Origin: an uncultured Gemmatimonadales bacterium
GTDB taxonomy: Bacteria > Gemmatimonadota > Gemmatimonadetes > Longimicrobiales > RSA9
NCBI GenBank assembly: GCA_963741945.1
Contig: CAVUKA010000002.1
Location: forward strand, 111,730-175,729
DNA length: 64,000 bases
Direction: 5' to 3'
In this document: positions 1-64,000 of the stretch, in pieces
Position numbering within the stretch: position 1 is the stretch's first letter
Layout of the letters: each line of letters opens with the position of its first letter
The notes under the pieces: model-generated
Databases searched by the model: none
The model's input: only the letters and a program-made list of their open reading frames with translations
What the model was told of the DNA's origin: nothing
Program-made: the position numbers and the translations under genes

Positions 1-23
1 CCCTCAGTGATGAGGTGTTTGAA

Positions 24-887
24 ATGCGCGGACGAACTCTCCGGCTCGTTCCCGTGGTACTGGCGACGCTCGCTGCGGCTGCCTGCGACACCACCACGAC
101 CCCTCTCGCTCCTGATGGCGCGGCGCTGGCGCGCGCCGGCTACGACTCGCCCGGGGCGCACAGGCAGTACGGCGTTCCGATCAGGCTGGGCGACGGCATG
201 GCGCGTGTCTACGTGGTTCTCGACGCCAGGCAGGAGGGTGCGCCGCTCGAGATCGGCATCGCCCTGAGTGAAAAGGCACTGAACAACCTGTCCGCGTCCG
301 GCCCCACGACATACATGCTTCCGCTCCCGACGCACGCGCCCGAGCCGTACACGTTCGCGATGCTGGACTGGAACCCGCAGGGCCACGAGCCGCCGGGCGT
401 CTACACGGTTCCGCACTTCGACTTCCACTTCTACACGGTGCCTGAAGCGCAGGTGACCGCGATTCTCCCGTCCGCCCCCGACTTCGCCAGCGAGGCGAAC
501 AACGTCCCCACCGGCGATTTCGTCCCGCCCTATTACGTCGTGCTCGGCCCTCCGGGAAGTGAGCCGGTCGACGTGGCGGTACCGCAGATGGGGGTCCACT
601 GGAGCGACGTCCGCTCCCCCGAGCTGCAGGGCATGCTCGGCCACCCGGAAGATTACGAGCCGTTCACGAAAACGTTCATCTACGGCTCCTGGGACGGGGA
701 GTTCACGTTCCTCGAGCCGATGGTCACGCGCGGCTACCTGCTCGGCGCGTCGGACGAGATCATCGAGATCCCGACGCCGGCCGCGCGACCGCAGCCGGGC
801 TGGTACCCGTCCGCATACCGGATCACGTATGACCCGCAGGCGAAGGAATACCGCATCGGACTCACCCATCTGACCTGGAGCAACTGA
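24..887 (+). CDS. Putative lipoprotein, DUF5602/TTHB210-like family
   Basis: GAGGTG RBS before ATG 24; lipobox-like LAAAAC; motifs WNPQGHEPPGVYTVPHFDFHFY, PQMGVHW, FIYGSWDG..FLEPM. Confidence 0.75.
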   Translation: MRGRTLRLVPVVLATLAAAACDTTTTPLAPDGAALARAGYDSPGAHRQYGVPIRLGDGMARVYVVLDARQEGAPLEIGIALSEKALNNLSASGPTTYMLPLPTHAPEPYTFAMLDWNPQGHEPPGVYTVPHFDFHFYTVPEAQVTAILPSAPDFASEANNVPTGDFVPPYYVVLGPPGSEPVDVAVPQMGVHWSDVRSPELQGMLGHPEDYEPFTKTFIYGSWDGEFTFLEPMVTRGYLLGASDEIIEIPTPAARPQPGWYPSAYRITYDPQAKEYRIGLTHLTWSN

Positions 888-949
888 GCCGGCCGAGCCC
901 GGCAGTCGGGCGCCGCCGGCACCCGCGCCTGCCGGGTGGCTGAACGGCC

Positions 950-1690
950 TCAGCCGGGCCGCTGCAGCGGGGCGGGGACGACGGCGAAATCGCGCCGGCG
1001 GGCACCGGCCGCGGCGTGCTCCCGTCGCACGAACCGCTGCAGTGCCCACCGGTCCCTGAGGGGCTCGCCGTGGCCGAAGCAGACCACGGCCGGGTCGAGG
1101 TCGGCCAGGCGACGGGCCGATGCGAGGTTCCGCTCGTAATCGTGGACGAGGAAGCGGTAGGGCCACGCCAGCCCGTGCTGCAGCGTCAGGGGATTGCGGT
1201 GGAACAGTACATCGCCCAGCACCAGGACCCGGTCCTGCTCGCGCCAGAACGCCAGGTGACCGGGCGTATGTCCGGGCGTCTCCAGGACCGTGAACCCGCC
1301 CACGACGTCGCCCTCACGGATCACCCGGGTCACGGCGTGGCCGGGCCCCGCGAGCCGCCGCGCGAGCCGCGCGATGAAGCGATCCCGATCCGGGTAGAGG
1401 AGAGACCCGTCTCCCGCCTCCACGGCCTGACGCTCGGGGCCGCCGCACGCCAGCGGGATTCCGAGCGCGTCGCAGAGGCCGTGGGCCCCGCCCTGGTGGT
1501 CGAAATGACCGTGGGTCAGGGCGAGGCCGGCAACGCGCTTGCCGCCCAGCCTCTTCAGGATCCGGCGCACGGCTCCCGGCCCGCCCGCGTCCACCAGGAC
1601 ATCGCCCATCAGGTAGACATTGACCAGGTCCAGCGGGAGGAGGGCCAGCCGGAGCAGGCCGGGCACCACCTCGGTGAAAGCCGCCATCAT
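950..1690 (-). CDS. MBL-fold metallo-hydrolase
   Basis: THGHFDHQGG, TPGHTPGH, LGD and CFGHG metal-binding motifs; GAGGT RBS. Confidence 0.9.
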   Translation of the reverse strand: MMAAFTEVVPGLLRLALLPLDLVNVYLMGDVLVDAGGPGAVRRILKRLGGKRVAGLALTHGHFDHQGGAHGLCDALGIPLACGGPERQAVEAGDGSLLYPDRDRFIARLARRLAGPGHAVTRVIREGDVVGGFTVLETPGHTPGHLAFWREQDRVLVLGDVLFHRNPLTLQHGLAWPYRFLVHDYERNLASARRLADLDPAVVCFGHGEPLRDRWALQRFVRREHAAAGARRRDFAVVPAPLQRPG

Positions 1691-1881
1691 GCGCACCTCG
1701 GAGGATCTGCGGGATGACCGGAGTCCCGGCCCATCGCCTGCCACAATGTGGTCCCGGCGGGCCGGGGTAACAAGGCGCCCGCAACCGCGACGCGTGGCAG
1801 CGGCTGACACCCAACCCTATGGGATCCCGTAGTGTCCAACCGTCCGAAGCCACGACTCGTGACCCCGACCTGTGAACTGCC

Positions 1882-4626
1882 GTGACGATTCGATCGCTGT
1901 ACCGGACGGCCCTCGTGATGGGCGCCTGCGCGCTGCCCCTTCCCCTGCTGGCCCAGTCCGCCGCGCCGCCCGAGAGCGGGCAGACGGCGCCCTCGAGCTC
2001 GGTCCGGCCCAGGGCGATGGCCGCGGCCGCGGAGGAAGAGATCACCATCGATGGTCGGCTCGAGGAGGGCTCGTGGCAGGCGGCGCCGCCCATCACCGCA
2101 TTCTGGCAGTCGCAGCCGGAAGAAGGGCAGCGGGCATCGCAGGACACCGAGGTTCGCGTGCTGTTCGGGCGCTCGGCGCTGTACATCGGCGCGCGGATGC
2201 AGCAGGCGGGCGGCGTCGTCGCCCCGCTGGCGAGGCGGGATCAGCTGCTGGACTCGGACGGCAACAACGGCTCGTTCAACTCGCTGACCACGGACAAGCT
2301 CATCGTCCAGCTCGACCCGTACCACAACCGCCTGGACGAAGTCTGGTTCGAGGTGAACCCGGCGGGCGTGAAGGGTGAGCAGCTGAACGGCGATCCTTCC
2401 TGGGACCCGATCTGGGATGCCGCCGCGCGGGTGGATGCGGATGGCTGGACGGCCGAGATGCGGATCCCGTACAGCCAGCTCCGCTTCTCCACCGACTCGA
2501 TCCAGACGTGGGGGATGCAGATCCTCCGGTACGTGGACAGCCGGAACGAACAGGACATGTGGTCGTTCCGCCGGCGCAGCGAGCCGTCCGGGCCCGCCTA
2601 CTTCGGTGACCTCACCGGGATCAGCATCACGCACCGGCCGCGGCAGCTGGAAGTGCTGCCCTACCTGGTCACGGGGAACACGTTCCGACACGCGGACCGG
2701 GCCGACCCGTACCACGACGGGAGCGACGCGCGCCTCGCCGCCGGCGGAGACATCAAGTACCTGCTCACGTCCAACCTGACGCTGGACGCCACCATCAACC
2801 CGGACTTCGGCCAGGTGGAGGTGGACCCCGCCACGCTCAACCTGAGCGCGTTCGAGACGTACTACGACGAGAAGCGCCCGTTCTTCGTCTCCGGCGCCAG
2901 CGCGTTCCGTTTCGGCGGGATGTGGTGCATGTTCTGCAGCAACGCGTCGTCGCTGAACGCCTTCTACTCACGGCGGATCGGCCGACCGCCGCAGCTGGAC
3001 GGCTACGTGGATGACAATTCGGCGTTCGCCGACACCCCGGACAACACGGGCATCCTGGGCGCCGCCAAGATCACCGGGCGCACGGCGGGCGGGTACAGCG
3101 TGGGGCTGCTGAACGCGGTCACATCACGGGAAACGGCCACGTTCCTCCCGTCAGCCGGCGCCGCGGAGGAGTCGCAGGTGGTCGAGCCGGTGAGCAATTA
3201 CTTCGTCGGCCGCGTCAAGAAGGAGTTCCGCGAAGGCGCCACCACGTTCGGCGGGATCCTCACATCGGTGGTGCGCAACACGTCCGATCCGCTCGTGAAG
3301 GATCGGCTGCGCGGCCATGCGGAGGCGGCCGGTTTCGACTGGAACCACGCGTGGCACAACCGCGAGTACAGCTGGATGGGGAACACGCTGTTCTCCAACG
3401 TGGGCGGCTCCACCGACGCCATTGCGAGGACCCAGCGCTCCAGCGCCCATTACTTCCAGCGCCCTGACCGCCACGTCGACCGCGATGGCCTGTTCGGCAC
3501 CGCGTACGATCCATCGGCCACGTCGCTCCGCGGCTACGGCCTGTACACGCGCGTGGCCAAGAACGCCGGGACCTTCCGCTGGGAGGCCATGAGCAACGTC
3601 CGGAGCCCCGGCTTCGAAACCAACGACCTGGCCTTCCTGAACGAAGCGGACTACGTCTGGCTCAACGGCAACATCGCCGGGAACTGGACCACGCCCACCA
3701 GCTGGTATCGGAGCATTTTCACCTCGTTCGGCGGCGCCACCCGCTGGAACTACGACGGCGACCGCACCGAGGCCGCGCTCCAGACCTTCTTCGCCATGGA
3801 GCTCCCCAACTACTGGAACATCCGGATCATGGGGATCCACAACGCGGCGGCCTTCGACGACCGGCTCACCCGCGGCGGGCCAGTGGTCAAGAAGGACGGC
3901 TACGATGTGGCCAGCATCAACGTGTCCACCGACGCTCGCGCCGCCGCCGTCTTCGACCTCGGCATCCAGGGCGCCCGGGGGCTCAGCGACGGGACCCGCT
4001 TCCTCCAGGTCACTCCCGGCCTCGCCCTCAAGCCGGCCGCCAATGTCTTCATCCAGCTCTCGCCCAGCTACCGCCATGACGAGAACGCGGCGCAGTACGT
4101 CACCAGCGTCGACGACCCCGCGGCCACGGCGTTCTACGGCGAGCGCTACGTGTTCGCCTACATCACCACCAACACGGTGTCACTCGACACGCGCGTGAAC
4201 TGGACGTTCACCCCCAACCTAACGCTCCAGCTCTTCGCCCAGCCGTTCATCGCCAGCGGCGACTATTCCTCCTTCCGGGAGTACGCTGCCCCGCGCACGC
4301 TGCAGCAGAACGTGTACGGCAGGGACGCGGGCACCATCGCCTACGACAATCAGGACAATGTCTACACCGTCGACCCCGATGGAGCCGGACCCGCCGGGAC
4401 CTTCACCTTCGACAATCCCGACTTCACGGACCGCGCCCTGCGCGGCACTGCCGTGCTGCGGTGGGAATACCGCCCCGGCTCCACCCTCTTCTTCGTCTGG
4501 ACCCAGCAGCGGTCGGGGAGCAGCGCGAGCGGAGCGTTCGACTTCGGCCGCGATGGCGGAGCCATCTTCCGGGATCGTCCGATGAACGTGTTCCAGATCA
4601 AGGCCACGTACTGGCTCGGGCGATAG
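1882..4626 (+). CDS. DUF5916-type outer-membrane protein with N-terminal CBM9-like domain
   Basis: Signal peptide; IDGRLEE..W, WTAEMRIPYSQLRF, TINPDFGQVEVDP, EKRPFF, C-terminal LRWEYRPGS...KATYW. Confidence 0.85.
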   Translation: MTIRSLYRTALVMGACALPLPLLAQSAAPPESGQTAPSSSVRPRAMAAAAEEEITIDGRLEEGSWQAAPPITAFWQSQPEEGQRASQDTEVRVLFGRSALYIGARMQQAGGVVAPLARRDQLLDSDGNNGSFNSLTTDKLIVQLDPYHNRLDEVWFEVNPAGVKGEQLNGDPSWDPIWDAAARVDADGWTAEMRIPYSQLRFSTDSIQTWGMQILRYVDSRNEQDMWSFRRRSEPSGPAYFGDLTGISITHRPRQLEVLPYLVTGNTFRHADRADPYHDGSDARLAAGGDIKYLLTSNLTLDATINPDFGQVEVDPATLNLSAFETYYDEKRPFFVSGASAFRFGGMWCMFCSNASSLNAFYSRRIGRPPQLDGYVDDNSAFADTPDNTGILGAAKITGRTAGGYSVGLLNAVTSRETATFLPSAGAAEESQVVEPVSNYFVGRVKKEFREGATTFGGILTSVVRNTSDPLVKDRLRGHAEAAGFDWNHAWHNREYSWMGNTLFSNVGGSTDAIARTQRSSAHYFQRPDRHVDRDGLFGTAYDPSATSLRGYGLYTRVAKNAGTFRWEAMSNVRSPGFETNDLAFLNEADYVWLNGNIAGNWTTPTSWYRSIFTSFGGATRWNYDGDRTEAALQTFFAMELPNYWNIRIMGIHNAAAFDDRLTRGGPVVKKDGYDVASINVSTDARAAAVFDLGIQGARGLSDGTRFLQVTPGLALKPAANVFIQLSPSYRHDENAAQYVTSVDDPAATAFYGERYVFAYITTNTVSLDTRVNWTFTPNLTLQLFAQPFIASGDYSSFREYAAPRTLQQNVYGRDAGTIAYDNQDNVYTVDPDGAGPAGTFTFDNPDFTDRALRGTAVLRWEYRPGSTLFFVWTQQRSGSSASGAFDFGRDGGAIFRDRPMNVFQIKATYWLGR

Positions 4627-4742
4627 TCCGCGGACGGCGGCGCGGCGCGCGGTCCGGCCCGTGAAAGTGGACGGACCGTGCGCGCCGACGCCCGATCGGG
4701 GGCGGCATCCAGGTCTCGCTGCAGCCCGACTGGGGCACTCCC

Positions 4743-5114
4743 CTACTGGAGCACGGACAGCGTGTTCGCGCGAATCTGCCACCGGACCTGTGCGCCGTCG
4801 AAGAGCGTGAACTCGCGGGAGATGCTCGCGGCGCCGCTCGGCTGGTCGGACACCAGGCGGAAGTTGCCGGAGAAGTCGGCCGCGGAGTAGGTCAGCGTCC
4901 GCTGGTCTCCGGCCTCGATGGTTCCGAGCGTCGCCACATCCTTGTCGTTCCTGCGCAGCTTGATGGTCACGCGCGCCTGGGGCTGCACGTCGTTGTAGAC
5001 GATGAACGAGGCCTGCTTCTCCTCACCGCCACCGCCCGAAAGGATGCCCAGGCACCCCGTGCTGAGAACGGCCAGGGCCAGAACGGCGATGATGCTCGAT
5101 ATGCGTGGCTTCAC
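4743..5114 (-). CDS. Small hypothetical lipoprotein
   Basis: GGAGG RBS then GTG; signal peptide ending LSTGC; small beta-rich domain. Confidence 0.7.
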   Translation of the reverse strand: MKPRISSIIAVLALAVLSTGCLGILSGGGGEEKQASFIVYNDVQPQARVTIKLRRNDKDVATLGTIEAGDQRTLTYSAADFSGNFRLVSDQPSGAASISREFTLFDGAQVRWQIRANTLSVLQ

Positions 5115-5155
5115 AATGTCCTCCGGCGAGGGGTTGAGTACAGGCCGCAAGGTTG

Positions 5156-5172
5156 ATGCGGATGTCGTGCCA
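5156..5172 (-). promoter_or_regulatory. Candidate sigma-54 (-24/-12) promoter
   Basis: TGGCACGACATCCGCA on the minus strand (GG-N10-GC), ~40 nt upstream of the 5114 start. Confidence 0.45.
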
Positions 5173-5455
5173 TGGCCGCGCCCGACCGGGTGGCGGCCGT
5201 GCCCGCTCCCGCGCGGAGAGAGGCGCGAACGAAAGGCTTGCGCCCGGGGCCCCCCGCTGCAGAGTTGTCGCTCCGCCGTTGCGTGGCGCTCCCAGGGAGA
5301 GATCGCGCGGCGGCCGGGCGCCGACTGCCCCCCACCCGCAGTGCGGCGTTCTTGCGGGAGTGGCGGTCGACACCCGCTCGGCACCCCCGCCCGGGGGTGC
5401 ACGAGTTCGGCCCGCTCCGGCGCGGGCCGGTCCCTCTATCATCCGGAGGTCGCTC

Positions 5456-6091
5456 ATGCGCACGATGCCCCTACCCGCACTCACCCTCACTCTGGCGACC
5501 GCCGTTCTCGCGCCCGGGCTCTCGGCCCAGGGCGCAGCGGCGCCCAGGGCCGGCTCTCCCCCACCCTCCGAGCTCGCGGCGATCCGCGTGGCCACCGAGA
5601 AGTACAAGGACATCGACGCCGCCCTGGCGGACGGCTACGTGGACCCGCTCCACATGTGCGTCAGCGCGCCCATGGAGGGGCAGCCGAAGCAGCTGGGCGC
5701 CATGGGCATCCACTACGTCCGCCCCGACCTGCTGGGGATCACCACGGACCAGCCGCGCGTGGACGGCACGGGGACGAATACGGATTTCGTCCACCCCGCC
5801 GTCCTGATCTACGAGCCCGAGGCGGACGGCTCCATGGTGCTGGTCGGGATCGAGAACCTGGTCTGGGCGAAGGCGTGGAAGGACGCGGGCAATCAAGGGC
5901 CGCCCACCTTCCACGGCAACGAGTACTACTACATGGAGGACAATCCGGGGACCGCGGTGGACGAGGCGCACGGCTTCATGCCGCATTACGAGCTGCACTT
6001 CTGGCTGTACCGGGAGAACCCCGCCGGCATGTTCATGCCGTGGAACACGGCGGTGACCTGCGCCAACTTCCACCCCGGAAAGACCGACTGA
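5456..6091 (+). CDS. Secreted hypothetical protein (MGIHY / HYELHFW family)
   Basis: GGAGGT RBS; signal peptide; GAMGIHYVRPDL, PAVLIYEP, HYELHFWLYRENPAGMFMPWN. Confidence 0.75.
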   Translation: MRTMPLPALTLTLATAVLAPGLSAQGAAAPRAGSPPPSELAAIRVATEKYKDIDAALADGYVDPLHMCVSAPMEGQPKQLGAMGIHYVRPDLLGITTDQPRVDGTGTNTDFVHPAVLIYEPEADGSMVLVGIENLVWAKAWKDAGNQGPPTFHGNEYYYMEDNPGTAVDEAHGFMPHYELHFWLYRENPAGMFMPWNTAVTCANFHPGKTD

Positions 6092-6214
6092 ACCCGGGAG
6101 AGCGGCACACCCGTGGCGTGCGCTCCGGCGGATGACACCGTCGTCCCGGGGCACCGGGCCCGTCCGCCGCGCGGGCGGGCCCGGGCATGCGTGGAGTCGC
6201 CGCCGCGGCGGGCG

Positions 6215-6421
6215 CTATTCGAGGGCGATCTCGCCGCTGATGACGTGCTCGTCGAGCACACCATCGATGCTCAGGACGGCGCGCACCTGGAGCGTCTCCC
6301 GGCCGCCGAGGCGGCCCGACTCCACGGCCGCGCGTACGGCCCGCTCGATCTCACGCTGCGACGTTACGCCGAACGTTTTCAGGAACTTCCGGATCTCCAT
6401 GTTGAAGCGTTCCTCGTTCAT
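6215..6421 (-). CDS. DUF6494-like small protein
   Basis: MNEERFNMEIRKFLKTFGVTSQREIERAV... at the 3' end of a longer track ORF; AGGAG RBS. Confidence 0.8.
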   Translation of the reverse strand: MNEERFNMEIRKFLKTFGVTSQREIERAVRAAVESGRLGGRETLQVRAVLSIDGVLDEHVISGEIALE

Positions 6422-6553
6422 GGCTGGCTCCTGATTGGAAAGGGGGTACGCTGCCGTCGAAAGGAAATGGTTGTACCGGCGATGTCCGCGACGCAAACTT
6501 CCGGGGTGCACCGCGCTCTCCGGCGCCCCCACTCCTCCGACTCCCACGGACCG

Positions 6554-7255
6554 ATGCCGCTGACAACCACCCCGCCCACCCCACCCATGCGGACCACGGC
6601 CACTCGCCGGTCCTTCGCGGTGCATGCCGCCGCGGCCGCCGCGCTCTGGCTGGTCCTGGCCGGCCTCGTGCTCCCCTTCGGAGTCGCCTCCCTGGCCGGG
6701 CTCACTCACCTGGAATCGTCGGTCCCCGAGTACGTGCTGGCCACTCTCATCATGCTCGCAGGCGGAGCACTCGGCGGCGGCGGATTCGGCCACTTCATGG
6801 GCCGCCACGCCGGCGGCGACGCCCGCCGGAGCGCGCGCGCAGCCGCCCTCGGGTTCGCGCTGCCCGCCCTCATCGCGGCCATCCTCCTGGGCACCGCCGA
6901 GCCGGTGGCGCTCCGTCTGGCCGCGGCCGGCCATTTCAAGATCCACGTCATGTTCACGTTCATGTTCGCCTCCGCCACGCTCGCCGTGGCCGGCGTTCTC
7001 GGGCTCGTGCTCGGCCGGACGCTCGGGGGCGAACGGCTTGCGCGCAGGACGGCCGTGAGGGGGGGCATTGCCGCGGCATCGGCGTTCCTGGTGGCGGACG
7101 TCGCGCAGGATCTGCTCGGCCGCCGCGTGGGCGGCCCGGGCGCCGCCGCCACGGCCACCATGCTGACGGTGGCGGGCGTCTGCCTCATCGTGGCGGCGGC
7201 AGCGGCGGGCGCGGCCATGGCGCGCGTGATCGAGACCCGCGCGGCGACGCGTTAG
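6554..7255 (+). CDS. Hypothetical multi-pass membrane protein
   Basis: About 6 hydrophobic segments; GC3-biased codons; start uncertain. Confidence 0.65.
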   Translation: MPLTTTPPTPPMRTTATRRSFAVHAAAAAALWLVLAGLVLPFGVASLAGLTHLESSVPEYVLATLIMLAGGALGGGGFGHFMGRHAGGDARRSARAAALGFALPALIAAILLGTAEPVALRLAAAGHFKIHVMFTFMFASATLAVAGVLGLVLGRTLGGERLARRTAVRGGIAAASAFLVADVAQDLLGRRVGGPGAAATATMLTVAGVCLIVAAAAAGAAMARVIETRAATR

Positions 7256-7291
7256 GCCGCGAGCAGACGGCGCGAGGCCGCCCGCCTCCAC

Positions 7292-8815
7292 TTAGGGGAT
7301 CGGCCGCTCGATCACCGCGATCCGGCCGTCGACCTGCGGGACGAGCAGCTCGCTGCCCCGGACGGCCAGCGCCACGGGCTGGACGATCCCCGGCACCGTG
7401 AACGCGCCGGTCACGCGCTTCCCGTCCAGGTCGATGAGGAGCAGCGTGGAGAACGCCGCGCTGAAGGCGTACAACGTTCCGTCGGCGACGGTGGCGCCCG
7501 TCACCACGTAGTCGCCGAGCTCGCGCCCCGGCCCGGCCAACGCCAGTCCGGGCGCCAGCTCCGGCACGAACTCCGAGGAGAGCACGAGGTCCCGCCGATC
7601 GAAGCGCGAGACCACCAGCTGCCGATGGCGCGGGGATGGCACGCTGACCGTGACCAGCGCGCCTGCCGCCACATCGTAGGCGAGCGAGAGCGCGTACATC
7701 TGCCGGGCGCGCACCGTCGCGAAGCGGGAGCGGCGCAGCTCCGTTACCGCCCCGTCCGTTTCCAGGAAGTGGCGCCACTCCAGCGCCTCGTCCGCCGCGG
7801 GGTCGGGGCGGAGCAGCACATAGCTCTTGTTCCGGGAGAGCACCGCCGCCGTGTCGCCCAGGAGCGCGGCACCGGCCAGCGGCGTGAGATCGATGCTGAA
7901 GCCGGGATCGAGGACCACGCGGTGCACCACCCGGGACATTGTCGGGTCGAGCCAGTACACGCCGAAGCGGTCCGTCACCGCGAGCACGGAGCCGCCTTCG
8001 CCCGCGACGGCGCCCGGATCCGCGGACGGCCCGGGGGCCGTGACCGGGGACGTCGCCAGCCCCGTCAGCTTCCCGTCCAGTGCCGCGCCGATCCGCTCCC
8101 AGCCCACGATGTCCAGCCGGGGGAGGCCCGTCAGCGGCCCGTGCGCCGGATCCGCATCGACCTCCAGGTGCGCCGGGTCCGGCGCCGGGATCGTCCAGGA
8201 CCCGCGCCAGGAGATCGCCCCCGTCGCCTCCTCCTGCGACCAGACCCAGTGCCGCGGATTCCACGACAGCCGGATGGGATCGCCCTGGCCGAAGTACGGC
8301 GGCGGTCCGGTGGACGCGAACGCCTGCACCGCGTTGGCCCCGGTGAGGACCACGAGCAGCGCCATGGCGAAGCGGCCAACGCGCCCCGGCCTCAGCGCCG
8401 GATCGCCCTCCAGCGGGCCGCGGAAGAAGAGCAGGAGCACGCCCGCCACCACCAGCACGATCCAGTGGATCACGCCCGCCCAGACGTAGGTGTGGGCGCC
8501 CAGGATGTTGCCCGCGAAGCCCTGGCCCACGTCGCGCGCCAGGTGCAGCGCCGAATGCCGCAGCGCCATGAATGCGCCCCACGCCCCGAGCAGCACCAGC
8601 ATCCCCAGGTAGCGCGGGCGGGGGCCGTAGCGGATCACGAACACGCCCACCAGCGCCATGAGCAGCATGGACGTGCGCTGCGCCCAGCACAGGATGCACG
8701 GGGACTCGCCATGCACGAAGCCGAGCCAGAGGGCGCCGCCCACGGGGACCACGAGGAGCGCGATCACGAGCCACGCCAGCACCTGCCGCAGGCGGGCGTC
8801 CGTGAGCCCGGTCAC
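7292..8815 (-). CDS. dsbI: DsbI-type disulfide bond formation protein (DsbB-family membrane domain plus periplasmic beta-propeller-like domain)
   Basis: ESPCILCWAQR CxxC motif, 5 TM segments, DVGQGF, AHTYVWA, GPPPYFGQGDP, then a long soluble C-terminal region. Confidence 0.8.
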   Translation of the reverse strand: MTGLTDARLRQVLAWLVIALLVVPVGGALWLGFVHGESPCILCWAQRTSMLLMALVGVFVIRYGPRPRYLGMLVLLGAWGAFMALRHSALHLARDVGQGFAGNILGAHTYVWAGVIHWIVLVVAGVLLLFFRGPLEGDPALRPGRVGRFAMALLVVLTGANAVQAFASTGPPPYFGQGDPIRLSWNPRHWVWSQEEATGAISWRGSWTIPAPDPAHLEVDADPAHGPLTGLPRLDIVGWERIGAALDGKLTGLATSPVTAPGPSADPGAVAGEGGSVLAVTDRFGVYWLDPTMSRVVHRVVLDPGFSIDLTPLAGAALLGDTAAVLSRNKSYVLLRPDPAADEALEWRHFLETDGAVTELRRSRFATVRARQMYALSLAYDVAAGALVTVSVPSPRHRQLVVSRFDRRDLVLSSEFVPELAPGLALAGPGRELGDYVVTGATVADGTLYAFSAAFSTLLLIDLDGKRVTGAFTVPGIVQPVALAVRGSELLVPQVDGRIAVIERPIP

Positions 8816-8979
8816 AGGTTCACCCCGGGCACCAGCGACGTGTGCGTGCCGATCAGGAAGAGCGCGGCCATGAGGATGAAGCTGAGCACGAGCAGCATGA
8901 ACGCCAGCCGCTCACGCTCCGGCCGCCGCCAGACCAGCCATCCCGCCGCCAGGATGATCACGAAGTTTAGGAATTCCAT
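8812..8979 (-). CDS. dba: Dba-like 55-aa membrane accessory protein
   Basis: MEFLNFVIILAAGWLVWRRPERERLAFMLLVLSFILMAALFLIGTHTSLVPGVNL; two TM helices; stop overlaps the dsbI start (GTGA). Confidence 0.7.
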   Translation of the reverse strand: MEFLNFVIILAAGWLVWRRPERERLAFMLLVLSFILMAALFLIGTHTSLVPGVNL

Positions 8980-9108
8980 GGGCGGAAAGGATGGCGCGAG
9001 CGGCGGGAGCGGGCAAGCCGGCGCATCGCGCGGTCCTTGTCCGATCCGGCAATGTCGCGGCACATTGTCCCGCGTTCGTCCTTCCCACAGCCACCTCGGA
9101 GTGTTTCG

Positions 9109-11931
<2,823 letters not shown>

Positions 11932-12050
11932 GCCGCCGGACCGTGCACGGCCGCGGAGCTGCCCCGGCTCCGCGGCCCGCAACGGTTGCGGTGCGCGCCG
12001 GGTGTGCGGCAAATTGCATCCGCTTACCGTAGCCCCTGCCCGGAGATCGC

Positions 12051-14393
12051 ATGCCCTCTTCCCCCCTCGAGCGCCTGCTCGCGGAGCTGAAGCGTCGTCG
12101 CGTGTTCCGCGTTGCCGGCGCCTACCTCGTCGCCGCCTTCGTCGTTCTGCAGGTGGCCGACCTCGTCCAGGAGCCGCTCCATCTGCCCGCGTGGACGCTC
12201 ACCCTCCTCATCGTGCTCCTGACGCTCGGACTCCTCCTCGCGGTGGCGCTCGCGTGGGCGTTCGACGTCACCCCGGACGGCATCCGCCGCGCCGACGCCG
12301 CCGGAGCCGCCGGAGCCACCGGCGACGCCCCGCGCACCCGCCGCCGGCGGCGCCCGCGGGTCGCCCTCGCCGCCGCCGTCGTCGGGCTCGCCCTGCTCGG
12401 CCCGGCCGGGTGGTGGACGTGGACCGCCGCCCACGCCGACGCGATCGAGCTCGACCCGGGACTCGTGGCGGTGCTCCCGTTCCGGGTAGCGGGCGCGGAC
12501 CCGGGGGTGGCGTACCTGGGCGAGGGGGTGATGGACCTCCTGGCGGCGAGGTTCCGGACCGATGACGCGCTCCGGGTGGCGCCCGCCCGGGACGTGGTCC
12601 GGGCGCTCGGGGCCGCGCCCGACTCCCCCGGCGATCCCGACTTCGACGCCGCGGAGGCGACGGCGCGGGCGGTGGGCGCGGGCGCGGTCCTGCTGGGGGA
12701 AGTCGTCGGCGACGCGGGCCACCTGACGCTCACGGCCACGCTGCTGGACGCGGGCAGCGGCGAGGTGCGGGCGCGGGTCATGGTGCCGGGCTCCGCGGAC
12801 AGCCTGCACGCGCTGGTGGATGGGCTTGCCGGGCAGCTGCTGGCGGCCACGGCCGGGACGCCGACGGAGCGGCTGGCGGACATCACCACGCGCTCGCTTC
12901 CGGCGCTCCGCGCCTACCTGGACGGCACGCGGGCCTTCCGCGCCGGCCGGCCCACGGAAGCGGCCGGCGCGTTCGACCGTGCGCTGGGCGAGGACTCGAC
13001 GTTCGTCCTGGCCGCGTTGGGGCTGCTCCAGGCGACGCTGTGGGCCACGTTCGTGGACGCCGAGAACGAGGCGCTGGCGAGCCGGCTGGCGTGGCGGGAG
13101 CGCGGCCGTCTCGCACCCGCCGATCGCCTCTACCTCACCGCCATCCTGGGGAGGGACTACCCGGCGTCGACGCCGCGGCGGGCGAGGCTCGAAGACCTCC
13201 TCGACGCCACCACCCGCCTGCCCGAGGTGCCCGAGCTCTGGTACCTGCTGGGGGATGAGTACTACCACGAGGGCCGGCTCCTCGGGTTCGACGACGCCGT
13301 CGACCGCGCCGAGCGCAACTTCGAGCGCGCCGTCGCCATGGACTCGCTCTACGTGGAGCCGTGGCTGCACATCTTCGACATCGCCGCCTTCCGCGGCGAC
13401 ACGGCCACCGCGCGCCTGGCCACCGAGCAGCTCGAGGCCGTGGACGCCAACAGCGAGGAAACGCTCCGCAACCGCTTCTTCCTCTCACGCATGGGCGTGC
13501 CCATGGCGGATGCACCCGCCCTCGACACCCTGCCTCCGCGGATCCTCGCAGACCTGGCCACCGCCAGCAGGTGGACCGGCGTCGCCGCCCACGAGCTCGG
13601 CGACGCCCTCGAGCGGGCCCGCAGGGATGAGGAGGTCTCCGCCAACCTGCTGTGGGGCGCCTCGTTCCAGCTGGCCGGGCGACGCGGCCGCATCGAGGAG
13701 ATCCGCGACCTCCTCGACCGCGGCGTTCAGGAGCCGTACTGGCCGGGCGTGAACCGTCTCGTGGTGGAGATGTACGTGGCCACGGACACGGCGCGCATGC
13801 GCGACGCGGTGGACCGCTGGCGCAGCCGCGCGCCGGCGCCCGACGCCGACCCGAGCTCCGCCCTCATGGGCGACTGCCTCGTCGAGCACTGGAAGCTCGG
13901 GCGCGGCGACACCACCACGGCGCGGGCCACGATCGCCCGGCACCGCGCGGCCGCGCAGGACACGGCCTACGGTCGGTACCGGCCGACGTTCGAGCTCTGC
14001 GCCCGCACCCTCACGGCGCTACGGGATCACGTGGTCGGGAGCGACAGCGCGGAAGCCAGCATCGCGGCCGTGGAACGCTTCACCCACGAGGGCATCTACG
14101 CGGACGTCATCTATCGCGAGATCGTCGCGTTGACGATGGCGCGCATACTGGACGAGCGGGGACAGCCGGCGCGCGCGCTCTCCGCCAGCCGCCGCACCGT
14201 GACGCCCGGGTATTTCCTCGCCACCCGGCTCCGCCTCGAGGAGGCACGCCTCGCGGAGGAGATCGGCGAGCGTGAAACGGCACTCACCGCCTATCGCGAC
14301 TACCTGCACTGGTACCGCGATGCCCAGGGCCCCCTCCGGGATCAGGTGCGCGCGGTGCGCGACCACGTGGCCGAGCTGGTCGGAGAACGCTGA
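12051..14393 (+). CDS. Membrane-anchored TolB-N-like/TPR protein
   Basis: ELKRRRVFRVAGAY..VLQVAD N-terminus, 3 TMs, VAVLPF motif, TRSLPALRAYL and TPR-like repeats. Confidence 0.75.
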   Translation: MPSSPLERLLAELKRRRVFRVAGAYLVAAFVVLQVADLVQEPLHLPAWTLTLLIVLLTLGLLLAVALAWAFDVTPDGIRRADAAGAAGATGDAPRTRRRRRPRVALAAAVVGLALLGPAGWWTWTAAHADAIELDPGLVAVLPFRVAGADPGVAYLGEGVMDLLAARFRTDDALRVAPARDVVRALGAAPDSPGDPDFDAAEATARAVGAGAVLLGEVVGDAGHLTLTATLLDAGSGEVRARVMVPGSADSLHALVDGLAGQLLAATAGTPTERLADITTRSLPALRAYLDGTRAFRAGRPTEAAGAFDRALGEDSTFVLAALGLLQATLWATFVDAENEALASRLAWRERGRLAPADRLYLTAILGRDYPASTPRRARLEDLLDATTRLPEVPELWYLLGDEYYHEGRLLGFDDAVDRAERNFERAVAMDSLYVEPWLHIFDIAAFRGDTATARLATEQLEAVDANSEETLRNRFFLSRMGVPMADAPALDTLPPRILADLATASRWTGVAAHELGDALERARRDEEVSANLLWGASFQLAGRRGRIEEIRDLLDRGVQEPYWPGVNRLVVEMYVATDTARMRDAVDRWRSRAPAPDADPSSALMGDCLVEHWKLGRGDTTTARATIARHRAAAQDTAYGRYRPTFELCARTLTALRDHVVGSDSAEASIAAVERFTHEGIYADVIYREIVALTMARILDERGQPARALSASRRTVTPGYFLATRLRLEEARLAEEIGERETALTAYRDYLHWYRDAQGPLRDQVRAVRDHVAELVGER

Positions 14394-14418
14394 CGGCGAT
14401 CAAACGGGCGCCGCCCCG

Positions 14419-14847
14419 TCACCACCCGTCGCGAGGGTCGTTCACCGCCTTGATGTCCACCACGGGCGTGCCGTCCACGGCTTCCAGCGGCTCCACGCGC
14501 AGCCGGCGCCCATCCACTTCCAGCACACGCACCCGGTGCAGCCCGAGCGGGTTCGGGCGGACCGGCGCCCGCGTGCCGAAGACACCGCGCAGCGGCGCGT
14601 CCGGGTGGTGCCCCGGGTGGACCTGCAGGATGTCGCGCTCGGACAGATGCAGCCACGTGACGACGACGGCGTCGCCGCCCGGCTCGACGCCGAGCAGCCC
14701 CTCCGCGTAGCGCTCCTCCAGCTCGATCCACGCCGACGGCGCGCCGAGCCACCCCTGTCGGGGCGCGTCCGCGCGCCGCGTGAGGGAGGACCGGACCACG
14801 CCGATCGGACGGACTTCGTATCGGGTTCCTGGATCGGGATCGCTCAT
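14419..14847 (-). CDS. tsaA: tRNA m6t6A37 methyltransferase TrmO/TsaA-like
   Basis: PIGVVRS, APRQG, GVFGTRAPVRPNPLG, DGTPVVDIK; TACCAT -10 box 7 nt before the ATG. Confidence 0.85.
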   Translation of the reverse strand: MSDPDPGTRYEVRPIGVVRSSLTRRADAPRQGWLGAPSAWIELEERYAEGLLGVEPGGDAVVVTWLHLSERDILQVHPGHHPDAPLRGVFGTRAPVRPNPLGLHRVRVLEVDGRRLRVEPLEAVDGTPVVDIKAVNDPRDGW

Positions 14848-15187
14848 GAAGGGCATGGTAGCGCCCGGCCCGCGCGCGGCACAGGGGCCGGGCGGCCGCC
14901 CGGGGCACGCGCGGCGCAGGGATGCGAGGCCCCCGGATGAGCGCGCGGCCCGGGAGCCGAGGCCGCCCTTCGCCGCCGACCTGAAACTGCAACGCCGGAG
15001 TTCCGGTACGGTCCGGGGACGAACCACCGCGTGGTTCCCGCGGCTGTGCGCCGAGGGCGACGCCGACGTGGATGCGCTCATCGCGGCCTATCGCGCCCGC
15101 CGCGACGCCCTGAATCGCTGACCTGACGCTCGGGCGGAAACGCGCGGGCATGAGCCGTGACCCTTGACCGTCCGCCTGCGTCGTCTT

Positions 15188-15202
15188 AATAATGAACAAA
15201 TA
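15188..15202 (+). promoter_or_regulatory. Candidate TetR operator copy 1 (AATAATGAACAAATA)
   Basis: AT-rich 15-mer, 14/15 identical to the copy at 15917. Confidence 0.55.
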
Positions 15203-15226
15203 GATCACTAAACAGTCGGTGTCGCG

Positions 15227-15850
15227 ATGCCACAGGTGCTGAAGGAAGAAGTGGAGGCGCGCATCCGCGGGGCGGCGCTGGCGGTGTTCGCGGAGGCGGG
15301 GTATCCCGCGGCGCGCATGGCGGACATCGCGCGCCGTGCGGGCGTGTCGCAGGGGAACATCTACCACTACTTCGCGGGAAAGGAGGCGCTGTTCCGGGCG
15401 GTGGTGCCGCCGGCGCTCGCGCGTCGGCTGCTGGAGCTGCTCCGGGCGCGCCTGGACGCCGCCCGGGCTGCGTCCACCGCGGGCGACGCCCTGGGCCCTC
15501 GAGACTCGACGGCGTACGGCGTTGCGGCGGAGGCCACCCTTTCGTTCGCCCTGGCGAACCGCTTCGAGACCATGATTCTGCTCGGTCGGGCCGAGGGCAC
15601 GCGGCACGCCGGCCTCGCGGAAGAAGTGACGGGTATGCTGGTGGAGGGAGCCGTGCGGCATGCGCGCCTGCTCCACCGGGATCGCCCGCTCCCGGCCACG
15701 CTGCGCTTCGACCTGGAGCAGATCTACCGGAGCTACGTCCGCGCCTGGGTGCGGCTGCTCGAGCGGTTCCCCGCGCCGGACGAGTTCAGGGATGCGCTCG
15801 CCGGCTACGAGCGCTACCACCTGGCGGGGCTCCAGGCGCTGCTCTCCTGA
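15227..15850 (+). CDS. TetR/AcrR family transcriptional regulator
   Basis: N-terminal HTH ...MADIARRAGVSQGNIYHYFAGKEALF. Confidence 0.92.
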   Translation: MPQVLKEEVEARIRGAALAVFAEAGYPAARMADIARRAGVSQGNIYHYFAGKEALFRAVVPPALARRLLELLRARLDAARAASTAGDALGPRDSTAYGVAAEATLSFALANRFETMILLGRAEGTRHAGLAEEVTGMLVEGAVRHARLLHRDRPLPATLRFDLEQIYRSYVRAWVRLLERFPAPDEFRDALAGYERYHLAGLQALLS

Positions 15851-15916
15851 CCGCCACTTCCCGTGACGCCGCGGGCCCGGGTTCCCGAATCGCGCCGGAG
15901 GGCCGAGCCACGTACG

Positions 15917-15931
15917 AATAATGAACGAATA
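15917..15931 (+). promoter_or_regulatory. Candidate TetR operator copy 2 (AATAATGAACGAATA)
   Basis: Near-identical to the 15188 copy; 22 nt before the next start codon. Confidence 0.55.
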
Positions 15932-15953
15932 ATTTCTTTTAGGGAGTGAACGG

Positions 15954-16841
15954 ATGGGAGACACGATTCTGGTCATGGGCGCCACGGGCGAGGTGGGCGG
16001 CCGGGTGCTGAGGGGGCTGAGGGCGGCGGGCGTGGATGCGCGCGGCGCGTCGCGGGATCCGGAGGCCGCGGCAGCGGCCGCGGGTGGGGCGTGGGTGGAG
16101 CTGGATCTGGAGCGGCCGGCCACGTTCACCGCCGCGCTGGAGGGGGTGAGCCGGCTCTTCCTGGTGTCGCGTCCCGGCGACGATTCCCCCGACGGTCCCG
16201 CCGCCCCGCTCCTGGAGGAGGCCGCGAGTGCGGGCGTCCGGCAGGTGGTGACGCTGACGGCGATCGGTGTGGAGCGGGAGCCGGGGTTCGGGCTGCGTCG
16301 CCTGGAGCTGCTCGTGGAAAGCTCGGGGTTGGGCTTCACCCATCTGCGGCCGAACTTCTTCATGCAGCTCTTCGCCACGCCGCCGCTGCTCGACAGCATG
16401 CGGGCGACGGGCGCGTTGCGCCTTCCCGCGGGCGATGCGCGGCTGTCGTACGTGGACACGCGGGACATCGCGGAGGTGGCCGTGGCGGTTCTGACGGGGG
16501 AGGGACACCACGGCCGCGCGTACACGCTCACGGGGCCCGAGAGCCTGGACCACGCGGAAGTGGCGCGCCGGCTGTCGGAGGCCGCCGGCCGCGAGATCGC
16601 GTACGCTCCGCTGACGGAGGCCGAGGCCGCGGCGCAGATGTCAGCTGCGGGGCTCGGTCCCGCGCGGGTGCAGCGGCTGCTCGGCTTCTACAGGCGCGTC
16701 CGCGGCGGCCACGCCGCGCCCGTCCACGGCGACGTCGAAACCGTGCTCGGCCGTCCCGCCCGGGCGTTCGCGGACTTCGCCCGCGACTACGCCGACTGCT
16801 GGCGCGCGGAGTCCGCGAAGGCGGGGGCGCCCGGAGTCTGA
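15954..16841 (+). CDS. NmrA-like atypical SDR, NAD(P)H-binding oxidoreductase
   Basis: ILVMGATGEVG, LRPNFFMQ, VDTRDIAEVA, YTLTGPESL. Confidence 0.88.
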   Translation: MGDTILVMGATGEVGGRVLRGLRAAGVDARGASRDPEAAAAAAGGAWVELDLERPATFTAALEGVSRLFLVSRPGDDSPDGPAAPLLEEAASAGVRQVVTLTAIGVEREPGFGLRRLELLVESSGLGFTHLRPNFFMQLFATPPLLDSMRATGALRLPAGDARLSYVDTRDIAEVAVAVLTGEGHHGRAYTLTGPESLDHAEVARRLSEAAGREIAYAPLTEAEAAAQMSAAGLGPARVQRLLGFYRRVRGGHAAPVHGDVETVLGRPARAFADFARDYADCWRAESAKAGAPGV

Positions 16842-16884
16842 CCGCGCTCCGTCACGCCCGCTGGGCCTCGCGCCCGGTGGGCCG

Positions 16885-17337
16885 TCACGCCCGCTGGGCC
16901 GTCGTCGCTTCGGCGAGCTGCGCCAGCTCGCGCTCGTATACCGGCCGCATGATGTGCGGGATCAGCCACCGCTTGATGGCGCCGGCGAGGCCGCCGCGGC
17001 TCATCTCCGTGGTGAAGGTGACGAAGGAGTGGCGGCCGTCGTCGCGCGGCTCCACCGTGAACGTCGTGGTCATCCCGTTGTCGTTCGTCTCCACGAGCAC
17101 GCGGCCGGGCTCCGGCTCGCTGACCGTGGCGCGGAACCACGACGAGCGGCCCAGCACCCGCATCCGCACCAGGATCACCGTCCCCTCGCCGCGCCCGCCC
17201 CGCTCCACGTCCAGCGAGACGAAGGGCGGCCGAGGGAGGATCCGGGGGTGGCCCTCGCGGTAGTCGGCGATGACTTCGTAGACCACCGACGGCGGCGCGG
17301 CAATGAGGGCGGAAGCGGCAAAGCGGTGTGGGGGCAT
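16885..17337 (-). CDS. SRPBCC (polyketide cyclase/dehydrase-like) protein
   Basis: VYEVIADYREGHPRILP, GGRGEGT, EPEPGRVLVE; GGAG RBS. Confidence 0.85.
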   Translation of the reverse strand: MPPHRFAASALIAAPPSVVYEVIADYREGHPRILPRPPFVSLDVERGGRGEGTVILVRMRVLGRSSWFRATVSEPEPGRVLVETNDNGMTTTFTVEPRDDGRHSFVTFTTEMSRGGLAGAIKRWLIPHIMRPVYERELAQLAEATTAQRA

Positions 17338-17450
17338 CGGGTGTTCTCCGGAGAGGGGAGATCCATGGCTATACCCGGTCGTCCGCCCCCGCAAGAACGT
17401 CGTGGCGGGTGGGGGCGGGGGCGTGCGGTTGCGGTGTGCGAGCGCGGGAG

Positions 17451-18095
17451 GGTGGGGGTGGGGCCGGGGGCGGGGCCGGGGGGCCGGGGGTGGGGCCGGG
17501 GGCGGGGGGCCCGGGGGGGCCCGGGGGGGCGGGGGGGCGGGGGGGCGGGGGGGTCCGGGGTCCGGGGGTCCGGGGTCCGGGGGTCGGGGGTCGGGGGTCG
17601 GGGGTCGGGGGTCGGGGGTCGGGGGGGCGGGGGGGCGGGGGGGCGGGGGGGTGGGGGGGGTCCGGGGGTCCGGGGGTCCGGGGGTCCGGGGGTCCGGGGG
17701 TCCGGGGGTCCGGGGGTCCGGGGGTCCGGGGGTCGGGAGGCCGGGGGTCCGGGGTCCGGGGGCCGGGGGCCGGGGGGCCGGGGGGCGGGGGGGCGGGGGG
17801 GCGGGGGGGCGGGGGGGCGGGGGGGCGGGGGGGTCCGGGGGTCCGGGGGTCCGGGGGTCCGGGGGTCCGGGGGCCGGGGGCCGGGGGCCGGGGGCCGGGG
17901 GCCGGGGGCCGGGGGCGGGGGGCGGGGGGGCGGGGGGCGGGGGGGCGGGGGGGCGGGGGGCCGGGGTCCGGGGCGGGGTCCGGGGTCCGGGGTCCGGGGT
18001 CCGGGGTCCGGGGTCCGGGGGTCGGGGGTCCGGGGTCGGGGGGCCGGGGGGCCGGGGTCCGGGGTCCGGGGGTCGGGGGTCGGGGGTCGGGGGCC
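17451..18095. repeat. Composite G-tract tandem array of 7-8-nt units (G4-7 plus C/CC/TC/TCC)
   Basis: Homogeneous blocks of GGGGGTC, GGGGGTCC, GGGGGCC, GGGGTCC and GGGGGGGC; a single A (17738) in ~645 bp. Confidence 0.85.
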
Positions 18096-18149
18096 CGCCC
18101 TTCTGGCGGCGGAGATGCCGCCCATTGTACACGGCTCACGCGGGCGACC

Positions 18150-18259
18150 GCGGGTTGAACGATCTCCGGCTCCATATGCCGGAGATCGCACTCTCGACTC
18201 CAGGCTTCCGTTTCACTGAACACTTTCCGGCACCATTCGCCGGCGATCGTTCAGCCCGC
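18150..18259. repeat. Nested palindromic (REP/MITE-like) element
   Basis: 21-bp outer inverted repeat (19/21) at 18150-18170 and 18239-18259; internal perfect 11-bp stem 18160-18170/18178-18188. Confidence 0.65.
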
Positions 18260-18419
18260 TTCGAGAGCGCGCTCGGTTGTGCATTCGACCGCAGCCGCCG
18301 CCGGGACTCCAACGCGGCGAGCGATCCGCCCGCCCTGCGGCAGCTGCCGCCAGGAGCCCCGTCCGGCGAGCGATCCGCCCGCACGGGCCTCGGTCGAGGA
18401 TGAGGCGATCGCGATGGCT

Positions 18420-19076
18420 CTACACCCCGGCAGGCGGCTCGGGCATGGCGGCTGCCGGGGCGTACTCACGCGTGAGCGCCGCGGCGATGGCGGCCGCGAT
18501 CCGCGCCCCGCCGCGCTCGCCGGGCTCGATCGGATTCCAGTAGTCGTCCGGGCTGGCGCACACCCGGCGCAGCTCCACCACGGGGACACCCCGCTCGGCG
18601 CCGGCATCCACGATCTCCTGGTCGAACACGCGCAGCGCCGTCTCCACCATGGCCTGGTACGAGGCATCCTCGAACGCGCCGTTGTAGACGGTGCAGATCA
18701 CCAGGGGCAGCGCCGCTTCCAGCACGGAGTCCAGGAGTGCGCGGTATCCGGCTCCGAAGTGCTGCGCCGTGCGACGGATCCGCAGCAGCCCCTCGCCCAC
18801 CGACGACACCGGCTCCGTCAGCACGTCGATCATTCCCAGCAGGTCGTTCCCGCCCGCGCTCAATGCGACGTGGGTGGGAGGATCCGGCTCGAGGGCAAGC
18901 TGCCGCAGCTGCCCCAGCTGGGCACGGACGTTCGACAGAAGCGCCCCGTCCCGGGCGAGAAGCGTGGCGCGACTTCCGCTCCCCAGCAGATCGCGCAGGT
19001 GTTCCACCACGGCGCGGCCGCCGTCGGTGTACGCGCCGTTGTCGAACGTCGAGTCGCCGAGAAGGACGATATGCAT
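18420..19076 (-). CDS. SGNH/GDSL-like hydrolase
   Basis: VLLGDSTFDN (block I), SAGGND (block III); C-terminal NPIEP instead of DxxH. Confidence 0.8.
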   Translation of the reverse strand: MHIVLLGDSTFDNGAYTDGGRAVVEHLRDLLGSGSRATLLARDGALLSNVRAQLGQLRQLALEPDPPTHVALSAGGNDLLGMIDVLTEPVSSVGEGLLRIRRTAQHFGAGYRALLDSVLEAALPLVICTVYNGAFEDASYQAMVETALRVFDQEIVDAGAERGVPVVELRRVCASPDDYWNPIEPGERGGARIAAAIAAALTREYAPAAAMPEPPAGV

Positions 19077-19187
19077 GGCTGTCTCCGTTGGCGGGAGAGG
19101 CCCGGCCGGACGCCGCGTGGCCACCACACCCGATCCGCCGCGCCCGGGCGCCCGGGCCACGCCGCGTGCCCGGGCCGCGCCGGACCT

Positions 19188-20397
19188 TCAATCTAGGGTC
19201 AGCCAGCCCGCGTCCGCGACCCAGCGATCTCCCGGGACCGCAGGACGCGACCGTTCGTCCCTACGCTGACCACGAAAGGGCGAAAAGCGGTTTCCATGGC
19301 CGGAACGCGGCCACTCCGCCCCGATCAGCTGCGCCAGGATCCCTACGGCGATCTCGGCCGGCGTGCGGGCGCCGATGTCCAGCCCCACGGGCGCCCGGAT
19401 CCGGGCGATCCCCTCCTCCCCCACCCCCTCCTCCCGCAGCCGGGCCAGCCTTTTCGCGTGCGTCCTCCGGCTCCCCAGCGCCCCGACGTAGAACGCGGGG
19501 GAGTCGAGCGCGGCCACGAGCGCCGGGTCGTCCAGCTTGGCATCGTGGGTGAGCGTGACCAGGGCGGTGCGGTGGTCCGGGCGGATCTCCGCCAGGCCCT
19601 TGGCGGGCCACGCGTGTACGAGGCGCACGCCCGGGAAGCGGTCCTCCGTGGCGAAAGCGGCGCGTGGATCCACCACGTGCACTTCGATCCCGGCCGCCGC
19701 CGCCATGCGGGCGAGCGGCGCCGCGATGTGCACCGCCCACCACGATCAGCCGCACCGGCGGGTTGTACGCGCGCAGGAAGACCTCGCCGGCCCCGTGCTC
19801 GACCAGGACGGAGCGGTCGTCGAGGAGCGCGTCGCGCGCGGCCGCAATTGGCCACGCTCCCTCAGGCATCTCTCCGGCGCCGCTCAGCGGGAAGAGGAGC
19901 GCCGACTCCCCGGTCTGCATCCGCGTGGCCCGGACCACCGGCCGCTTCTCCGCGAGCGCCCCCACGAGCTCCGGCAGTAAGCTCCCCGGTCCGATCCGCT
20001 CCACGTGGATCGCCACCTTCCCGCCGCACGCCAGCCCGACTTCCCAGGCCTTCTCGTCGGTCACCCCGTATTCCAGGCGACGCCCGGTCCCCGACCGGAT
20101 CACCTCCCCCGCGGCCTCGATCACCGCACCTTCGACGCACCCTCCTGAGACGGAGCCACAGAACCCCCCCGTCCCGTCCACGGCCATGTGGCTCCCCGCG
20201 ATCCGGGGGGCGGAGCCCCACGTGCGGATGACGGTGGCGAGGGCCACGCCTCGCCCTGCCGCCACCCACGCGGCGGCGCGGTTCAGGACCTCCTGGTCGG
20301 TATTTTGAGCGGACGGTTCTGCGGGCGTCTCGATGGTGGCCACGGTAGGAGCGGTGCGGGGGTCGGGGACGGCGGCGTCCGGAGGACGCTGCGTCAC
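19188..20397 (-). pseudogene. xdhC: XdhC/CoxI family Moco chaperone with a frameshift near 19734-19738 (pseudogene or sequencing error)
   Basis: N-half ATVIRTWGSAPR, GSVSGGCVE, GLACGG, PPVRLIVVG in one frame; C-half VHIAAPL, VDPR, THDAKLDD, YVGALGSRRT, APVGLDIGARTPAEIAV in another. Confidence 0.85.
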
Positions 20398-20654
20398 AGA
20401 TAGGGCGCGCCAGGCAGCCGCGTCAAGCCGCCGCAACGGACGCGCGACGGCCCGGACCGGGGACGCGGGACTGATCGTGGATGCGGCCGACGCCGGCCCC
20501 GTCCAGCCCGGCGGCGACGACACCGCCGCCCCGGGGCACACGAGCACCCCGGAAGCAACGACGAACGGGCCGGGCACGTAGGCCCGACCCGCTCGGGTCG
20601 GTGCGGGGGGCGGGCCGCGGCCCGGCCGCCCCGCGTGGCTGGACCCCCGGTGGC

Positions 20655-22511
20655 TCAGGGAACGCTGATGCTCTGCACCGTCGAGCACACGTCGGTGCCG
20701 CCGGCGTTGCACACCTGGTAGCTGGCCGTCCCCGTCCAGTTCTTCCCCAGCTTGTCCGAGTACGACCCGCTGTTGGACGTGGTGACGTACAGCGTCAGGT
20801 TGCTGGTGTTCAGGCCACGATAGATGTCCACGCTCGCCGCGCTCGAGCCGCTCCACGTCAGGTCAGCGAAGACGTTCGGGCCGTGCGAGGACGTGGAGAC
20901 AGACAGCGTGATCACGTCGCCGGACCCGCCGCCGGAGGTGACGGTCACGGCGTGGCTGACGGTGTCCGGCAGATTGCCGCCGTCCGTGACGGTGAGCGTT
21001 ACGGTGTACGTGCCGCCCGCGCTGAAGGTGTGGGACGGGGTCTGCGCCGTGGACGTGCTGTTGTCGCCGAAGTCCCAGCTCCACGCCACGATCGAGCCAT
21101 CATCCGTGCTCTGGTCCGTGAACTGGCAGGTCAGATCCGCGCAGCTCCAGGTGAACCCGGCCGTGGGCGGCTGGTTCGTGGTTCCGCCGCCATTTCCCGG
21201 GTCATTCGCCGGATCGAGCGTCGTGTTCATCACGGCCCGATACGTGTTGACGCGTCCGTTGCCGAAGTTCGTGTCATACCCGCTGGCGCCGAGGTCGTCG
21301 GCGGTTCCCAGGATGTGGGAGAGAAGCGACGACCCCGTGAGCCCGGTCTTCGACGCCACCACCGCCGCCGTCCCGGTCACCTGCGGCGCGGCCATGGACG
21401 TGCCCTGCAGGTAGGCGTAGCCGCCACCCATGTACGCGCTGTAGATCCCGCCGTCCTCGCTGGTGTTCGAGTACATCTCGCCGCCCGGCGCCGAGATGTC
21501 GAGCCCGGCACCCCAGTTCGAATAGTAGGAGAGCGCGTCCTGCCAGTTCGTGGCCGCCACGGAGATGGCCTTCGGATCGCACGCCGGGCAGGAGACCGTC
21601 CCGGTCCCGTCGTTCCCCGCGGACGCGATCACGAGCGCGTTCTTGCCTGTGGCGTACGCGATCGCCTCCTTCTCCGCCTGCGACTCGCTGGCGCCGCCCA
21701 GGCTCATGTTCATGGCCACCACGCCGTAGTCGGCGGCCGCGCGGATCGCGTTCACGATGGCGGTGGTCGGGCACCCCTGGGCGCCGCACACCCGCTGCAC
21801 GAACACCTTCACGTGCGGCCCCGCGCCGGAGACGCCCGCCACGCCCACGGTCCGGCCGACCATGGTGCCCGTGGTGTGCGTCCCGTGGCCGTCCTCGTCC
21901 GAGGGATCGTTGTCGCCGGAGTACCAGTCCTGGCCCTTGATCAGCTGTCCGGACAGGAACTCCGTGTGGTTGAAGTCGACGCCGGTGTCGATGCTCCCGA
22001 TGACGACGTCGCTCCCGCCACTGCCATAGTTCTCGATGTTGTCCTCGTCCGCGTCTGCCACCGACTCGTACCCGGACACCGGTTTGCCGTTGTTCCTGCC
22101 GCGGGTGTAGTAGAGCTGGAGCCCGCCCGGGTTGTAGAACGCCCAGAGGCGCGGATCGATGGTCGTGGTCTGGCGCAGGTAGTTCGGCTCCGCGTAGACG
22201 ACGCGGGCGTCCTGAGCCACGGCCCGGGCATTGGCATGCTCGGCACCCATGGCCCCCCGGAAGATCCTGAAGGCATCGTGATACCCGGCACGGCCCAGCT
22301 GGAGGCCGTGGGCGGCCGCCACAACGGCGGGATCCGCCCCGTCCTTCAGCTTCACGATCACCTCGCCGCCCACCACGCGGTCGCGACCGCTCTGCACGGA
22401 CGCCTGCGGGGCTACGGAGGCGAGGGGCGCCTGTGGTGCGGTCTGCGGCTGGGTGAGATCCTGACACGCTGCCGCACCGAGAGCGAGCAGCAGGACGAGT
22501 GAGCGACGCAT
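20655..22511 (-). CDS. S8 subtilisin-like serine protease lipoprotein with C-terminal PKD domain
   Basis: LGAAAC lipobox; SIDTGVD, HGTHTTG, GTSMAAP triad; WSWDFGD..PSHTF..GTYTVTLTVTD PKD motif. Confidence 0.93.
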   Translation of the reverse strand: MRRSLVLLLALGAAACQDLTQPQTAPQAPLASVAPQASVQSGRDRVVGGEVIVKLKDGADPAVVAAAHGLQLGRAGYHDAFRIFRGAMGAEHANARAVAQDARVVYAEPNYLRQTTTIDPRLWAFYNPGGLQLYYTRGRNNGKPVSGYESVADADEDNIENYGSGGSDVVIGSIDTGVDFNHTEFLSGQLIKGQDWYSGDNDPSDEDGHGTHTTGTMVGRTVGVAGVSGAGPHVKVFVQRVCGAQGCPTTAIVNAIRAAADYGVVAMNMSLGGASESQAEKEAIAYATGKNALVIASAGNDGTGTVSCPACDPKAISVAATNWQDALSYYSNWGAGLDISAPGGEMYSNTSEDGGIYSAYMGGGYAYLQGTSMAAPQVTGTAAVVASKTGLTGSSLLSHILGTADDLGASGYDTNFGNGRVNTYRAVMNTTLDPANDPGNGGGTTNQPPTAGFTWSCADLTCQFTDQSTDDGSIVAWSWDFGDNSTSTAQTPSHTFSAGGTYTVTLTVTDGGNLPDTVSHAVTVTSGGGSGDVITLSVSTSSHGPNVFADLTWSGSSAASVDIYRGLNTSNLTLYVTTSNSGSYSDKLGKNWTGTASYQVCNAGGTDVCSTVQSISVP

Positions 22512-22627
22512 CGGCGCACTCCTTGGTTGAGGGCTTCTTTTCTGCCGGCGGGTCGGGCGCGGCCATGGTGGCGAGCGCCCGCGGAGAGTCACCGGACCAC
22601 AGTGTCCGGAATTACGGCAGGCTCTCA

Positions 22628-22656
22628 AGGGTAAGAAGGACGGCGCCGCACATCAA
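22628..22656 (-). promoter_or_regulatory. Candidate sigma-70 promoter of the S8 protease gene
   Basis: TTGATG-N17-TACCCT on the minus strand. Confidence 0.45.
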
Positions 22657-22773
22657 GGATGTCTGACGACGGGGGCGATGGGGGATCACGGCCCGCCGCG
22701 CTTGACGGTGAACGCGGGAAGCGTGAGGTTTTGCGGGTTCCTTCCCCGGCCCCCTCCCCCTGCCCGGACGCAC

Positions 22774-24882
22774 ATGAAAACACGCCGCGCGCTCCCCGTG
22801 GCGACCTTCGGGTTCGCCCTCGTTCTCCTTTCATCCCCGGCCGTGTCGCAGCAGCTGCCCGGCTACACCCCGGCCGGCTCGGACCGGGAGCGGGCGCTCG
22901 AGACGGACGTCGTCGCGCGGCCGGATACCGCCGACGCGCGCACCCACTCCCGTGCGCTGAGCCGGGAGCCGCACGTGGCGGGAACGCCGGCGCAGGCCCG
23001 CACGCGCGACTACGTGATCAGCCGGATGAAGTCGTGGGGGCTGCGCACGTCCGTGCGCAGCTACAGCGTCTTCCTCCCGCACGCCACCGGCGTCCGGGCC
23101 TGGCGCGTGCGCCCCGACTCGCAGGAGCTGTCGCTCGCGGAGCCGGCCATCCCCGGCGACCCGGCGAGCGCCAGGCCCCAGTACCCGACGGTGAACGGGA
23201 GCAGCGCGGCGGGCGACGTGACCGCGCCGGTGGTCTACGTGAACTACGGTCTCATCGAGGACTACGCGCGGCTGGACTCCCTCGGCGTTTCGGTGGACGG
23301 GAAGATCGCGGTGGCGCGCTACGGCCGCTCCTTCCGGGGCATCAAGGCGCGGGAAGCGGAGAAGCATGGTGCCGCCGCGCTGTTCATCTACAGCGATCCC
23401 GCGGACGACGGCTACGCGCTTGGCGACGTCTACCCGGACGGTCCGATGCGGCCGTCGTTCGGCGTGCAGCGCGGGAGCGTCATGAACGTGGAGGGCGACC
23501 CGACCACGCCGGGCTATCCGAGCACCGCCGGCGCCGCGCGCGTGGACCCGACCCCGGTGGTGCCGCACATCCCCGTGGTGCCGGTCTCGTACGGCAACGC
23601 CGCGGAACTGCTCGAGGGACTGCGCGGCACCGACATCCCGCAGGACTGGCAGGGGGGACTCCCGTTCCGCTATCACGTCGGCCCCGGCCCGGTGGTGGCG
23701 CGGGTGCAGGTGACCACGGACGAGGACACGAAGCCGTACAAGGACATCTGGGACACGTTCGGGATCGTGCGCGGCAGCGAGTTCCCGGATGAGGTCGTGG
23801 TGGTCGGCGGCCACCGCGACGCGTGGGGGCCCGGCAGCGATGACAACGTGAGCGGCTCGGTCACCGTCCTGGAGATTGCCCGCGCGGTGGCGGAGCAGCT
23901 GAAGGAGGGGAAGCGGCCGAAGCGGACGCTGGTCTTCGCCACGTGGGACGCGGAGGAATGGGGGCTGGTGGGCTCCGTCGAGTACGTCGAGGAGGACTCG
24001 CTCCGGCTGCAGAAGGGGGGCGTCGCCTACCTCAACCAGGACATGATCGCTTCGGGTCCGCGCTTCCACGCCGGGGGCTCGCCATCGCTGCGGGCGGTGC
24101 TGCGCTCCGCGGCGCAGCGGGTGCCGGCCCCCGACTCCGCGGGGAGCCTGTGGGACGCCTGGCGCGCCGGGGCGAGCGTTGGCCCCGCGGAGATCCCGGA
24201 CATGGGCGACCCGGGCGGCGGCTCCGACTACGCCGGCTTCTACAACCACCTCGGAATCCCCATCCTCGACTGGGGCTTCGGCGGCCCGCAGGGGATCTAC
24301 CACTCGGCGTACGACGACACCGGATGGATGGAGCGCTTCGGCGACCCGGGATACCGCAACCACGTGGCCGCGGCCCGGCTCGGCGCCGCCATCGCGCTGC
24401 GCATCGCCAACGCCGACGTCCTCCCGTACGACTACGCCGAGTTCGCCACGACCATGCGCGGCTATCTGCCCGCGCTGGACAGCGCCTTCGCGAAGAGGGG
24501 GTGGGACCCGGACAGCGACACGCTCTCCGCCGCCATCGACCGGATGGAGTCGGCCGCCCGCGCGTTCGCGGCGGCCCGGGACTCGGTGCTGGCCGGGTCG
24601 TCGCCGGCGGCGAAGGTGCTCGAGCGGACCAACGCCGCGCTCCTGCGCGTCGAGCGCGCGCTCACTCGACCCGCCGGGCTGGTGGGCCGGCCCTGGCAGC
24701 GCAACCTCATCTACGTGGCCGACCTCGACAACGGTTACTCGAACATGGTGTTCCCGTCCGTCAACGAGGCGGTGCGGGCGAGCGACGAGGGGCGCGCGAA
24801 GCGGGAGATCGCGGACCTCTCGGCCCGCTTCGACCGGGCCACGACGGCGCTGAAGGACGCGCGGGCAGCGCTCATGCGGTGA
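22774..24882 (+). CDS. M28 family metallopeptidase (glutamate carboxypeptidase II-like; PA and TfR dimerisation domains)
   Basis: Signal peptide; PHVAGT, YVNYG, RGIK, VQRGSV, GGHRDAW, DNVSG, WDAEEWGL, GGGSD, YHSAYD. Confidence 0.92.
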   Translation: MKTRRALPVATFGFALVLLSSPAVSQQLPGYTPAGSDRERALETDVVARPDTADARTHSRALSREPHVAGTPAQARTRDYVISRMKSWGLRTSVRSYSVFLPHATGVRAWRVRPDSQELSLAEPAIPGDPASARPQYPTVNGSSAAGDVTAPVVYVNYGLIEDYARLDSLGVSVDGKIAVARYGRSFRGIKAREAEKHGAAALFIYSDPADDGYALGDVYPDGPMRPSFGVQRGSVMNVEGDPTTPGYPSTAGAARVDPTPVVPHIPVVPVSYGNAAELLEGLRGTDIPQDWQGGLPFRYHVGPGPVVARVQVTTDEDTKPYKDIWDTFGIVRGSEFPDEVVVVGGHRDAWGPGSDDNVSGSVTVLEIARAVAEQLKEGKRPKRTLVFATWDAEEWGLVGSVEYVEEDSLRLQKGGVAYLNQDMIASGPRFHAGGSPSLRAVLRSAAQRVPAPDSAGSLWDAWRAGASVGPAEIPDMGDPGGGSDYAGFYNHLGIPILDWGFGGPQGIYHSAYDDTGWMERFGDPGYRNHVAAARLGAAIALRIANADVLPYDYAEFATTMRGYLPALDSAFAKRGWDPDSDTLSAAIDRMESAARAFAAARDSVLAGSSPAAKVLERTNAALLRVERALTRPAGLVGRPWQRNLIYVADLDNGYSNMVFPSVNEAVRASDEGRAKREIADLSARFDRATTALKDARAALMR

Positions 24883-24920
24883 ACATCGCCGTGGCCGCGG
24901 CGCCGGCCGCAGGCTGACGC

Positions 24921-25289
24921 TCAGCCGCTCTGCATCTCCCGCACGATCCGGATCAGCTCCCGCTCCCGGGCGTGCGCGCACGGGAGATCGCACATCCCCA
25001 TGTCGTCCAGCGACCTGCAGTGCCCCGGGCACTGCTCCGTCCCCCGCAGCGAAGGCAGGCCGTCCGTATCCATCTCCGGCAGGAGGTGGCGGAGGCGGGC
25101 CGTACGAATCGAGACGGTGCTGCCGCAGCGGTGCTCGAACACGAGGAGATTGGCCTCGGGCACGGGCGCGTAGCCCTGGAACCCGAGCAGACGCACGTCC
25201 ACGTCGGTCACGAACGCCTCCCAGCTCGGCCACCGGGCGTGGCACGACCCGCAGCGGGCGAAATCCTGGTCCGTGGCAATGGCGCTCAT
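24921..25289 (-). CDS. Small cysteine-rich hypothetical protein (probably metal-binding)
   Basis: CGSC...W, FEHRCGST, CPGHC, CDLPC; TAGCTT box 5 nt before the ATG. Confidence 0.75.
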   Translation of the reverse strand: MSAIATDQDFARCGSCHARWPSWEAFVTDVDVRLLGFQGYAPVPEANLLVFEHRCGSTVSIRTARLRHLLPEMDTDGLPSLRGTEQCPGHCRSLDDMGMCDLPCAHARERELIRIVREMQSG

Positions 25290-25371
25290 GCCGGAAGCTA
25301 ACCCGCCGGCGGCGGCGAGGAAGTGGGGGCGGCAGCTCACCCCCGAACCCTCGATGCCCTCACTCAGCCCC

Positions 25372-25462
25372 CTCCGCGCGAAGCGCCGTTCCTCCGCGCT
25401 CTTCGCGCCTTCGCGTGAGACGCAGTTCCTTCGCGCCCTCCGCCGCCTTCGCGCCCTCCGCC
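25372..25462. repeat. Short 8-9-nt tandem repeats (CTYCGCGCC-like)
   Basis: About 8 copies of ctccgcg/cttcgcg-like units, including cttcgcgccttcgcgtgaga, directly after the iadA stop. Confidence 0.6.
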
Positions 25463-26641
25463 TCATTCGAACGTGCCGACCACCCTCGCCTCCCCCTCCT
25501 CCACGAACACGCGTCCGCGCGCGATGACCCACGACGGCTTGAGCCCGGAATCCAGGAGCACGAGGTCCGCGTCGGCGCCGACCGCGACCCGCCCCTTCCC
25601 GGTCAGACGCAGCAGCCGCGCGGGCGTGGCGGTGACGGGGAGGAGCGCCGTCTCCATCGGCAGCCCTTCCTCACGGACCGTGTCCCGCACTTCGCTCCAG
25701 AGCGACTCCGGCCGGCCGGAAGTGAGCGACACCAGCTCCCCCCGGGCATCGAACTGGGGGAGCGAGCCGCCGGCATCGGACGTGAACGTGATGTGATCCA
25801 GCGGGACGCCGGCGTCCAGGAGCTCGCGGAGCGCCCGGGACGGCTTCACCTCCTCGTCGGGGAACGCCGGCCACGCGGACGTGGTGATGTCCAGGGTGGC
25901 CTCTCGGCCGTAGGACCTGGCCGCTTCGAACACCGCGCGGCTCCGGTTCGCGTGCGTGGGGTGGAACTGGCGGTACGTGAGCTCGCTGGTGGCCACGGCG
26001 TCGCGGATCAGGCGGAACGGGTCCTCGGCGTCGCCCATGTGGAGGTGGACCAGGCCGCACTTCCCGCCGAGCATCCCGCCGAGGCGCACCGCCTTGGCCA
26101 GCACCACCAGGTCGTGGACGGTGGGGCTGGACGAGCGGTGGTCGGCGATGGCGATCTCCCCCGCCCCGATCACTTCCTCGATGAGCGCCAGGTCGCGCGT
26201 GATGTCGCCGGTTATGGTGGGCGTGGGGATGCGGTAGGCACCAGTCCAGATCCACGCGGAGATCCCTTCCGCCCGGAGCGCCTTCGCCCGCATCAGCACG
26301 CTCTCCACGTTGCGCGTGGCGCCGTCCGTCCCCAGCAGCCCGACGACGGTCGTCGTCCCGCCGGCCACGAGCCACGACAGCGGCACTTCCGGCGTTCGCG
26401 TGGCCGGGCCGCCCTCGCCGCCTGCCCCGGCAATGTGGACGTGGCCGTCGATCAGGCCCGGGATGACGGTGCGACCGCCCGCGTCCACTTCCCGGGCCCC
26501 GAGCGACGCCGGGATCGTCAGCTCCGGGGCCACCGCCACGATGCGGCCGCCCGCGCAGAGGATGTCGCGGCGCCCGAGCGGTTCCGGGGCGTAGACCTCC
26601 GCGTCACGGACGAGGAGCGGAGCGGGCGTGTGGCTGGTCAT
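25463..26641 (-). CDS. iadA: Isoaspartyl dipeptidase (beta-aspartyl peptidase, M38)
   Basis: PGLIDGHVHIAGAGGEGGPATRTPE, GTDGATR, GEIAIADHRSS, HLHMGD, PTHANR, TSDAGGSLP. Confidence 0.95.
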   Translation of the reverse strand: MTSHTPAPLLVRDAEVYAPEPLGRRDILCAGGRIVAVAPELTIPASLGAREVDAGGRTVIPGLIDGHVHIAGAGGEGGPATRTPEVPLSWLVAGGTTTVVGLLGTDGATRNVESVLMRAKALRAEGISAWIWTGAYRIPTPTITGDITRDLALIEEVIGAGEIAIADHRSSSPTVHDLVVLAKAVRLGGMLGGKCGLVHLHMGDAEDPFRLIRDAVATSELTYRQFHPTHANRSRAVFEAARSYGREATLDITTSAWPAFPDEEVKPSRALRELLDAGVPLDHITFTSDAGGSLPQFDARGELVSLTSGRPESLWSEVRDTVREEGLPMETALLPVTATPARLLRLTGKGRVAVGADADLVLLDSGLKPSWVIARGRVFVEEGEARVVGTFE

Positions 26642-26719
26642 GGGCGGACCTCGATGGAGTCGGTGGCGGCCGTCGCCGGCAGCGGTCGGTGCGTGAAGCG
26701 CATCGTGAGGTGCGGTGTC

Positions 26720-28246
26720 TCAGTGGTACCCGATGGCCACCGCGAACACCACGAACGCGGAAGCGGCGATGACCAGGGCGAGCAGGAACTTCCAGATGAA
26801 GCGGGCCCAGATCGCCCATTCGACCCGGGCCACGCCGAGCGTTCCGATGAGAGCGCCCGACGTGGGCACGATGATGTTGGTGAACCCATCGCCGAGCTGG
26901 AATGCGAGGACGGCCACCTGGCGGGTGACGCCGGCGAGGTCGGCGAGCGGGGCCATGAGCGGCATGGTGAGGGCCGCCTGCCCGGACCCGGAGACCACGA
27001 AGAAGTTGAAGATGGACTGGAACACCAGCATGAGCCACGCGGACGCGGCGGCCGGAAGGGTGGCGATCACGCTCGCTTCGTGCAGGAGCGTGTTGAGCAC
27101 GGACGGGACGGTGGGCGCATCGCCGCCCAGGACGAGGACGATCCCCTTGGCCATGCCCACGATGAGCGCCGCGTCCAGGATGTCGCGGGCACCCGTCCGG
27201 AATGCCCGGCCGATGTCGTTGACGCGCATGCCGTTGAGCCGGAAGAGCGCGCCGATGATCCCGGCCGCCACGCCCATGACGAAGAACTGAGTGGCGATTT
27301 CGGGGATGTAGTACTGCCGGGCGACCACGCCCCAGACCACCCAGACCACGGTGGCGAGGACGGTCAGGAGCACGAGCTTGTGCCCGAACGTGAACGCCGG
27401 ATCGAGCGCCCGCGCCTCCTCCACCTCCTTCGCCAGCGGGTTCGGGATGCCGAAGAGCGGCGAGCGCTCGGGCGTCTGGCGGACCCGCTGGGCGTACCAC
27501 CACGTCCAGCCGGTCCCGAAGAGGGTGAAGAACGCCCACATGGCCATGCGGAACGGCGCACCGGACATCACGGGCACTTCCGCCACGCCCTGGGCGATGG
27601 CCACGCTGAACGGGTTCATCCACGACGTGGCGAACCCGATCTGCGTGGCGACGTAGGTGATGAGCACCCCCACGATGGCGTCGTAGCCGAGGGCGAGGAC
27701 GAGCGGCACCAGGATCATGGCGAACGCGATCGCTTCCTCGCCCATCCCGAAGACGGCGCCGCCCACCGAGAAGAGCACGAACATCACGGGAACGATGAGC
27801 GCTTCCGCGCCGGCCGTCCTCTTGATGACCGCCAGGATGCCGGCCTCGATGGCGCCCGTCCGCAGCACGATCCCGAACGCGCCACCGATGACCAGGATGA
27901 AGGCGACGACGCCGATGGCCGCCCCGAACTTGTTCCCGGAGACCAGCCCTTCGAACGCGTAATTGAAAACGCCGACGCCCCCGCCCGGGGCGAAGGCCGG
28001 CACACCGCGCCGCACCGGCTCGCCCGCGGCGTTGCGCAGCAGCTCGAAGCTGCCGGGCACCAGCACCTCCCGCTCCTGGGCCGCGCCGGCCGCGTCGATG
28101 AAGTGGACGGTGGTGGTCTCGAACGATCCCGCCGGCACCACGTACGTCAGCAGCGCCGCGAACAGGATGACGAAGAAGATGATGACGTACGTGTCCGGCG
28201 CCTGGAACCGCGGCCGCCCCGGCTCCCGCGCCGCCGCTGCTGTCAT
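26720..28246 (-). CDS. yfcC: YfcC family putative basic amino acid/dipeptide antiporter
   Basis: PDTYVIIFFV, GMGEEAIAF, TQIGFATSWMNPF, SGSGQAALTMP, AFQLGDG; ~12 TMs. Confidence 0.9.
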   Translation of the reverse strand: MTAAAAREPGRPRFQAPDTYVIIFFVILFAALLTYVVPAGSFETTTVHFIDAAGAAQEREVLVPGSFELLRNAAGEPVRRGVPAFAPGGGVGVFNYAFEGLVSGNKFGAAIGVVAFILVIGGAFGIVLRTGAIEAGILAVIKRTAGAEALIVPVMFVLFSVGGAVFGMGEEAIAFAMILVPLVLALGYDAIVGVLITYVATQIGFATSWMNPFSVAIAQGVAEVPVMSGAPFRMAMWAFFTLFGTGWTWWYAQRVRQTPERSPLFGIPNPLAKEVEEARALDPAFTFGHKLVLLTVLATVVWVVWGVVARQYYIPEIATQFFVMGVAAGIIGALFRLNGMRVNDIGRAFRTGARDILDAALIVGMAKGIVLVLGGDAPTVPSVLNTLLHEASVIATLPAAASAWLMLVFQSIFNFFVVSGSGQAALTMPLMAPLADLAGVTRQVAVLAFQLGDGFTNIIVPTSGALIGTLGVARVEWAIWARFIWKFLLALVIAASAFVVFAVAIGYH

Positions 28247-28250
28247 GGCG

Positions 28251-29150
28251 CTACTCCTCGATCACGCGCCGGCGCGCGAGGTCGTAGCGCTGGCCGCTCC
28301 CGAGCAGGTGGAGCTTCAGCCCGTGGCCGACCAGGTCGCCGTCGTCGTCCACCCCGATGCCCGTGGCTTCCGACGCGTCGATCACCATGACGGTGTTGTC
28401 CCCGAAAACCTCGAACTCGGCCGGGCCGGACGTGATGACGGCGGTGGCCTCGTCGATCCCCACGCCCACCAGCTCCGGGTGCTCCAGCACCAGGGAGATC
28501 AGGCGGTTCTCCCGCTGGCGCGCGATGAAGTGCTGGTCGATGATCGCGCGCGTGACGAAGCCGAAGCCCGGGGCCGTGACGACGTTGCCCCGCTCGATGG
28601 TCGTGAACGGGTACTCCGCGTCCGGGTGCAGCGCCTCGTCGCCCGTGACCATGATCTCGCTCATCACCGCGGCGCCGGCGCTCGTGCCCGCCAGCACACC
28701 GCCCTTCCGGTAGATCTCCCGCGCACGGTCCAGGACGCGCGTGCCGAGCATGTGGCGGGTGAGCCGGTTCTGGTCGCCCCCGGAGAAGAAGATACCGGTG
28801 GCCCCGTCCAGCGCGGCCACGGTGGCGTCATCATTGGCCGTGACGCTGTCGAACTGGACGAAGCTCACGGCCGGGCAGCCCGCGTCCCGGAGCTGCTGGC
28901 TCTGGTACTCCGCCACGTCCACCGGCTCCGCGCTCGCCATGGGGATCACCACCATGCGGCAGGCGTCGCCGCCCGCCAGCTCCACGATCTTCTCCATGAG
29001 GTAGGCGGGGCGGTCGCCGCCGCCGATGATCACCAGGTGGCCGGGACCCGCTGGCGGGGTGAAGCCGGCCGCTGGCGGGGTGAAGCCGGCCAGCAGGAAG
29101 GCGCCGAGCAGAAGGGCTGCCGGGCGCGCGCGCGCGACGTGACGATGCAT
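28251..29150 (-). CDS. cphB: Cyanophycinase (S51) with predicted signal peptide
   Basis: HLVIIGGG, IPMAS, IFFSGGDQNRL, GTSAGAA, IDQHFIARQRENRL, GIDEAT; N-terminal MHRHVARARPAALLLGAFLLAG. Confidence 0.88.
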   Translation of the reverse strand: MHRHVARARPAALLLGAFLLAGFTPPAAGFTPPAGPGHLVIIGGGDRPAYLMEKIVELAGGDACRMVVIPMASAEPVDVAEYQSQQLRDAGCPAVSFVQFDSVTANDDATVAALDGATGIFFSGGDQNRLTRHMLGTRVLDRAREIYRKGGVLAGTSAGAAVMSEIMVTGDEALHPDAEYPFTTIERGNVVTAPGFGFVTRAIIDQHFIARQRENRLISLVLEHPELVGVGIDEATAVITSGPAEFEVFGDNTVMVIDASEATGIGVDDDGDLVGHGLKLHLLGSGQRYDLARRRVIEE

Positions 29151-29304
29151 GGCTCCGTATCCGTTCGTTGATGTCCCGGCCGGGGGCCCGGCGGGCTGCG
29201 CGCCCGCGGACCGTCCACCAGGTCGATTTGCCGCACCCGCCCGGGAGCGGGACGGCCCGGTCAGACCGCAGTCTACGCGGTGGAGCGCGCGCACGCACGC
29301 ACGA

Positions 29305-30690
29305 CTACGCCGGCCGCACGTTGTGGTTGCTCCGGAAGAAGTTCTCCGGATCCCACTTCGCCTTGATCCGCGCGAGGCGGTCGTGGTTCTTCCCATACGC
29401 CGCCCGCGCGCCGTCCTCCTCGTCGCCGCCCAGCAGATTCACGTACGTCCCCCCGGTGGCGTGGGGAGCCAGGTCGGCATGGAAGCCCCGCGCCCAGTCC
29501 ATCAGCGCGGCGTCGTGGGCCGCCTCGGACCAGCCGGGGAAGATGTGGAGGGCGTACTCCGCGCGGCGGTGCGGGAACGCCGTGGCTTCCGGGTCGACGC
29601 GGCCGATGGCGCCGCCCTCGCGCTCGAAGTAGACCATGGTGAACGGGCCGGGGAGGTCTTCGGTGCCGGCGAGGGTAAGGTCGATGGCGTCGTCGGAAAG
29701 CGCATCGAGGTAGTGGGCCTTCGAGTACCAGCGCAGCCCCTCCGGCGTGCCGGCGTCGAACGCGCGCTGCACGTCGACGTACGGCTGCGGCGCCACGAGC
29801 TCCAGGATGGGGGTGCCGAAGTCGCGCAGCGGCTTCATCTCGGCCTCTCCTTCGGCGATCACGCCCGCGTAGCAGAAGACCAGGAAGAGCGCCACGCGGC
29901 CGCGGTGCTCCTCCGGGAACGGCTCCACCGGCGGCACGCGGATGAGGAAGGCGTAGACCTGCAGCGAGTCGGGGGCGTCCGCCATGAAGTCGCGGTAGAA
30001 GCGAAGCACCCGGCCGGCGTCCTCGAAGGGGTGGACGATCTGGCCCGCCAGCACTTCGGGGCCGACCTCGTGGAGCCGGAAGTCCAGCGACGTCACCACG
30101 CCGAAGTTCCCGCTCCCGCCGCGCAGCGCCCAGAAGAGGTCCGGGTTCTCGGTGGCGGACGCGCGGACGATGCGGGCGTCGGCTGTCACCACATCGGCAC
30201 CCGTCAGGTTGTCCAGCGCCAGCCCGTGCTTGCGCGCCAGGTACCCGGTGCCGCCGCCGAGCGTGTAGCCGGGCACGCCCACGGTGGAGACGGTCCCGCC
30301 GGTGGTGGCCAGTCCGTGCGCCTGGGTCGCGGCATCGAACGCGCCCCAGCGCGCGCCCGGTCCGACGCTCGCCGCCCGCTCCCCGGCATCGACATCGACG
30401 CCGCCCATGGCCGAAAGGTCGATCAGCAGTCCATCATCGATGCTGGAGTTGCCGGCGTAGCTGTGGCCCCCGCTCCGCACTGCCACCCGGATGCCGTGCT
30501 CGCGGGCGGCCCGGATCGCCGTGACGACGTCGCCGGCGGCCGCGCACCGGGCAATGGCTCCGGGGCGGCGGTCGAAGCGGCCGTTCCACCCCCGGCGCGC
30601 CGCGTCGTAGCCGGCGTCGCCCGGCGCAATGAGGCCACCGCTGAGGTCGGTGCGGAGGGATTGGAGCAGTGCGGTCGGAAGCTGGGTCAT
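29305..30690 (-). CDS. FAD-binding oxidoreductase (VAO/BBE family)
   Basis: VRSGGHSY covalent-FAD motif, TLGGGTG, WALRGGSGNFGVVT, YVN, KAKWDPENFF. Confidence 0.92.
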   Translation of the reverse strand: MTQLPTALLQSLRTDLSGGLIAPGDAGYDAARRGWNGRFDRRPGAIARCAAAGDVVTAIRAAREHGIRVAVRSGGHSYAGNSSIDDGLLIDLSAMGGVDVDAGERAASVGPGARWGAFDAATQAHGLATTGGTVSTVGVPGYTLGGGTGYLARKHGLALDNLTGADVVTADARIVRASATENPDLFWALRGGSGNFGVVTSLDFRLHEVGPEVLAGQIVHPFEDAGRVLRFYRDFMADAPDSLQVYAFLIRVPPVEPFPEEHRGRVALFLVFCYAGVIAEGEAEMKPLRDFGTPILELVAPQPYVDVQRAFDAGTPEGLRWYSKAHYLDALSDDAIDLTLAGTEDLPGPFTMVYFEREGGAIGRVDPEATAFPHRRAEYALHIFPGWSEAAHDAALMDWARGFHADLAPHATGGTYVNLLGGDEEDGARAAYGKNHDRLARIKAKWDPENFFRSNHNVRPA

Positions 30691-30811
30691 GATGGGTCCA
30701 GTGGGAGAGGGAGCGAGAATAGGGTATCGCCGGCGAGGGACGGGCGCGCCCCCGTGATCCGGGGAGGCGCCCGCCCATCGATTGTGCCGGCCGAGGGCCC
30801 GGCGTGTCAAA

Positions 30812-31591
30812 TCAGAAGCCGCCCGGGCGCCTCACGTGCTCGTCGATCGGCAGCGCGAGGCCCTCCGCGATCGAAGCGAACCAGGTCTCCACGCCCAGCA
30901 GTGAGGCCGTGCTGGCGCCCGTGGGAAGACCGCGCTCCGTCAGCAGCGCGCCGCCCGTCCGGCCCGAGAGCTGGAAGTCCGCCAGGAGCGCGCCGTCCGC
31001 GTCGTGGAACCGGAACCGGAACGCGTACCAGCCCGCGTCCGTCACCGCGTACGCGGCACCGCCCGCCGTCACTTCCAGCCCGCCGGCGGACGGCTCCACC
31101 ACCACCTGGGCTCCGCCCGGGTAGCCCCCGGCGTCGTCGAAGAAGAGCTCCGTCAGCGTGAACGCCGTCGCCGGCGAGCCTGCCGGGTCCAGGTAGATGT
31201 CCAGCTGGTCCACGAAGCCGCTGGCCGGGAACCGGCTCCACGTGCCGGCCCCGATGGAGTACGGGCCCGTCGGCGCGAACACGCTGTAGGCGGCGACGCA
31301 GCCGCCTTCTTCCACCGTCGCGTACCCGGCGCCCGCCGACGGCGCCACCGGGCCGCCGCCCCGGGCGTGGTGGTTCACCGTTCCGCACCAGCCACCGTCG
31401 TACCCGTACCACCCCTCGGCCCCGTGATTGAAGCCCTGGTGCCATACGGGGAACGGCGCGCTGGACAGCGACGGGGCCGCTGCGGCCAGCGACCGGGTGG
31501 GCGCCGGGGCGGTGGCGCTTTCGCCACAGCCACTGGCCGCGAGCGCGGCCGCGGCCAGGGTCAGGATCAGCGTGGTGCGGTCTGTCGACAT
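30812..31591 (-). CDS. Hypothetical lipoprotein
   Basis: AAGGAG RBS; signal peptide LAASGC; beta-rich mature region. Confidence 0.7.
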   Translation of the reverse strand: MSTDRTTLILTLAAAALAASGCGESATAPAPTRSLAAAAPSLSSAPFPVWHQGFNHGAEGWYGYDGGWCGTVNHHARGGGPVAPSAGAGYATVEEGGCVAAYSVFAPTGPYSIGAGTWSRFPASGFVDQLDIYLDPAGSPATAFTLTELFFDDAGGYPGGAQVVVEPSAGGLEVTAGGAAYAVTDAGWYAFRFRFHDADGALLADFQLSGRTGGALLTERGLPTGASTASLLGVETWFASIAEGLALPIDEHVRRPGGF

Positions 31592-31679
31592 CGTTCTCTC
31601 CTTCGCTCGGGAACACGGGTACGGGTTCGTCTGTGCTCCGAAGCTGGGCGCGGTGTCTTTGCTCACCGTCATGGCATGA

Positions 31680-31694
31680 TTAGAATGCGTCTAA
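31680..31694. promoter_or_regulatory. Inverted repeat TTAGA-N5-TCTAA in a divergent promoter region
   Basis: AT-rich palindrome between the divergent lipoprotein and BTAD regulator genes. Confidence 0.35.
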
Positions 31695-31714
31695 GACTCT
31701 TCCACGGAGGTGAC

Positions 31715-33943
31715 GTGATCCGTTTCCACCTGCTGGGACCGCCCGACCTGCGCGACGCCGAGGGTCGGCCGCGGGCGATCACGGGCGCGAAGCGTCTGGC
31801 GCTGCTGGCGTACCTGGCGCTCGAGTCACGGCGGGGGCCGGTGCGGCGGGACACGCTGGTGGGGCTGCTGTGGCCGGAGTCGAGCCAGAAGCGGGCGCGC
31901 AACGCGCTCAGCAACGTGGTCTTCCACGTGCGGAAGGCGCTCGGTCCCGACGTGTTCACGGCGACGGGGACGGAGGAGCTCGGGCTGGCGGCGGAGTCGG
32001 TCTGGTGCGACGCGCTGGCGTTCGAGGCGGCGGTGGGGGAGGGGCGGCTGGGGGAGGCGCTGGACCTGTACCGGGGGGACCTGCTGGAGGGGTTCTTCGC
32101 CCCGTCCGCGGGCGCGGAGTTCGACCACTGGGTGGACGGGGAGCGTGCGCGGCTGCGTCGCCTGGCCACGGACGCGGCCCGGCGCCGGATCGAGGAGGCG
32201 GAGGGTCTGGGCGACCGGGTGGAAGCGCTCCGGATCGCGCGCTGGCTGTGCGGTCTCGCGCCGGAGGACGAGGCGGCGGCGCGTCGCCTGATGTCGCTTC
32301 TGGACAGCTCGGGGGATCGGGCGGGCGCGCTGCGGGCGTACGAGCGGCTGGCCAGTCGGCTGGAGCGCGAGCTGGGGGTGGAGCCGACCGCGGAGACGCG
32401 GGCGCTGGCGAAGCGGGTGCGGCTGCGCGACGAGGGTGCGACGGGTGCCCGCGCCGCGGCGCCGGGCCACGGAGACGCCGCGGGCGAGCCGGCCCGTCGC
32501 GAGCCGGCCGCGCCGGAGCTCCCCGTGCGGACCGTAGCGGTGCTTCCGTTCGCGAACCTGGGCGCCACGGCGGACGCGGAACCGTTCGTGGCCGGACTGC
32601 ACGACGACCTGCTGACGGAGCTGTCGCGGATCTCGGCGCTGCGGGTGATCGCGCGCACATCGGTGCTCCGGTACCGGGGGACCGACCTCCCCGTGGCGGA
32701 GATCGCGCGGGAGCTCGGGGCGGGCACGATCGTGGAGGGCGGCGTGCAGGCGGCCGGGGATCGAATCCGGGTGAACGTGCAGGTGGTGGATGGCCGCGAC
32801 TCGGCGCACCGGTGGGCGGAGCGGTTCGACCGCGAGCTGAGCGCGGAGACGATCTTCGAGATCCAGCAGGAGCTGGCCGAGCGGATCACGGGCGCGGTGC
32901 GCGCCGACCTGACCGATGCCGAGCGGAAGCGCGGGGCGGTGCCGGCGACGGAGGACCTGCAGGCGTACCGTCTCTACGTGAAGGGGCGGGGCTATCTCGA
33001 CCAGCGGACGGAGATCGGCATCCTGAAGTCCATCGCCTTCTTCGAGCGGGCGGTCGAGCTGGACGAGCGCTATGCGCTGGCCTGGTCCGGGCTCGCGGAT
33101 GCGGTGGTGCTGCTCCACGACTACGGCTTCGACGACGCCGCCCACGACCTCACCGTGGCCGAGCGCGCGGTCGGGCGAGCCCTCGAGCTCGGTCCGGAGC
33201 TGGCCGAGGCGCACGCCTCGCTCGGCATGGTCCACAGCATCCGGCGCCGCGGGACCGAGGCGCTCGCGGCGCTCGCGCGGTCGGTGGAGATCAGGCCCGG
33301 CTACGCGGACGCCCACAACTGGCTCAGCTGGCACCGCAGCGTGTTCGGCATGCCGGGGCCGGCGCTCGAGAGCGCCCGGCGGGCCGTGGAGCTCGACCCC
33401 GTGGCCCCGGAACCCGCGTCCAATCTGGCGCTGTCGCTCCTGATCAACGGCCACCTGGAGGAGTCACTCGCCGCGGCGCGGCGGACCACGGAGCTCCAGC
33501 CGGACTGGACCACGGGGAGGTTCACCGAAGGCCTCGCCCTCTACGAGCTCGGCCGGTTCGAGGAGTCCGCCGAGGTCCTGCGCGGCCTCCGCGTGGAGTG
33601 GGTCGACGACGGCCCGCGCGCCGCTTTCGCCGTGGCGTGCGCCGCCATGGGCAACGTGGTGGAAGCGCGCGCCCTGCTCGACGCGTTCGAGCGCCTCGAC
33701 GACTCCTTCTCCGCCGGCCTGGTCCGGCTCGCCCTCGGAGAGCGCGACGCCGCGTTCGACCATTTCCGGCGGATCACGCGCTGGACCTACTGGCCCACGC
33801 TGGCCATCCACCACTTCTTCCGCGCCACCCTCGCCCCCCTGCGCGCCGACCCCCTGGGCGACACGCTCAAGGCGAGGATGGCCGAGGCCTGGGGGCTCGG
33901 CCGCCCCCGCGCCGCATACCGGCCCCGCGCCGGCCACGGTTGA
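31715..33943 (+). CDS. SARP-like regulator: winged-helix, BTAD, TolB-N-like and TPR domains
   Basis: GGAGGT RBS; KRLALLAYL, RDTLVGLLWPE, LYRGDLLEG, LGVEPTAET, VAVLPFANL, VIARTSV, TPR repeats. Confidence 0.88.
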   Translation: MIRFHLLGPPDLRDAEGRPRAITGAKRLALLAYLALESRRGPVRRDTLVGLLWPESSQKRARNALSNVVFHVRKALGPDVFTATGTEELGLAAESVWCDALAFEAAVGEGRLGEALDLYRGDLLEGFFAPSAGAEFDHWVDGERARLRRLATDAARRRIEEAEGLGDRVEALRIARWLCGLAPEDEAAARRLMSLLDSSGDRAGALRAYERLASRLERELGVEPTAETRALAKRVRLRDEGATGARAAAPGHGDAAGEPARREPAAPELPVRTVAVLPFANLGATADAEPFVAGLHDDLLTELSRISALRVIARTSVLRYRGTDLPVAEIARELGAGTIVEGGVQAAGDRIRVNVQVVDGRDSAHRWAERFDRELSAETIFEIQQELAERITGAVRADLTDAERKRGAVPATEDLQAYRLYVKGRGYLDQRTEIGILKSIAFFERAVELDERYALAWSGLADAVVLLHDYGFDDAAHDLTVAERAVGRALELGPELAEAHASLGMVHSIRRRGTEALAALARSVEIRPGYADAHNWLSWHRSVFGMPGPALESARRAVELDPVAPEPASNLALSLLINGHLEESLAAARRTTELQPDWTTGRFTEGLALYELGRFEESAEVLRGLRVEWVDDGPRAAFAVACAAMGNVVEARALLDAFERLDDSFSAGLVRLALGERDAAFDHFRRITRWTYWPTLAIHHFFRATLAPLRADPLGDTLKARMAEAWGLGRPRAAYRPRAGHG

Positions 33944-33977
33944 TCGCTGCGCGGCGCGGGCCCCTGCCGCCGCCCGC

Positions 33978-35705
33978 CTACAGCGGCAGCGCGATGGAGT
34001 GGATGAGCGAGACGTGCGCCGGCCTGCTGGCCGCCGTCTCGCCGTAGAGGTTGAAGCCCCAGCCGTAGAGGCGGCCGGCGCCGTCGAGGGCGAGGGAGTA
34101 GTCGTCGCCGGCGGCGATGGCGCGGAGGTCCTTGCCCTCGCTTTCGGCCAGCGGCGCGGGCGTCGGAGAGCACGGGTAGTTGTCGGCTCTGCACGTGGTC
34201 TGAACCGCGCTGCCGGTCTGCCCCACCCCGCTCGCGCCCCAGCACCAGGCCCCGCCGCTCTCGGTGATGGCGCAGGCGAAGCCGGTTCCGGCGGCCACGG
34301 CCTTCGCGGGTGGCACGCCGACGGCGAGGGTCGGGATGGTGGCCGGGTCATCGGAGCCGTTGCCGAGCTGGCCCTGGTCGTTGTGTCCCCAGCAGACCAC
34401 GTCCCGCTGCTCATCCACGCCGCAGTACCAGGGCAGCGTCCCCAGGGCGAGATCATCGAACCGGAGCGGCGCTCCCCACGGGATCGGGGACCGGTGTCGC
34501 CGTGAGTACGCCGTGATCCCCTCGGAGTGGTCGTAGAGGAAGCCCCAGCATTCGGCGGCGCCGTCCGGCGTGAGGCCGCACACGCCGCCTCCGCCCGCCA
34601 CGAGGGCGTCGTAGGGGCCGCCCGCCACGGCCACGGCGCGAACGGCGGGCGTGTCGAGATCCTGGCCGTCGCCGATCTGCCCGCCGCTCCGGGCGCCCCA
34701 GCACCAGGCCTGGCCGGCCGCTTCCCGGCCGCACGTCACGCCCCGCCCCGCGGCGATGTCGACGAAGGCGTGCCCTTCCGCCGCGGGCACGGGCGCCGCG
34801 CGATCGGTGGTGGTGCCATCGCCAAGCTGGCCGACGTCGTTCTGCCCCCAGCACCAGGCCGCGCCGGCCGTGTCCAGGCCGCATGCGTGGGAAACCCCGA
34901 CGGTGACCGCGCGCAGCCGCAGCTCGGGGAACACCGCCACCGGGTGCGGGTGGCACGGGACCCCGGACGCGCAGGCCTCCGCCGGCGCGCCGCCGAAGAG
35001 GCCGGCATCGGCGCCCCAGCAATAGAGCCGCCCCTCCGTGGTGACGGCGCAGCTCGTGGCCCCGCCGGCGGCCATCGCCGCCCAGCCGACCACGACCAGC
35101 CGGGTCGACACGCGCGCGCTGTCCAGCCTCGCCGTCACCACCGCCTCGCCGCTGGACCGGACCCGCAGCCCGGCTCGATCCGCGAGCACCACGCTCGTGT
35201 CCGCCGATGTCCATTTCGGCGCCCGCTCCGTGACAATGTTCCCCCACCGGTCGCGGAAGACGGGCACGGGCGGCTCGAAGGGATCCACCGCCACCCGCAC
35301 GGAGTCCGGCAGCGGATCCGCCCGCATGGCCTCGCCAGCCAGGATCGTGAGGTGGACCGTCGTCGCACCCCCCGGCGAGCCGACCGGGGAAACCTCCGCC
35401 GACGCGCCACCCGCCACGGTGTCGCCCCGGACGACGAGCTCGACCCGCCCATCCGCGTCCGTTTCCAGCACCGTGTCGCGCGGCGCGCCCCGGTCCAGGG
35501 TCCAGCGGAGCCGCGCCCCTGCGACGGCCCGGCCGGCGGGGTCGGTGGCCTGGAGGACCACCGGTTCCGGGAACGCGCTACCCGCGCGGGTGCTCTGCTG
35601 GTCTCCGGCGACCACGGCCAGGCGCACCGGCGGGATGGCCGCGTCCGTGGCATCGCCGCACGCGGCGAGCGCCAGCGCCAGCAGCGCGCAGGGGAGACAT
35701 CGCAT
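33978..35705 (-). CDS. Lipoprotein with Ig-like domains and RCC1/BLIP-II repeats
   Basis: LALAAC lipobox; VAGDQQ..TDADG Ig-like; repeated C...G..WCWG.N..GQLG. Confidence 0.85.
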   Translation of the reverse strand: MRCLPCALLALALAACGDATDAAIPPVRLAVVAGDQQSTRAGSAFPEPVVLQATDPAGRAVAGARLRWTLDRGAPRDTVLETDADGRVELVVRGDTVAGGASAEVSPVGSPGGATTVHLTILAGEAMRADPLPDSVRVAVDPFEPPVPVFRDRWGNIVTERAPKWTSADTSVVLADRAGLRVRSSGEAVVTARLDSARVSTRLVVVGWAAMAAGGATSCAVTTEGRLYCWGADAGLFGGAPAEACASGVPCHPHPVAVFPELRLRAVTVGVSHACGLDTAGAAWCWGQNDVGQLGDGTTTDRAAPVPAAEGHAFVDIAAGRGVTCGREAAGQAWCWGARSGGQIGDGQDLDTPAVRAVAVAGGPYDALVAGGGGVCGLTPDGAAECWGFLYDHSEGITAYSRRHRSPIPWGAPLRFDDLALGTLPWYCGVDEQRDVVCWGHNDQGQLGNGSDDPATIPTLAVGVPPAKAVAAGTGFACAITESGGAWCWGASGVGQTGSAVQTTCRADNYPCSPTPAPLAESEGKDLRAIAAGDDYSLALDGAGRLYGWGFNLYGETAASRPAHVSLIHSIALPL

Positions 35706-35706
35706 C

Positions 35707-36978
35707 TCAGACTCCGGGAGCGCTGCCGCCAAGCGCCTGAAGGAACATCACCACCGCCAGGTAGACCATCGCGGCCGCGAGGAAGCGCACCAGCACCACG
35801 CCGGAAAGCCGTCCGGAGACGCGCGCGCCCACCCATGATCCGACCTGGATTCCCAGGGCTGCCGGGACGGCCACGGACAGGTCGATGATACCGTGGGCGT
35901 AATAGATGTAGGCGCTGGCGGACACCGTGATTCCGACCATGAAGACGCTGGTGGCCGCGGCCGCCTTGACGGGGACGCCCATGATCCCGTGCATCACGGG
36001 CATCTTGATGACACCGCCCCCGATGCCGAGCATGCCGGACAGCATGCCCCCGGCGAAGCCGGCGCCGGCCCCCAGCCTTAGTCGCCGGGGGATGTATCTC
36101 ACTTCGGACCCGGACGCCCGGTCCCGGTACATTCCACCCACCTTCAGCGGGTCCGGCCCGGAGCTCGCCGCCACGGCGCCGGCACGGCGAAACACCATGA
36201 TCACCGCCATGCCCAGCAGCGCGACCGCGAAGATCAGCCGGAGCACCTGCGGCGCCACCGCCACCACCACGAAGCTGCCCAGAACGGCACCGGTCACGGT
36301 GGTGAGCTCCAGCAGCAGACCGAGCTTGATGTTCGGGATCCGGTCCCGCAGATACGTGGACGTCCCCGAGAGCGAGTTCACCACCACCGAGACAGCGCCC
36401 GCGCTGATGGCCACCTTCATCGGGACGCCGAAGAACGCGGACAGCACGGGCACCAGGAACACCGCCCCTCCCAGCCCCACGGAGACGCCCAGGCCGCCCG
36501 CCAGCCCCGCGGCGGCGAGAACCCCGGCCTGCGTCGGCACGTCCAGGCGCGGCAGCGCCGTTGCCACGCGCCCCCCGCTGGTGAGCAGCGAGACGGCCAG
36601 CCCCGTGACCACCACGCCCAGGATCACCCCGGCGGCGCCGGCCAGGAGGCGCTGACCGTTGCGGGCGGCGCACACGCCGACGCAGATCACCGCCACGGGG
36701 GGCGCGGCCAGCAGGACCAGGATCCCCAGGGTGGCGATCCCGGCGTCATTCAGGTGCAGCAGGTCCCCGGGCAGCGAGAAAAGCGCGGCCGCCCCCGTGG
36801 GGAGCCGACCGTGCCGCAGGAATCCCAGCGTCCCTCCCACGAGTACCAGCAGGATCCCGACGCCGAGGATCGACCGGACCACGGACGCGAGGCCCGACAG
36901 GATGTCGAACGGCACGGTGCCCGCGCTCCGCTCCATTGCTTGCGTCGAGCCCTCCTTCCCCACCCGCGCGTTTGCCAT
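35707..36978 (-). CDS. TauE/SafE (TSUP) transporter fused to an N-terminal DUF1634-like domain
   Basis: GLGGAVFLVP and SGMLGIGGGVIKMP TauE repeats; N-terminal ..LGILVLLAAPP.. DUF1634-like segment. Confidence 0.8.
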   Translation of the reverse strand: MANARVGKEGSTQAMERSAGTVPFDILSGLASVVRSILGVGILLVLVGGTLGFLRHGRLPTGAAALFSLPGDLLHLNDAGIATLGILVLLAAPPVAVICVGVCAARNGQRLLAGAAGVILGVVVTGLAVSLLTSGGRVATALPRLDVPTQAGVLAAAGLAGGLGVSVGLGGAVFLVPVLSAFFGVPMKVAISAGAVSVVVNSLSGTSTYLRDRIPNIKLGLLLELTTVTGAVLGSFVVVAVAPQVLRLIFAVALLGMAVIMVFRRAGAVAASSGPDPLKVGGMYRDRASGSEVRYIPRRLRLGAGAGFAGGMLSGMLGIGGGVIKMPVMHGIMGVPVKAAAATSVFMVGITVSASAYIYYAHGIIDLSVAVPAALGIQVGSWVGARVSGRLSGVVLVRFLAAAMVYLAVVMFLQALGGSAPGV

Positions 36979-37114
36979 GCCGATCCTCTACCCGCGATAC
37001 CGCTCCGGTTTCCCTCGGCCCGCCGGCCGATCTCCTCGAGCCATCTCGCGTTGGCGGCCCCGTCTGGACCCGCTCCCGCCCCGCACGAAGCACGCCGGCG
37101 CGCCCCCCGTCCCG

Positions 37115-39679
37115 TCAGAACGCGTTGCCGAAGAACACCGCATTCAGGAACAGCCCGTTCGTGCCATACCAGAAGCCCCGGAAATTCGGGTGGTCCAGGA
37201 TGGCGACGACGCGGCCGCGGCCCACCCGCCCTGCGATCACCGCCGCGCCCCCCGCCAGCTGCGCCCGCCTGGCCGCGGACGCGTAGCCGCTCAGCACGGG
37301 CGAGCCGGTGTAGCGGGCGACGACGCTCCCGGGCTCCTTCGTCGGCTCGTACACGTCCTCGCCCTGCCGGAACACAGGCACCACACCCTCGTAGCCGTAG
37401 GCCAGCGGGTGCGTCGGGTCCACGCGCGCGCCCAGGATCGCCCCGCCCAGCACCTGCGCCCCCCGGGCGTCCTCCAGATCCGCCCACGGCTTTCCCGCCA
37501 CCAGGCTGTCCACGTCCAGGACCCGCGGGTCGAGGTCGAGGAGGCCGGTGCGGTCGAGCCACGCGGCCGCGTCGCCCAGCGCCACCAGCCGGCCGCCGCC
37601 CCGGACCCACGCGGCCACCCGCTCGGCGTCGAGGCCGTCGTACGAGCCGCCGGCCAGCACCAGCGTGTTGTAGCGGTCCAGGTCGGCGCGCCCCACGGCC
37701 GGGACGTCCAGCAGCGAGACCGGGATGCGGAAGCGCTCGCTGAGCAGGTGCCACGTCGCGCCCGTGTGGTACGAGGCCGTACCGTCACCCGTCAGGAGCG
37801 CGATCCGCGGCCGCTCCAGCGCCACACCCGATGCGCTCCCCAGGTCGTAGCCCTCGGGCGTCAGCCCCGTGCCCGTGGCGAAGATGCGGACCTGGTCCGA
37901 GTCGGCGGCCGTTCGCACCAGCGCGTGCACCGTGCCCGCGTCCACGTCCGCCTGCGTCACCGGGATCACCACGGTGCCGCGCTCGAACCGCTGCGGCCGC
38001 CCGCCGATCGCGGCCGAGAACGGCGATGTCATGAGTCGGGCCCGCACCCCGGCCGCCTGCAGCCGATAGAGCGCCCGCGCGGCGAAGTAGCGGTCCCACG
38101 GCATCAGGTAGGCATACGACGCAGGGCCGCCCACCACCTCGCCGCCATCGGCCATCACGGGCGGCAGCTCCGCACCGAGGTACCGCTCCGCGTCGCCCCG
38201 GAGCGTGGCGTGGCGGACGCCATACGCCAGCGGGAGGGTCCAGGTGGAGATGTCGTAGAAGAGTGAGTCCTGGAACTCATTCATCGCCTCCATGGACGCC
38301 GCGATCAGGCGAGCCTGCCGCTGGTCCACCGGCACCACGTACGCCTCGCCCGGCTGGAAGCGGGTCCCGTCCACGTCCAGCGACCGGGCCAGCGCGTGGA
38401 CGCGGACGCCGTGGGCCTGGAGCAGCGCCGCCAGCGCCTGCGCCCGCGTCCGGTGAATCGCGAGCGAGACCACGTAGCCCTTCGCCTCGTGCTGCCTCGC
38501 CCAGGCGTGGGCGCCGGCAAAATAGTCGCGCTGGTAGCGGAGCAGCCGCTCGCGCATCTCGCCCACGGCCCGGAGCGTGGAGAACGACGCCAGGACGTGG
38601 TTGCGGATGGTGAACGGGAAGGTGAGGACGCCGTTCGCGGTCGCCCGCTCCAGCGCCCGCGAGGACGCCTGCTCGAACAGGATCCCCACGGTCCCCTGGA
38701 CATCGGGGTACGTGGAGCCCTTGCCGTAGAAGAAGTCGTCGTACCCCTCGGCGCTGTAGTAGAGCGCGCCAATGCCGTCGAGCGCCCGCGCGTGGTACTG
38801 CGCGATCTCGGCCGTCAGCTCCTGGTTGATGGCCGGCGTGAACGGGTTCGCGCGGCCGGCGTGGCCGGGCATGAAGAAGAACGTGTTGTCGCTCCCCATC
38901 TCGTGGTGGTCCGTCATCACCTGCGGCCGCCAGGCCTGGTACAGGGCGACGCGCCCCCGGGACTCCGGGTGCACCAGCGGCAGCCAGTCCCGGTTCAGGT
39001 CGAACCAGTAGTGGTTGGTGCGCCCGCCTGGCCACGGCTCCCGGTGCTCCCGGTCCTGCGGGTCCGCCACCGCCACACCGCCCCGATTGCGGTTCGCCCA
39101 GTCCGTGAACCGGTCCCGCCCGTCCGGGTTCAGCATGGGATCCAGGATCACCACCGTGTGGTCCAGCACCGAGTCGATGGCGGCGCCCCGGCCGGCCGCC
39201 AGGTGGTACAGCACCAGCATGGCCGCCTCCGACCCGCTCGCCTCGTTGCCGTGGATGCTGTAGCCCAGCGTGACCACCGCCGGCATCCCGGCGAGCTCCG
39301 CGTCCCGGACTCCCGCCGGGTCGTCCGACAGCCGCAGGCTGGCCCGCCGGATCGCTTCCAGCCGCGCCTGGTTCCCCGCGGACGTCACGATGGCGTGGAT
39401 CAATGGCCGGCCCTCGTAGCTCCGGGCGTGCTCCTCCACGATCACCCGGTCGCTCGCCGCCGCCACCCGCTGGAAGTAGTCGACGATCTCGCTCGGCAGC
39501 GTGTGGCGCTCGCCGACGCGGTAGCCGAGAACGTCCGCCGGCGATGGGATCCCGGGGCTGTACGTCACGCCGGCGGGCACCGGCGTCTCGATGGCGATGG
39601 GGAGCCCCTGGGCCGGGAGGGCGGTCGGGGTCAGCACCGGCAGAAGCGCCAGCAGCAGCGCGAGGGACGGCTTCGTCAT
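37115..39679 (-). CDS. M14 family zinc carboxypeptidase, secreted
   Basis: Signal peptide; SYEGRP, SIHGNEASG, NPDGRDR, NHYWFDLNRDW, DHHEMG; GATase-like C-terminal region. Confidence 0.9.
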   Translation of the reverse strand: MTKPSLALLLALLPVLTPTALPAQGLPIAIETPVPAGVTYSPGIPSPADVLGYRVGERHTLPSEIVDYFQRVAAASDRVIVEEHARSYEGRPLIHAIVTSAGNQARLEAIRRASLRLSDDPAGVRDAELAGMPAVVTLGYSIHGNEASGSEAAMLVLYHLAAGRGAAIDSVLDHTVVILDPMLNPDGRDRFTDWANRNRGGVAVADPQDREHREPWPGGRTNHYWFDLNRDWLPLVHPESRGRVALYQAWRPQVMTDHHEMGSDNTFFFMPGHAGRANPFTPAINQELTAEIAQYHARALDGIGALYYSAEGYDDFFYGKGSTYPDVQGTVGILFEQASSRALERATANGVLTFPFTIRNHVLASFSTLRAVGEMRERLLRYQRDYFAGAHAWARQHEAKGYVVSLAIHRTRAQALAALLQAHGVRVHALARSLDVDGTRFQPGEAYVVPVDQRQARLIAASMEAMNEFQDSLFYDISTWTLPLAYGVRHATLRGDAERYLGAELPPVMADGGEVVGGPASYAYLMPWDRYFAARALYRLQAAGVRARLMTSPFSAAIGGRPQRFERGTVVIPVTQADVDAGTVHALVRTAADSDQVRIFATGTGLTPEGYDLGSASGVALERPRIALLTGDGTASYHTGATWHLLSERFRIPVSLLDVPAVGRADLDRYNTLVLAGGSYDGLDAERVAAWVRGGGRLVALGDAAAWLDRTGLLDLDPRVLDVDSLVAGKPWADLEDARGAQVLGGAILGARVDPTHPLAYGYEGVVPVFRQGEDVYEPTKEPGSVVARYTGSPVLSGYASAARRAQLAGGAAVIAGRVGRGRVVAILDHPNFRGFWYGTNGLFLNAVFFGNAF

Positions 39680-39862
39680 GGTAGCTGTTCTCTTGGTCGG
39701 TGGATGGGGCGCGCCCGGGGAGCCGGCCGCCGACAGCGCGCTTTCCGGCAACCTACAGGATGGGTGCTACGGCCGCACAGGGAGGGTGAAGGAGAAAGCG
39801 CTGCCACTTCCGGGCTCGCTCATGGCTGCGCAGGATCGCGTCGCCCCCGGGCGAGCGGCCGC

Positions 39863-41176
39863 TCACCCGTCCACGAGGGCGCCCTGCCCCTGCCGGACGG
39901 CCGCGTCCTTCAGCGCGGCCAGGAAGCGGGAGCGGAGCAGGTCGCTCATGAGCGCGCGCTTCACCGGCGGGATGCGGAGGAAGCCGCCGACCACGGCCCG
40001 GGCGAACCCCTGGGTCAGGCTGGAGGGGTCATCGAAGAGCTGGTTCTGGAGCGTGCCCCGCTCGAGGCACTGGAGGATGATCCTCTCGAACGTGGTCTCG
40101 GGGTGCAGCACACGCTGCTCGCGCTGCGTCAGGCGCATGGCGCCCGGCTTGCACCGGACCGTGCACACGCCGCAGCCGAGGCACAGCTCCTGGTTCACCA
40201 CCGGCCGGCCGAACTTGCGGTACTTCGGGTCGGGGTCGGGGATCCGGTCGATGGCGCCGATGGGGCACTGGCGTGAGCAGATCCCGCACCCGATGCACTT
40301 CTCCGGGTCCGACTCCGCGATCCAGTTGGACGTGACCACGGCATTGGTGTAGCCGTGGCGGTTGATGCCGCCCAGCACGTTGCAGCAGCAGCCGCAGCAA
40401 TGACAGAAGAAGCTGACGCCGCGCTGCACGTTGTCGGCGTTGATGACCAGCCCCAGCTCCCGCGACCGGTCCACGTTCTCCAGCATCTCCTGCTTCGAGA
40501 CCTCCCGGGCCAGACCGTTCCGGACCATGTAGTCCACGGAGCGGGCGCCGAGCGTCGAGCACGTCTCCAGCGGGGCATCGCAGTCGTTCGCGCCCAGGTG
40601 GCGGTGCTCGTGGCGGCACGAGCAGAGCCCGATGGCGAAGCGGTCGGTGGCCTCCACGATGGCCGACGCCTTCTCGTAGTCGAACACCTCCACGTACTCC
40701 TCGGGACGGACGGAGCCATCGTGCGGCACCGCGCGCATGATGGAGACGCGCTTGCCATCCCCGAACATGGCCTCCGCGAACGGCCCCTCCTCCAGGTAGT
40801 CCCGGAAGAGCGCGGCCCACTCTTCGTACGGCAGTCTCCCGCCCGTGCGCATCATGGTGAACTCGAAGACGCCGATCACCATGGGCGACGGAGCATAGCG
40901 GAACCGGCCGCCCGCCCACACGTCGATGACCAGGCCGCGCGGGCAGAGGCTGGCCAGCAGCCGCTCGAGATCGGCGCGGGGAGTCCCCGTGACGCGTTCC
41001 AGCCGCCCGAGGGTGGAGAAGCCCCACGGCATGGCCGCCACCAGGCGCGCATCCTCCTCGCCGTACAGCGCTTCCAGCAGCGCGCGAAGCGTGTCGCTCC
41101 ACGGCGCCCGGGCGCTCAGCCCATCGAGCTTGCGGCCGAGCTGACGGTACACGTCCTTGCCCACGGTGTGTCCCAT
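39863..41176 (-). CDS. 4Fe-4S dicluster-domain protein
   Basis: CSCRH, CHCCGCCC, CIGCGICSRQCP, CLGCGVCTVRC. Confidence 0.88.
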   Translation of the reverse strand: MGHTVGKDVYRQLGRKLDGLSARAPWSDTLRALLEALYGEEDARLVAAMPWGFSTLGRLERVTGTPRADLERLLASLCPRGLVIDVWAGGRFRYAPSPMVIGVFEFTMMRTGGRLPYEEWAALFRDYLEEGPFAEAMFGDGKRVSIMRAVPHDGSVRPEEYVEVFDYEKASAIVEATDRFAIGLCSCRHEHRHLGANDCDAPLETCSTLGARSVDYMVRNGLAREVSKQEMLENVDRSRELGLVINADNVQRGVSFFCHCCGCCCNVLGGINRHGYTNAVVTSNWIAESDPEKCIGCGICSRQCPIGAIDRIPDPDPKYRKFGRPVVNQELCLGCGVCTVRCKPGAMRLTQREQRVLHPETTFERIILQCLERGTLQNQLFDDPSSLTQGFARAVVGGFLRIPPVKRALMSDLLRSRFLAALKDAAVRQGQGALVDG

Positions 41177-41211
41177 TGCGACCCTCCACTCGAGCCGTGC
41201 TCAGCCCGCGC

Positions 41212-44200
41212 TCACCGGCCGGCCGGCGCCGCCCGGCTCAGCGTCTGCCACTTCGCCATCACTTCCGCCGCATCCGTCCGGGCCGCGTCGCACGCCGCCA
41301 CTTCCCGGGCCGTGGGCGCCACGTCCGCGTCCTGCATGGCCATGGCCGCCCGCATCATCGCCTGGCTCACGCTCTCCAGCGTGGGCGGGCCGGAAGGCGC
41401 ACCGCCGAAGTAGCGGCGCCCCCGCGCGTCCGGCACGGGCGCCGGCGCCAGCGCCTCCACGCGCTTCCGCAGCGCCACGGCTTCCGCGTCCGTCGCCCCG
41501 TCGAGCCGAGCGACGAGCGCCCGCGCCTGCTGGTACGCCGCGTGGGCCGCCATGGCCCCGTCGTACATCGCGCGCGTGAGCGCGGCCAGCCGGTCCAGGT
41601 CCGCCGCGGGAGTGGTGACCCGCGGATCCAGGCGGAGCGACAGCGGCTGCGTGGACGTCCGGCCGGCCGCCGTGAGTCGGACCGCGTACGCTCCCGCCGG
41701 CGCCCACGGCGCCTCCACCGACGGATAGGTGTGGTGCGGCACCGCCCCCTCCCCGCTCGCTTCACGCGGCTCGGGCCCGATGGGATCGAAGCGCAGGTCC
41801 CAGCCGAACCGGTGCATCCCCGCCCGCGTGGACAGCACCCGCTGTGGCGCCGGCCAGTACAGCGGCACGTTGCAGTTCGGCGCGTCCGGGTCCTCGCGGC
41901 AGACGCGGTCGTAGCCCTCGGGGTCGAGCGCCGGGTCGGGCTCGAGCACCGGGTCGTCGCTCGAGTAGGAGCGGATGACCGTCCCGCCGGCATCGAGCAC
42001 CTCGAGCGTGACCGGCCCCGCCACGTCCTCGGCCAGGTAGTAGTCGATGATCCCGCCGGCCGGCGGGTTCTCCCCCGCGGGCAGCTCCGGCGGCCATTCG
42101 GTCGGGTCGTTCGTGCCGAAGCGCACGCGCACGGCCGTGGCCGGCCGGAACAGGTAGGCGACGCCGGGTCCGGCCTCGGTGCTGGCGTCGCCGGCGCCGC
42201 CGGCAGCCCCTGCGCCGAACCGGCCCGCCGTGGCGGCCGCGGCGTCCGCCGCCTGCCGCAGCGGGGTCACGTCGTCCAGGATCCAGAAGCCCCGGCCGTG
42301 CGTGCCCGCCACCAGGTCCGAGCAGAGGCAGGTGGAATCGTCCTTCACCTGGATGTCGCGCACGGAGATGGCCGGCATGTTCAGCCGCAGCGAGTGCCAC
42401 ACGCCGCCGTCGTCGAACGAGACCCAGACCTGCGTCTCCGTGGCGGCGTACAGCAGCCCCGGCGTGCGCGGGTCCTCCCGGATCGAGTTCGCCACCGCGC
42501 CCGGCGTCAGGCCGCCGTCGATCTCCGTCCACGTCTTCCCGCCATCGTGGGTGCGGAAGAAGTGCGGGTCCATGTCGTCGATCCGCATGGTGTTGGCCGC
42601 GGCGTACGCGGTCCCCGTATCGAAATGCCCGGCCTCAATGTTGAAGATCCGGGTCCACGGCGCGATGACCGGCGGCGTGACGTTGCGCCAGTGTGCGCCG
42701 CCGTCCGTGGTCACCTGGATGTTGCCGTCATCGGTGCCCGCCCAGATCACGTCCACGTCCAGCGGCGACGCGCTGAGCGCGGTGATCGTCCCCTGCGCGC
42801 TCGCTTCCACGTGCTTCGCGTACTTCCCCGCGCTGGCCGGCACTTTCCACGACTCCCGGGCCAGGTCGGGGCTGATGCGCGTCCAGGAATGGCCGTGGTC
42901 GGTGCTCTTCCACACCACGTTGGACGTGTAGAAAAGCACGTCCGGGTCCACTGGCGACCACTCGATCGGCATGGTCCGCACGTCACGGTTGAACGGCCCG
43001 CCCCGCGGCCCCATGTCCGGGCCCACGTGGTTCGTCTGACGCGTCCGCCGGTCGTACAGCGACACGTCCGTGCGCGCGCTGCCGTACACCAGGGCCGGGT
43101 CCCGCGGGTCGGGCGCCGCGATGCCGTACTCCTGGATGTTCACCGGATGCCAGTCGTGGAACGTGATCTCGCCGTCGTCCGACCGGCTCTGCACGCACGC
43201 CGAGCCCGCGTCCTGCTGGCCGCCGCACACCCGGTACGGGAACGCGTTGTCCGTGCTCACGTGGTACATGGCCGCCGTGGGCTGGTTGTACCAGTTGCTC
43301 CACGACTCGCCGCCGTTCGTCGAGATCACCGCGCCCTGGTCCGAAACGGTGAAGATGACGTTCGGATCGTCCGGGTGGATCCAGATCTTCTGGTAGTCGT
43401 CGCCGCCGTAGGCGCCGCGCACCGCCGACCAGTGCTCGCCCCCGTCCCGGCTCCGCCACATCACCACCGTGGCGCTGTACACGGTATTCGGGTCCTTCGG
43501 GTCCACCGTGATGGTGGGGAGGTCACCCCCGCCGATGCGACGCAGCGGCCGCGCGTCCACGTGCGCCGTGGCCTCGCCCACCGGCCCCGCCGGCACGTCC
43601 ACCGGCGTCCAGTGCTCGCCACCGTCGGTGGACCTGTAGAAGCCCACCACGCCCGTGACACCACCATCCCGGCCCGCGCCCGAGACGGTGCCCGGGCCGG
43701 CCGCGGCCGCGTCGATCGACCGCGGCGTCCCCGCCACCATGGCGTACACGGTCCGCGGGTCGCTCGGCGCCACCGCCAGATTGGCCTCGATCACGTTGGG
43801 CAGCCCCGCCGTCAGCGGCCGCCACGTGTCGCCGCCATCGGTGGACTTGAAAATCCCCGTGCCGTTGCCCGCACCGCCGAACTCCGCGCTCTCCCGGAAC
43901 CCCTCCTGCTGCTGCCAGAGCGTGGCGTAGATGGTGTTCGGGTCCAACGGGTCCATCACCACGTCGTTCCCGCTGGTGTACTCGTCGCGGTAGAGCACTT
44001 TCTCGAACGTCTTCCCGCCATCCACCGACCGGAAGATCCCGCGCTCCGGGTTCGGCCCGTACGGGTGTCCCAGCGCGGCGACGAAGAGCCGGTCCGGGTT
44101 CGTCGGGTCCACCACCACGTCCGCGATCATCTGCGTCTCGCGCAGCCCCAGATGCGTCCACGTCCGCCCCGCGTCCGTGGACCTGTACACCCCGTCACCC

Positions 44201-44577
44201 GTGGCCAGGTCCGGCCGGATGATCCCCGCGCCGCTCCCCACGTAGATCACGTCGGGGTCCGATGCGGCCACGGCGATGGCGCCGATGGAGCCCGTGGGCT
44301 GGTCGTCGAAGATCGGCTGCCACGTCGAGCCGTAATCCGTGGTGCGCCAGATCCCGCCATTGTCGAAGCCGGCATAGAACACCGTCGGGTTCCCCGGCAC
44401 GGCCGCCAGCGCCCTCGTGCGACCGCCACGCACGGGTCCGATGGAGCGCCAGTGCATGTCGGAATAGAACGCGGGCCCGGGCGCGGCGTCCCGGGTCGGC
44501 GTCTGCGCCGCGGCGAACGACGCGGCCACGGAAAGGAACGCGAGAGCCGCTGCGATGCGGCTGAAGAGCGTGCGCAC
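41212..44577 (-). CDS. Secreted VPS10/BNR (Asp-box) repeat beta-propeller protein
   Basis: AGGAGG RBS then GTG; WRSIGPVRGGR; many S/T-D-G-G-x-T-W Asp-boxes; CGGQQD. Confidence 0.9.
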   Translation of the reverse strand: MRTLFSRIAAALAFLSVAASFAAAQTPTRDAAPGPAFYSDMHWRSIGPVRGGRTRALAAVPGNPTVFYAGFDNGGIWRTTDYGSTWQPIFDDQPTGSIGAIAVAASDPDVIYVGSGAGIIRPDLATGDGVYRSTDAGRTWTHLGLRETQMIADVVVDPTNPDRLFVAALGHPYGPNPERGIFRSVDGGKTFEKVLYRDEYTSGNDVVMDPLDPNTIYATLWQQQEGFRESAEFGGAGNGTGIFKSTDGGDTWRPLTAGLPNVIEANLAVAPSDPRTVYAMVAGTPRSIDAAAAGPGTVSGAGRDGGVTGVVGFYRSTDGGEHWTPVDVPAGPVGEATAHVDARPLRRIGGGDLPTITVDPKDPNTVYSATVVMWRSRDGGEHWSAVRGAYGGDDYQKIWIHPDDPNVIFTVSDQGAVISTNGGESWSNWYNQPTAAMYHVSTDNAFPYRVCGGQQDAGSACVQSRSDDGEITFHDWHPVNIQEYGIAAPDPRDPALVYGSARTDVSLYDRRTRQTNHVGPDMGPRGGPFNRDVRTMPIEWSPVDPDVLFYTSNVVWKSTDHGHSWTRISPDLARESWKVPASAGKYAKHVEASAQGTITALSASPLDVDVIWAGTDDGNIQVTTDGGAHWRNVTPPVIAPWTRIFNIEAGHFDTGTAYAAANTMRIDDMDPHFFRTHDGGKTWTEIDGGLTPGAVANSIREDPRTPGLLYAATETQVWVSFDDGGVWHSLRLNMPAISVRDIQVKDDSTCLCSDLVAGTHGRGFWILDDVTPLRQAADAAAATAGRFGAGAAGGAGDASTEAGPGVAYLFRPATAVRVRFGTNDPTEWPPELPAGENPPAGGIIDYYLAEDVAGPVTLEVLDAGGTVIRSYSSDDPVLEPDPALDPEGYDRVCREDPDAPNCNVPLYWPAPQRVLSTRAGMHRFGWDLRFDPIGPEPREASGEGAVPHHTYPSVEAPWAPAGAYAVRLTAAGRTSTQPLSLRLDPRVTTPAADLDRLAALTRAMYDGAMAAHAAYQQARALVARLDGATDAEAVALRKRVEALAPAPVPDARGRRYFGGAPSGPPTLESVSQAMMRAAMAMQDADVAPTAREVAACDAARTDAAEVMAKWQTLSRAAPAGR

Positions 44578-44729
44578 GGGCAGCACCTCCTGGAGGATTA
44601 CGGCAGCATGCCGGATGATGTGGGCTTCCGGACGGATTTCTGGCTCAAGATGGGGATCCGTCCACCCCTCCACCAGCACGTCCCGCGCGGGTCCGCCGGA
44701 TCGATGCCCCGGGATGCTCGCGCCTGGCG

Positions 44730-45827
44730 TTACGTCCCGCGGTCCATCGGTACGCTGAAGTGGAACGTGGTGCCGCTGCCCGGGTCGCTCTCGACCCAGA
44801 TCTTCCCGCCGTGCGCTTCGACGATCCCCTTGGCGATCGAGAGCCCCAGCCCCGCACCCGCGCGCTGGCTCTTCTCCGCCTGCCAGAACCGGTCGAAGAT
44901 CCGGGGAAGATCCTCCTGCCGTATCCCGCGCCCGCTGTCGCGCACGCTGAAGACGACGTCGTCCGATCGGGCCGTCGCCTCCACCCGCACCCGGCCGCCC
45001 TCGGGGGTGTGCTCCAGCGCGTTCGAGAGGAGGTTCCCGAACACCTGCAGGATCCTGTCGAAGTCGACGACGATGGCGACGGCCGGCATCTCGCCCTCGG
45101 AGATCGCGATCGACCGTGCCTCGGCCAGCGGGGCCTGGGACTGGACCGCGGCGCGCGCCAGCTCCGCGCAGTGCCAGCGCTGCGGGGCGATCCGAAGGCC
45201 ACCCGCCTCGATGCGAGAGGCCTGGAGCAGGTCGTCGATCAAGTGCTGCATCTGATCGACCGCCCGGCGGATGATCGCCACCTGCCCCCGCTTCTTCTCC
45301 TCCGAGATGTCCTCCAGCAGGAGCGAGCTGGACATCACCATGGTGTTGAGCGGGTTCCGGAGATCGTGGCTGACCACGGCCAGGATGTGGTCCCGCTCCT
45401 TCACGGCCGCCCGGGCCTGCTCCAGGGCCCGCCGGACCTGCTCCTCCGCTTTCTTCCGCTCGGTGACGTCGACGCCGATCCCCACCTGCCGGTCATCGGT
45501 CAGCCGGATGTTCGCCCAGCTGGCGGGCACCATGGATCCGTCCTTCGCCCGCATGTCGAAATCGCGCCACTCCGGCTCGAGCGCGTCCATGAACCGCCGG
45601 ACCTCCGCCCGGTACTCCGGGTCGGGGAAACAGATCGCCATGACGTCCCCCTCCTCGAGATCTTCGGGCGTCCACCCCAGCACCCTCTCGAAGTGGCGGC
45701 TGACGAGGACGTCCCGAACGGCCGGGTCGTAGATCACGACCATGACCGGAATCTCGTTGATCAGTCGCTCCAGCAGCTCGCCGTCGCCCTCGAGGAGCTG
45801 GTCTTCCTGGATCAGCCGTGTCGCCAT
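44730..45827 (-). CDS. PAS-domain sensor histidine kinase (cytoplasmic)
   Basis: PAS..DVTERK, SHDLRNPL H-box, NLLSNA, DSGRG, GLGLSI. Confidence 0.92.
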   Translation of the reverse strand: MATRLIQEDQLLEGDGELLERLINEIPVMVVIYDPAVRDVLVSRHFERVLGWTPEDLEEGDVMAICFPDPEYRAEVRRFMDALEPEWRDFDMRAKDGSMVPASWANIRLTDDRQVGIGVDVTERKKAEEQVRRALEQARAAVKERDHILAVVSHDLRNPLNTMVMSSSLLLEDISEEKKRGQVAIIRRAVDQMQHLIDDLLQASRIEAGGLRIAPQRWHCAELARAAVQSQAPLAEARSIAISEGEMPAVAIVVDFDRILQVFGNLLSNALEHTPEGGRVRVEATARSDDVVFSVRDSGRGIRQEDLPRIFDRFWQAEKSQRAGAGLGLSIAKGIVEAHGGKIWVESDPGSGTTFHFSVPMDRGT

Positions 45828-45969
45828 GAGCCACACAGGGGCTGGGGGTCCGTATCACGAAGAATGTCAAAGATACGGCGGCGCCGCGCAGCAGGGAACG
45901 GGATTCGCGGTGGCACTCCGCCCGGCCGTGGCTTTCCATCCGGGATGAGGCCCAGGCGGCCGCTTCTCC

Positions 45970-45985
45970 TGGCGCGTGTCGTGCA
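45970..45985 (+). promoter_or_regulatory. Candidate sigma-54 promoter
   Basis: TGGCGCGTGTCGTGCA (GG-N10-GC) upstream of the TIGR02587-like gene. Confidence 0.4.
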
Positions 45986-46077
45986 TGGCGTGCCCGCAGC
46001 CCGAGCCGGAGCAGCCGTATGCACGCACAGTCGAGACACCCCGCCGCTGCCGCGCGCGGAACGGGTGAGCCGAACCC

Positions 46078-46938
46078 GTGAGCGACCGCCGCGGCGCCAG
46101 CCACTTCTGGAAGGGCATCGCCCGCGGCTTCGGCGGCGCCCTGCTCTTCTCGCTCCCGCTCTACATGACCATGGAGATGTGGTGGCTCGGGTTCTACATG
46201 AGCCCGCTCCGGCTGGCGGCGCTGCTGCTCTTCGGACTGCCCCTGCTCGTGGGGCTCGCCTCCGTCTCGGGGATCGAGAAGTCGCACGGGTTCACCGAAG
46301 CGCTCCTCGGCGGGACCACCGCCTACGGCATCGGCCTGGTTTCCAGCGCGCTGCTGCTCGGCGTCCTCGGCCTGATCGGCGCCACCGACCCGCTCTCCGA
46401 CGTGGCCGGGAAGATCGGGGTGCAGGCCCTCCCCGCCGGCATCGGAGCCTCCCTCGCCCGCAGCCAGCTCGGCGACACCGGGAGCCAGGGCAAAGCGCAG
46501 GAGCAGGACGGGCCGGGGTCATCGCGGAAGCCGCAGAAGCACGGCGGTTCCTATGTGGCCGAGCTGTTCCTGATGCTGGCCGGCGCCATCTACGTGGCGT
46601 TCAACGTTGCGCCCACACAGGAGATGAACCTGCTCTCCTACATCGCCCGGCCGGTCCACGTGCTCGCAACCGTGGTCCTGACGCTCGTGATCATGCACGC
46701 GTTCGTCTACGCGATGGACTTCCGCGGCGCCCCGTACGGAGGCGCCGACACACGCTGGTGGAGTCAGCTGCTCCGGTTCACAGTGCCCGCCTACGTGGTC
46801 GCTCTGGGCGCGAGTGCGGTGCTGCTGTGGGTATTCGGGCGTCTGGAGAGCAGCACCCTGGAATGGGTGGTCCTGCGGTCGGTGGTGCTGGGCCTGCCCG
46901 CCGGCCTCGGCGCTGCGGCCGCCCGGCTCGTCGTGTGA
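46078..46938 (+). CDS. TIGR02587/DUF2391 family membrane protein
   Basis: GGALLFSLPLYMTMEMWWLG, AFNVAPTQEM, GAAAARLVV. Confidence 0.88.
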   Translation: MSDRRGASHFWKGIARGFGGALLFSLPLYMTMEMWWLGFYMSPLRLAALLLFGLPLLVGLASVSGIEKSHGFTEALLGGTTAYGIGLVSSALLLGVLGLIGATDPLSDVAGKIGVQALPAGIGASLARSQLGDTGSQGKAQEQDGPGSSRKPQKHGGSYVAELFLMLAGAIYVAFNVAPTQEMNLLSYIARPVHVLATVVLTLVIMHAFVYAMDFRGAPYGGADTRWWSQLLRFTVPAYVVALGASAVLLWVFGRLESSTLEWVVLRSVVLGLPAGLGAAAARLVV

Positions 46939-46945
46939 GGGCACC

Positions 46946-47350
46946 GTGACGGAAACCAACGATGGCAGCGGCCACAGCAACACCCCGGCCTGGGAATGGC
47001 TGGTCGCCTCGATCAGCACCGCGCTCGTGCTGGCGCTCATCGCCTACCTCATCTACCTCGGGGTGACGGCGCCCCACACCCCGCCGCAGGTGATGGTCTC
47101 GCGCGACGCGGTCACGGCCATGGACGGCGGCTTCGTGGTCACCTTCTCCGCCCACAACACCGGCGGCGCCACGGCGGCCTCGGTGCAGGTGGACGGGGAG
47201 CTGAAAGCCGATACCGTGATCATCGAGAAGCGGAGCGCCACGCTGCGCTTCGTCCCGGCCGGCGCCACTCGCCGGGGCGGCCTGTTCTTCACCCACGACC
47301 CCCGCTCCTACCGGCTGGTGCTGAACGCGAGCGGCTACGACCGGCCCTGA
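46946..47350 (+). CDS. TIGR02588 family protein
   Basis: WEWLVASIS, NTGGATAASVQV, GGLFFTHDP..GY.RP; usual partner of TIGR02587. Confidence 0.82.
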   Translation: MTETNDGSGHSNTPAWEWLVASISTALVLALIAYLIYLGVTAPHTPPQVMVSRDAVTAMDGGFVVTFSAHNTGGATAASVQVDGELKADTVIIEKRSATLRFVPAGATRRGGLFFTHDPRSYRLVLNASGYDRP

Positions 47351-47469
47351 CCGCCCCGGATGGCCGCTTCGATGGCGGCGGCCAGCTCCCGCCGTCGGAC
47401 TCCCGGGTCCGCCCCCCGGCGCCGGCCTCGCGTTGAAGCAAACGCGCGCCTCGACCGTAGGCTGAAGTC

Positions 47470-48531
47470 ATGTACTCGACCTGTCTCTTCTGCAATTCCG
47501 ATCTCGGCCGCAACGAAGCGCTCCTCGATTTCCCGGTGGGCCGCCGGCTTGCGTTCGACCCCGTCAAGGGCCGGCTGTGGGTGGTGTGCCGCCACTGCGA
47601 GCGGTGGAACCTCGCCCCGCTCGAGGAGCAATGGGAGGCTCTGGAGCAGGCGGAGCGGCGCTACCGCGACGCGAAGCAGCGCGTGTCCACCGAGAACATG
47701 GGGCTCGCCCGTCTCCCGGACCGCACCGAGCTGGTGCGGATCGGACGCCCGATGCGCCCCGAGTACGCCGCGTGGCGCTACGGCGACCAGTTCGGAAGAC
47801 GACGCCGGCGTCGCATGCTCGTCGCGGGCGGCGGCGTCGCGGCTCTCGGCGCGGTGCTCGCGGGCGGAGCCGTGGCCGGGATGAGCGTGGCGGCGTTCGG
47901 CGGCGCCATCGGGCAGGGCATCAACACCATCGTACACGGCCGCCCGAACGCCGTGGTGGCCCGGCTCCGGACGGAGAGCGCGGGCACGATCGCGGTGCGG
48001 CGTCGCCACCTCGCCGAGACCCGGCTGGTGCCCGGCACGGACGCGCCGCTCGCGCTGCACGTCCGCTTCAAGAACGGACAGGCGCGGCTCGAGGGACGCG
48101 AAGCGCTGCGCGTGGCCGGCGCGCTCATGCCCCACGTCAACCGTTTCGGCGGGAAATCGGCGATCGTGCAGTCCGCCGTCCGCTCCCTCGACGAGGCCGG
48201 CGGCGCCGACGGCTACCTGGAACGGCTCAGCCGCTACGCCTCCGACGCCACCACGGTGCCGGTCCGCCGCCTGACCGGCAGGCGGAAGCCCCGCCAGCAC
48301 GGCCTGCGCGGCGGCTACACCAGCGGCCTCTACGGCCTGACCCCGCCCGACCGCCTCGCCCTGGAAATGGCCCTCCACGAGGAGGCCGAGATGCGCGCGC
48401 TGCGGGGCGAGCTCGCCGACCTCGAGCGCGCCTGGCGCGAGGCCGAGGAGGTCGCCGCCATCAGCGACGACATCCTCACGCCGGCGCCCGTCCGCGCGGC
48501 GCTCGAGCGGCTGCGCGGGTTCATCGGCTGA
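47470..48531 (+). CDS. Hypothetical protein with N-terminal Zn-ribbon, a TM segment and a C-terminal coiled coil
   Basis: MYSTCLFC...RLAFDP.KGRLWVVCRHCERWNL, WRYGDQF, LALEMALHEE; TAGGCT box 6 nt upstream. Confidence 0.8.
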   Translation: MYSTCLFCNSDLGRNEALLDFPVGRRLAFDPVKGRLWVVCRHCERWNLAPLEEQWEALEQAERRYRDAKQRVSTENMGLARLPDRTELVRIGRPMRPEYAAWRYGDQFGRRRRRRMLVAGGGVAALGAVLAGGAVAGMSVAAFGGAIGQGINTIVHGRPNAVVARLRTESAGTIAVRRRHLAETRLVPGTDAPLALHVRFKNGQARLEGREALRVAGALMPHVNRFGGKSAIVQSAVRSLDEAGGADGYLERLSRYASDATTVPVRRLTGRRKPRQHGLRGGYTSGLYGLTPPDRLALEMALHEEAEMRALRGELADLERAWREAEEVAAISDDILTPAPVRAALERLRGFIG

Positions 48532-48712
48532 GCGGGGCGGAGCCCCGCCGGGGACCGCACACACCACCGGCCGTGCCCCCGGGGCGGGAAATCGCGATAT
48601 TGAGGGTCGCCCGACGCCTGATCCCCGCCCCCCACCGGGAGCGTTCATGAGGTCGACCCGCCGGGCGACCCCGTTCATCTCGTGCTGACACGCCAACGGG
48701 AGGCGCGACCCC

Positions 48713-51142
48713 ATGGCTGGTGAGGGAGAGCTGTACCTGGGTGGGATCCTGGACTCTGGAACCGGCGAGCGGACGGGCGAGACCCTCACGCACGCTGCGC
48801 GGCAGCTGACGACCCACGGCGTCATCGTCGGGATGACCGGGTCCGGGAAGACGGGCCTCGGCATCGTGCTCCTGGAGGAAGCGCTCCTCTCGGGCATTCC
48901 CGTCCTCGTCCTGGACCCCAAGGGGGACATGGGGAACCTCCTCCTCACGTTCCCCGAGCTGCGCCCGGCCGACTTCAGGCCATGGGTCGACCCTGCCGAG
49001 GCGCGCCGCAAGGGCGAGGACTTCGACGCGTTCGCCGCGGAAACCGCATCCACGTGGCGGGAGGGTCTCGCGCGCTGGGACGTCGCGCCCGATCGGATCC
49101 GCCAGCTCAGGGACACGGCCGCGTTCACGCTCTACACGCCGGGCTCGCGGGCGGGCGTCCCGCTCAACCTCCTCGGTTCCCTGAACGCCCCCGGGATCGG
49201 CCCGGGCGATGACCTCGAGGCCATGCGGGAGGAGATCGAGGGGCTGGTCTCCAGCCTCCTCACCATCGCCGGGCTCGACCCCGACCCCCTCGCCAGCCCC
49301 GAGCACATCTTCCTCTCCAACGTCATCGAGCACCTCTGGTCCGACGGGCGCGACCTGGAGCTCGGCAGCCTCATCCGCTTCGTCCAGGACCCGCCCATCC
49401 GCAAGCTCGGCGTCTTCTCCCTCGACGAGTTCTTCCCCGAGGCGAAACGGCGCGAGCTCGCCATGCGCCTCAACGCGCTCATGGCCTCGCCCTCGTTCGC
49501 CTCCTGGCTCGAGGGAGAGCCCATGGACCTGGACGCCATGACCCGCACCGCCGACGGGCGGCCCCGCGCCTCCATCGTCTACCTCGCCCACCTCTCCGAG
49601 GCCGAGCGACAGTTCGTCGTCACGCTCCTCCTGACCCGGCTCGTCACCTGGATGCGCCGCCAGCCCGGGACCTCCGACCTCCGGCTCCTCGTCTACATGG
49701 ACGAGATGTTCGGCTTCGCGCCACCCACCGCGCAGCCGCCATCGAAGAAGCCGATCCTGACGATCTTCAAGCAGGCCCGGGCGCACGGCGTCGGGATGGT
49801 GGTGTCCACGCAGAACCCGGTGGACCTCGACTACAAGGTGATCGGGAACGCGGGCACCTGGATGCTCGGCCGCCTCCAGACCGAGCGCGACAAGGCGCGG
49901 GTCCTCGAAGGGCTCACTGCCGCCAGCGGCGCCGTCAATGTACGCAGCATCGACGCGCTCCTCGCCGGGCTCGGGAAGCGGCAGTTCGTCCTGCGCACCA
50001 CCGGCTCTGCGGAGCCGGTGCTCTTCACGACCCGCTGGGCCATGTCCTTCCTCCGGGGCGCGCTCACGCGCGACGAGGTGCGACGCCTGGCCACCGGCGA
50101 GGCCGGGGACGCGCCAACCGCCCCGGCGACCCCCACCACCGCACCCGCAGCCACCGCGGATACCGCCTCTGCCGCCGCCCCAACACCGCCCGCGCCCGCC
50201 GTGGCCGACGACGAGAGCCCGATCCAGCCGCGGGTCCCCTCCTCCGTCCCGGTCTTCTGGCTCGACGCCGCCGCACCCTGGGCGGCCGGGGTCGGAGCGG
50301 TGGCCGGCGCCCGGCGGCTGGAGCCCGCCCTCGTCGCCCGGCTCCGGGTCACGTTCGACGATCGAGCCGCCGGCATCGACCACAGCCAGGAATGGGAGCG
50401 TGTGTTCTTCCCCCTCGGCACCCGCTTCGATCCCGAGGCCGGCATCGAGATCGACTACGACGACCGCGACCTCCGCCCCGACGCTCCCGACGGCGCCCAC
50501 TACGTGCTCGGCGATGCCCCCATCACCTCCGCCGCTTACTGGCGCGACGCCGAGCGCGCGCTGAAGGAAGCGGTCTACCGGGACGAGCGGCTGACCGTCC
50601 TGCGGAACCCCGACCTGTCCCTCTACTCGCGCCCCGGAGAGGGCCGGGATGCGTTCCTCTCCCGCTGCCGGGCCGAGGCGGAGCGGAGGGCGGATGAGGA
50701 GGCCGCGGCCCTCAGGGACCGTTACGAGAAACGGGTCGACCGGCTCCGCGACGCCCTCGCCCGCGCCGAGAGTCGCGTCCGCGAGCTCGAGGTGGACGTC
50801 TCCACGCGCAAGCAGCAGGAGCTCGTCGCGGGCGCCGGCAAGCTGATCTCCATGTTCCTGAAGGGACGGGCCAGCGCCTCCGGCCTCTCCGGCGTGGCCT
50901 CACGGCGGTCCATCACCCGGCGGACCGAGGAGCGGCTGGCCACCGCCACGCAGCAGGCCACTGATGCGGAGCAGGAGATCGGGAAGGTCGAGCACGATCT
51001 CCTCGATGAGGTCGAGGAGATCGTCGACGGCTGGCACCGCCGCGCCGGCACCATCGACGAGCTGGGAATCACGCTGGAGAAGGACGACATCGACGTGGCC
51101 CAGGTCGCCCTCGTCTGGGTTCCGGTGGCCCCGCGGCGCTGA
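48713..51142 (+). CDS. HerA/FtsK-like (DUF87-type) ATPase with C-terminal coiled coil
   Basis: THGVIVGMTGSGKT Walker A, LDPKGD, YMDE Walker B, KQAR..GV, TQNPVDLDYK. Confidence 0.88.
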   Translation: MAGEGELYLGGILDSGTGERTGETLTHAARQLTTHGVIVGMTGSGKTGLGIVLLEEALLSGIPVLVLDPKGDMGNLLLTFPELRPADFRPWVDPAEARRKGEDFDAFAAETASTWREGLARWDVAPDRIRQLRDTAAFTLYTPGSRAGVPLNLLGSLNAPGIGPGDDLEAMREEIEGLVSSLLTIAGLDPDPLASPEHIFLSNVIEHLWSDGRDLELGSLIRFVQDPPIRKLGVFSLDEFFPEAKRRELAMRLNALMASPSFASWLEGEPMDLDAMTRTADGRPRASIVYLAHLSEAERQFVVTLLLTRLVTWMRRQPGTSDLRLLVYMDEMFGFAPPTAQPPSKKPILTIFKQARAHGVGMVVSTQNPVDLDYKVIGNAGTWMLGRLQTERDKARVLEGLTAASGAVNVRSIDALLAGLGKRQFVLRTTGSAEPVLFTTRWAMSFLRGALTRDEVRRLATGEAGDAPTAPATPTTAPAATADTASAAAPTPPAPAVADDESPIQPRVPSSVPVFWLDAAAPWAAGVGAVAGARRLEPALVARLRVTFDDRAAGIDHSQEWERVFFPLGTRFDPEAGIEIDYDDRDLRPDAPDGAHYVLGDAPITSAAYWRDAERALKEAVYRDERLTVLRNPDLSLYSRPGEGRDAFLSRCRAEAERRADEEAAALRDRYEKRVDRLRDALARAESRVRELEVDVSTRKQQELVAGAGKLISMFLKGRASASGLSGVASRRSITRRTEERLATATQQATDAEQEIGKVEHDLLDEVEEIVDGWHRRAGTIDELGITLEKDDIDVAQVALVWVPVAPRR

Positions 51143-51169
51143 GCGGATCGGACCGGCTACCGGCCGACG

Positions 51170-52027
51170 CTACTTCACCGGGAACTGGATCCCCGCGGCC
51201 AGACCCCAGCCGCTCACGTCCAGCTTGAGCGGCACGCCGTCCGGGAGCGGTCCGTGCGCGTCCCACTCCACGCTCGGGAAGCTGCGCGCCGTGTACCCGC
51301 CCTCCAGGAACAGGTAGCCGGGGCCAACGGAGAGCGCGTAGCCGAGCACGCCTCCCATCAGGAAGGCCTGCGCGCTCCCCTGGAGCAGGGCCCGGTCACC
51401 GTCGAGCACCTGCAGCGCGTCCGTACGCATGAAACCCGTCCGGAGGCCGATGTACGTGCCGATCGGCTCGTACGTGATGTACAGCGTCACCGTGGGGAGC
51501 GTGCGGATCATGGTGCTGAGGTCGAGCGTCGGCTCGCGAAGCTCCACGCCCTGCACCTGCCCGTACCCGATCCCCAGCTCGAGCGTCCAGCGGATGTCGT
51601 CCGGGGAGTAGGAGGGGGATGGATGCGTCACCTCGTACGTGTAGATCGTATCCGCGCCCCCGCCCGCCTCGCGCCGGACCTCGACCCCCTCGAGCACGCG
51701 CCGCTCCTTCGCCGCTGTCTCCTCCAGGCGGCGCTTCGCCGCCGGAGATGGCACCTCGGCCACCTCGAACAGCAGCTCGACGCCGAACGAAGTGAGGCCG
51801 AACGGCGCGCGGTCGAGCGCGCCCCGGCCGCCCTCCCCCCGGCCGTAGTAGAAGCTCAGGTCGGAGACCCGGCTGGCCAGCGCCTCCACCGCGCCGAACT
51901 GCGCCGCCGCGCGCGCGGGCGCAAACGCCAGCAGGACCGCGGCCACAGCCACCGCGGCGGCGAACGGAAACGCGACAGCCGCCCCGGCCCGCACCGGACG
52001 CGGGCGTCCTGCGCTCCGGGCGCTCAT
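51170..52027 (-). CDS. Hypothetical exported protein, probable outer-membrane beta-barrel
   Basis: Signal peptide ..ARAAAQ; amphipathic beta-strands; C-terminal GIQF; ATGA overlap with the upstream gene. Confidence 0.65.
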   Translation of the reverse strand: MSARSAGRPRPVRAGAAVAFPFAAAVAVAAVLLAFAPARAAAQFGAVEALASRVSDLSFYYGRGEGGRGALDRAPFGLTSFGVELLFEVAEVPSPAAKRRLEETAAKERRVLEGVEVRREAGGGADTIYTYEVTHPSPSYSPDDIRWTLELGIGYGQVQGVELREPTLDLSTMIRTLPTVTLYITYEPIGTYIGLRTGFMRTDALQVLDGDRALLQGSAQAFLMGGVLGYALSVGPGYLFLEGGYTARSFPSVEWDAHGPLPDGVPLKLDVSGWGLAAGIQFPVK

Positions 52028-53013
52028 CGGGGCTCCCGGGTTGTCGGAGAGGCGGCCATGGTCGGGGGCGCGGTGGCACCGGCGTCCGAGGGCGCGGCGA
52101 CGACGGTCGCGAAGAAGTTCATGGCCCGGTACTCCTCCGCCACCAGGTTCGCGTAAGGCGCCGAGAAGAAGGGGCCTACCGGGTAGGCGATCCCCCCCTG
52201 CAGCTTCTGCTTCGCCACTTCCGGGAGCAGCGAGCCCAGCGCGGTGTCCTGCGCCGCGTCCTGCGGCACCACGGCCACCACGTGCCGCCCACCCTCGCCG
52301 CGCTCGCCGACGTAGTGGTGGAGCATGCCCCGCAGCTCGTCCAGCATGAGCTGCTCCTCCGCCGACGTGACTTCGTCGACCCGGACGAGGGCGGCCAGCG
52401 TGTCCGCGAGCTGGCTCACCTGGCGGTCCGGGGGCGACGTCGCCAGGTACCGCTCCACCGACTGGCGCAGCCGCACCATGTCCGCCGCACTGCCTCCCGC
52501 CGTCAGCTCGTCCCACCGGAACTCCACGCCCCACGCCTCCGCGAACGACTCCACGAACGCGCGCTCCCTGTCGTCGAGCTCCCGGTCCAGAAGCGCCACC
52601 TGCCCCAGGATCTCCAGGATCTGGCGGGCGGCGGACGGGCGGAAGAAGCTGCGGGCGAGGTCGCCTACTTCGCTCCGCTCGAGCCGGAGCGACTCCCGGA
52701 TCAGCATCCAGAGTCCCCGCTGCCGCCGACCCTCCACCCACCGCCCGGTGCCGACCGCCAGCGTCACCATGCCGGCGAGCACCCAGATGGCCGCGTCCGC
52801 GAAGCCGGCCCAGTAGCCGTGGGCCGCCGAGCTGAGGCCGAGAACCACCAGCGTGACCAGCCCCAGGCTCTCGCCCGCCAGCGACACGCTCTCCGCCACC
52901 GCCTTCTCGTGCTTCCGGATCCACAGCTTGTTCAGGATCAGGTACGCCTGCGCGGCGGCCACGACCAGCGCGGCCACCGTGATCGACTGGATCGCGGTGC
53001 GTAGGGTGTCCAT
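52024..53013 (-). CDS. Membrane protein with a TerB-like domain
   Basis: 3 N-terminal TMs; ALLDRELDDRERAFV and LVRVDEVTSAEEQLML duplicated TerB-like D..(L/S)..E motifs. Confidence 0.7.
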   Translation of the reverse strand: MDTLRTAIQSITVAALVVAAAQAYLILNKLWIRKHEKAVAESVSLAGESLGLVTLVVLGLSSAAHGYWAGFADAAIWVLAGMVTLAVGTGRWVEGRRQRGLWMLIRESLRLERSEVGDLARSFFRPSAARQILEILGQVALLDRELDDRERAFVESFAEAWGVEFRWDELTAGGSAADMVRLRQSVERYLATSPPDRQVSQLADTLAALVRVDEVTSAEEQLMLDELRGMLHHYVGERGEGGRHVVAVVPQDAAQDTALGSLLPEVAKQKLQGGIAYPVGPFFSAPYANLVAEEYRAMNFFATVVAAPSDAGATAPPTMAASPTTREPR

Positions 53014-53137
53014 CGACGTCCGGAACGGGCGGGGCAAGGCCGGAAAGGGGACCCTGCAATGTGTGCCCGGGCCCCGGGCGGGGCAATCATCTCGATCCCG
53101 GGCCGCCCCGTGGGCGGATGGGCCGAGCGGGACGCAG

Positions 53138-53191
53138 GTCAGGATCCGGTCAGGATCCGCTCCCTCCACGTCAGGGTCGCGTCAGGATTCA
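53138..53191. promoter_or_regulatory. Four GTCAGG direct repeats in 11/21/11-bp phase
   Basis: Copies start at 53138, 53149, 53170 and 53181. Confidence 0.55.
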
Positions 53192-53286
53192 CCACGTCGT
53201 GGGCCGGGAGCTGCCGCCGCCTCACGCTCCGCCTCGCCGATGAGGCCGGCACGACCGCGACCGCGGAGTTCAAGTTCGTGAAGTGA
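53191..53286 (+). pseudogene. 3' remnant of a PxKF-domain-like gene
   Basis: TTSWAGSCRRLTLRLADEAGTTATAEFKFVK*; no credible start; hairpin follows. Confidence 0.5.
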
Positions 53287-53319
53287 ACGGAGGAAGGAGC
53301 TCGCCCGCACCATACGTGG

Positions 53320-53345
53320 ACGCCCCCGGGACCCGGGGGCGTTTC
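53320..53345 (+). terminator. GC-rich hairpin, probable terminator
   Basis: ACGCCCCCGG-GAC-CCGGGGGCGT followed by TTC. Confidence 0.5.
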
Positions 53346-53448
53346 ACCAATGGAGGGGGACACCGGTCGTCGCCCGGGAACGGCTCGCCCCGTTCCCTAC
53401 CCCGGCGACGCACCGGGGTTCTCACGACCCCGGCGCGTCCGCGCCCCG

Positions 53449-55620
53449 TCAGCCGGAGAGCTCGATCCTGACCTGGAGCGAATCGCCTTCGACGCCCAGG
53501 AGGTTCGCGAGGGTGCGTGAACCGCGACGCCGGAACTGGAGCTTCACGCGGGAGCGGCCGACGTGGAGGCCGGTGACGGTGAGGGTGTCCAGGAAGGGGG
53601 GAAGAAGCGGCTCACGGATGTGGAGCTCGCCGGCCGGGCCGTCCGGCAGGATCCCCGTCGCGGCCTGGAGCAGCATGAACAGGGAGCCCGCCGCCCAGGC
53701 CTGGGGCGAGCAGCTGACCGGGTACAGGACGGGAGCGTCGCCGTGGCCGCGCTCCATGCCGCAGAACAGCTCCGGCAGCCGGTGGTAGCGGAGGTTGGCG
53801 GCCGCCTCGTGCAGCGCCGTCAGGATGCGGAGCGCCCCGGCCTTGTGCCCCGCCAGACCCAGGCCCAGACCGATCAGGGCGTTGTCGTGCGGCCAGATGG
53901 AGCCGTCATGGTAGCTCATGGGGTTGAACACCGGGTGCGCGGCGCTCAGCGTCCGGATGCCCCAGCCGGAGAACATCTCGGAGCTGCCGAGCTGCCGCGC
54001 CATGCGCGCAGTCTGCTCCGGGGTCGGGATGCGGCTCCAGAGCAGGTGGCCGGCGTTGCTCGTGACCGTGGGCACGGCTCGCTTCCGCCCGTCCAGCGCC
54101 AGCGCGAACGTGCCCAGCTCCTCGAGCCAGAAGGTTTCGAGGATCCGGTCGCGCAGCGTCGCGGCTTCGTCGCGGAGCCGCGCAGCATCCTCGGCCCGGC
54201 CGAACGCGTCGAAGAGCTGCGCCGTCCTCACCTTGGCGTCGTGGACGTATCCCTGCACCTCGACCAGCGCGATGGGGGGCTCGGGGAGCGTGCCGTCCGG
54301 GAACGGAACGCCGTCGCCGGAGTCCTTCCATCCCTGGTTCACGAGACCCTTGCCCCCGCTGCCGGCGTATTCCACGAACCCGTCGCCGTCGAGGTCGCCG
54401 TAGCGGTCGATCCACTGGAGCGCCCGGTCGGCATGCGGAAGCAGGTCGCGCACGAGCTCGGCGTTTCCCGTCCAGCGCCAGGTCTCGTGCAGCAGCACGA
54501 GCCAGAGCGGCGTCGCGTCCACGGTACCGTAGTAGGGGATGTGGGGGATCTCGCCGCTGCGGGCCATCTCGCCGCGCCGGATCTCGTGCATGATCCGGCC
54601 AGGCTGCTCCTCCGTGAACGCGTCCTCCCGCTCGCCCTGCTGTCGGGCGAGGTAGCGGAGCGTGTCGTAGGCGATCCGCGGGTTGACCGGGAGGGTCTGG
54701 AGCGAGGTGATGATCGAGTCCCGGCCGAACGCGGTGGAGTACCACGGGATTCCCGCCGAGATCACCTCGTAGCCGTCCGCCTCCACGTACAATGCCCGCA
54801 GGTCCACCACCGCCTGATCGATGGTCGCGTTGAACGCCTCGACGTTGCTGTGCCAGAGCGTGCACTCGTCGCGCCAGCGGTCGTAGCTGCGGGCGAGCGG
54901 GGCGATGCGGGCGGCAAGGTCGCCACCCAGCTGCGAGGTGCGGTCGTCCGGATCGAACCCCGGCAGGACTTCCCACTCCACCGAGCGGGACTCACCGGAC
55001 TCCAACCGCATGGTCCACCGCGTGACGCGGGGCCCCGTGGCGTCGGGCACCGTCGCGAAGCGGACCCGGGTCCTGAGCAGCAGCCCATCCGTGCCCCTGT
55101 ACCAGTAGTCGATCCCCGCGCTGTCCGCGGCCGGAGCGTAGAACTGACCGCGCTGCTCCCGCCGCCACCCCCGGACTTCGAAGATGTCTGCGAAGTCGGC
55201 TCCCGTGGTCAGCTCGATCCAGTAGTCGATGCCGTGGGTCAGGTAGTTCGTCAGCGTCACGCGCTCGGTCAGCCTGTCGCTCAGCACCATCTCCCGCCGG
55301 ATGTGCACGCTGTTCCGGTTGGCCCGCGGATCCTCGCCGCCGAACGCCCGGTCCGTCACGGCCAGGTCGATCTGCGCGCTGTACATCGACCCGGCGTGGG
55401 ACGAGAGCAGAGATGCCGGTCCTCCCGCGAGGCGCAGCGCGTAGTGGCTGAGGAACCGCGTATCGTCCCGGAACAGGCCCGAGCCGCAGTCCCCGGGCGG
55501 CGCGATGTCTCCCCGCTCGTCCGCCACCAGGAACAGGCGCTCCTGCTTGAGCGTCAGCGAATTCCCGAGCGTCGATTCGCCGCCGCACGAGATCGTGCCG
55601 TAGCCGACCGCCTCCTCCAT
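53449..55620 (-). CDS. Amylo-alpha-1,6-glucosidase-like (glycogen debranching N-terminal plus six-hairpin glycosidase) protein
   Basis: DTRFLS, ADFADIFEVRG, AGIPWYSTAFGRDS, EEQPGRIMHE, YYGTVDATP, NQGWKDS, SYHDGSIWPHDN, PQAW; alternative coupled GTG start at 55659. Confidence 0.9.
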   Translation of the reverse strand: MEEAVGYGTISCGGESTLGNSLTLKQERLFLVADERGDIAPPGDCGSGLFRDDTRFLSHYALRLAGGPASLLSSHAGSMYSAQIDLAVTDRAFGGEDPRANRNSVHIRREMVLSDRLTERVTLTNYLTHGIDYWIELTTGADFADIFEVRGWRREQRGQFYAPAADSAGIDYWYRGTDGLLLRTRVRFATVPDATGPRVTRWTMRLESGESRSVEWEVLPGFDPDDRTSQLGGDLAARIAPLARSYDRWRDECTLWHSNVEAFNATIDQAVVDLRALYVEADGYEVISAGIPWYSTAFGRDSIITSLQTLPVNPRIAYDTLRYLARQQGEREDAFTEEQPGRIMHEIRRGEMARSGEIPHIPYYGTVDATPLWLVLLHETWRWTGNAELVRDLLPHADRALQWIDRYGDLDGDGFVEYAGSGGKGLVNQGWKDSGDGVPFPDGTLPEPPIALVEVQGYVHDAKVRTAQLFDAFGRAEDAARLRDEAATLRDRILETFWLEELGTFALALDGRKRAVPTVTSNAGHLLWSRIPTPEQTARMARQLGSSEMFSGWGIRTLSAAHPVFNPMSYHDGSIWPHDNALIGLGLGLAGHKAGALRILTALHEAAANLRYHRLPELFCGMERGHGDAPVLYPVSCSPQAWAAGSLFMLLQAATGILPDGPAGELHIREPLLPPFLDTLTVTGLHVGRSRVKLQFRRRGSRTLANLLGVEGDSLQVRIELSG

Positions 55621-55655
55621 CCCGATTTCTTCCAGCCCCGCCACCAGCCTCCCCG

Positions 55656-56753
55656 TCACGCGGGCCTCCGCGCGGTGGCGGGAACCGGCTGCCGCACCGG
55701 CCCCCCGGCCCGCCACTCCCCCGGCGTTCCACGCGAGCCGCGCAGCCGCTCGTACAGCGCTGCGTACTCCGCCACCATCCGATGGCGGCCGAACCGCTCC
55801 ATCGCGCGCTGCCGGCAGCCCCGCCTGTCGAACTCCTCCAGCGGCCCTCCCGGCCGGATCGTCTGCACCATTTCCTCCATGTCTCGCACCACGAACCCCG
55901 TCCGGCCCTCCTCGACCAGCTCCGGAACGCTGCCCCGCGGGAACGCCACCACGGGGCACCCTGACAGCATCGCCTCGATCATCACCAGCCCGAACGGCTC
56001 GTCCCACTCGATCGGCACCAGTAGCGCCCGCGCGTCCCGCAGCAGTGGCACCTTGCGGCCCATCCCGATCGTCCCGAAATACTCGACGTGAGGCTGTCGC
56101 AGCCGCGGCTCCACCTCCCGCTCTCCGTATTCACGGTCCACCGGGTGCGTCTCGCCGGCCACACGGATCCGGAGACCCGCCGCAGCCGCCGCGTCCACTG
56201 CAGTATGCAGGCCCTTGATCTCCGCGAACCGGCCGATGAAGAGGACGTAGTCGTCCGGCGTGGCGGTCCACTCGTACGCCCCCGCATCGAGCGCGTGGTG
56301 GATCACTTCCATGCGCGGCAGCGCGATCTCCCGCCGACGCTGGTCGTGGGAGATGGCCACGTACGTCACATCCGGGAAGTAGCGGTAGAAGTTCGACAGC
56401 ATCTCGTCCCGCACGTGATGGAGCGTGTAGACCAGCGGGATCTCGGGCACCAGGCGCCCGAAGGCGAGGGCGCCCGCCGAGTGCACGTGCACCACGTCGA
56501 AGCCGTCGTGCACGATCTCCTGCATCGCCCACGACACGTGGTTCAGCTCGTCCATCACGTTCGGCGGCCACGCAGCCTTCGGATAGAAGCAGCGCAGGTC
56601 CGAGCGCGTGGTCGAATCCCCGGTCGCGAACAGCGCCACCTCGTGCCCGAGCGCCGAAAGCCCCTCCGTCAGCTCGCTCACCACCAGCTCCGTCCCGCCG
56701 TAGTCCCGGGGTGGAACGGCGACGAAGGGTGTCGAGACCATCGCGATCTTCAT
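55656..56753 (-). CDS. Glycosyltransferase family 4
   Basis: VPPRDYGGTE, LFATGDS, FIGR...KG, WDEPFGLVMIEAMLSG.PV. Confidence 0.93.
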   Translation of the reverse strand: MKIAMVSTPFVAVPPRDYGGTELVVSELTEGLSALGHEVALFATGDSTTRSDLRCFYPKAAWPPNVMDELNHVSWAMQEIVHDGFDVVHVHSAGALAFGRLVPEIPLVYTLHHVRDEMLSNFYRYFPDVTYVAISHDQRRREIALPRMEVIHHALDAGAYEWTATPDDYVLFIGRFAEIKGLHTAVDAAAAAGLRIRVAGETHPVDREYGEREVEPRLRQPHVEYFGTIGMGRKVPLLRDARALLVPIEWDEPFGLVMIEAMLSGCPVVAFPRGSVPELVEEGRTGFVVRDMEEMVQTIRPGGPLEEFDRRGCRQRAMERFGRHRMVAEYAALYERLRGSRGTPGEWRAGGPVRQPVPATARRPA

Positions 56754-56852
56754 AGGCCGCTTCCTTACATGGGTGGGGCTGTTCGCCCGTCATACATGGG
56801 AGAAGACCCGCGCAGATCGACCGGCCGGCGGGCCTACCATCCTGAACCCAGC

Positions 56853-56895
56853 GCACGCCGCGTGCCGTTCTAAATGATTGTATCGAAAAGGTTTA
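56853..56895 (-). promoter_or_regulatory. Candidate sigma-54 promoter with adjacent AT-rich (IHF-like) tract
   Basis: CGGCACGCGGCGTGC (GG-N10-GC) at 56853-56867; taaatgattgtatcgaaaaggttta immediately upstream. Confidence 0.5.
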
Positions 56896-57146
56896 CGGAG
56901 GTGTCAGCACGGCCCGTTACCACGAGTATGGAATATCTATGACAGGAACACCGCCGGGACACCTTCACCCCCGTGCCCCGCGCGGCCGGACCAACGGCGC
57001 CGGTCTGCGCACCCGGGGCCGAGCCGACTCCGCCATTGCGGCGGGGGCGACGCTGCCCAGCAGCGCCAGGCTCCCCACCGCTCCGGCGCTGGGCGCCAGC
57101 ATCTTCCGGCGCGACAGACGTGGTGTAAGCGGGGCCCCCGGAGCGC

Positions 57147-57665
57147 TCAGGCCGGCGGCTCGCTCCTGCGGATGAGGAGTCCGGCCAGCCCGCCCACCAC
57201 GCCGGCCCCCAGCGTGCCCCAGGCGAGGGTCGGGGCCATGAGCCACTCCAGCCCGAAGACGCGATCCAGGGAGTAGAGGCCGGGCCCGGTGAGCGAGAGG
57301 GTGACGCCCACGGCGCCGTAGAGGAACGGGAGCTCGATGCCGTGGTTGGCGGCGAAGAGCCCGTAGGGGCGGTGAACGCCCCCGGCCGCCACGATCATCA
57401 CGGCTACCATGAGCGCGGGCCCGACGGGGCCCAGCAGCCCGAGGACCACGAGCGCGCCGCTCAGGACCTCGGCGGCGGAAGCGAGGCTGGCGAAGAAGCG
57501 CCCGGGCCGGAACCCCATCTGGTCGAAGGTACCAGCCGTGGCGGCGAGTCCGTGCCCGCCGAACCAGCCGGCGAGCTTCTGCGTCCCGTGCGCGGCCATG
57601 TAGAGGCCGAACACCAGGCGGAGGGCGAGCAGCCCCACACTCACCGTGAAGGTCCAGGCATCCAT
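57147..57665 (-). CDS. DoxX family membrane protein
   Basis: LRLVFGLYMAAHGTQKL.GWFGG.G, GIELP, GPGLYSLD. Confidence 0.9.
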   Translation of the reverse strand: MDAWTFTVSVGLLALRLVFGLYMAAHGTQKLAGWFGGHGLAATAGTFDQMGFRPGRFFASLASAAEVLSGALVVLGLLGPVGPALMVAVMIVAAGGVHRPYGLFAANHGIELPFLYGAVGVTLSLTGPGLYSLDRVFGLEWLMAPTLAWGTLGAGVVGGLAGLLIRRSEPPA

Positions 57666-57931
57666 GGGATCTCCATTCCCCGCTTGCAGTCGTTCCGTCC
57701 GGCGCAGGAGGCACCCCGCGTGCCGGGAAACCGCGATCGGGCGCGCGGAGCCCCGCACGCCGCGTCGGGTTCCTCGCTCTGCGCCGTTGCCGGCACCCGC
57801 TCGAGGGCACGTTCACGCTGCGGGCGGCCGCCGAAGCCTCCTGAGCCCGCACTGGCCCGGTACCGTCGGTGCCCGAGGAGCGATCCTCATCCGGGGGCCG
57901 TGTCGCCCTGGCGCTCGGCTGGCGGATCCAG

Positions 57932-59221
57932 CTACCCCATCTGCTCGCGTCTGGCGACGAGAGCGTCTCCGATTCGCCGCGCGGCCTCCGCTGGCACCCC
58001 AGTTCGTCGCGCGTATTCAGGCCAACGATCGAGCACCTCCCGAATGCGCCCGAGGATCCTGTGGGGCGCACGGATTCCGAAGTCTCGCGCAAGGGACAGG
58101 AGGTCGGTGCGGGTGATCCCGGTCCGCTTGTCAGCCACTCGCATCTGGTGGCTGGTCGTCCACTGGCCTCCCCGGGCGAACGTGACGTCGTAGGCCGGGG
58201 TCAGGCGCCAGGTGCCGTCCGTGTCCATGTGGAACGACAGGTTCTTCACGTGGTCGTCCTGGTTGACCGCCATGATGTTGAAGGCGGCCCGACCGTAGCC
58301 TTCTAATACCGCGGCCGGTGGCATCCCGAGACGCAGTATCGTACGGAGATACTCCTCGTAGCTGCTGGCCCCCACGTCGTTGTAGTCCACGTGAAGCAGG
58401 CCCCCGAGGGTGTGCTGGTGAAGGGGCGTAGGGCCGGGGCGGTCGAATCGTGGGATCACCAGGTGGGCATGGCCCTCGGCGCTTTCGAGGATTCGGACGT
58501 CGACGACGTCGAGGCCCGCCTCCCGGGCCATCAGGGCGTAGGCCGCTTCCACACGGTTGTACGGCTGAGGCTCCCCCAGGGCGCCCTCGATGGCTGCGTC
58601 GCCAACCCCATCGAATTTCAGGATGGCCTGGATGTCCCCGGCCTGGGGAGGGGCGAACGCCGAGCGGATCTCGCCGCTCTCGGCGTTGTACAGGACCACC
58701 GCTTTCGGCCGCATTCCGCCAGCCGACGATCCGATCCTGTAGATCTCCGGGATCGCCACGTCCGGGTGGCCGGCGAGGATCTTCCGGGCGTCGGCCACCA
58801 GACTGGCGATCTCCAGGGCCTCGGCTTCCGCCCCGCGCCGTGGTACCTCCTCGGGCGGGTGGAACTCCAGGGCGCCAATCGCCCGCGAGCCGATATAGAG
58901 CAGGTGCTGCACAGGCGAGAACGCCCGGTCCTCCCTGCCTCGCGCGGTGTAGCAGGCTCGAATGACCAGCGTCCCGAACGCATCCGGCAGAGCATCGGCC
59001 AGGACTCCGGGCAGACCGCGGAAGGCCTCCTTCCGCCGCAGCTCGGCAAACCGGACGGGACCGGTAAGGCTACGGGGAAGGTGGATTGGGGACATGTCGT
59101 AGCCGGTGCGCCTGAACTCGTCCGCGTACTCGAAGACGATGCTCCCGTCGTCGAGCTCGGCAACCCCCCCGACCGTCTGGTCCCAGAGCCGGACCTCGGC
59201 GAACGCCGTAACGTCAGCCAC
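57932..59221 (-). CDS. hipA: HipA-family Ser/Thr kinase toxin
   Basis: N-terminal HipA-couple-like region (FEYA..F, SPIHLP, LADALPD), SSAGGMRPK, RFDR, NQDDHVKN, LTPAYD. Confidence 0.92.
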   Translation of the reverse strand: MADVTAFAEVRLWDQTVGGVAELDDGSIVFEYADEFRRTGYDMSPIHLPRSLTGPVRFAELRRKEAFRGLPGVLADALPDAFGTLVIRACYTARGREDRAFSPVQHLLYIGSRAIGALEFHPPEEVPRRGAEAEALEIASLVADARKILAGHPDVAIPEIYRIGSSAGGMRPKAVVLYNAESGEIRSAFAPPQAGDIQAILKFDGVGDAAIEGALGEPQPYNRVEAAYALMAREAGLDVVDVRILESAEGHAHLVIPRFDRPGPTPLHQHTLGGLLHVDYNDVGASSYEEYLRTILRLGMPPAAVLEGYGRAAFNIMAVNQDDHVKNLSFHMDTDGTWRLTPAYDVTFARGGQWTTSHQMRVADKRTGITRTDLLSLARDFGIRAPHRILGRIREVLDRWPEYARRTGVPAEAARRIGDALVARREQMG

Positions 59222-59507
59222 GCGTCCGCTCCCGACTGCGGAGGAGCGCCATCGGGCTCACGTCGGGCTCGGGGACGAACTGATCGAGGGCCGAAAGGCG
59301 GCCGTAGATCCGGAGCAGCCGAACGAGAGTCAGCAGGGTCGGATTGTCGCCGTGCTCAGCACGGGAAACCGTCTTTCGCGCCAATCCCGCACGCGCGGCC
59401 GCTTCCGTGATGGTGAGTCCGGATGCTTTGCGCAGCCCGCGCAGCCGACCTCCAATGAGATCCAGAATCTCCGGATCCGGCGTCTCGTTGGGACTTATAT
59501 GGCTCAT
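59214..59507 (-). CDS. XRE/HipB-like HTH antitoxin
   Basis: IGGRLRGLRKASGLTITEAAARAGLARKTVSRAE; 8-nt overlap with hipA. Confidence 0.85.
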   Translation of the reverse strand: MSHISPNETPDPEILDLIGGRLRGLRKASGLTITEAAARAGLARKTVSRAEHGDNPTLLTLVRLLRIYGRLSALDQFVPEPDVSPMALLRSRERTRG

Positions 59508-59620
59508 CCGGCCATCCTAAACGCCAAAAGTTACTTATATGCCACCATCGAAACTACGACGGGTCGCCGGGGCCTGTCAAGGCAGGAAGCACATGGAGTT
59601 AGAGCGACCTTGACGGGATG

Positions 59621-59708
59621 TGCTTTCCGTGGTGCCATCACACGGAGTTGGTACCACGGAAAGCAGCAACTCCATTATCACGGATTCGGCTGAGTGCTAT
59701 CACGGTTT
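59621..59708. repeat. Motif cluster: 17-bp inverted repeat plus three phased TAYCACGGWWW copies
   Basis: TGCTTTCCGTGGTGCCA (59621) / TGGTACCACGGAAAGCA (59649); copies at 59652, 59676, 59698. Confidence 0.7.
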
Positions 59709-59806
59709 CCTGCTTTCCCGCAGGGGCAGAGGTTGTCTATGGCGGAACGCGTCATAGCTTGGTTCGAAGAGCGCTCGGGCTGAGCCAGGCGGAGAGAGAG
59801 GTGTTC

Positions 59807-61372
59807 ATGAAGCGTACACGGAGGATATCCCTTGCCCTGCTCCTTCTTCCCCTGTCGCTCACGGCCCAGGCCGTCCCGGAGACGGGCATGGAGCAGCGGC
59901 GTCATTTCCCGGCAGACGACGACCTGACGCTGATGCTGCGGTACCTGGTGGAAGACGGAGAGGCACCGGGAGCGGTGTTGGGAGTGCGTGATCCGGACGG
60001 CTCGACCCGTGTGGTCCAGTACGGGATAGCCGGCCCGGACGGCCTTCGGCTCGGACCCGACGCGGTCTTCGAGATCGGCTCGATCACGAAGACCTTCACG
60101 GGGACGCTCCTGGCCGACATGGTGCTGAAAGGGGAGGTGTCCCTCGACGATCCCGTGTCGAAGTACCTGCCGGCGGAGGTACAGGTCCCCTCCCGGAACG
60201 GACGGGAGATCACGCTACTGGACCTGGCCACCCACCGCTCGGCCCTGCCGTCCGTCCCCGACGACATGCGGACACCGGGACGGGACGTCGCGGACTGGGA
60301 GTACACGGTGGAGGACGCGTACGCATTCCTCTCCGGATACGAATTGCCGCGCGAACCGGGCGGGAAGCGGGAATACTCCAATTTCGGGTTCGGGCTCCTG
60401 TCCCACGTGCTCTCCCGGGTGGGTGGGGCCAGCTTCCCCCGGCTGGTATCGGAGCGGATCCTCGAACCGCTGGATATGGACCGCACGGGATTCGCCGAGG
60501 GAGACGGGGTGCCGGAGGGAATGGTTACGGGGCACCGGAACGGGGACCCGGTTCGCTATCGTACGCGATGGGAGATCCTGGACGGTGCGGGGGCGCTGTA
60601 CTCGACCGCAGGGAATCTGTTGAAGTACGCGGATGCGTTGATCGGCCCGGCGGAAAGCGACGCGGAACGTGCGGTTCAGTTCGCGGCCGAGATTCAGGGT
60701 TCCGCCGGCGAGGAGGGCGGAGGGCAGGGACTGGGTTGGGGCACGGCCGTCTTCCCCGGAGAGCACCCCCTCGTTGGGCACAGTGGCGGCACGGTTGGTT
60801 TTTCGGCGCGGCTCATGGTCATGCCCGCCACGGGGACGGCGACCGTGCTCCTGCTGAACCAGAACGGTTTCGACGGAGACCTGGCCACCAGCCTTCACTA
60901 CTTCGGCCCCCCACCGGCGGGTTGGGAGACGGTGCAGGTTGCGCGCGAGACCCTGGCCTCCTACGTCGGCGAGTACGAGGCCGCGCAGGGCTCCGGAAGC
61001 TACTACGTCCGCCTTGAGGAGGACGGCTGGCTCACGTACCAGCCGGAGGGAGGGGTGCGGGCACGGTTGTACGCCCGGAGCGACTCTTCCTTCTATATCC
61101 TGCGGGGGCCGTGGAGCTATGTGTTCACCGGGGATGGCCCGGCGGACATGACTTTGCACATGGCGGTGGACGAGCGAGAGCCGACACAGGAGGGGCGCGT
61201 GGAGCGCTCAGCCCGCAAGGTGAGCAGCGAGACGCCGTCGCCACTGGTGGTGGCGGGGAATGCCGGCGGCATGGCCGGTTGGGGCACCGGTACCTGGGCG
61301 CTGATCGGCCTCGCGGGGTTAGTCGGCGTGGCAGTGGTGACGCGTCCGATCTGGAAGAGCCGGCGACGCTGA
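59807..61372 (+). CDS. Serine hydrolase (beta-lactamase/S12 family) with signal peptide and C-terminal TM anchor
   Basis: FEIGSITK (SxxK), LLDLATH, YSN, HSG; hydrophobic tail ending KSRRR. Confidence 0.88.
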   Translation: MKRTRRISLALLLLPLSLTAQAVPETGMEQRRHFPADDDLTLMLRYLVEDGEAPGAVLGVRDPDGSTRVVQYGIAGPDGLRLGPDAVFEIGSITKTFTGTLLADMVLKGEVSLDDPVSKYLPAEVQVPSRNGREITLLDLATHRSALPSVPDDMRTPGRDVADWEYTVEDAYAFLSGYELPREPGGKREYSNFGFGLLSHVLSRVGGASFPRLVSERILEPLDMDRTGFAEGDGVPEGMVTGHRNGDPVRYRTRWEILDGAGALYSTAGNLLKYADALIGPAESDAERAVQFAAEIQGSAGEEGGGQGLGWGTAVFPGEHPLVGHSGGTVGFSARLMVMPATGTATVLLLNQNGFDGDLATSLHYFGPPPAGWETVQVARETLASYVGEYEAAQGSGSYYVRLEEDGWLTYQPEGGVRARLYARSDSSFYILRGPWSYVFTGDGPADMTLHMAVDEREPTQEGRVERSARKVSSETPSPLVVAGNAGGMAGWGTGTWALIGLAGLVGVAVVTRPIWKSRRR

Positions 61373-61394
61373 TCCCAATGGACCAGGGGGGGCA

Positions 61395-61506
61395 CGTCGC
61401 CGAAACCGCGATAGCGCGTCAACTCAAACCGTGATAGGGCGCGTCCCGAAACCGTGATACCGCCTGCAAATCCCCATCCGCTCAGGACTCACGAGAAACC
61501 GTGTAA
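61395..61506 (+). repeat. 23-bp-periodic direct repeats (GTC-N-AAACCGYGATA), transposon-end-like
   Basis: Cores at 61403, 61426, 61449 and a weaker one at 61496. Confidence 0.75.
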
Positions 61507-61683
61507 ACCCACACACAGAAGTTTTGGGGTTGCACGGTCTTTCGTCGAATCTGTTTCGAGGAGACGGCCCTCTTCGCCAGCGCTCCCCGTCCGGACACCA
61601 TCATCAGTGGCCGGGTCGAGCACCCGGGGCCGCTGCATGGGCGGTTCCTGGGGTACCTCGGAGGGCCCGAAGGCCCACTTCGA

Positions 61684-61800
61684 TACTTGCGCCTGGGGAG
61701 CTTGGCGCAAGTCAGTGCCAATAGGCGCAGCGTACTTGCGCAGAGGGACTCTTTCTTGCGGGTAGTCTCGATTCCTGCGCGTACATGCATTATACTTGCG
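61684..61800. promoter_or_regulatory. TACTTGCG repeat array upstream of the Fic gene (candidate operator)
   Basis: Inverted pair 61685-61693/61704-61712 plus direct copies at 61733, 61753, 61772, 61793. Confidence 0.55.
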
Positions 61801-61839
61801 TCTAAAGGCTGTGACCCAGTGAAGGAAGAGGGTCCTCGC

Positions 61840-63216
61840 ATGGCCAGACGCATACCCCAGCAGGAACTGAAAGCCATCCTCGCGGCAGTCGCCCGCCGGG
61901 CCGGTGATGTAACCGCGCGCGACATCGCCGAGGACCTGGCCGATGAGATTCCGTTCCGCACGCTCCAGTACCGGATCAAATCCCTTGTGGATGACGGCCT
62001 GCTCATCAAGGAGGGAGAGGGCCGCTGGGTTACGTACAGCGTGCCATCGGCAGAGGAGCGACCTTCCGAGGGAGAGGGTGAGCCCGCCGTACCCGTGTCC
62101 CCCGCCGGTGCAAAGATACGCGCCTATCTCCAACAGCCGGCCGCAGCCCGGAAACCTGTCGGCTACGACCGTGCTTTTCTCGATTCCTACCGACCGAACG
62201 ACACTTTCTACCTTTCGGAGGCCGAGCGACGGCATCTCGCAGACGTGGGCAAGCTGGAGGCCGTTACACAACCAGCCGGAACGTTCGCCAAGCACATTCT
62301 GAGCCGCCTGATTATCGATCTTTCCTGGAATTCCAGCCGGCTGGAGGGCAACACCTACTCGTTGCTGGACACCCGACGTCTGGTCGCGTTCGGAGAAGAG
62401 GCCGAAGGCCGTGATGCCCTGGAAGCGCAAATGATCCTCAATCACAAGGATGCGATTGCGTTTCTCGTCAGCGAAGCCGAAGAAATCGGCTTTGACCGCT
62501 ATTCGATCCTAAACCTCCACGCGATCCTCGCGAACAACCTCCTGCCGGATCCGACAGCTCCGGGCCGGTTGCGGCACATTCGCGTCGGCATTGAACGCTC
62601 GGTCTTCCATCCGCTCGAAGTGCCGCAGCTGATCAACGAATGTTTCGACCAAATCCTGGCAACCGCCGCCGCCATCGAGAACCCCTTTGAGCAGGCCTTC
62701 TTCGTCATGGCCCAGCTGCCCTATCTCCAACCCTTCGACGACGTGAACAAGCGCGTCTCGCGCCTCGCCGCGAACATCCCCCTCATCAAGGGAAACCTCT
62801 CGCCTCTGTCCTTCACCGACGTGCCGCGTTCCGTTTACACGCAGGCCGTTCTGGGCGTCTATGAGTTGAACAGGATCGAGCTTCTCAAGGATGTCTTCAT
62901 CTGGGCCTACGAACGCTCTGCCGCCCGCTACGTGGCCGTCCGTCAATCGCTCGGCGACCCTGATCCGTTCAGGCTGCAGTACCGCGACGCCCTGCGCACC
63001 CTGGTCGCAGAGATCGTCCGTGCTCCGATGGACGGAAAAGCCGCCGCCTCCTATATCGCATCATGGACTCGAGCTCATATCGAGCCTCCTGACCGCGAGC
63101 GCTTCATGGAAGTTGCCGAGACCGAGCTATTGAGTCTGCACGAGGGAAGTATCGCACGCTACCGACTACGGCCCTCGGAGTTTGCCGCCTGGCAGGAACG
63201 CTGGACGGCCGCATAA
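61840..63216 (+). CDS. Fic-domain protein with N-terminal winged HTH
   Basis: RTLQYRIKSLV..GL....G.GR wHTH; SSRLEGN; ILNHKDA; QPFDDVNKRVSR Fic-like motif. Confidence 0.9.
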   Translation: MARRIPQQELKAILAAVARRAGDVTARDIAEDLADEIPFRTLQYRIKSLVDDGLLIKEGEGRWVTYSVPSAEERPSEGEGEPAVPVSPAGAKIRAYLQQPAAARKPVGYDRAFLDSYRPNDTFYLSEAERRHLADVGKLEAVTQPAGTFAKHILSRLIIDLSWNSSRLEGNTYSLLDTRRLVAFGEEAEGRDALEAQMILNHKDAIAFLVSEAEEIGFDRYSILNLHAILANNLLPDPTAPGRLRHIRVGIERSVFHPLEVPQLINECFDQILATAAAIENPFEQAFFVMAQLPYLQPFDDVNKRVSRLAANIPLIKGNLSPLSFTDVPRSVYTQAVLGVYELNRIELLKDVFIWAYERSAARYVAVRQSLGDPDPFRLQYRDALRTLVAEIVRAPMDGKAAASYIASWTRAHIEPPDRERFMEVAETELLSLHEGSIARYRLRPSEFAAWQERWTAA

Positions 63217-63236
63217 TGAACCGCCCCGGGTTTGCC
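63217..63236 (+). mobile_element. Orphan IS3-family (IS51/IS6110-like) terminal inverted repeat
   Basis: TGAACCGCCCCGGGTTTGCC immediately after the Fic stop; no transposase follows. Confidence 0.55.
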
Positions 63237-63253
63237 CTCAAGGCATTGCGAAA

Positions 63254-63529
63254 ATGTTGATGGCTGAGGACGGAATTCTGAACGAGCAGTTTCACGAGCA
63301 CCTTCCTAATTACATAGGTGAAGCTCGGGAAATCGCACATGAGGTCGTACGCCGTGGCCAGCGCGAAAAGCGGCACTATGTCTATCTCGACACGGCGGGA
63401 AACGATTCGTCGTTTGATATGCCAATGGAGCAGGCCGAAGATCCGGGGGTGATCTTGCTCTTTCGTCGTATGCCTCCAATCAGGGGCAGCAATGTCGTAG
63501 TGATTGATCCACCAAGCCCTCGAACCTAG
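63254..63529 (+). CDS. Hypothetical protein (low-GC)
   Basis: Open frame with plausible composition; no recognised motif; start uncertain. Confidence 0.35.
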   Translation: MLMAEDGILNEQFHEHLPNYIGEAREIAHEVVRRGQREKRHYVYLDTAGNDSSFDMPMEQAEDPGVILLFRRMPPIRGSNVVVIDPPSPRT

Positions 63530-63573
63530 ACACTGCGTTACGGTATCGCCTTAAAGGCGCATAACCGACGCTA

Positions 63574-63593
63574 TGCCACGGAAAGCGGCGACA
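63574..63593 (-). repeat. Single reverse copy of the island motif, ending CGGCGACA on the plus strand
   Basis: TGCCACGGAAAGCGGCGACA resembles TACCACGGAAAGCAGCAACT at 59652; its reverse complement begins TGTCGCCG versus CGTCGCCG at 61395. Confidence 0.5.
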
Positions 63594-63637
63594 GCGCTAA
63601 GCTGACCTTTTCCACACCTGTACAGTTGGAGGCGAAT

Positions 63638-63967
63638 ATGGAGCGGAACGGACTCCGACCTTATGGCGTTCTTCGGGCTTACGTTGAGGGGCTGGGGGGA
63701 ACCATCGTGGAGAGGGGAGGAGGCGAGTGTGGCGGCCGGACGTACTTCATTGGGCTTCGGGGAAAGTGGGCGCGGATCCATGTTCGGAGCGTCCATGAGG
63801 TGAACCCGCTGGATCGGCTTCATGTCCCCCACGGGCCGGATCCGCGAACGACCGAAGACTTCTACCACCAGCTGACGGACACCGTTTTCTGGGACCTCGT
63901 CCGGCTGATCCAGGACGAGGAGTACGCGGTGGAGGGGCCTCCGGCTGAGAGCGAAACGAATAGGTAG
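63638..63967 (+). CDS. Hypothetical protein
   Basis: GGAGG RBS before ATG; ~109 aa; no recognised motif. Confidence 0.5.
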   Translation: MERNGLRPYGVLRAYVEGLGGTIVERGGGECGGRTYFIGLRGKWARIHVRSVHEVNPLDRLHVPHGPDPRTTEDFYHQLTDTVFWDLVRLIQDEEYAVEGPPAESETNR

Positions 63968-64000
63968 AAACTGTGTCATGACCGCACGAATGGGAGAGGA

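Follow-up and report, generated by a model that had tools for sequence, protein, structure and literature searches.

A cyanophycinase-yfcC-iadA operon in a Gemmatimonadota bacterium and its probable role in scavenging cyanophycin

Gene content and layout of the operon

We identified three co-directional genes, all on the minus strand, in a window of 64,000 nucleotides (the whole stretch of DNA analysed, to which all positions refer) from a soil-type bacterium of the Gemmatimonadota, whose genome is 96.7% complete. In the order of transcription these are a cyanophycinase gene (Peptidase_S51, 299 aa; from 29150 to 28251), yfcC (encoding a carrier of the YfcC/DcuC family, 508 aa; from 28246 to 26720), and iadA (isoaspartyl dipeptidase, 392 aa; from 26641 to 25463), each called with NCBIfam and Pfam. 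Only 4 nt (28247-28250) separate the cyanophycinase gene from yfcC, and 78 nt (26642-26719) separate yfcC from iadA; a first-pass annotation of this DNA, which named no strand, had given the same gaps, and its coordinates agree with ours. All three proteins exceed the NCBIfam equivalog cut-offs, and the Pfam domains found in them are Peptidase_S51, DcuC, and Amidohydro_1/3, respectively. The source genome has one copy of the cyanophycinase gene and one of iadA. A longer cyanophycinase reading frame starting at 29396 was rejected, since the 82 codons that it adds run into the 3′ end of the FAD/BBE oxidase gene upstream and are not conserved; the ATG at 29150 is the start conserved in the sister genome G001 (same genus) and in locus L050, from a Gemmatimonadota MAG. 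In G001, iadA has a 1-nt insertion. Genes for secreted-type peptidases (S8+PKD and M28/PA/TFR_dimer) are abundant around the operon.

The intergenic region from the stop of the FAD/BBE oxidase gene to the cyanophycinase start (29151..29304, minus strand), the presumed promoter or leader, is almost unchanged in G001 and conserved in part in L050, with an invariant CAGCCCGCCGGGC. A consensus scan of 24700-29600 returned no sigma-70-like promoters and no intrinsic terminators, and no Rfam matches were found at E ≤ 1 over 24800-29500. A riboswitch or attenuator in the leader was considered and dropped, since the fold energy of the 165-nt leader is no better than that of shuffled sequences (z 0.07).

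The S51 enzyme and its N-terminal extension

The S51 enzyme (MEROPS family S51) scored 173.9 bits against the cyanophycinase model TIGR02069 (cut-off 126.6) and only 33 bits against the PepE profile (cut-off 156). Its PDB matches include 7uqv (E 5.9e-36, alignment beginning at residue 36) and 3en0, the Synechocystis CphB (E 5.3e-33, alignment beginning at residue 25). The first-pass annotation had noted a GTSAG motif and a DQHF..R.R..RL motif, and we located both, at aa 155-159 and, as DQHFIARQRENRL, at aa 205-217. In PMC3235067, the catalytic residues of cyanophycinase are described as Ser (in GxSxG), His, and Glu, and the residues critical for the cyanophycin-binding pocket as Gln101, Asp172, Gln173, Arg178, Arg180, and Arg183 (Synechocystis numbering). 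By alignment to 3en0 and 7uqv, all nine catalytic and substrate-pocket residues are kept in the window enzyme: Q127, S157, D205, Q206, and H207 correspond to Synechocystis Q101, S132, D172, Q173, and H174, and R211, R213, R216, and E234 to R178, R180, R183, and E201. The catalytic Ser, His, and Glu are in place (S157 in GTSAG, H207 in DQHF, and E234 in GIDE), and all six pocket residues (Q127, D205, Q206, R211, R213, and R216) are present. Judged by these residues and the profile scores, the S51 enzyme is a predicted cyanophycinase, CphE-like in its expected location and CphB-like in size and residues.

Hydropathy and alignment delimit a signal-peptide-like N-terminal extension at aa 1-35 of the cyanophycinase (29046..29150, minus strand), beyond the part of the protein that aligns with the crystal structures of intracellular enzymes. 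Such an N-terminus had been noted in the first-pass annotation, and the residues are consistent with it: the protein begins MHRHVARARPAALLLGAFLLAGF..., with basic residues followed by a 12-residue hydrophobic stretch, ALLLGAFLLAGF, of mean Kyte-Doolittle (KD) hydropathy 2.43. The extension also contains a tandem duplication of AGFTPPA, present twice (29048-29091; period 21 nt, 2.1 copies, 100% matches). On reading the window N-terminus we found neither a Cys/lipobox nor a twin-arginine motif. There is also no clear A-x-A cleavage site in it, so the predicted signal peptide could be an uncleaved anchor. The export call is made by a hydropathy heuristic and by comparison with homologues: a hydrophobic N-terminal segment is present in the window enzyme and in all eight yfcC-linked homologues (12-aa KD means of 2.43-3.24), four of which have a lipobox-like Cys, and in none of six homologues that are linked to cphA or iadA in cphA-bearing relatives (12-aa KD ≤ 0.35).

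Two known enzymes frame this prediction. CphE of Pseudomonas anguilliseptica and P. alcaligenes, as described in PMC3235067, is likewise an S51 enzyme of a diderm, with the GxSxG serine, the His, and the Glu, and with an N-terminal Sec-type signal peptide (predicted in the window enzyme); its producer degrades external cyanophycin. CphE is, however, encoded by a 1260-bp gene (about 420 aa) and carries Thr in place of Gln173, whereas the window enzyme has 299 aa and Gln; set apart by this description of CphE, the window enzyme appears to be CphE-like in location but outside the CphE subfamily. CphB (3en0 from Synechocystis, and 7uqv) shares the fold family and the nine key residues with the window enzyme, but lacks a signal peptide and is linked to cphA, whereas the window enzyme has the N-terminal extension and no cphA.

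YfcC, IadA, and their gene neighbourhoods

YfcC scored 722.3 bits against NF008611 (cut-off 500) and matched Pfam DcuC (PF03606) with E 7.9e-120; it is polytopic, with multiple hydrophobic segments in its sequence. E. coli YfcC (NF008611) belongs to the same carrier family, and E. coli yfcC presumably does not adjoin iadA. The family was still listed as uncharacterised, with no assigned substrate, in a 2024 review (PMC11477304). In the open-access literature searched, we found no paper joining cyanophycinase with yfcC or with a C4-dicarboxylate anaerobic carrier, and no relevant co-occurrence of yfcC with aspartyl.

IadA scored 429.7 bits against the beta-aspartyl-peptidase model TIGR01975 (peptidase family M38; cut-off 331.25); in the PDB it matches 8dqn best (E 9.7e-96) and then E. 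coli 1onw (E 3.6e-92). It aligns to the solved IadAs over residues 9-392 (start 9-10), so it has no N-terminal extension. The metal-ligand residues in this alignment are H67, H69, E162, H201, H230, and D289, with E162 standing where the E. coli enzyme has Lys162. Type I IadAs have Glu as the bridge and Type II enzymes a carbamylated Lys (PMC5517026); Leucothrix mucor LmIadA (8dqn) and Colwellia CpsIadA, both Type I, have Glu in place of the carbamylated Lys162 of E. coli (PMC5517026), as does the window IadA. The window protein is thus an ordinary Type I member, and is predicted to be a cytoplasmic isoaspartyl dipeptidase.

The linkage of these genes, which the first-pass annotation had singled out for a survey, recurs elsewhere. 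Of 293 YfcC loci, the best 80 were surveyed: 55 contain iadA, which is directly downstream of yfcC (<300 nt, same strand) in 50 and directly upstream in two; where at least 1300 nt of flank is available (68 loci), it is directly downstream in 47. Eighteen of the best 80 loci contain an S51 gene, and in seven of these it encodes a close cyanophycinase (46-83% identity) directly upstream of yfcC, at a distance of at most 59 nt. These seven cyanophycinases, the one in G001, and the window enzyme form one nine-row clade (SH-aLRT 97) that covers Gemmatimonadota, Acidobacteriota, and Neomarinimicrobiota, and the cphA-linked homologues of related genomes form a separate clade; this is a quick tree with SH-aLRT as its only support measure and with long-branch warnings for outgroup rows. 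The surroundings of the pair vary: four cassette loci have the order M20 (PepT-like), cyanophycinase, yfcC, RpiR, TonB receptor, and L050 has a TonB-receptor-like gene, cyanophycinase, yfcC, and iadA. The pair of cyanophycinase and yfcC looks like a mobile core present in several phyla, to which lineages add IadA or a PepT-like M20 peptidase and often a TonB-dependent receptor. In the window copy IadA is present and the receptor is absent.

Proposed scavenging route and its alternatives

No cyanophycin synthetase gene had been seen in the window by the first-pass annotation, and we found none there either; extending the search for cphA to the whole 96.7%-complete genome, as that annotation had advised, gave nothing over the cut-off of 850 (best 79.7 bits), with 16 weak matches, all to Mur-ligase/ATP-grasp parts. 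Nor was cphA found in G001. The host thus appears to make no cyanophycin, and other cells must therefore supply the polymer. Lack of cphA does not hold as a rule across the clade, since in two of five cassette-bearing genomes there are partial matches to cphA that are strong yet under the cut-off (292.7 and 321 bits).

We consider that the three genes probably form an operon for scavenging the cyanophycin of other organisms. This is the mechanism suggested in the first-pass annotation, and the N-terminal segment, the absence of cphA, and the synteny support it as far as computation reaches. The S51 cyanophycinase would leave the cytoplasm by its predicted Sec-type signal peptide, to the periplasm or beyond, and would there cut cyanophycin or its soluble fragments to beta-Asp-Arg (and beta-Asp-Lys). 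Synteny suggests that YfcC, as an inner-membrane carrier of the DcuC/IT superfamily, imports beta-Asp-Arg or other beta-aspartyl dipeptides, and the cytoplasmic Type I IadA, going by its family and conserved active site, would then hydrolyse the dipeptide to Asp and Arg. The host is a diderm, and insoluble cyanophycin cannot get into the periplasm. We found no outer-membrane step at the operon and no TonB-dependent receptor in the locus. The source genome has 14 TonB-receptor matches. A search of it for the L050 receptor gave no close orthologue (the best matches share 26-33% identity across the N-terminal part), and no GspD secretin of type II secretion scored over the cut-off (best 153.9 bits vs 351.35).

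YfcC may accept beta-aspartyl dipeptides in general, since YfcC-IadA pairs also occur in genomes with no cyanophycinase over the cut-off, as in three of five Bacillaceae genomes. These pairs would also suit a general salvage of isoaspartyl peptides, with the exported S51 enzyme trimming beta- or alpha-aspartyl peptides of aged environmental protein, YfcC importing any isoaspartyl dipeptide, and IadA cleaving it; most of the 55 iadA-positive loci among the best 80 of 293 have no S51 gene within 6 kb, secreted-type peptidases are encoded nearby, and the IadAs of cyanophycin clusters are promiscuous, with no preference for beta-Asp-Arg/Lys, according to PMC10206079. We nevertheless regard such salvage as unlikely, given that the S51 enzyme exceeds the cyanophycinase cut-off and falls far below that for PepE, that it keeps all six critical pocket residues, including the counterparts of R178, R180, and R183, and that the association of its clade with yfcC holds across phyla.

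The NCBIfam name of YfcC suggests basic-amino-acid exchange, and YfcC might, for example, export or exchange Arg, ornithine, or Lys after hydrolysis, while beta-Asp-Arg enters by generic peptide permeases encoded elsewhere. Import of beta-Asp-Arg by another kind of transporter has a precedent in P. aeruginosa, where an ABC arginine transporter (AotJQMP) was shown to import it before cytoplasmic hydrolysis by AotO (CphZ) (PMC9974463). The logic there is the same as that proposed here, with beta-Asp-Arg from others imported and hydrolysed in the cytoplasm and no cyanophycin synthesis; that system, as described there, uses an ABC importer and the zinc hydrolase CphZ, whereas the window combines IadA with a secondary carrier, YfcC, and encodes the depolymerase in the same operon. 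An exchanger role for YfcC is quite unlikely, however: yfcC is the sole transporter gene of the operon, it stands between the genes for the exported depolymerase and the cytoplasmic dipeptidase, and it is constant while the fold of the partner hydrolase varies (IadA, PepT-like M20, or the M20D amidohydrolase of C. difficile, where a yfcC-M20D operon lies behind a lysine riboswitch and YfcC is likewise paired with a cytoplasmic amidohydrolase; PMC11477304), which fits a carrier that delivers substrate to a cytoplasmic hydrolase. Turnover of the bacterium's own cyanophycin, with the S51 enzyme as an intracellular CphB, is highly improbable: cyanophycinase and IadA cluster in cyanophycin producers too (PMC10206079), and the two genes adjoin in three cphA-bearing relatives (L040, L044, and L045), but cphA was not found in this genome, the hydrophobic N-terminal extension is absent from cphA-linked enzymes, and the window enzyme lies in a different clade from them.

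Beyond the scavenging operon itself, a wider proposal seems to us about evenly balanced between true and false: that the members of the YfcC family, the product of the uncharacterised E. coli y-gene among them, are dedicated importers of beta-aspartyl dipeptides (beta-Asp-Arg/Lys), and that exported cyanophycinase and yfcC make up a two-gene core moving between phyla, to which each lineage joins a cytoplasmic dipeptidase of its own, either IadA or a PepT-like M20, with a TonB-dependent receptor as well in diderms, in a system for a polyamide that resembles a polysaccharide-utilisation locus. The window copy would then be a receptor-less derivative, and horizontally acquired, since 400 other genomes sampled from the phylum yielded no orthologue.

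Fixed nitrogen is widely stored as cyanophycin, and the organisms that consume this polymer after lysis of the producer are part of nitrogen cycling; the operon places a Gemmatimonadota lineage among the likely consumers. For YfcC, a carrier family of broad distribution, it also strengthens by comparison the case for a concrete substrate that can be tested cheaply. Clusters that combine cyanophycinase, isoaspartyl dipeptidase, and transporter for scavenging have already been described (PMC10206079, Sharon 2023, citing Ben Hania 2017), and with the concept published, what this operon contributes is corroboration and a broader range of hosts. The closest examples are the "cyanophycin utilization locus" of L21-Spi-D4 (Bacteroidetes; Ben Hania 2017) and cphA1-less clusters of cyanophycinase with IadA or IaaA (PMC10206079), which, like the window, group a cyanophycinase with an isoaspartyl dipeptidase and a transporter in a genome that lacks cphA1, and which were read as environmental scavenging. 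The window copy differs from them in its Gemmatimonadota host and its minimal three-gene form with no outer-membrane receptor, and its carrier is specifically a YfcC.

Operon structure and encoded proteins

The minus strand at 25463-29150 carries three genes read in one direction, and the gaps between them, 4 and 78 nt, are those given in the first-pass annotation: an S51 peptidase, the cyanophycinase (29150 to 28251; 299 aa; Pfam Peptidase_S51); the membrane protein YfcC (28246 to 26720; 508 aa; Pfam DcuC); and the amidohydrolase IadA (26641 to 25463; 392 aa; Pfam Amidohydro_1/3). Gene identities were assigned by the curated equivalog cut-offs of NCBIfam, with concordant Pfam domains: 173.9 bits for cyanophycinase (TIGR02069; cut-off 126.6), 722.3 bits for YfcC (NF008611; cut-off 500), and 429.7 bits for beta-aspartyl-peptidase, or IadA (TIGR01975; cut-off 331.25). 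All three frames have a GC3 of about 0.9, the level of real genes in this genome (72% G+C). The operon is real, well formed, and very probably functional, with a predicted role in scavenging cyanophycin (beta-aspartyl dipeptides). The cyanophycinase start codon (ATG, 29150) is conserved in the same-genus sister genome G001 and in one more distant relative; a longer open frame starting at 29396 was rejected, since the added codons overlap the 3′ end of an FAD/BBE-oxidase gene (stop at 29305).

The cyanophycinase aligns with the solved cyanophycinases 7uqv (E = 5.9e-36, from query residue 36) and 3en0 (E = 5.3e-33, from residue 25). For Synechocystis CphB, Ser132 is described as catalytic together with a His and a Glu, and activity is said to depend critically on Gln101, Asp172, Gln173, Arg178, Arg180, and Arg183 (PMC3235067); all nine key residues are kept in the window enzyme (Q127, S157, D205, Q206, H207, R211, R213, R216, and E234). 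In residues 1-35, MHRHVARARPAALLLGAFLLAGFTPPAAGFTPPAG, a hydrophobic core (mean Kyte-Doolittle hydropathy 2.43 over 12 residues) comes after a basic stretch, in agreement with the signal-peptide-like N-terminus noted earlier; there is neither a Cys nor a twin-arginine motif. We judged export by comparing hydropathy among homologues: a hydrophobic N-terminal segment (2.43-3.24) is found in all eight homologues directly upstream of yfcC (four of which have a lipobox-like Cys), whereas all six homologues linked to iadA or to the cyanophycin synthetase gene cphA, in cphA-bearing relatives, lack such a segment (≤0.35) and begin with the catalytic domain. Export of the window cyanophycinase is therefore a well supported prediction. 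The signal-peptide region also contains a perfect 21-nt tandem duplication (29048-29091, minus strand; 2.1 copies, 100% matches) that encodes AGFTPPA twice; G001 carries the same duplication with one substitution.

The full length of IadA is matched by LmIadA (8dqn, E = 9.7e-96) and by its E. coli counterpart (1onw, E = 3.6e-92), and since the alignment already begins at residue 9-10, the protein has no signal peptide. Its metal-ligand positions are occupied, and Glu162 stands at the site of the carbamylated Lys162 of E. coli, which places it in the Type I class (as defined in PMC5517026). YfcC belongs to the DcuC family and is polytopic; a C. difficile yfcC is reported to share an operon with an M20D amidohydrolase and to be preceded by a lysine riboswitch (PMC11477304). 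Elsewhere the host genome encodes another YfcC/DcuC paralogue, only distantly related (32% identity by tblastn; G000:C1:857907-859280; 4866-6296 of locus L148), whose neighbors are a DUF4097 protein and an integrase of phage type.

The neighborhood of the operon is rich in peptidases, being flanked by a subtilase with a PKD domain (20655-22628, minus strand) and an M28 peptidase with PA and transferrin-receptor-like dimerization domains (22678-24882, plus strand). Directly upstream is the FAD/BBE oxidase (30810-29305, minus strand), whose similarity to the bagremycin/ferroverdin oxygenases BagK/FevA1 (251 bits) is far under the 800-bit cut-off; a BTAD/TPR regulator is located at 31004-33943 (plus strand). 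On the minus strand beyond iadA, a 122-aa Cys-rich open frame (24921-25289) without Pfam or NCBIfam matches is a candidate gene only. Immediately past the iadA stop codon there is an 18-nt tandem repeat (25428-25469; about two copies, 90-100% matches), with an 8-nt repeat nearby (25391-25415).

Gene order around yfcC in other genomes

Of 20 regions compared, each holding a cyanophycinase homologue from a related genome, just one, in G001, has the three-gene operon, with identities of 96%, 97%, and about 91%. In G001, iadA is broken into two frames near codon 185 by an insertion of 1 nt (locus L031, G001:C6, about 12267), which could reflect a pseudogene or an assembly error. G001 retains the last ~25 nt of the FAD/BBE-oxidase gene and the entire cyanophycinase leader (L031 8980-9200, corresponding to window 29151-29330); the gene upstream of its operon encodes an RCC1-repeat protein, and the operon flanks are ordered differently in the two species.

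We also scanned YfcC relatives, one genome per species, and of 293 loci kept the best 80 (49-82% identity), assigned by their records to Gemmatimonadota, Acidobacteriota, Bacillaceae, Clostridia, an Aminiphilus MAG, and several Gammaproteobacteria; similarity to the query decided their choice and many are related to one another, so the counts describe an orthologous group and not a random sample. Among these best 80, iadA is present in 55 and lies directly downstream of yfcC, on the same strand and within 300 nt, in 50 (47 of the 68 loci whose downstream flank reaches 1300 nt or more); it is directly upstream in two, and ~2.3-2.6 kb upstream in three. Eighteen of the 80 carry an S51 gene: in seven it is closely related (46-83% identity) and ends at most 59 nt before yfcC, in five Rheinheimera-type loci a distant S51 protein of ~580-610 aa is encoded 230-363 nt upstream, and in six the S51 gene is 2-4.3 kb away.

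A quick maximum-likelihood tree built from 39 S51 sequences (with long-branch warnings on the outgroup rows) groups the window cyanophycinase, that of G001, and the seven enzymes linked directly to yfcC in one clade (SH-aLRT 97), covering Gemmatimonadota, Acidobacteriota, and Neomarinimicrobiota; the signal-less enzymes linked to cphA or iadA form a separate clade (SH-aLRT 93). Four loci of the first clade are without iadA and have the order PepT-like M20 peptidase, cyanophycinase, yfcC, RpiR/SIS regulator, and TonB-dependent receptor (their M20 proteins score 264.7 and 249.8 bits, below the TIGR01883 cut-off of 274.25). The closest relative outside the genus, the Gemmatimonadota MAG locus L050, has a TonB-receptor-like protein (CarboxypepD_reg and OMP_b-brl_4), cyanophycinase, yfcC, and iadA. 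These arrangements indicate that the constant pair is the predicted exported cyanophycinase and YfcC, with a cytoplasmic hydrolase that varies in fold and an optional outer-membrane receptor.

A putative scavenging pathway

The first-pass annotation proposed a scheme that remains the best reading of sequence, family membership, and gene order: the cyanophycinase would depolymerize cyanophycin outside the cytoplasm, YfcC would import beta-Asp-Arg, and IadA would cleave it in the cytoplasm, the polymer coming from other organisms, as the host would make none of its own. The host assembly (4.09 Mb, 8 contigs, 96.7% complete) has one cyanophycinase, one iadA, and the second distant yfcC paralogue. 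The lack of cphA first noticed in the window extends to this genome, which has no match over the cut-off and only 16 weak Mur-ligase/ATP-grasp matches to the cyanophycin-synthetase model (best 79.7 bits against 850).

Loci of this type, and their logic, are already in print: Sharon et al. (2023) report cyanophycinase and IaaA/IadA genes as clustered in 45 of the 52 RefSeq genomes that have both but lack cphA1, with credit to Ben Hania et al. (PMC10206079), and report that in P. aeruginosa AotJQMP imports beta-Asp-Arg and CphZ AotO cleaves it (PMC9974463). In the open-access literature searched, we did not find YfcC named with cyanophycinase, or relevantly with aspartyl terms. The chief value of the operon is its added support for a testable YfcC substrate assignment.

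Fourteen TonB-dependent-receptor matches indicate that the host cell is diderm. A Sec signal in a diderm delivers an enzyme only as far as the periplasm. Relatives handle the outer-membrane step, as predicted from their loci, by a dedicated TonB-type receptor; there is no TonB-type receptor gene in the window operon, and neither a close orthologue of the L050 receptor nor a GspD secretin over the cut-off in the host genome. A precedent is Pseudomonas CphE, reported as a Sec-exported cyanophycinase that can get from a diderm cell into the medium (PMC3235067).

The range of YfcC may also be wider than beta-Asp-Arg. Three of the five Bacillaceae genomes tested have yfcC-iadA pairs without a cyanophycinase over the cut-off, and cluster-encoded IadAs are described as promiscuous (PMC10206079), so YfcC may accept beta-aspartyl dipeptides in general, or bacteria without cyanophycinase may feed on dipeptides that others release. 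In two of the Bacillaceae genomes that have yfcC-iadA, a separate open frame of ~840 aa holds a tandem pair of cyanophycinase domains, both over the cut-off (G049:C1:3499207-3501228 and G050:C4:456815-458863).

Distribution of the cassette and of cphA

We detected cphA over the cut-off in 7 of 41 related genomes (own genome counted), and in neither genome of the own genus; this tally takes in three unpublished genomes (G016, G017, and G020), on which no specific claim is based. In three loci inspected (G011, G039, and G040), cphA adjoins a signal-less cyanophycinase homologue. Five genomes with the cassette (exported cyanophycinase and yfcC) have no cphA match over the cut-off, but two of them, both fragmentary, contain strong partial matches (292.7 and 321 bits), so absence of cphA is not a rule across the cassette clade.

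The cassette is rare within the phylum: a search of 400 further genomes sampled from it gave no YfcC match at E ≤ 1e-120. In public genomes, the YfcC loci nearest to that of the window are labelled Gemmatimonadota (81-82% identity). The best YfcC in 39 relatives outside the genus shares only 46% identity with the window protein, whereas Bacillaceae proteins share 61-65%, which, together with this rarity, points to horizontal acquisition of the cassette.

Gemmatimonadales relatives also contain a separate clade of nine signal-bearing S51 paralogues (L037-L039, L041-L043, and L047-L049), in which Asp replaces Arg183 of the cyanophycin pocket, a hint that they may act on a different substrate.
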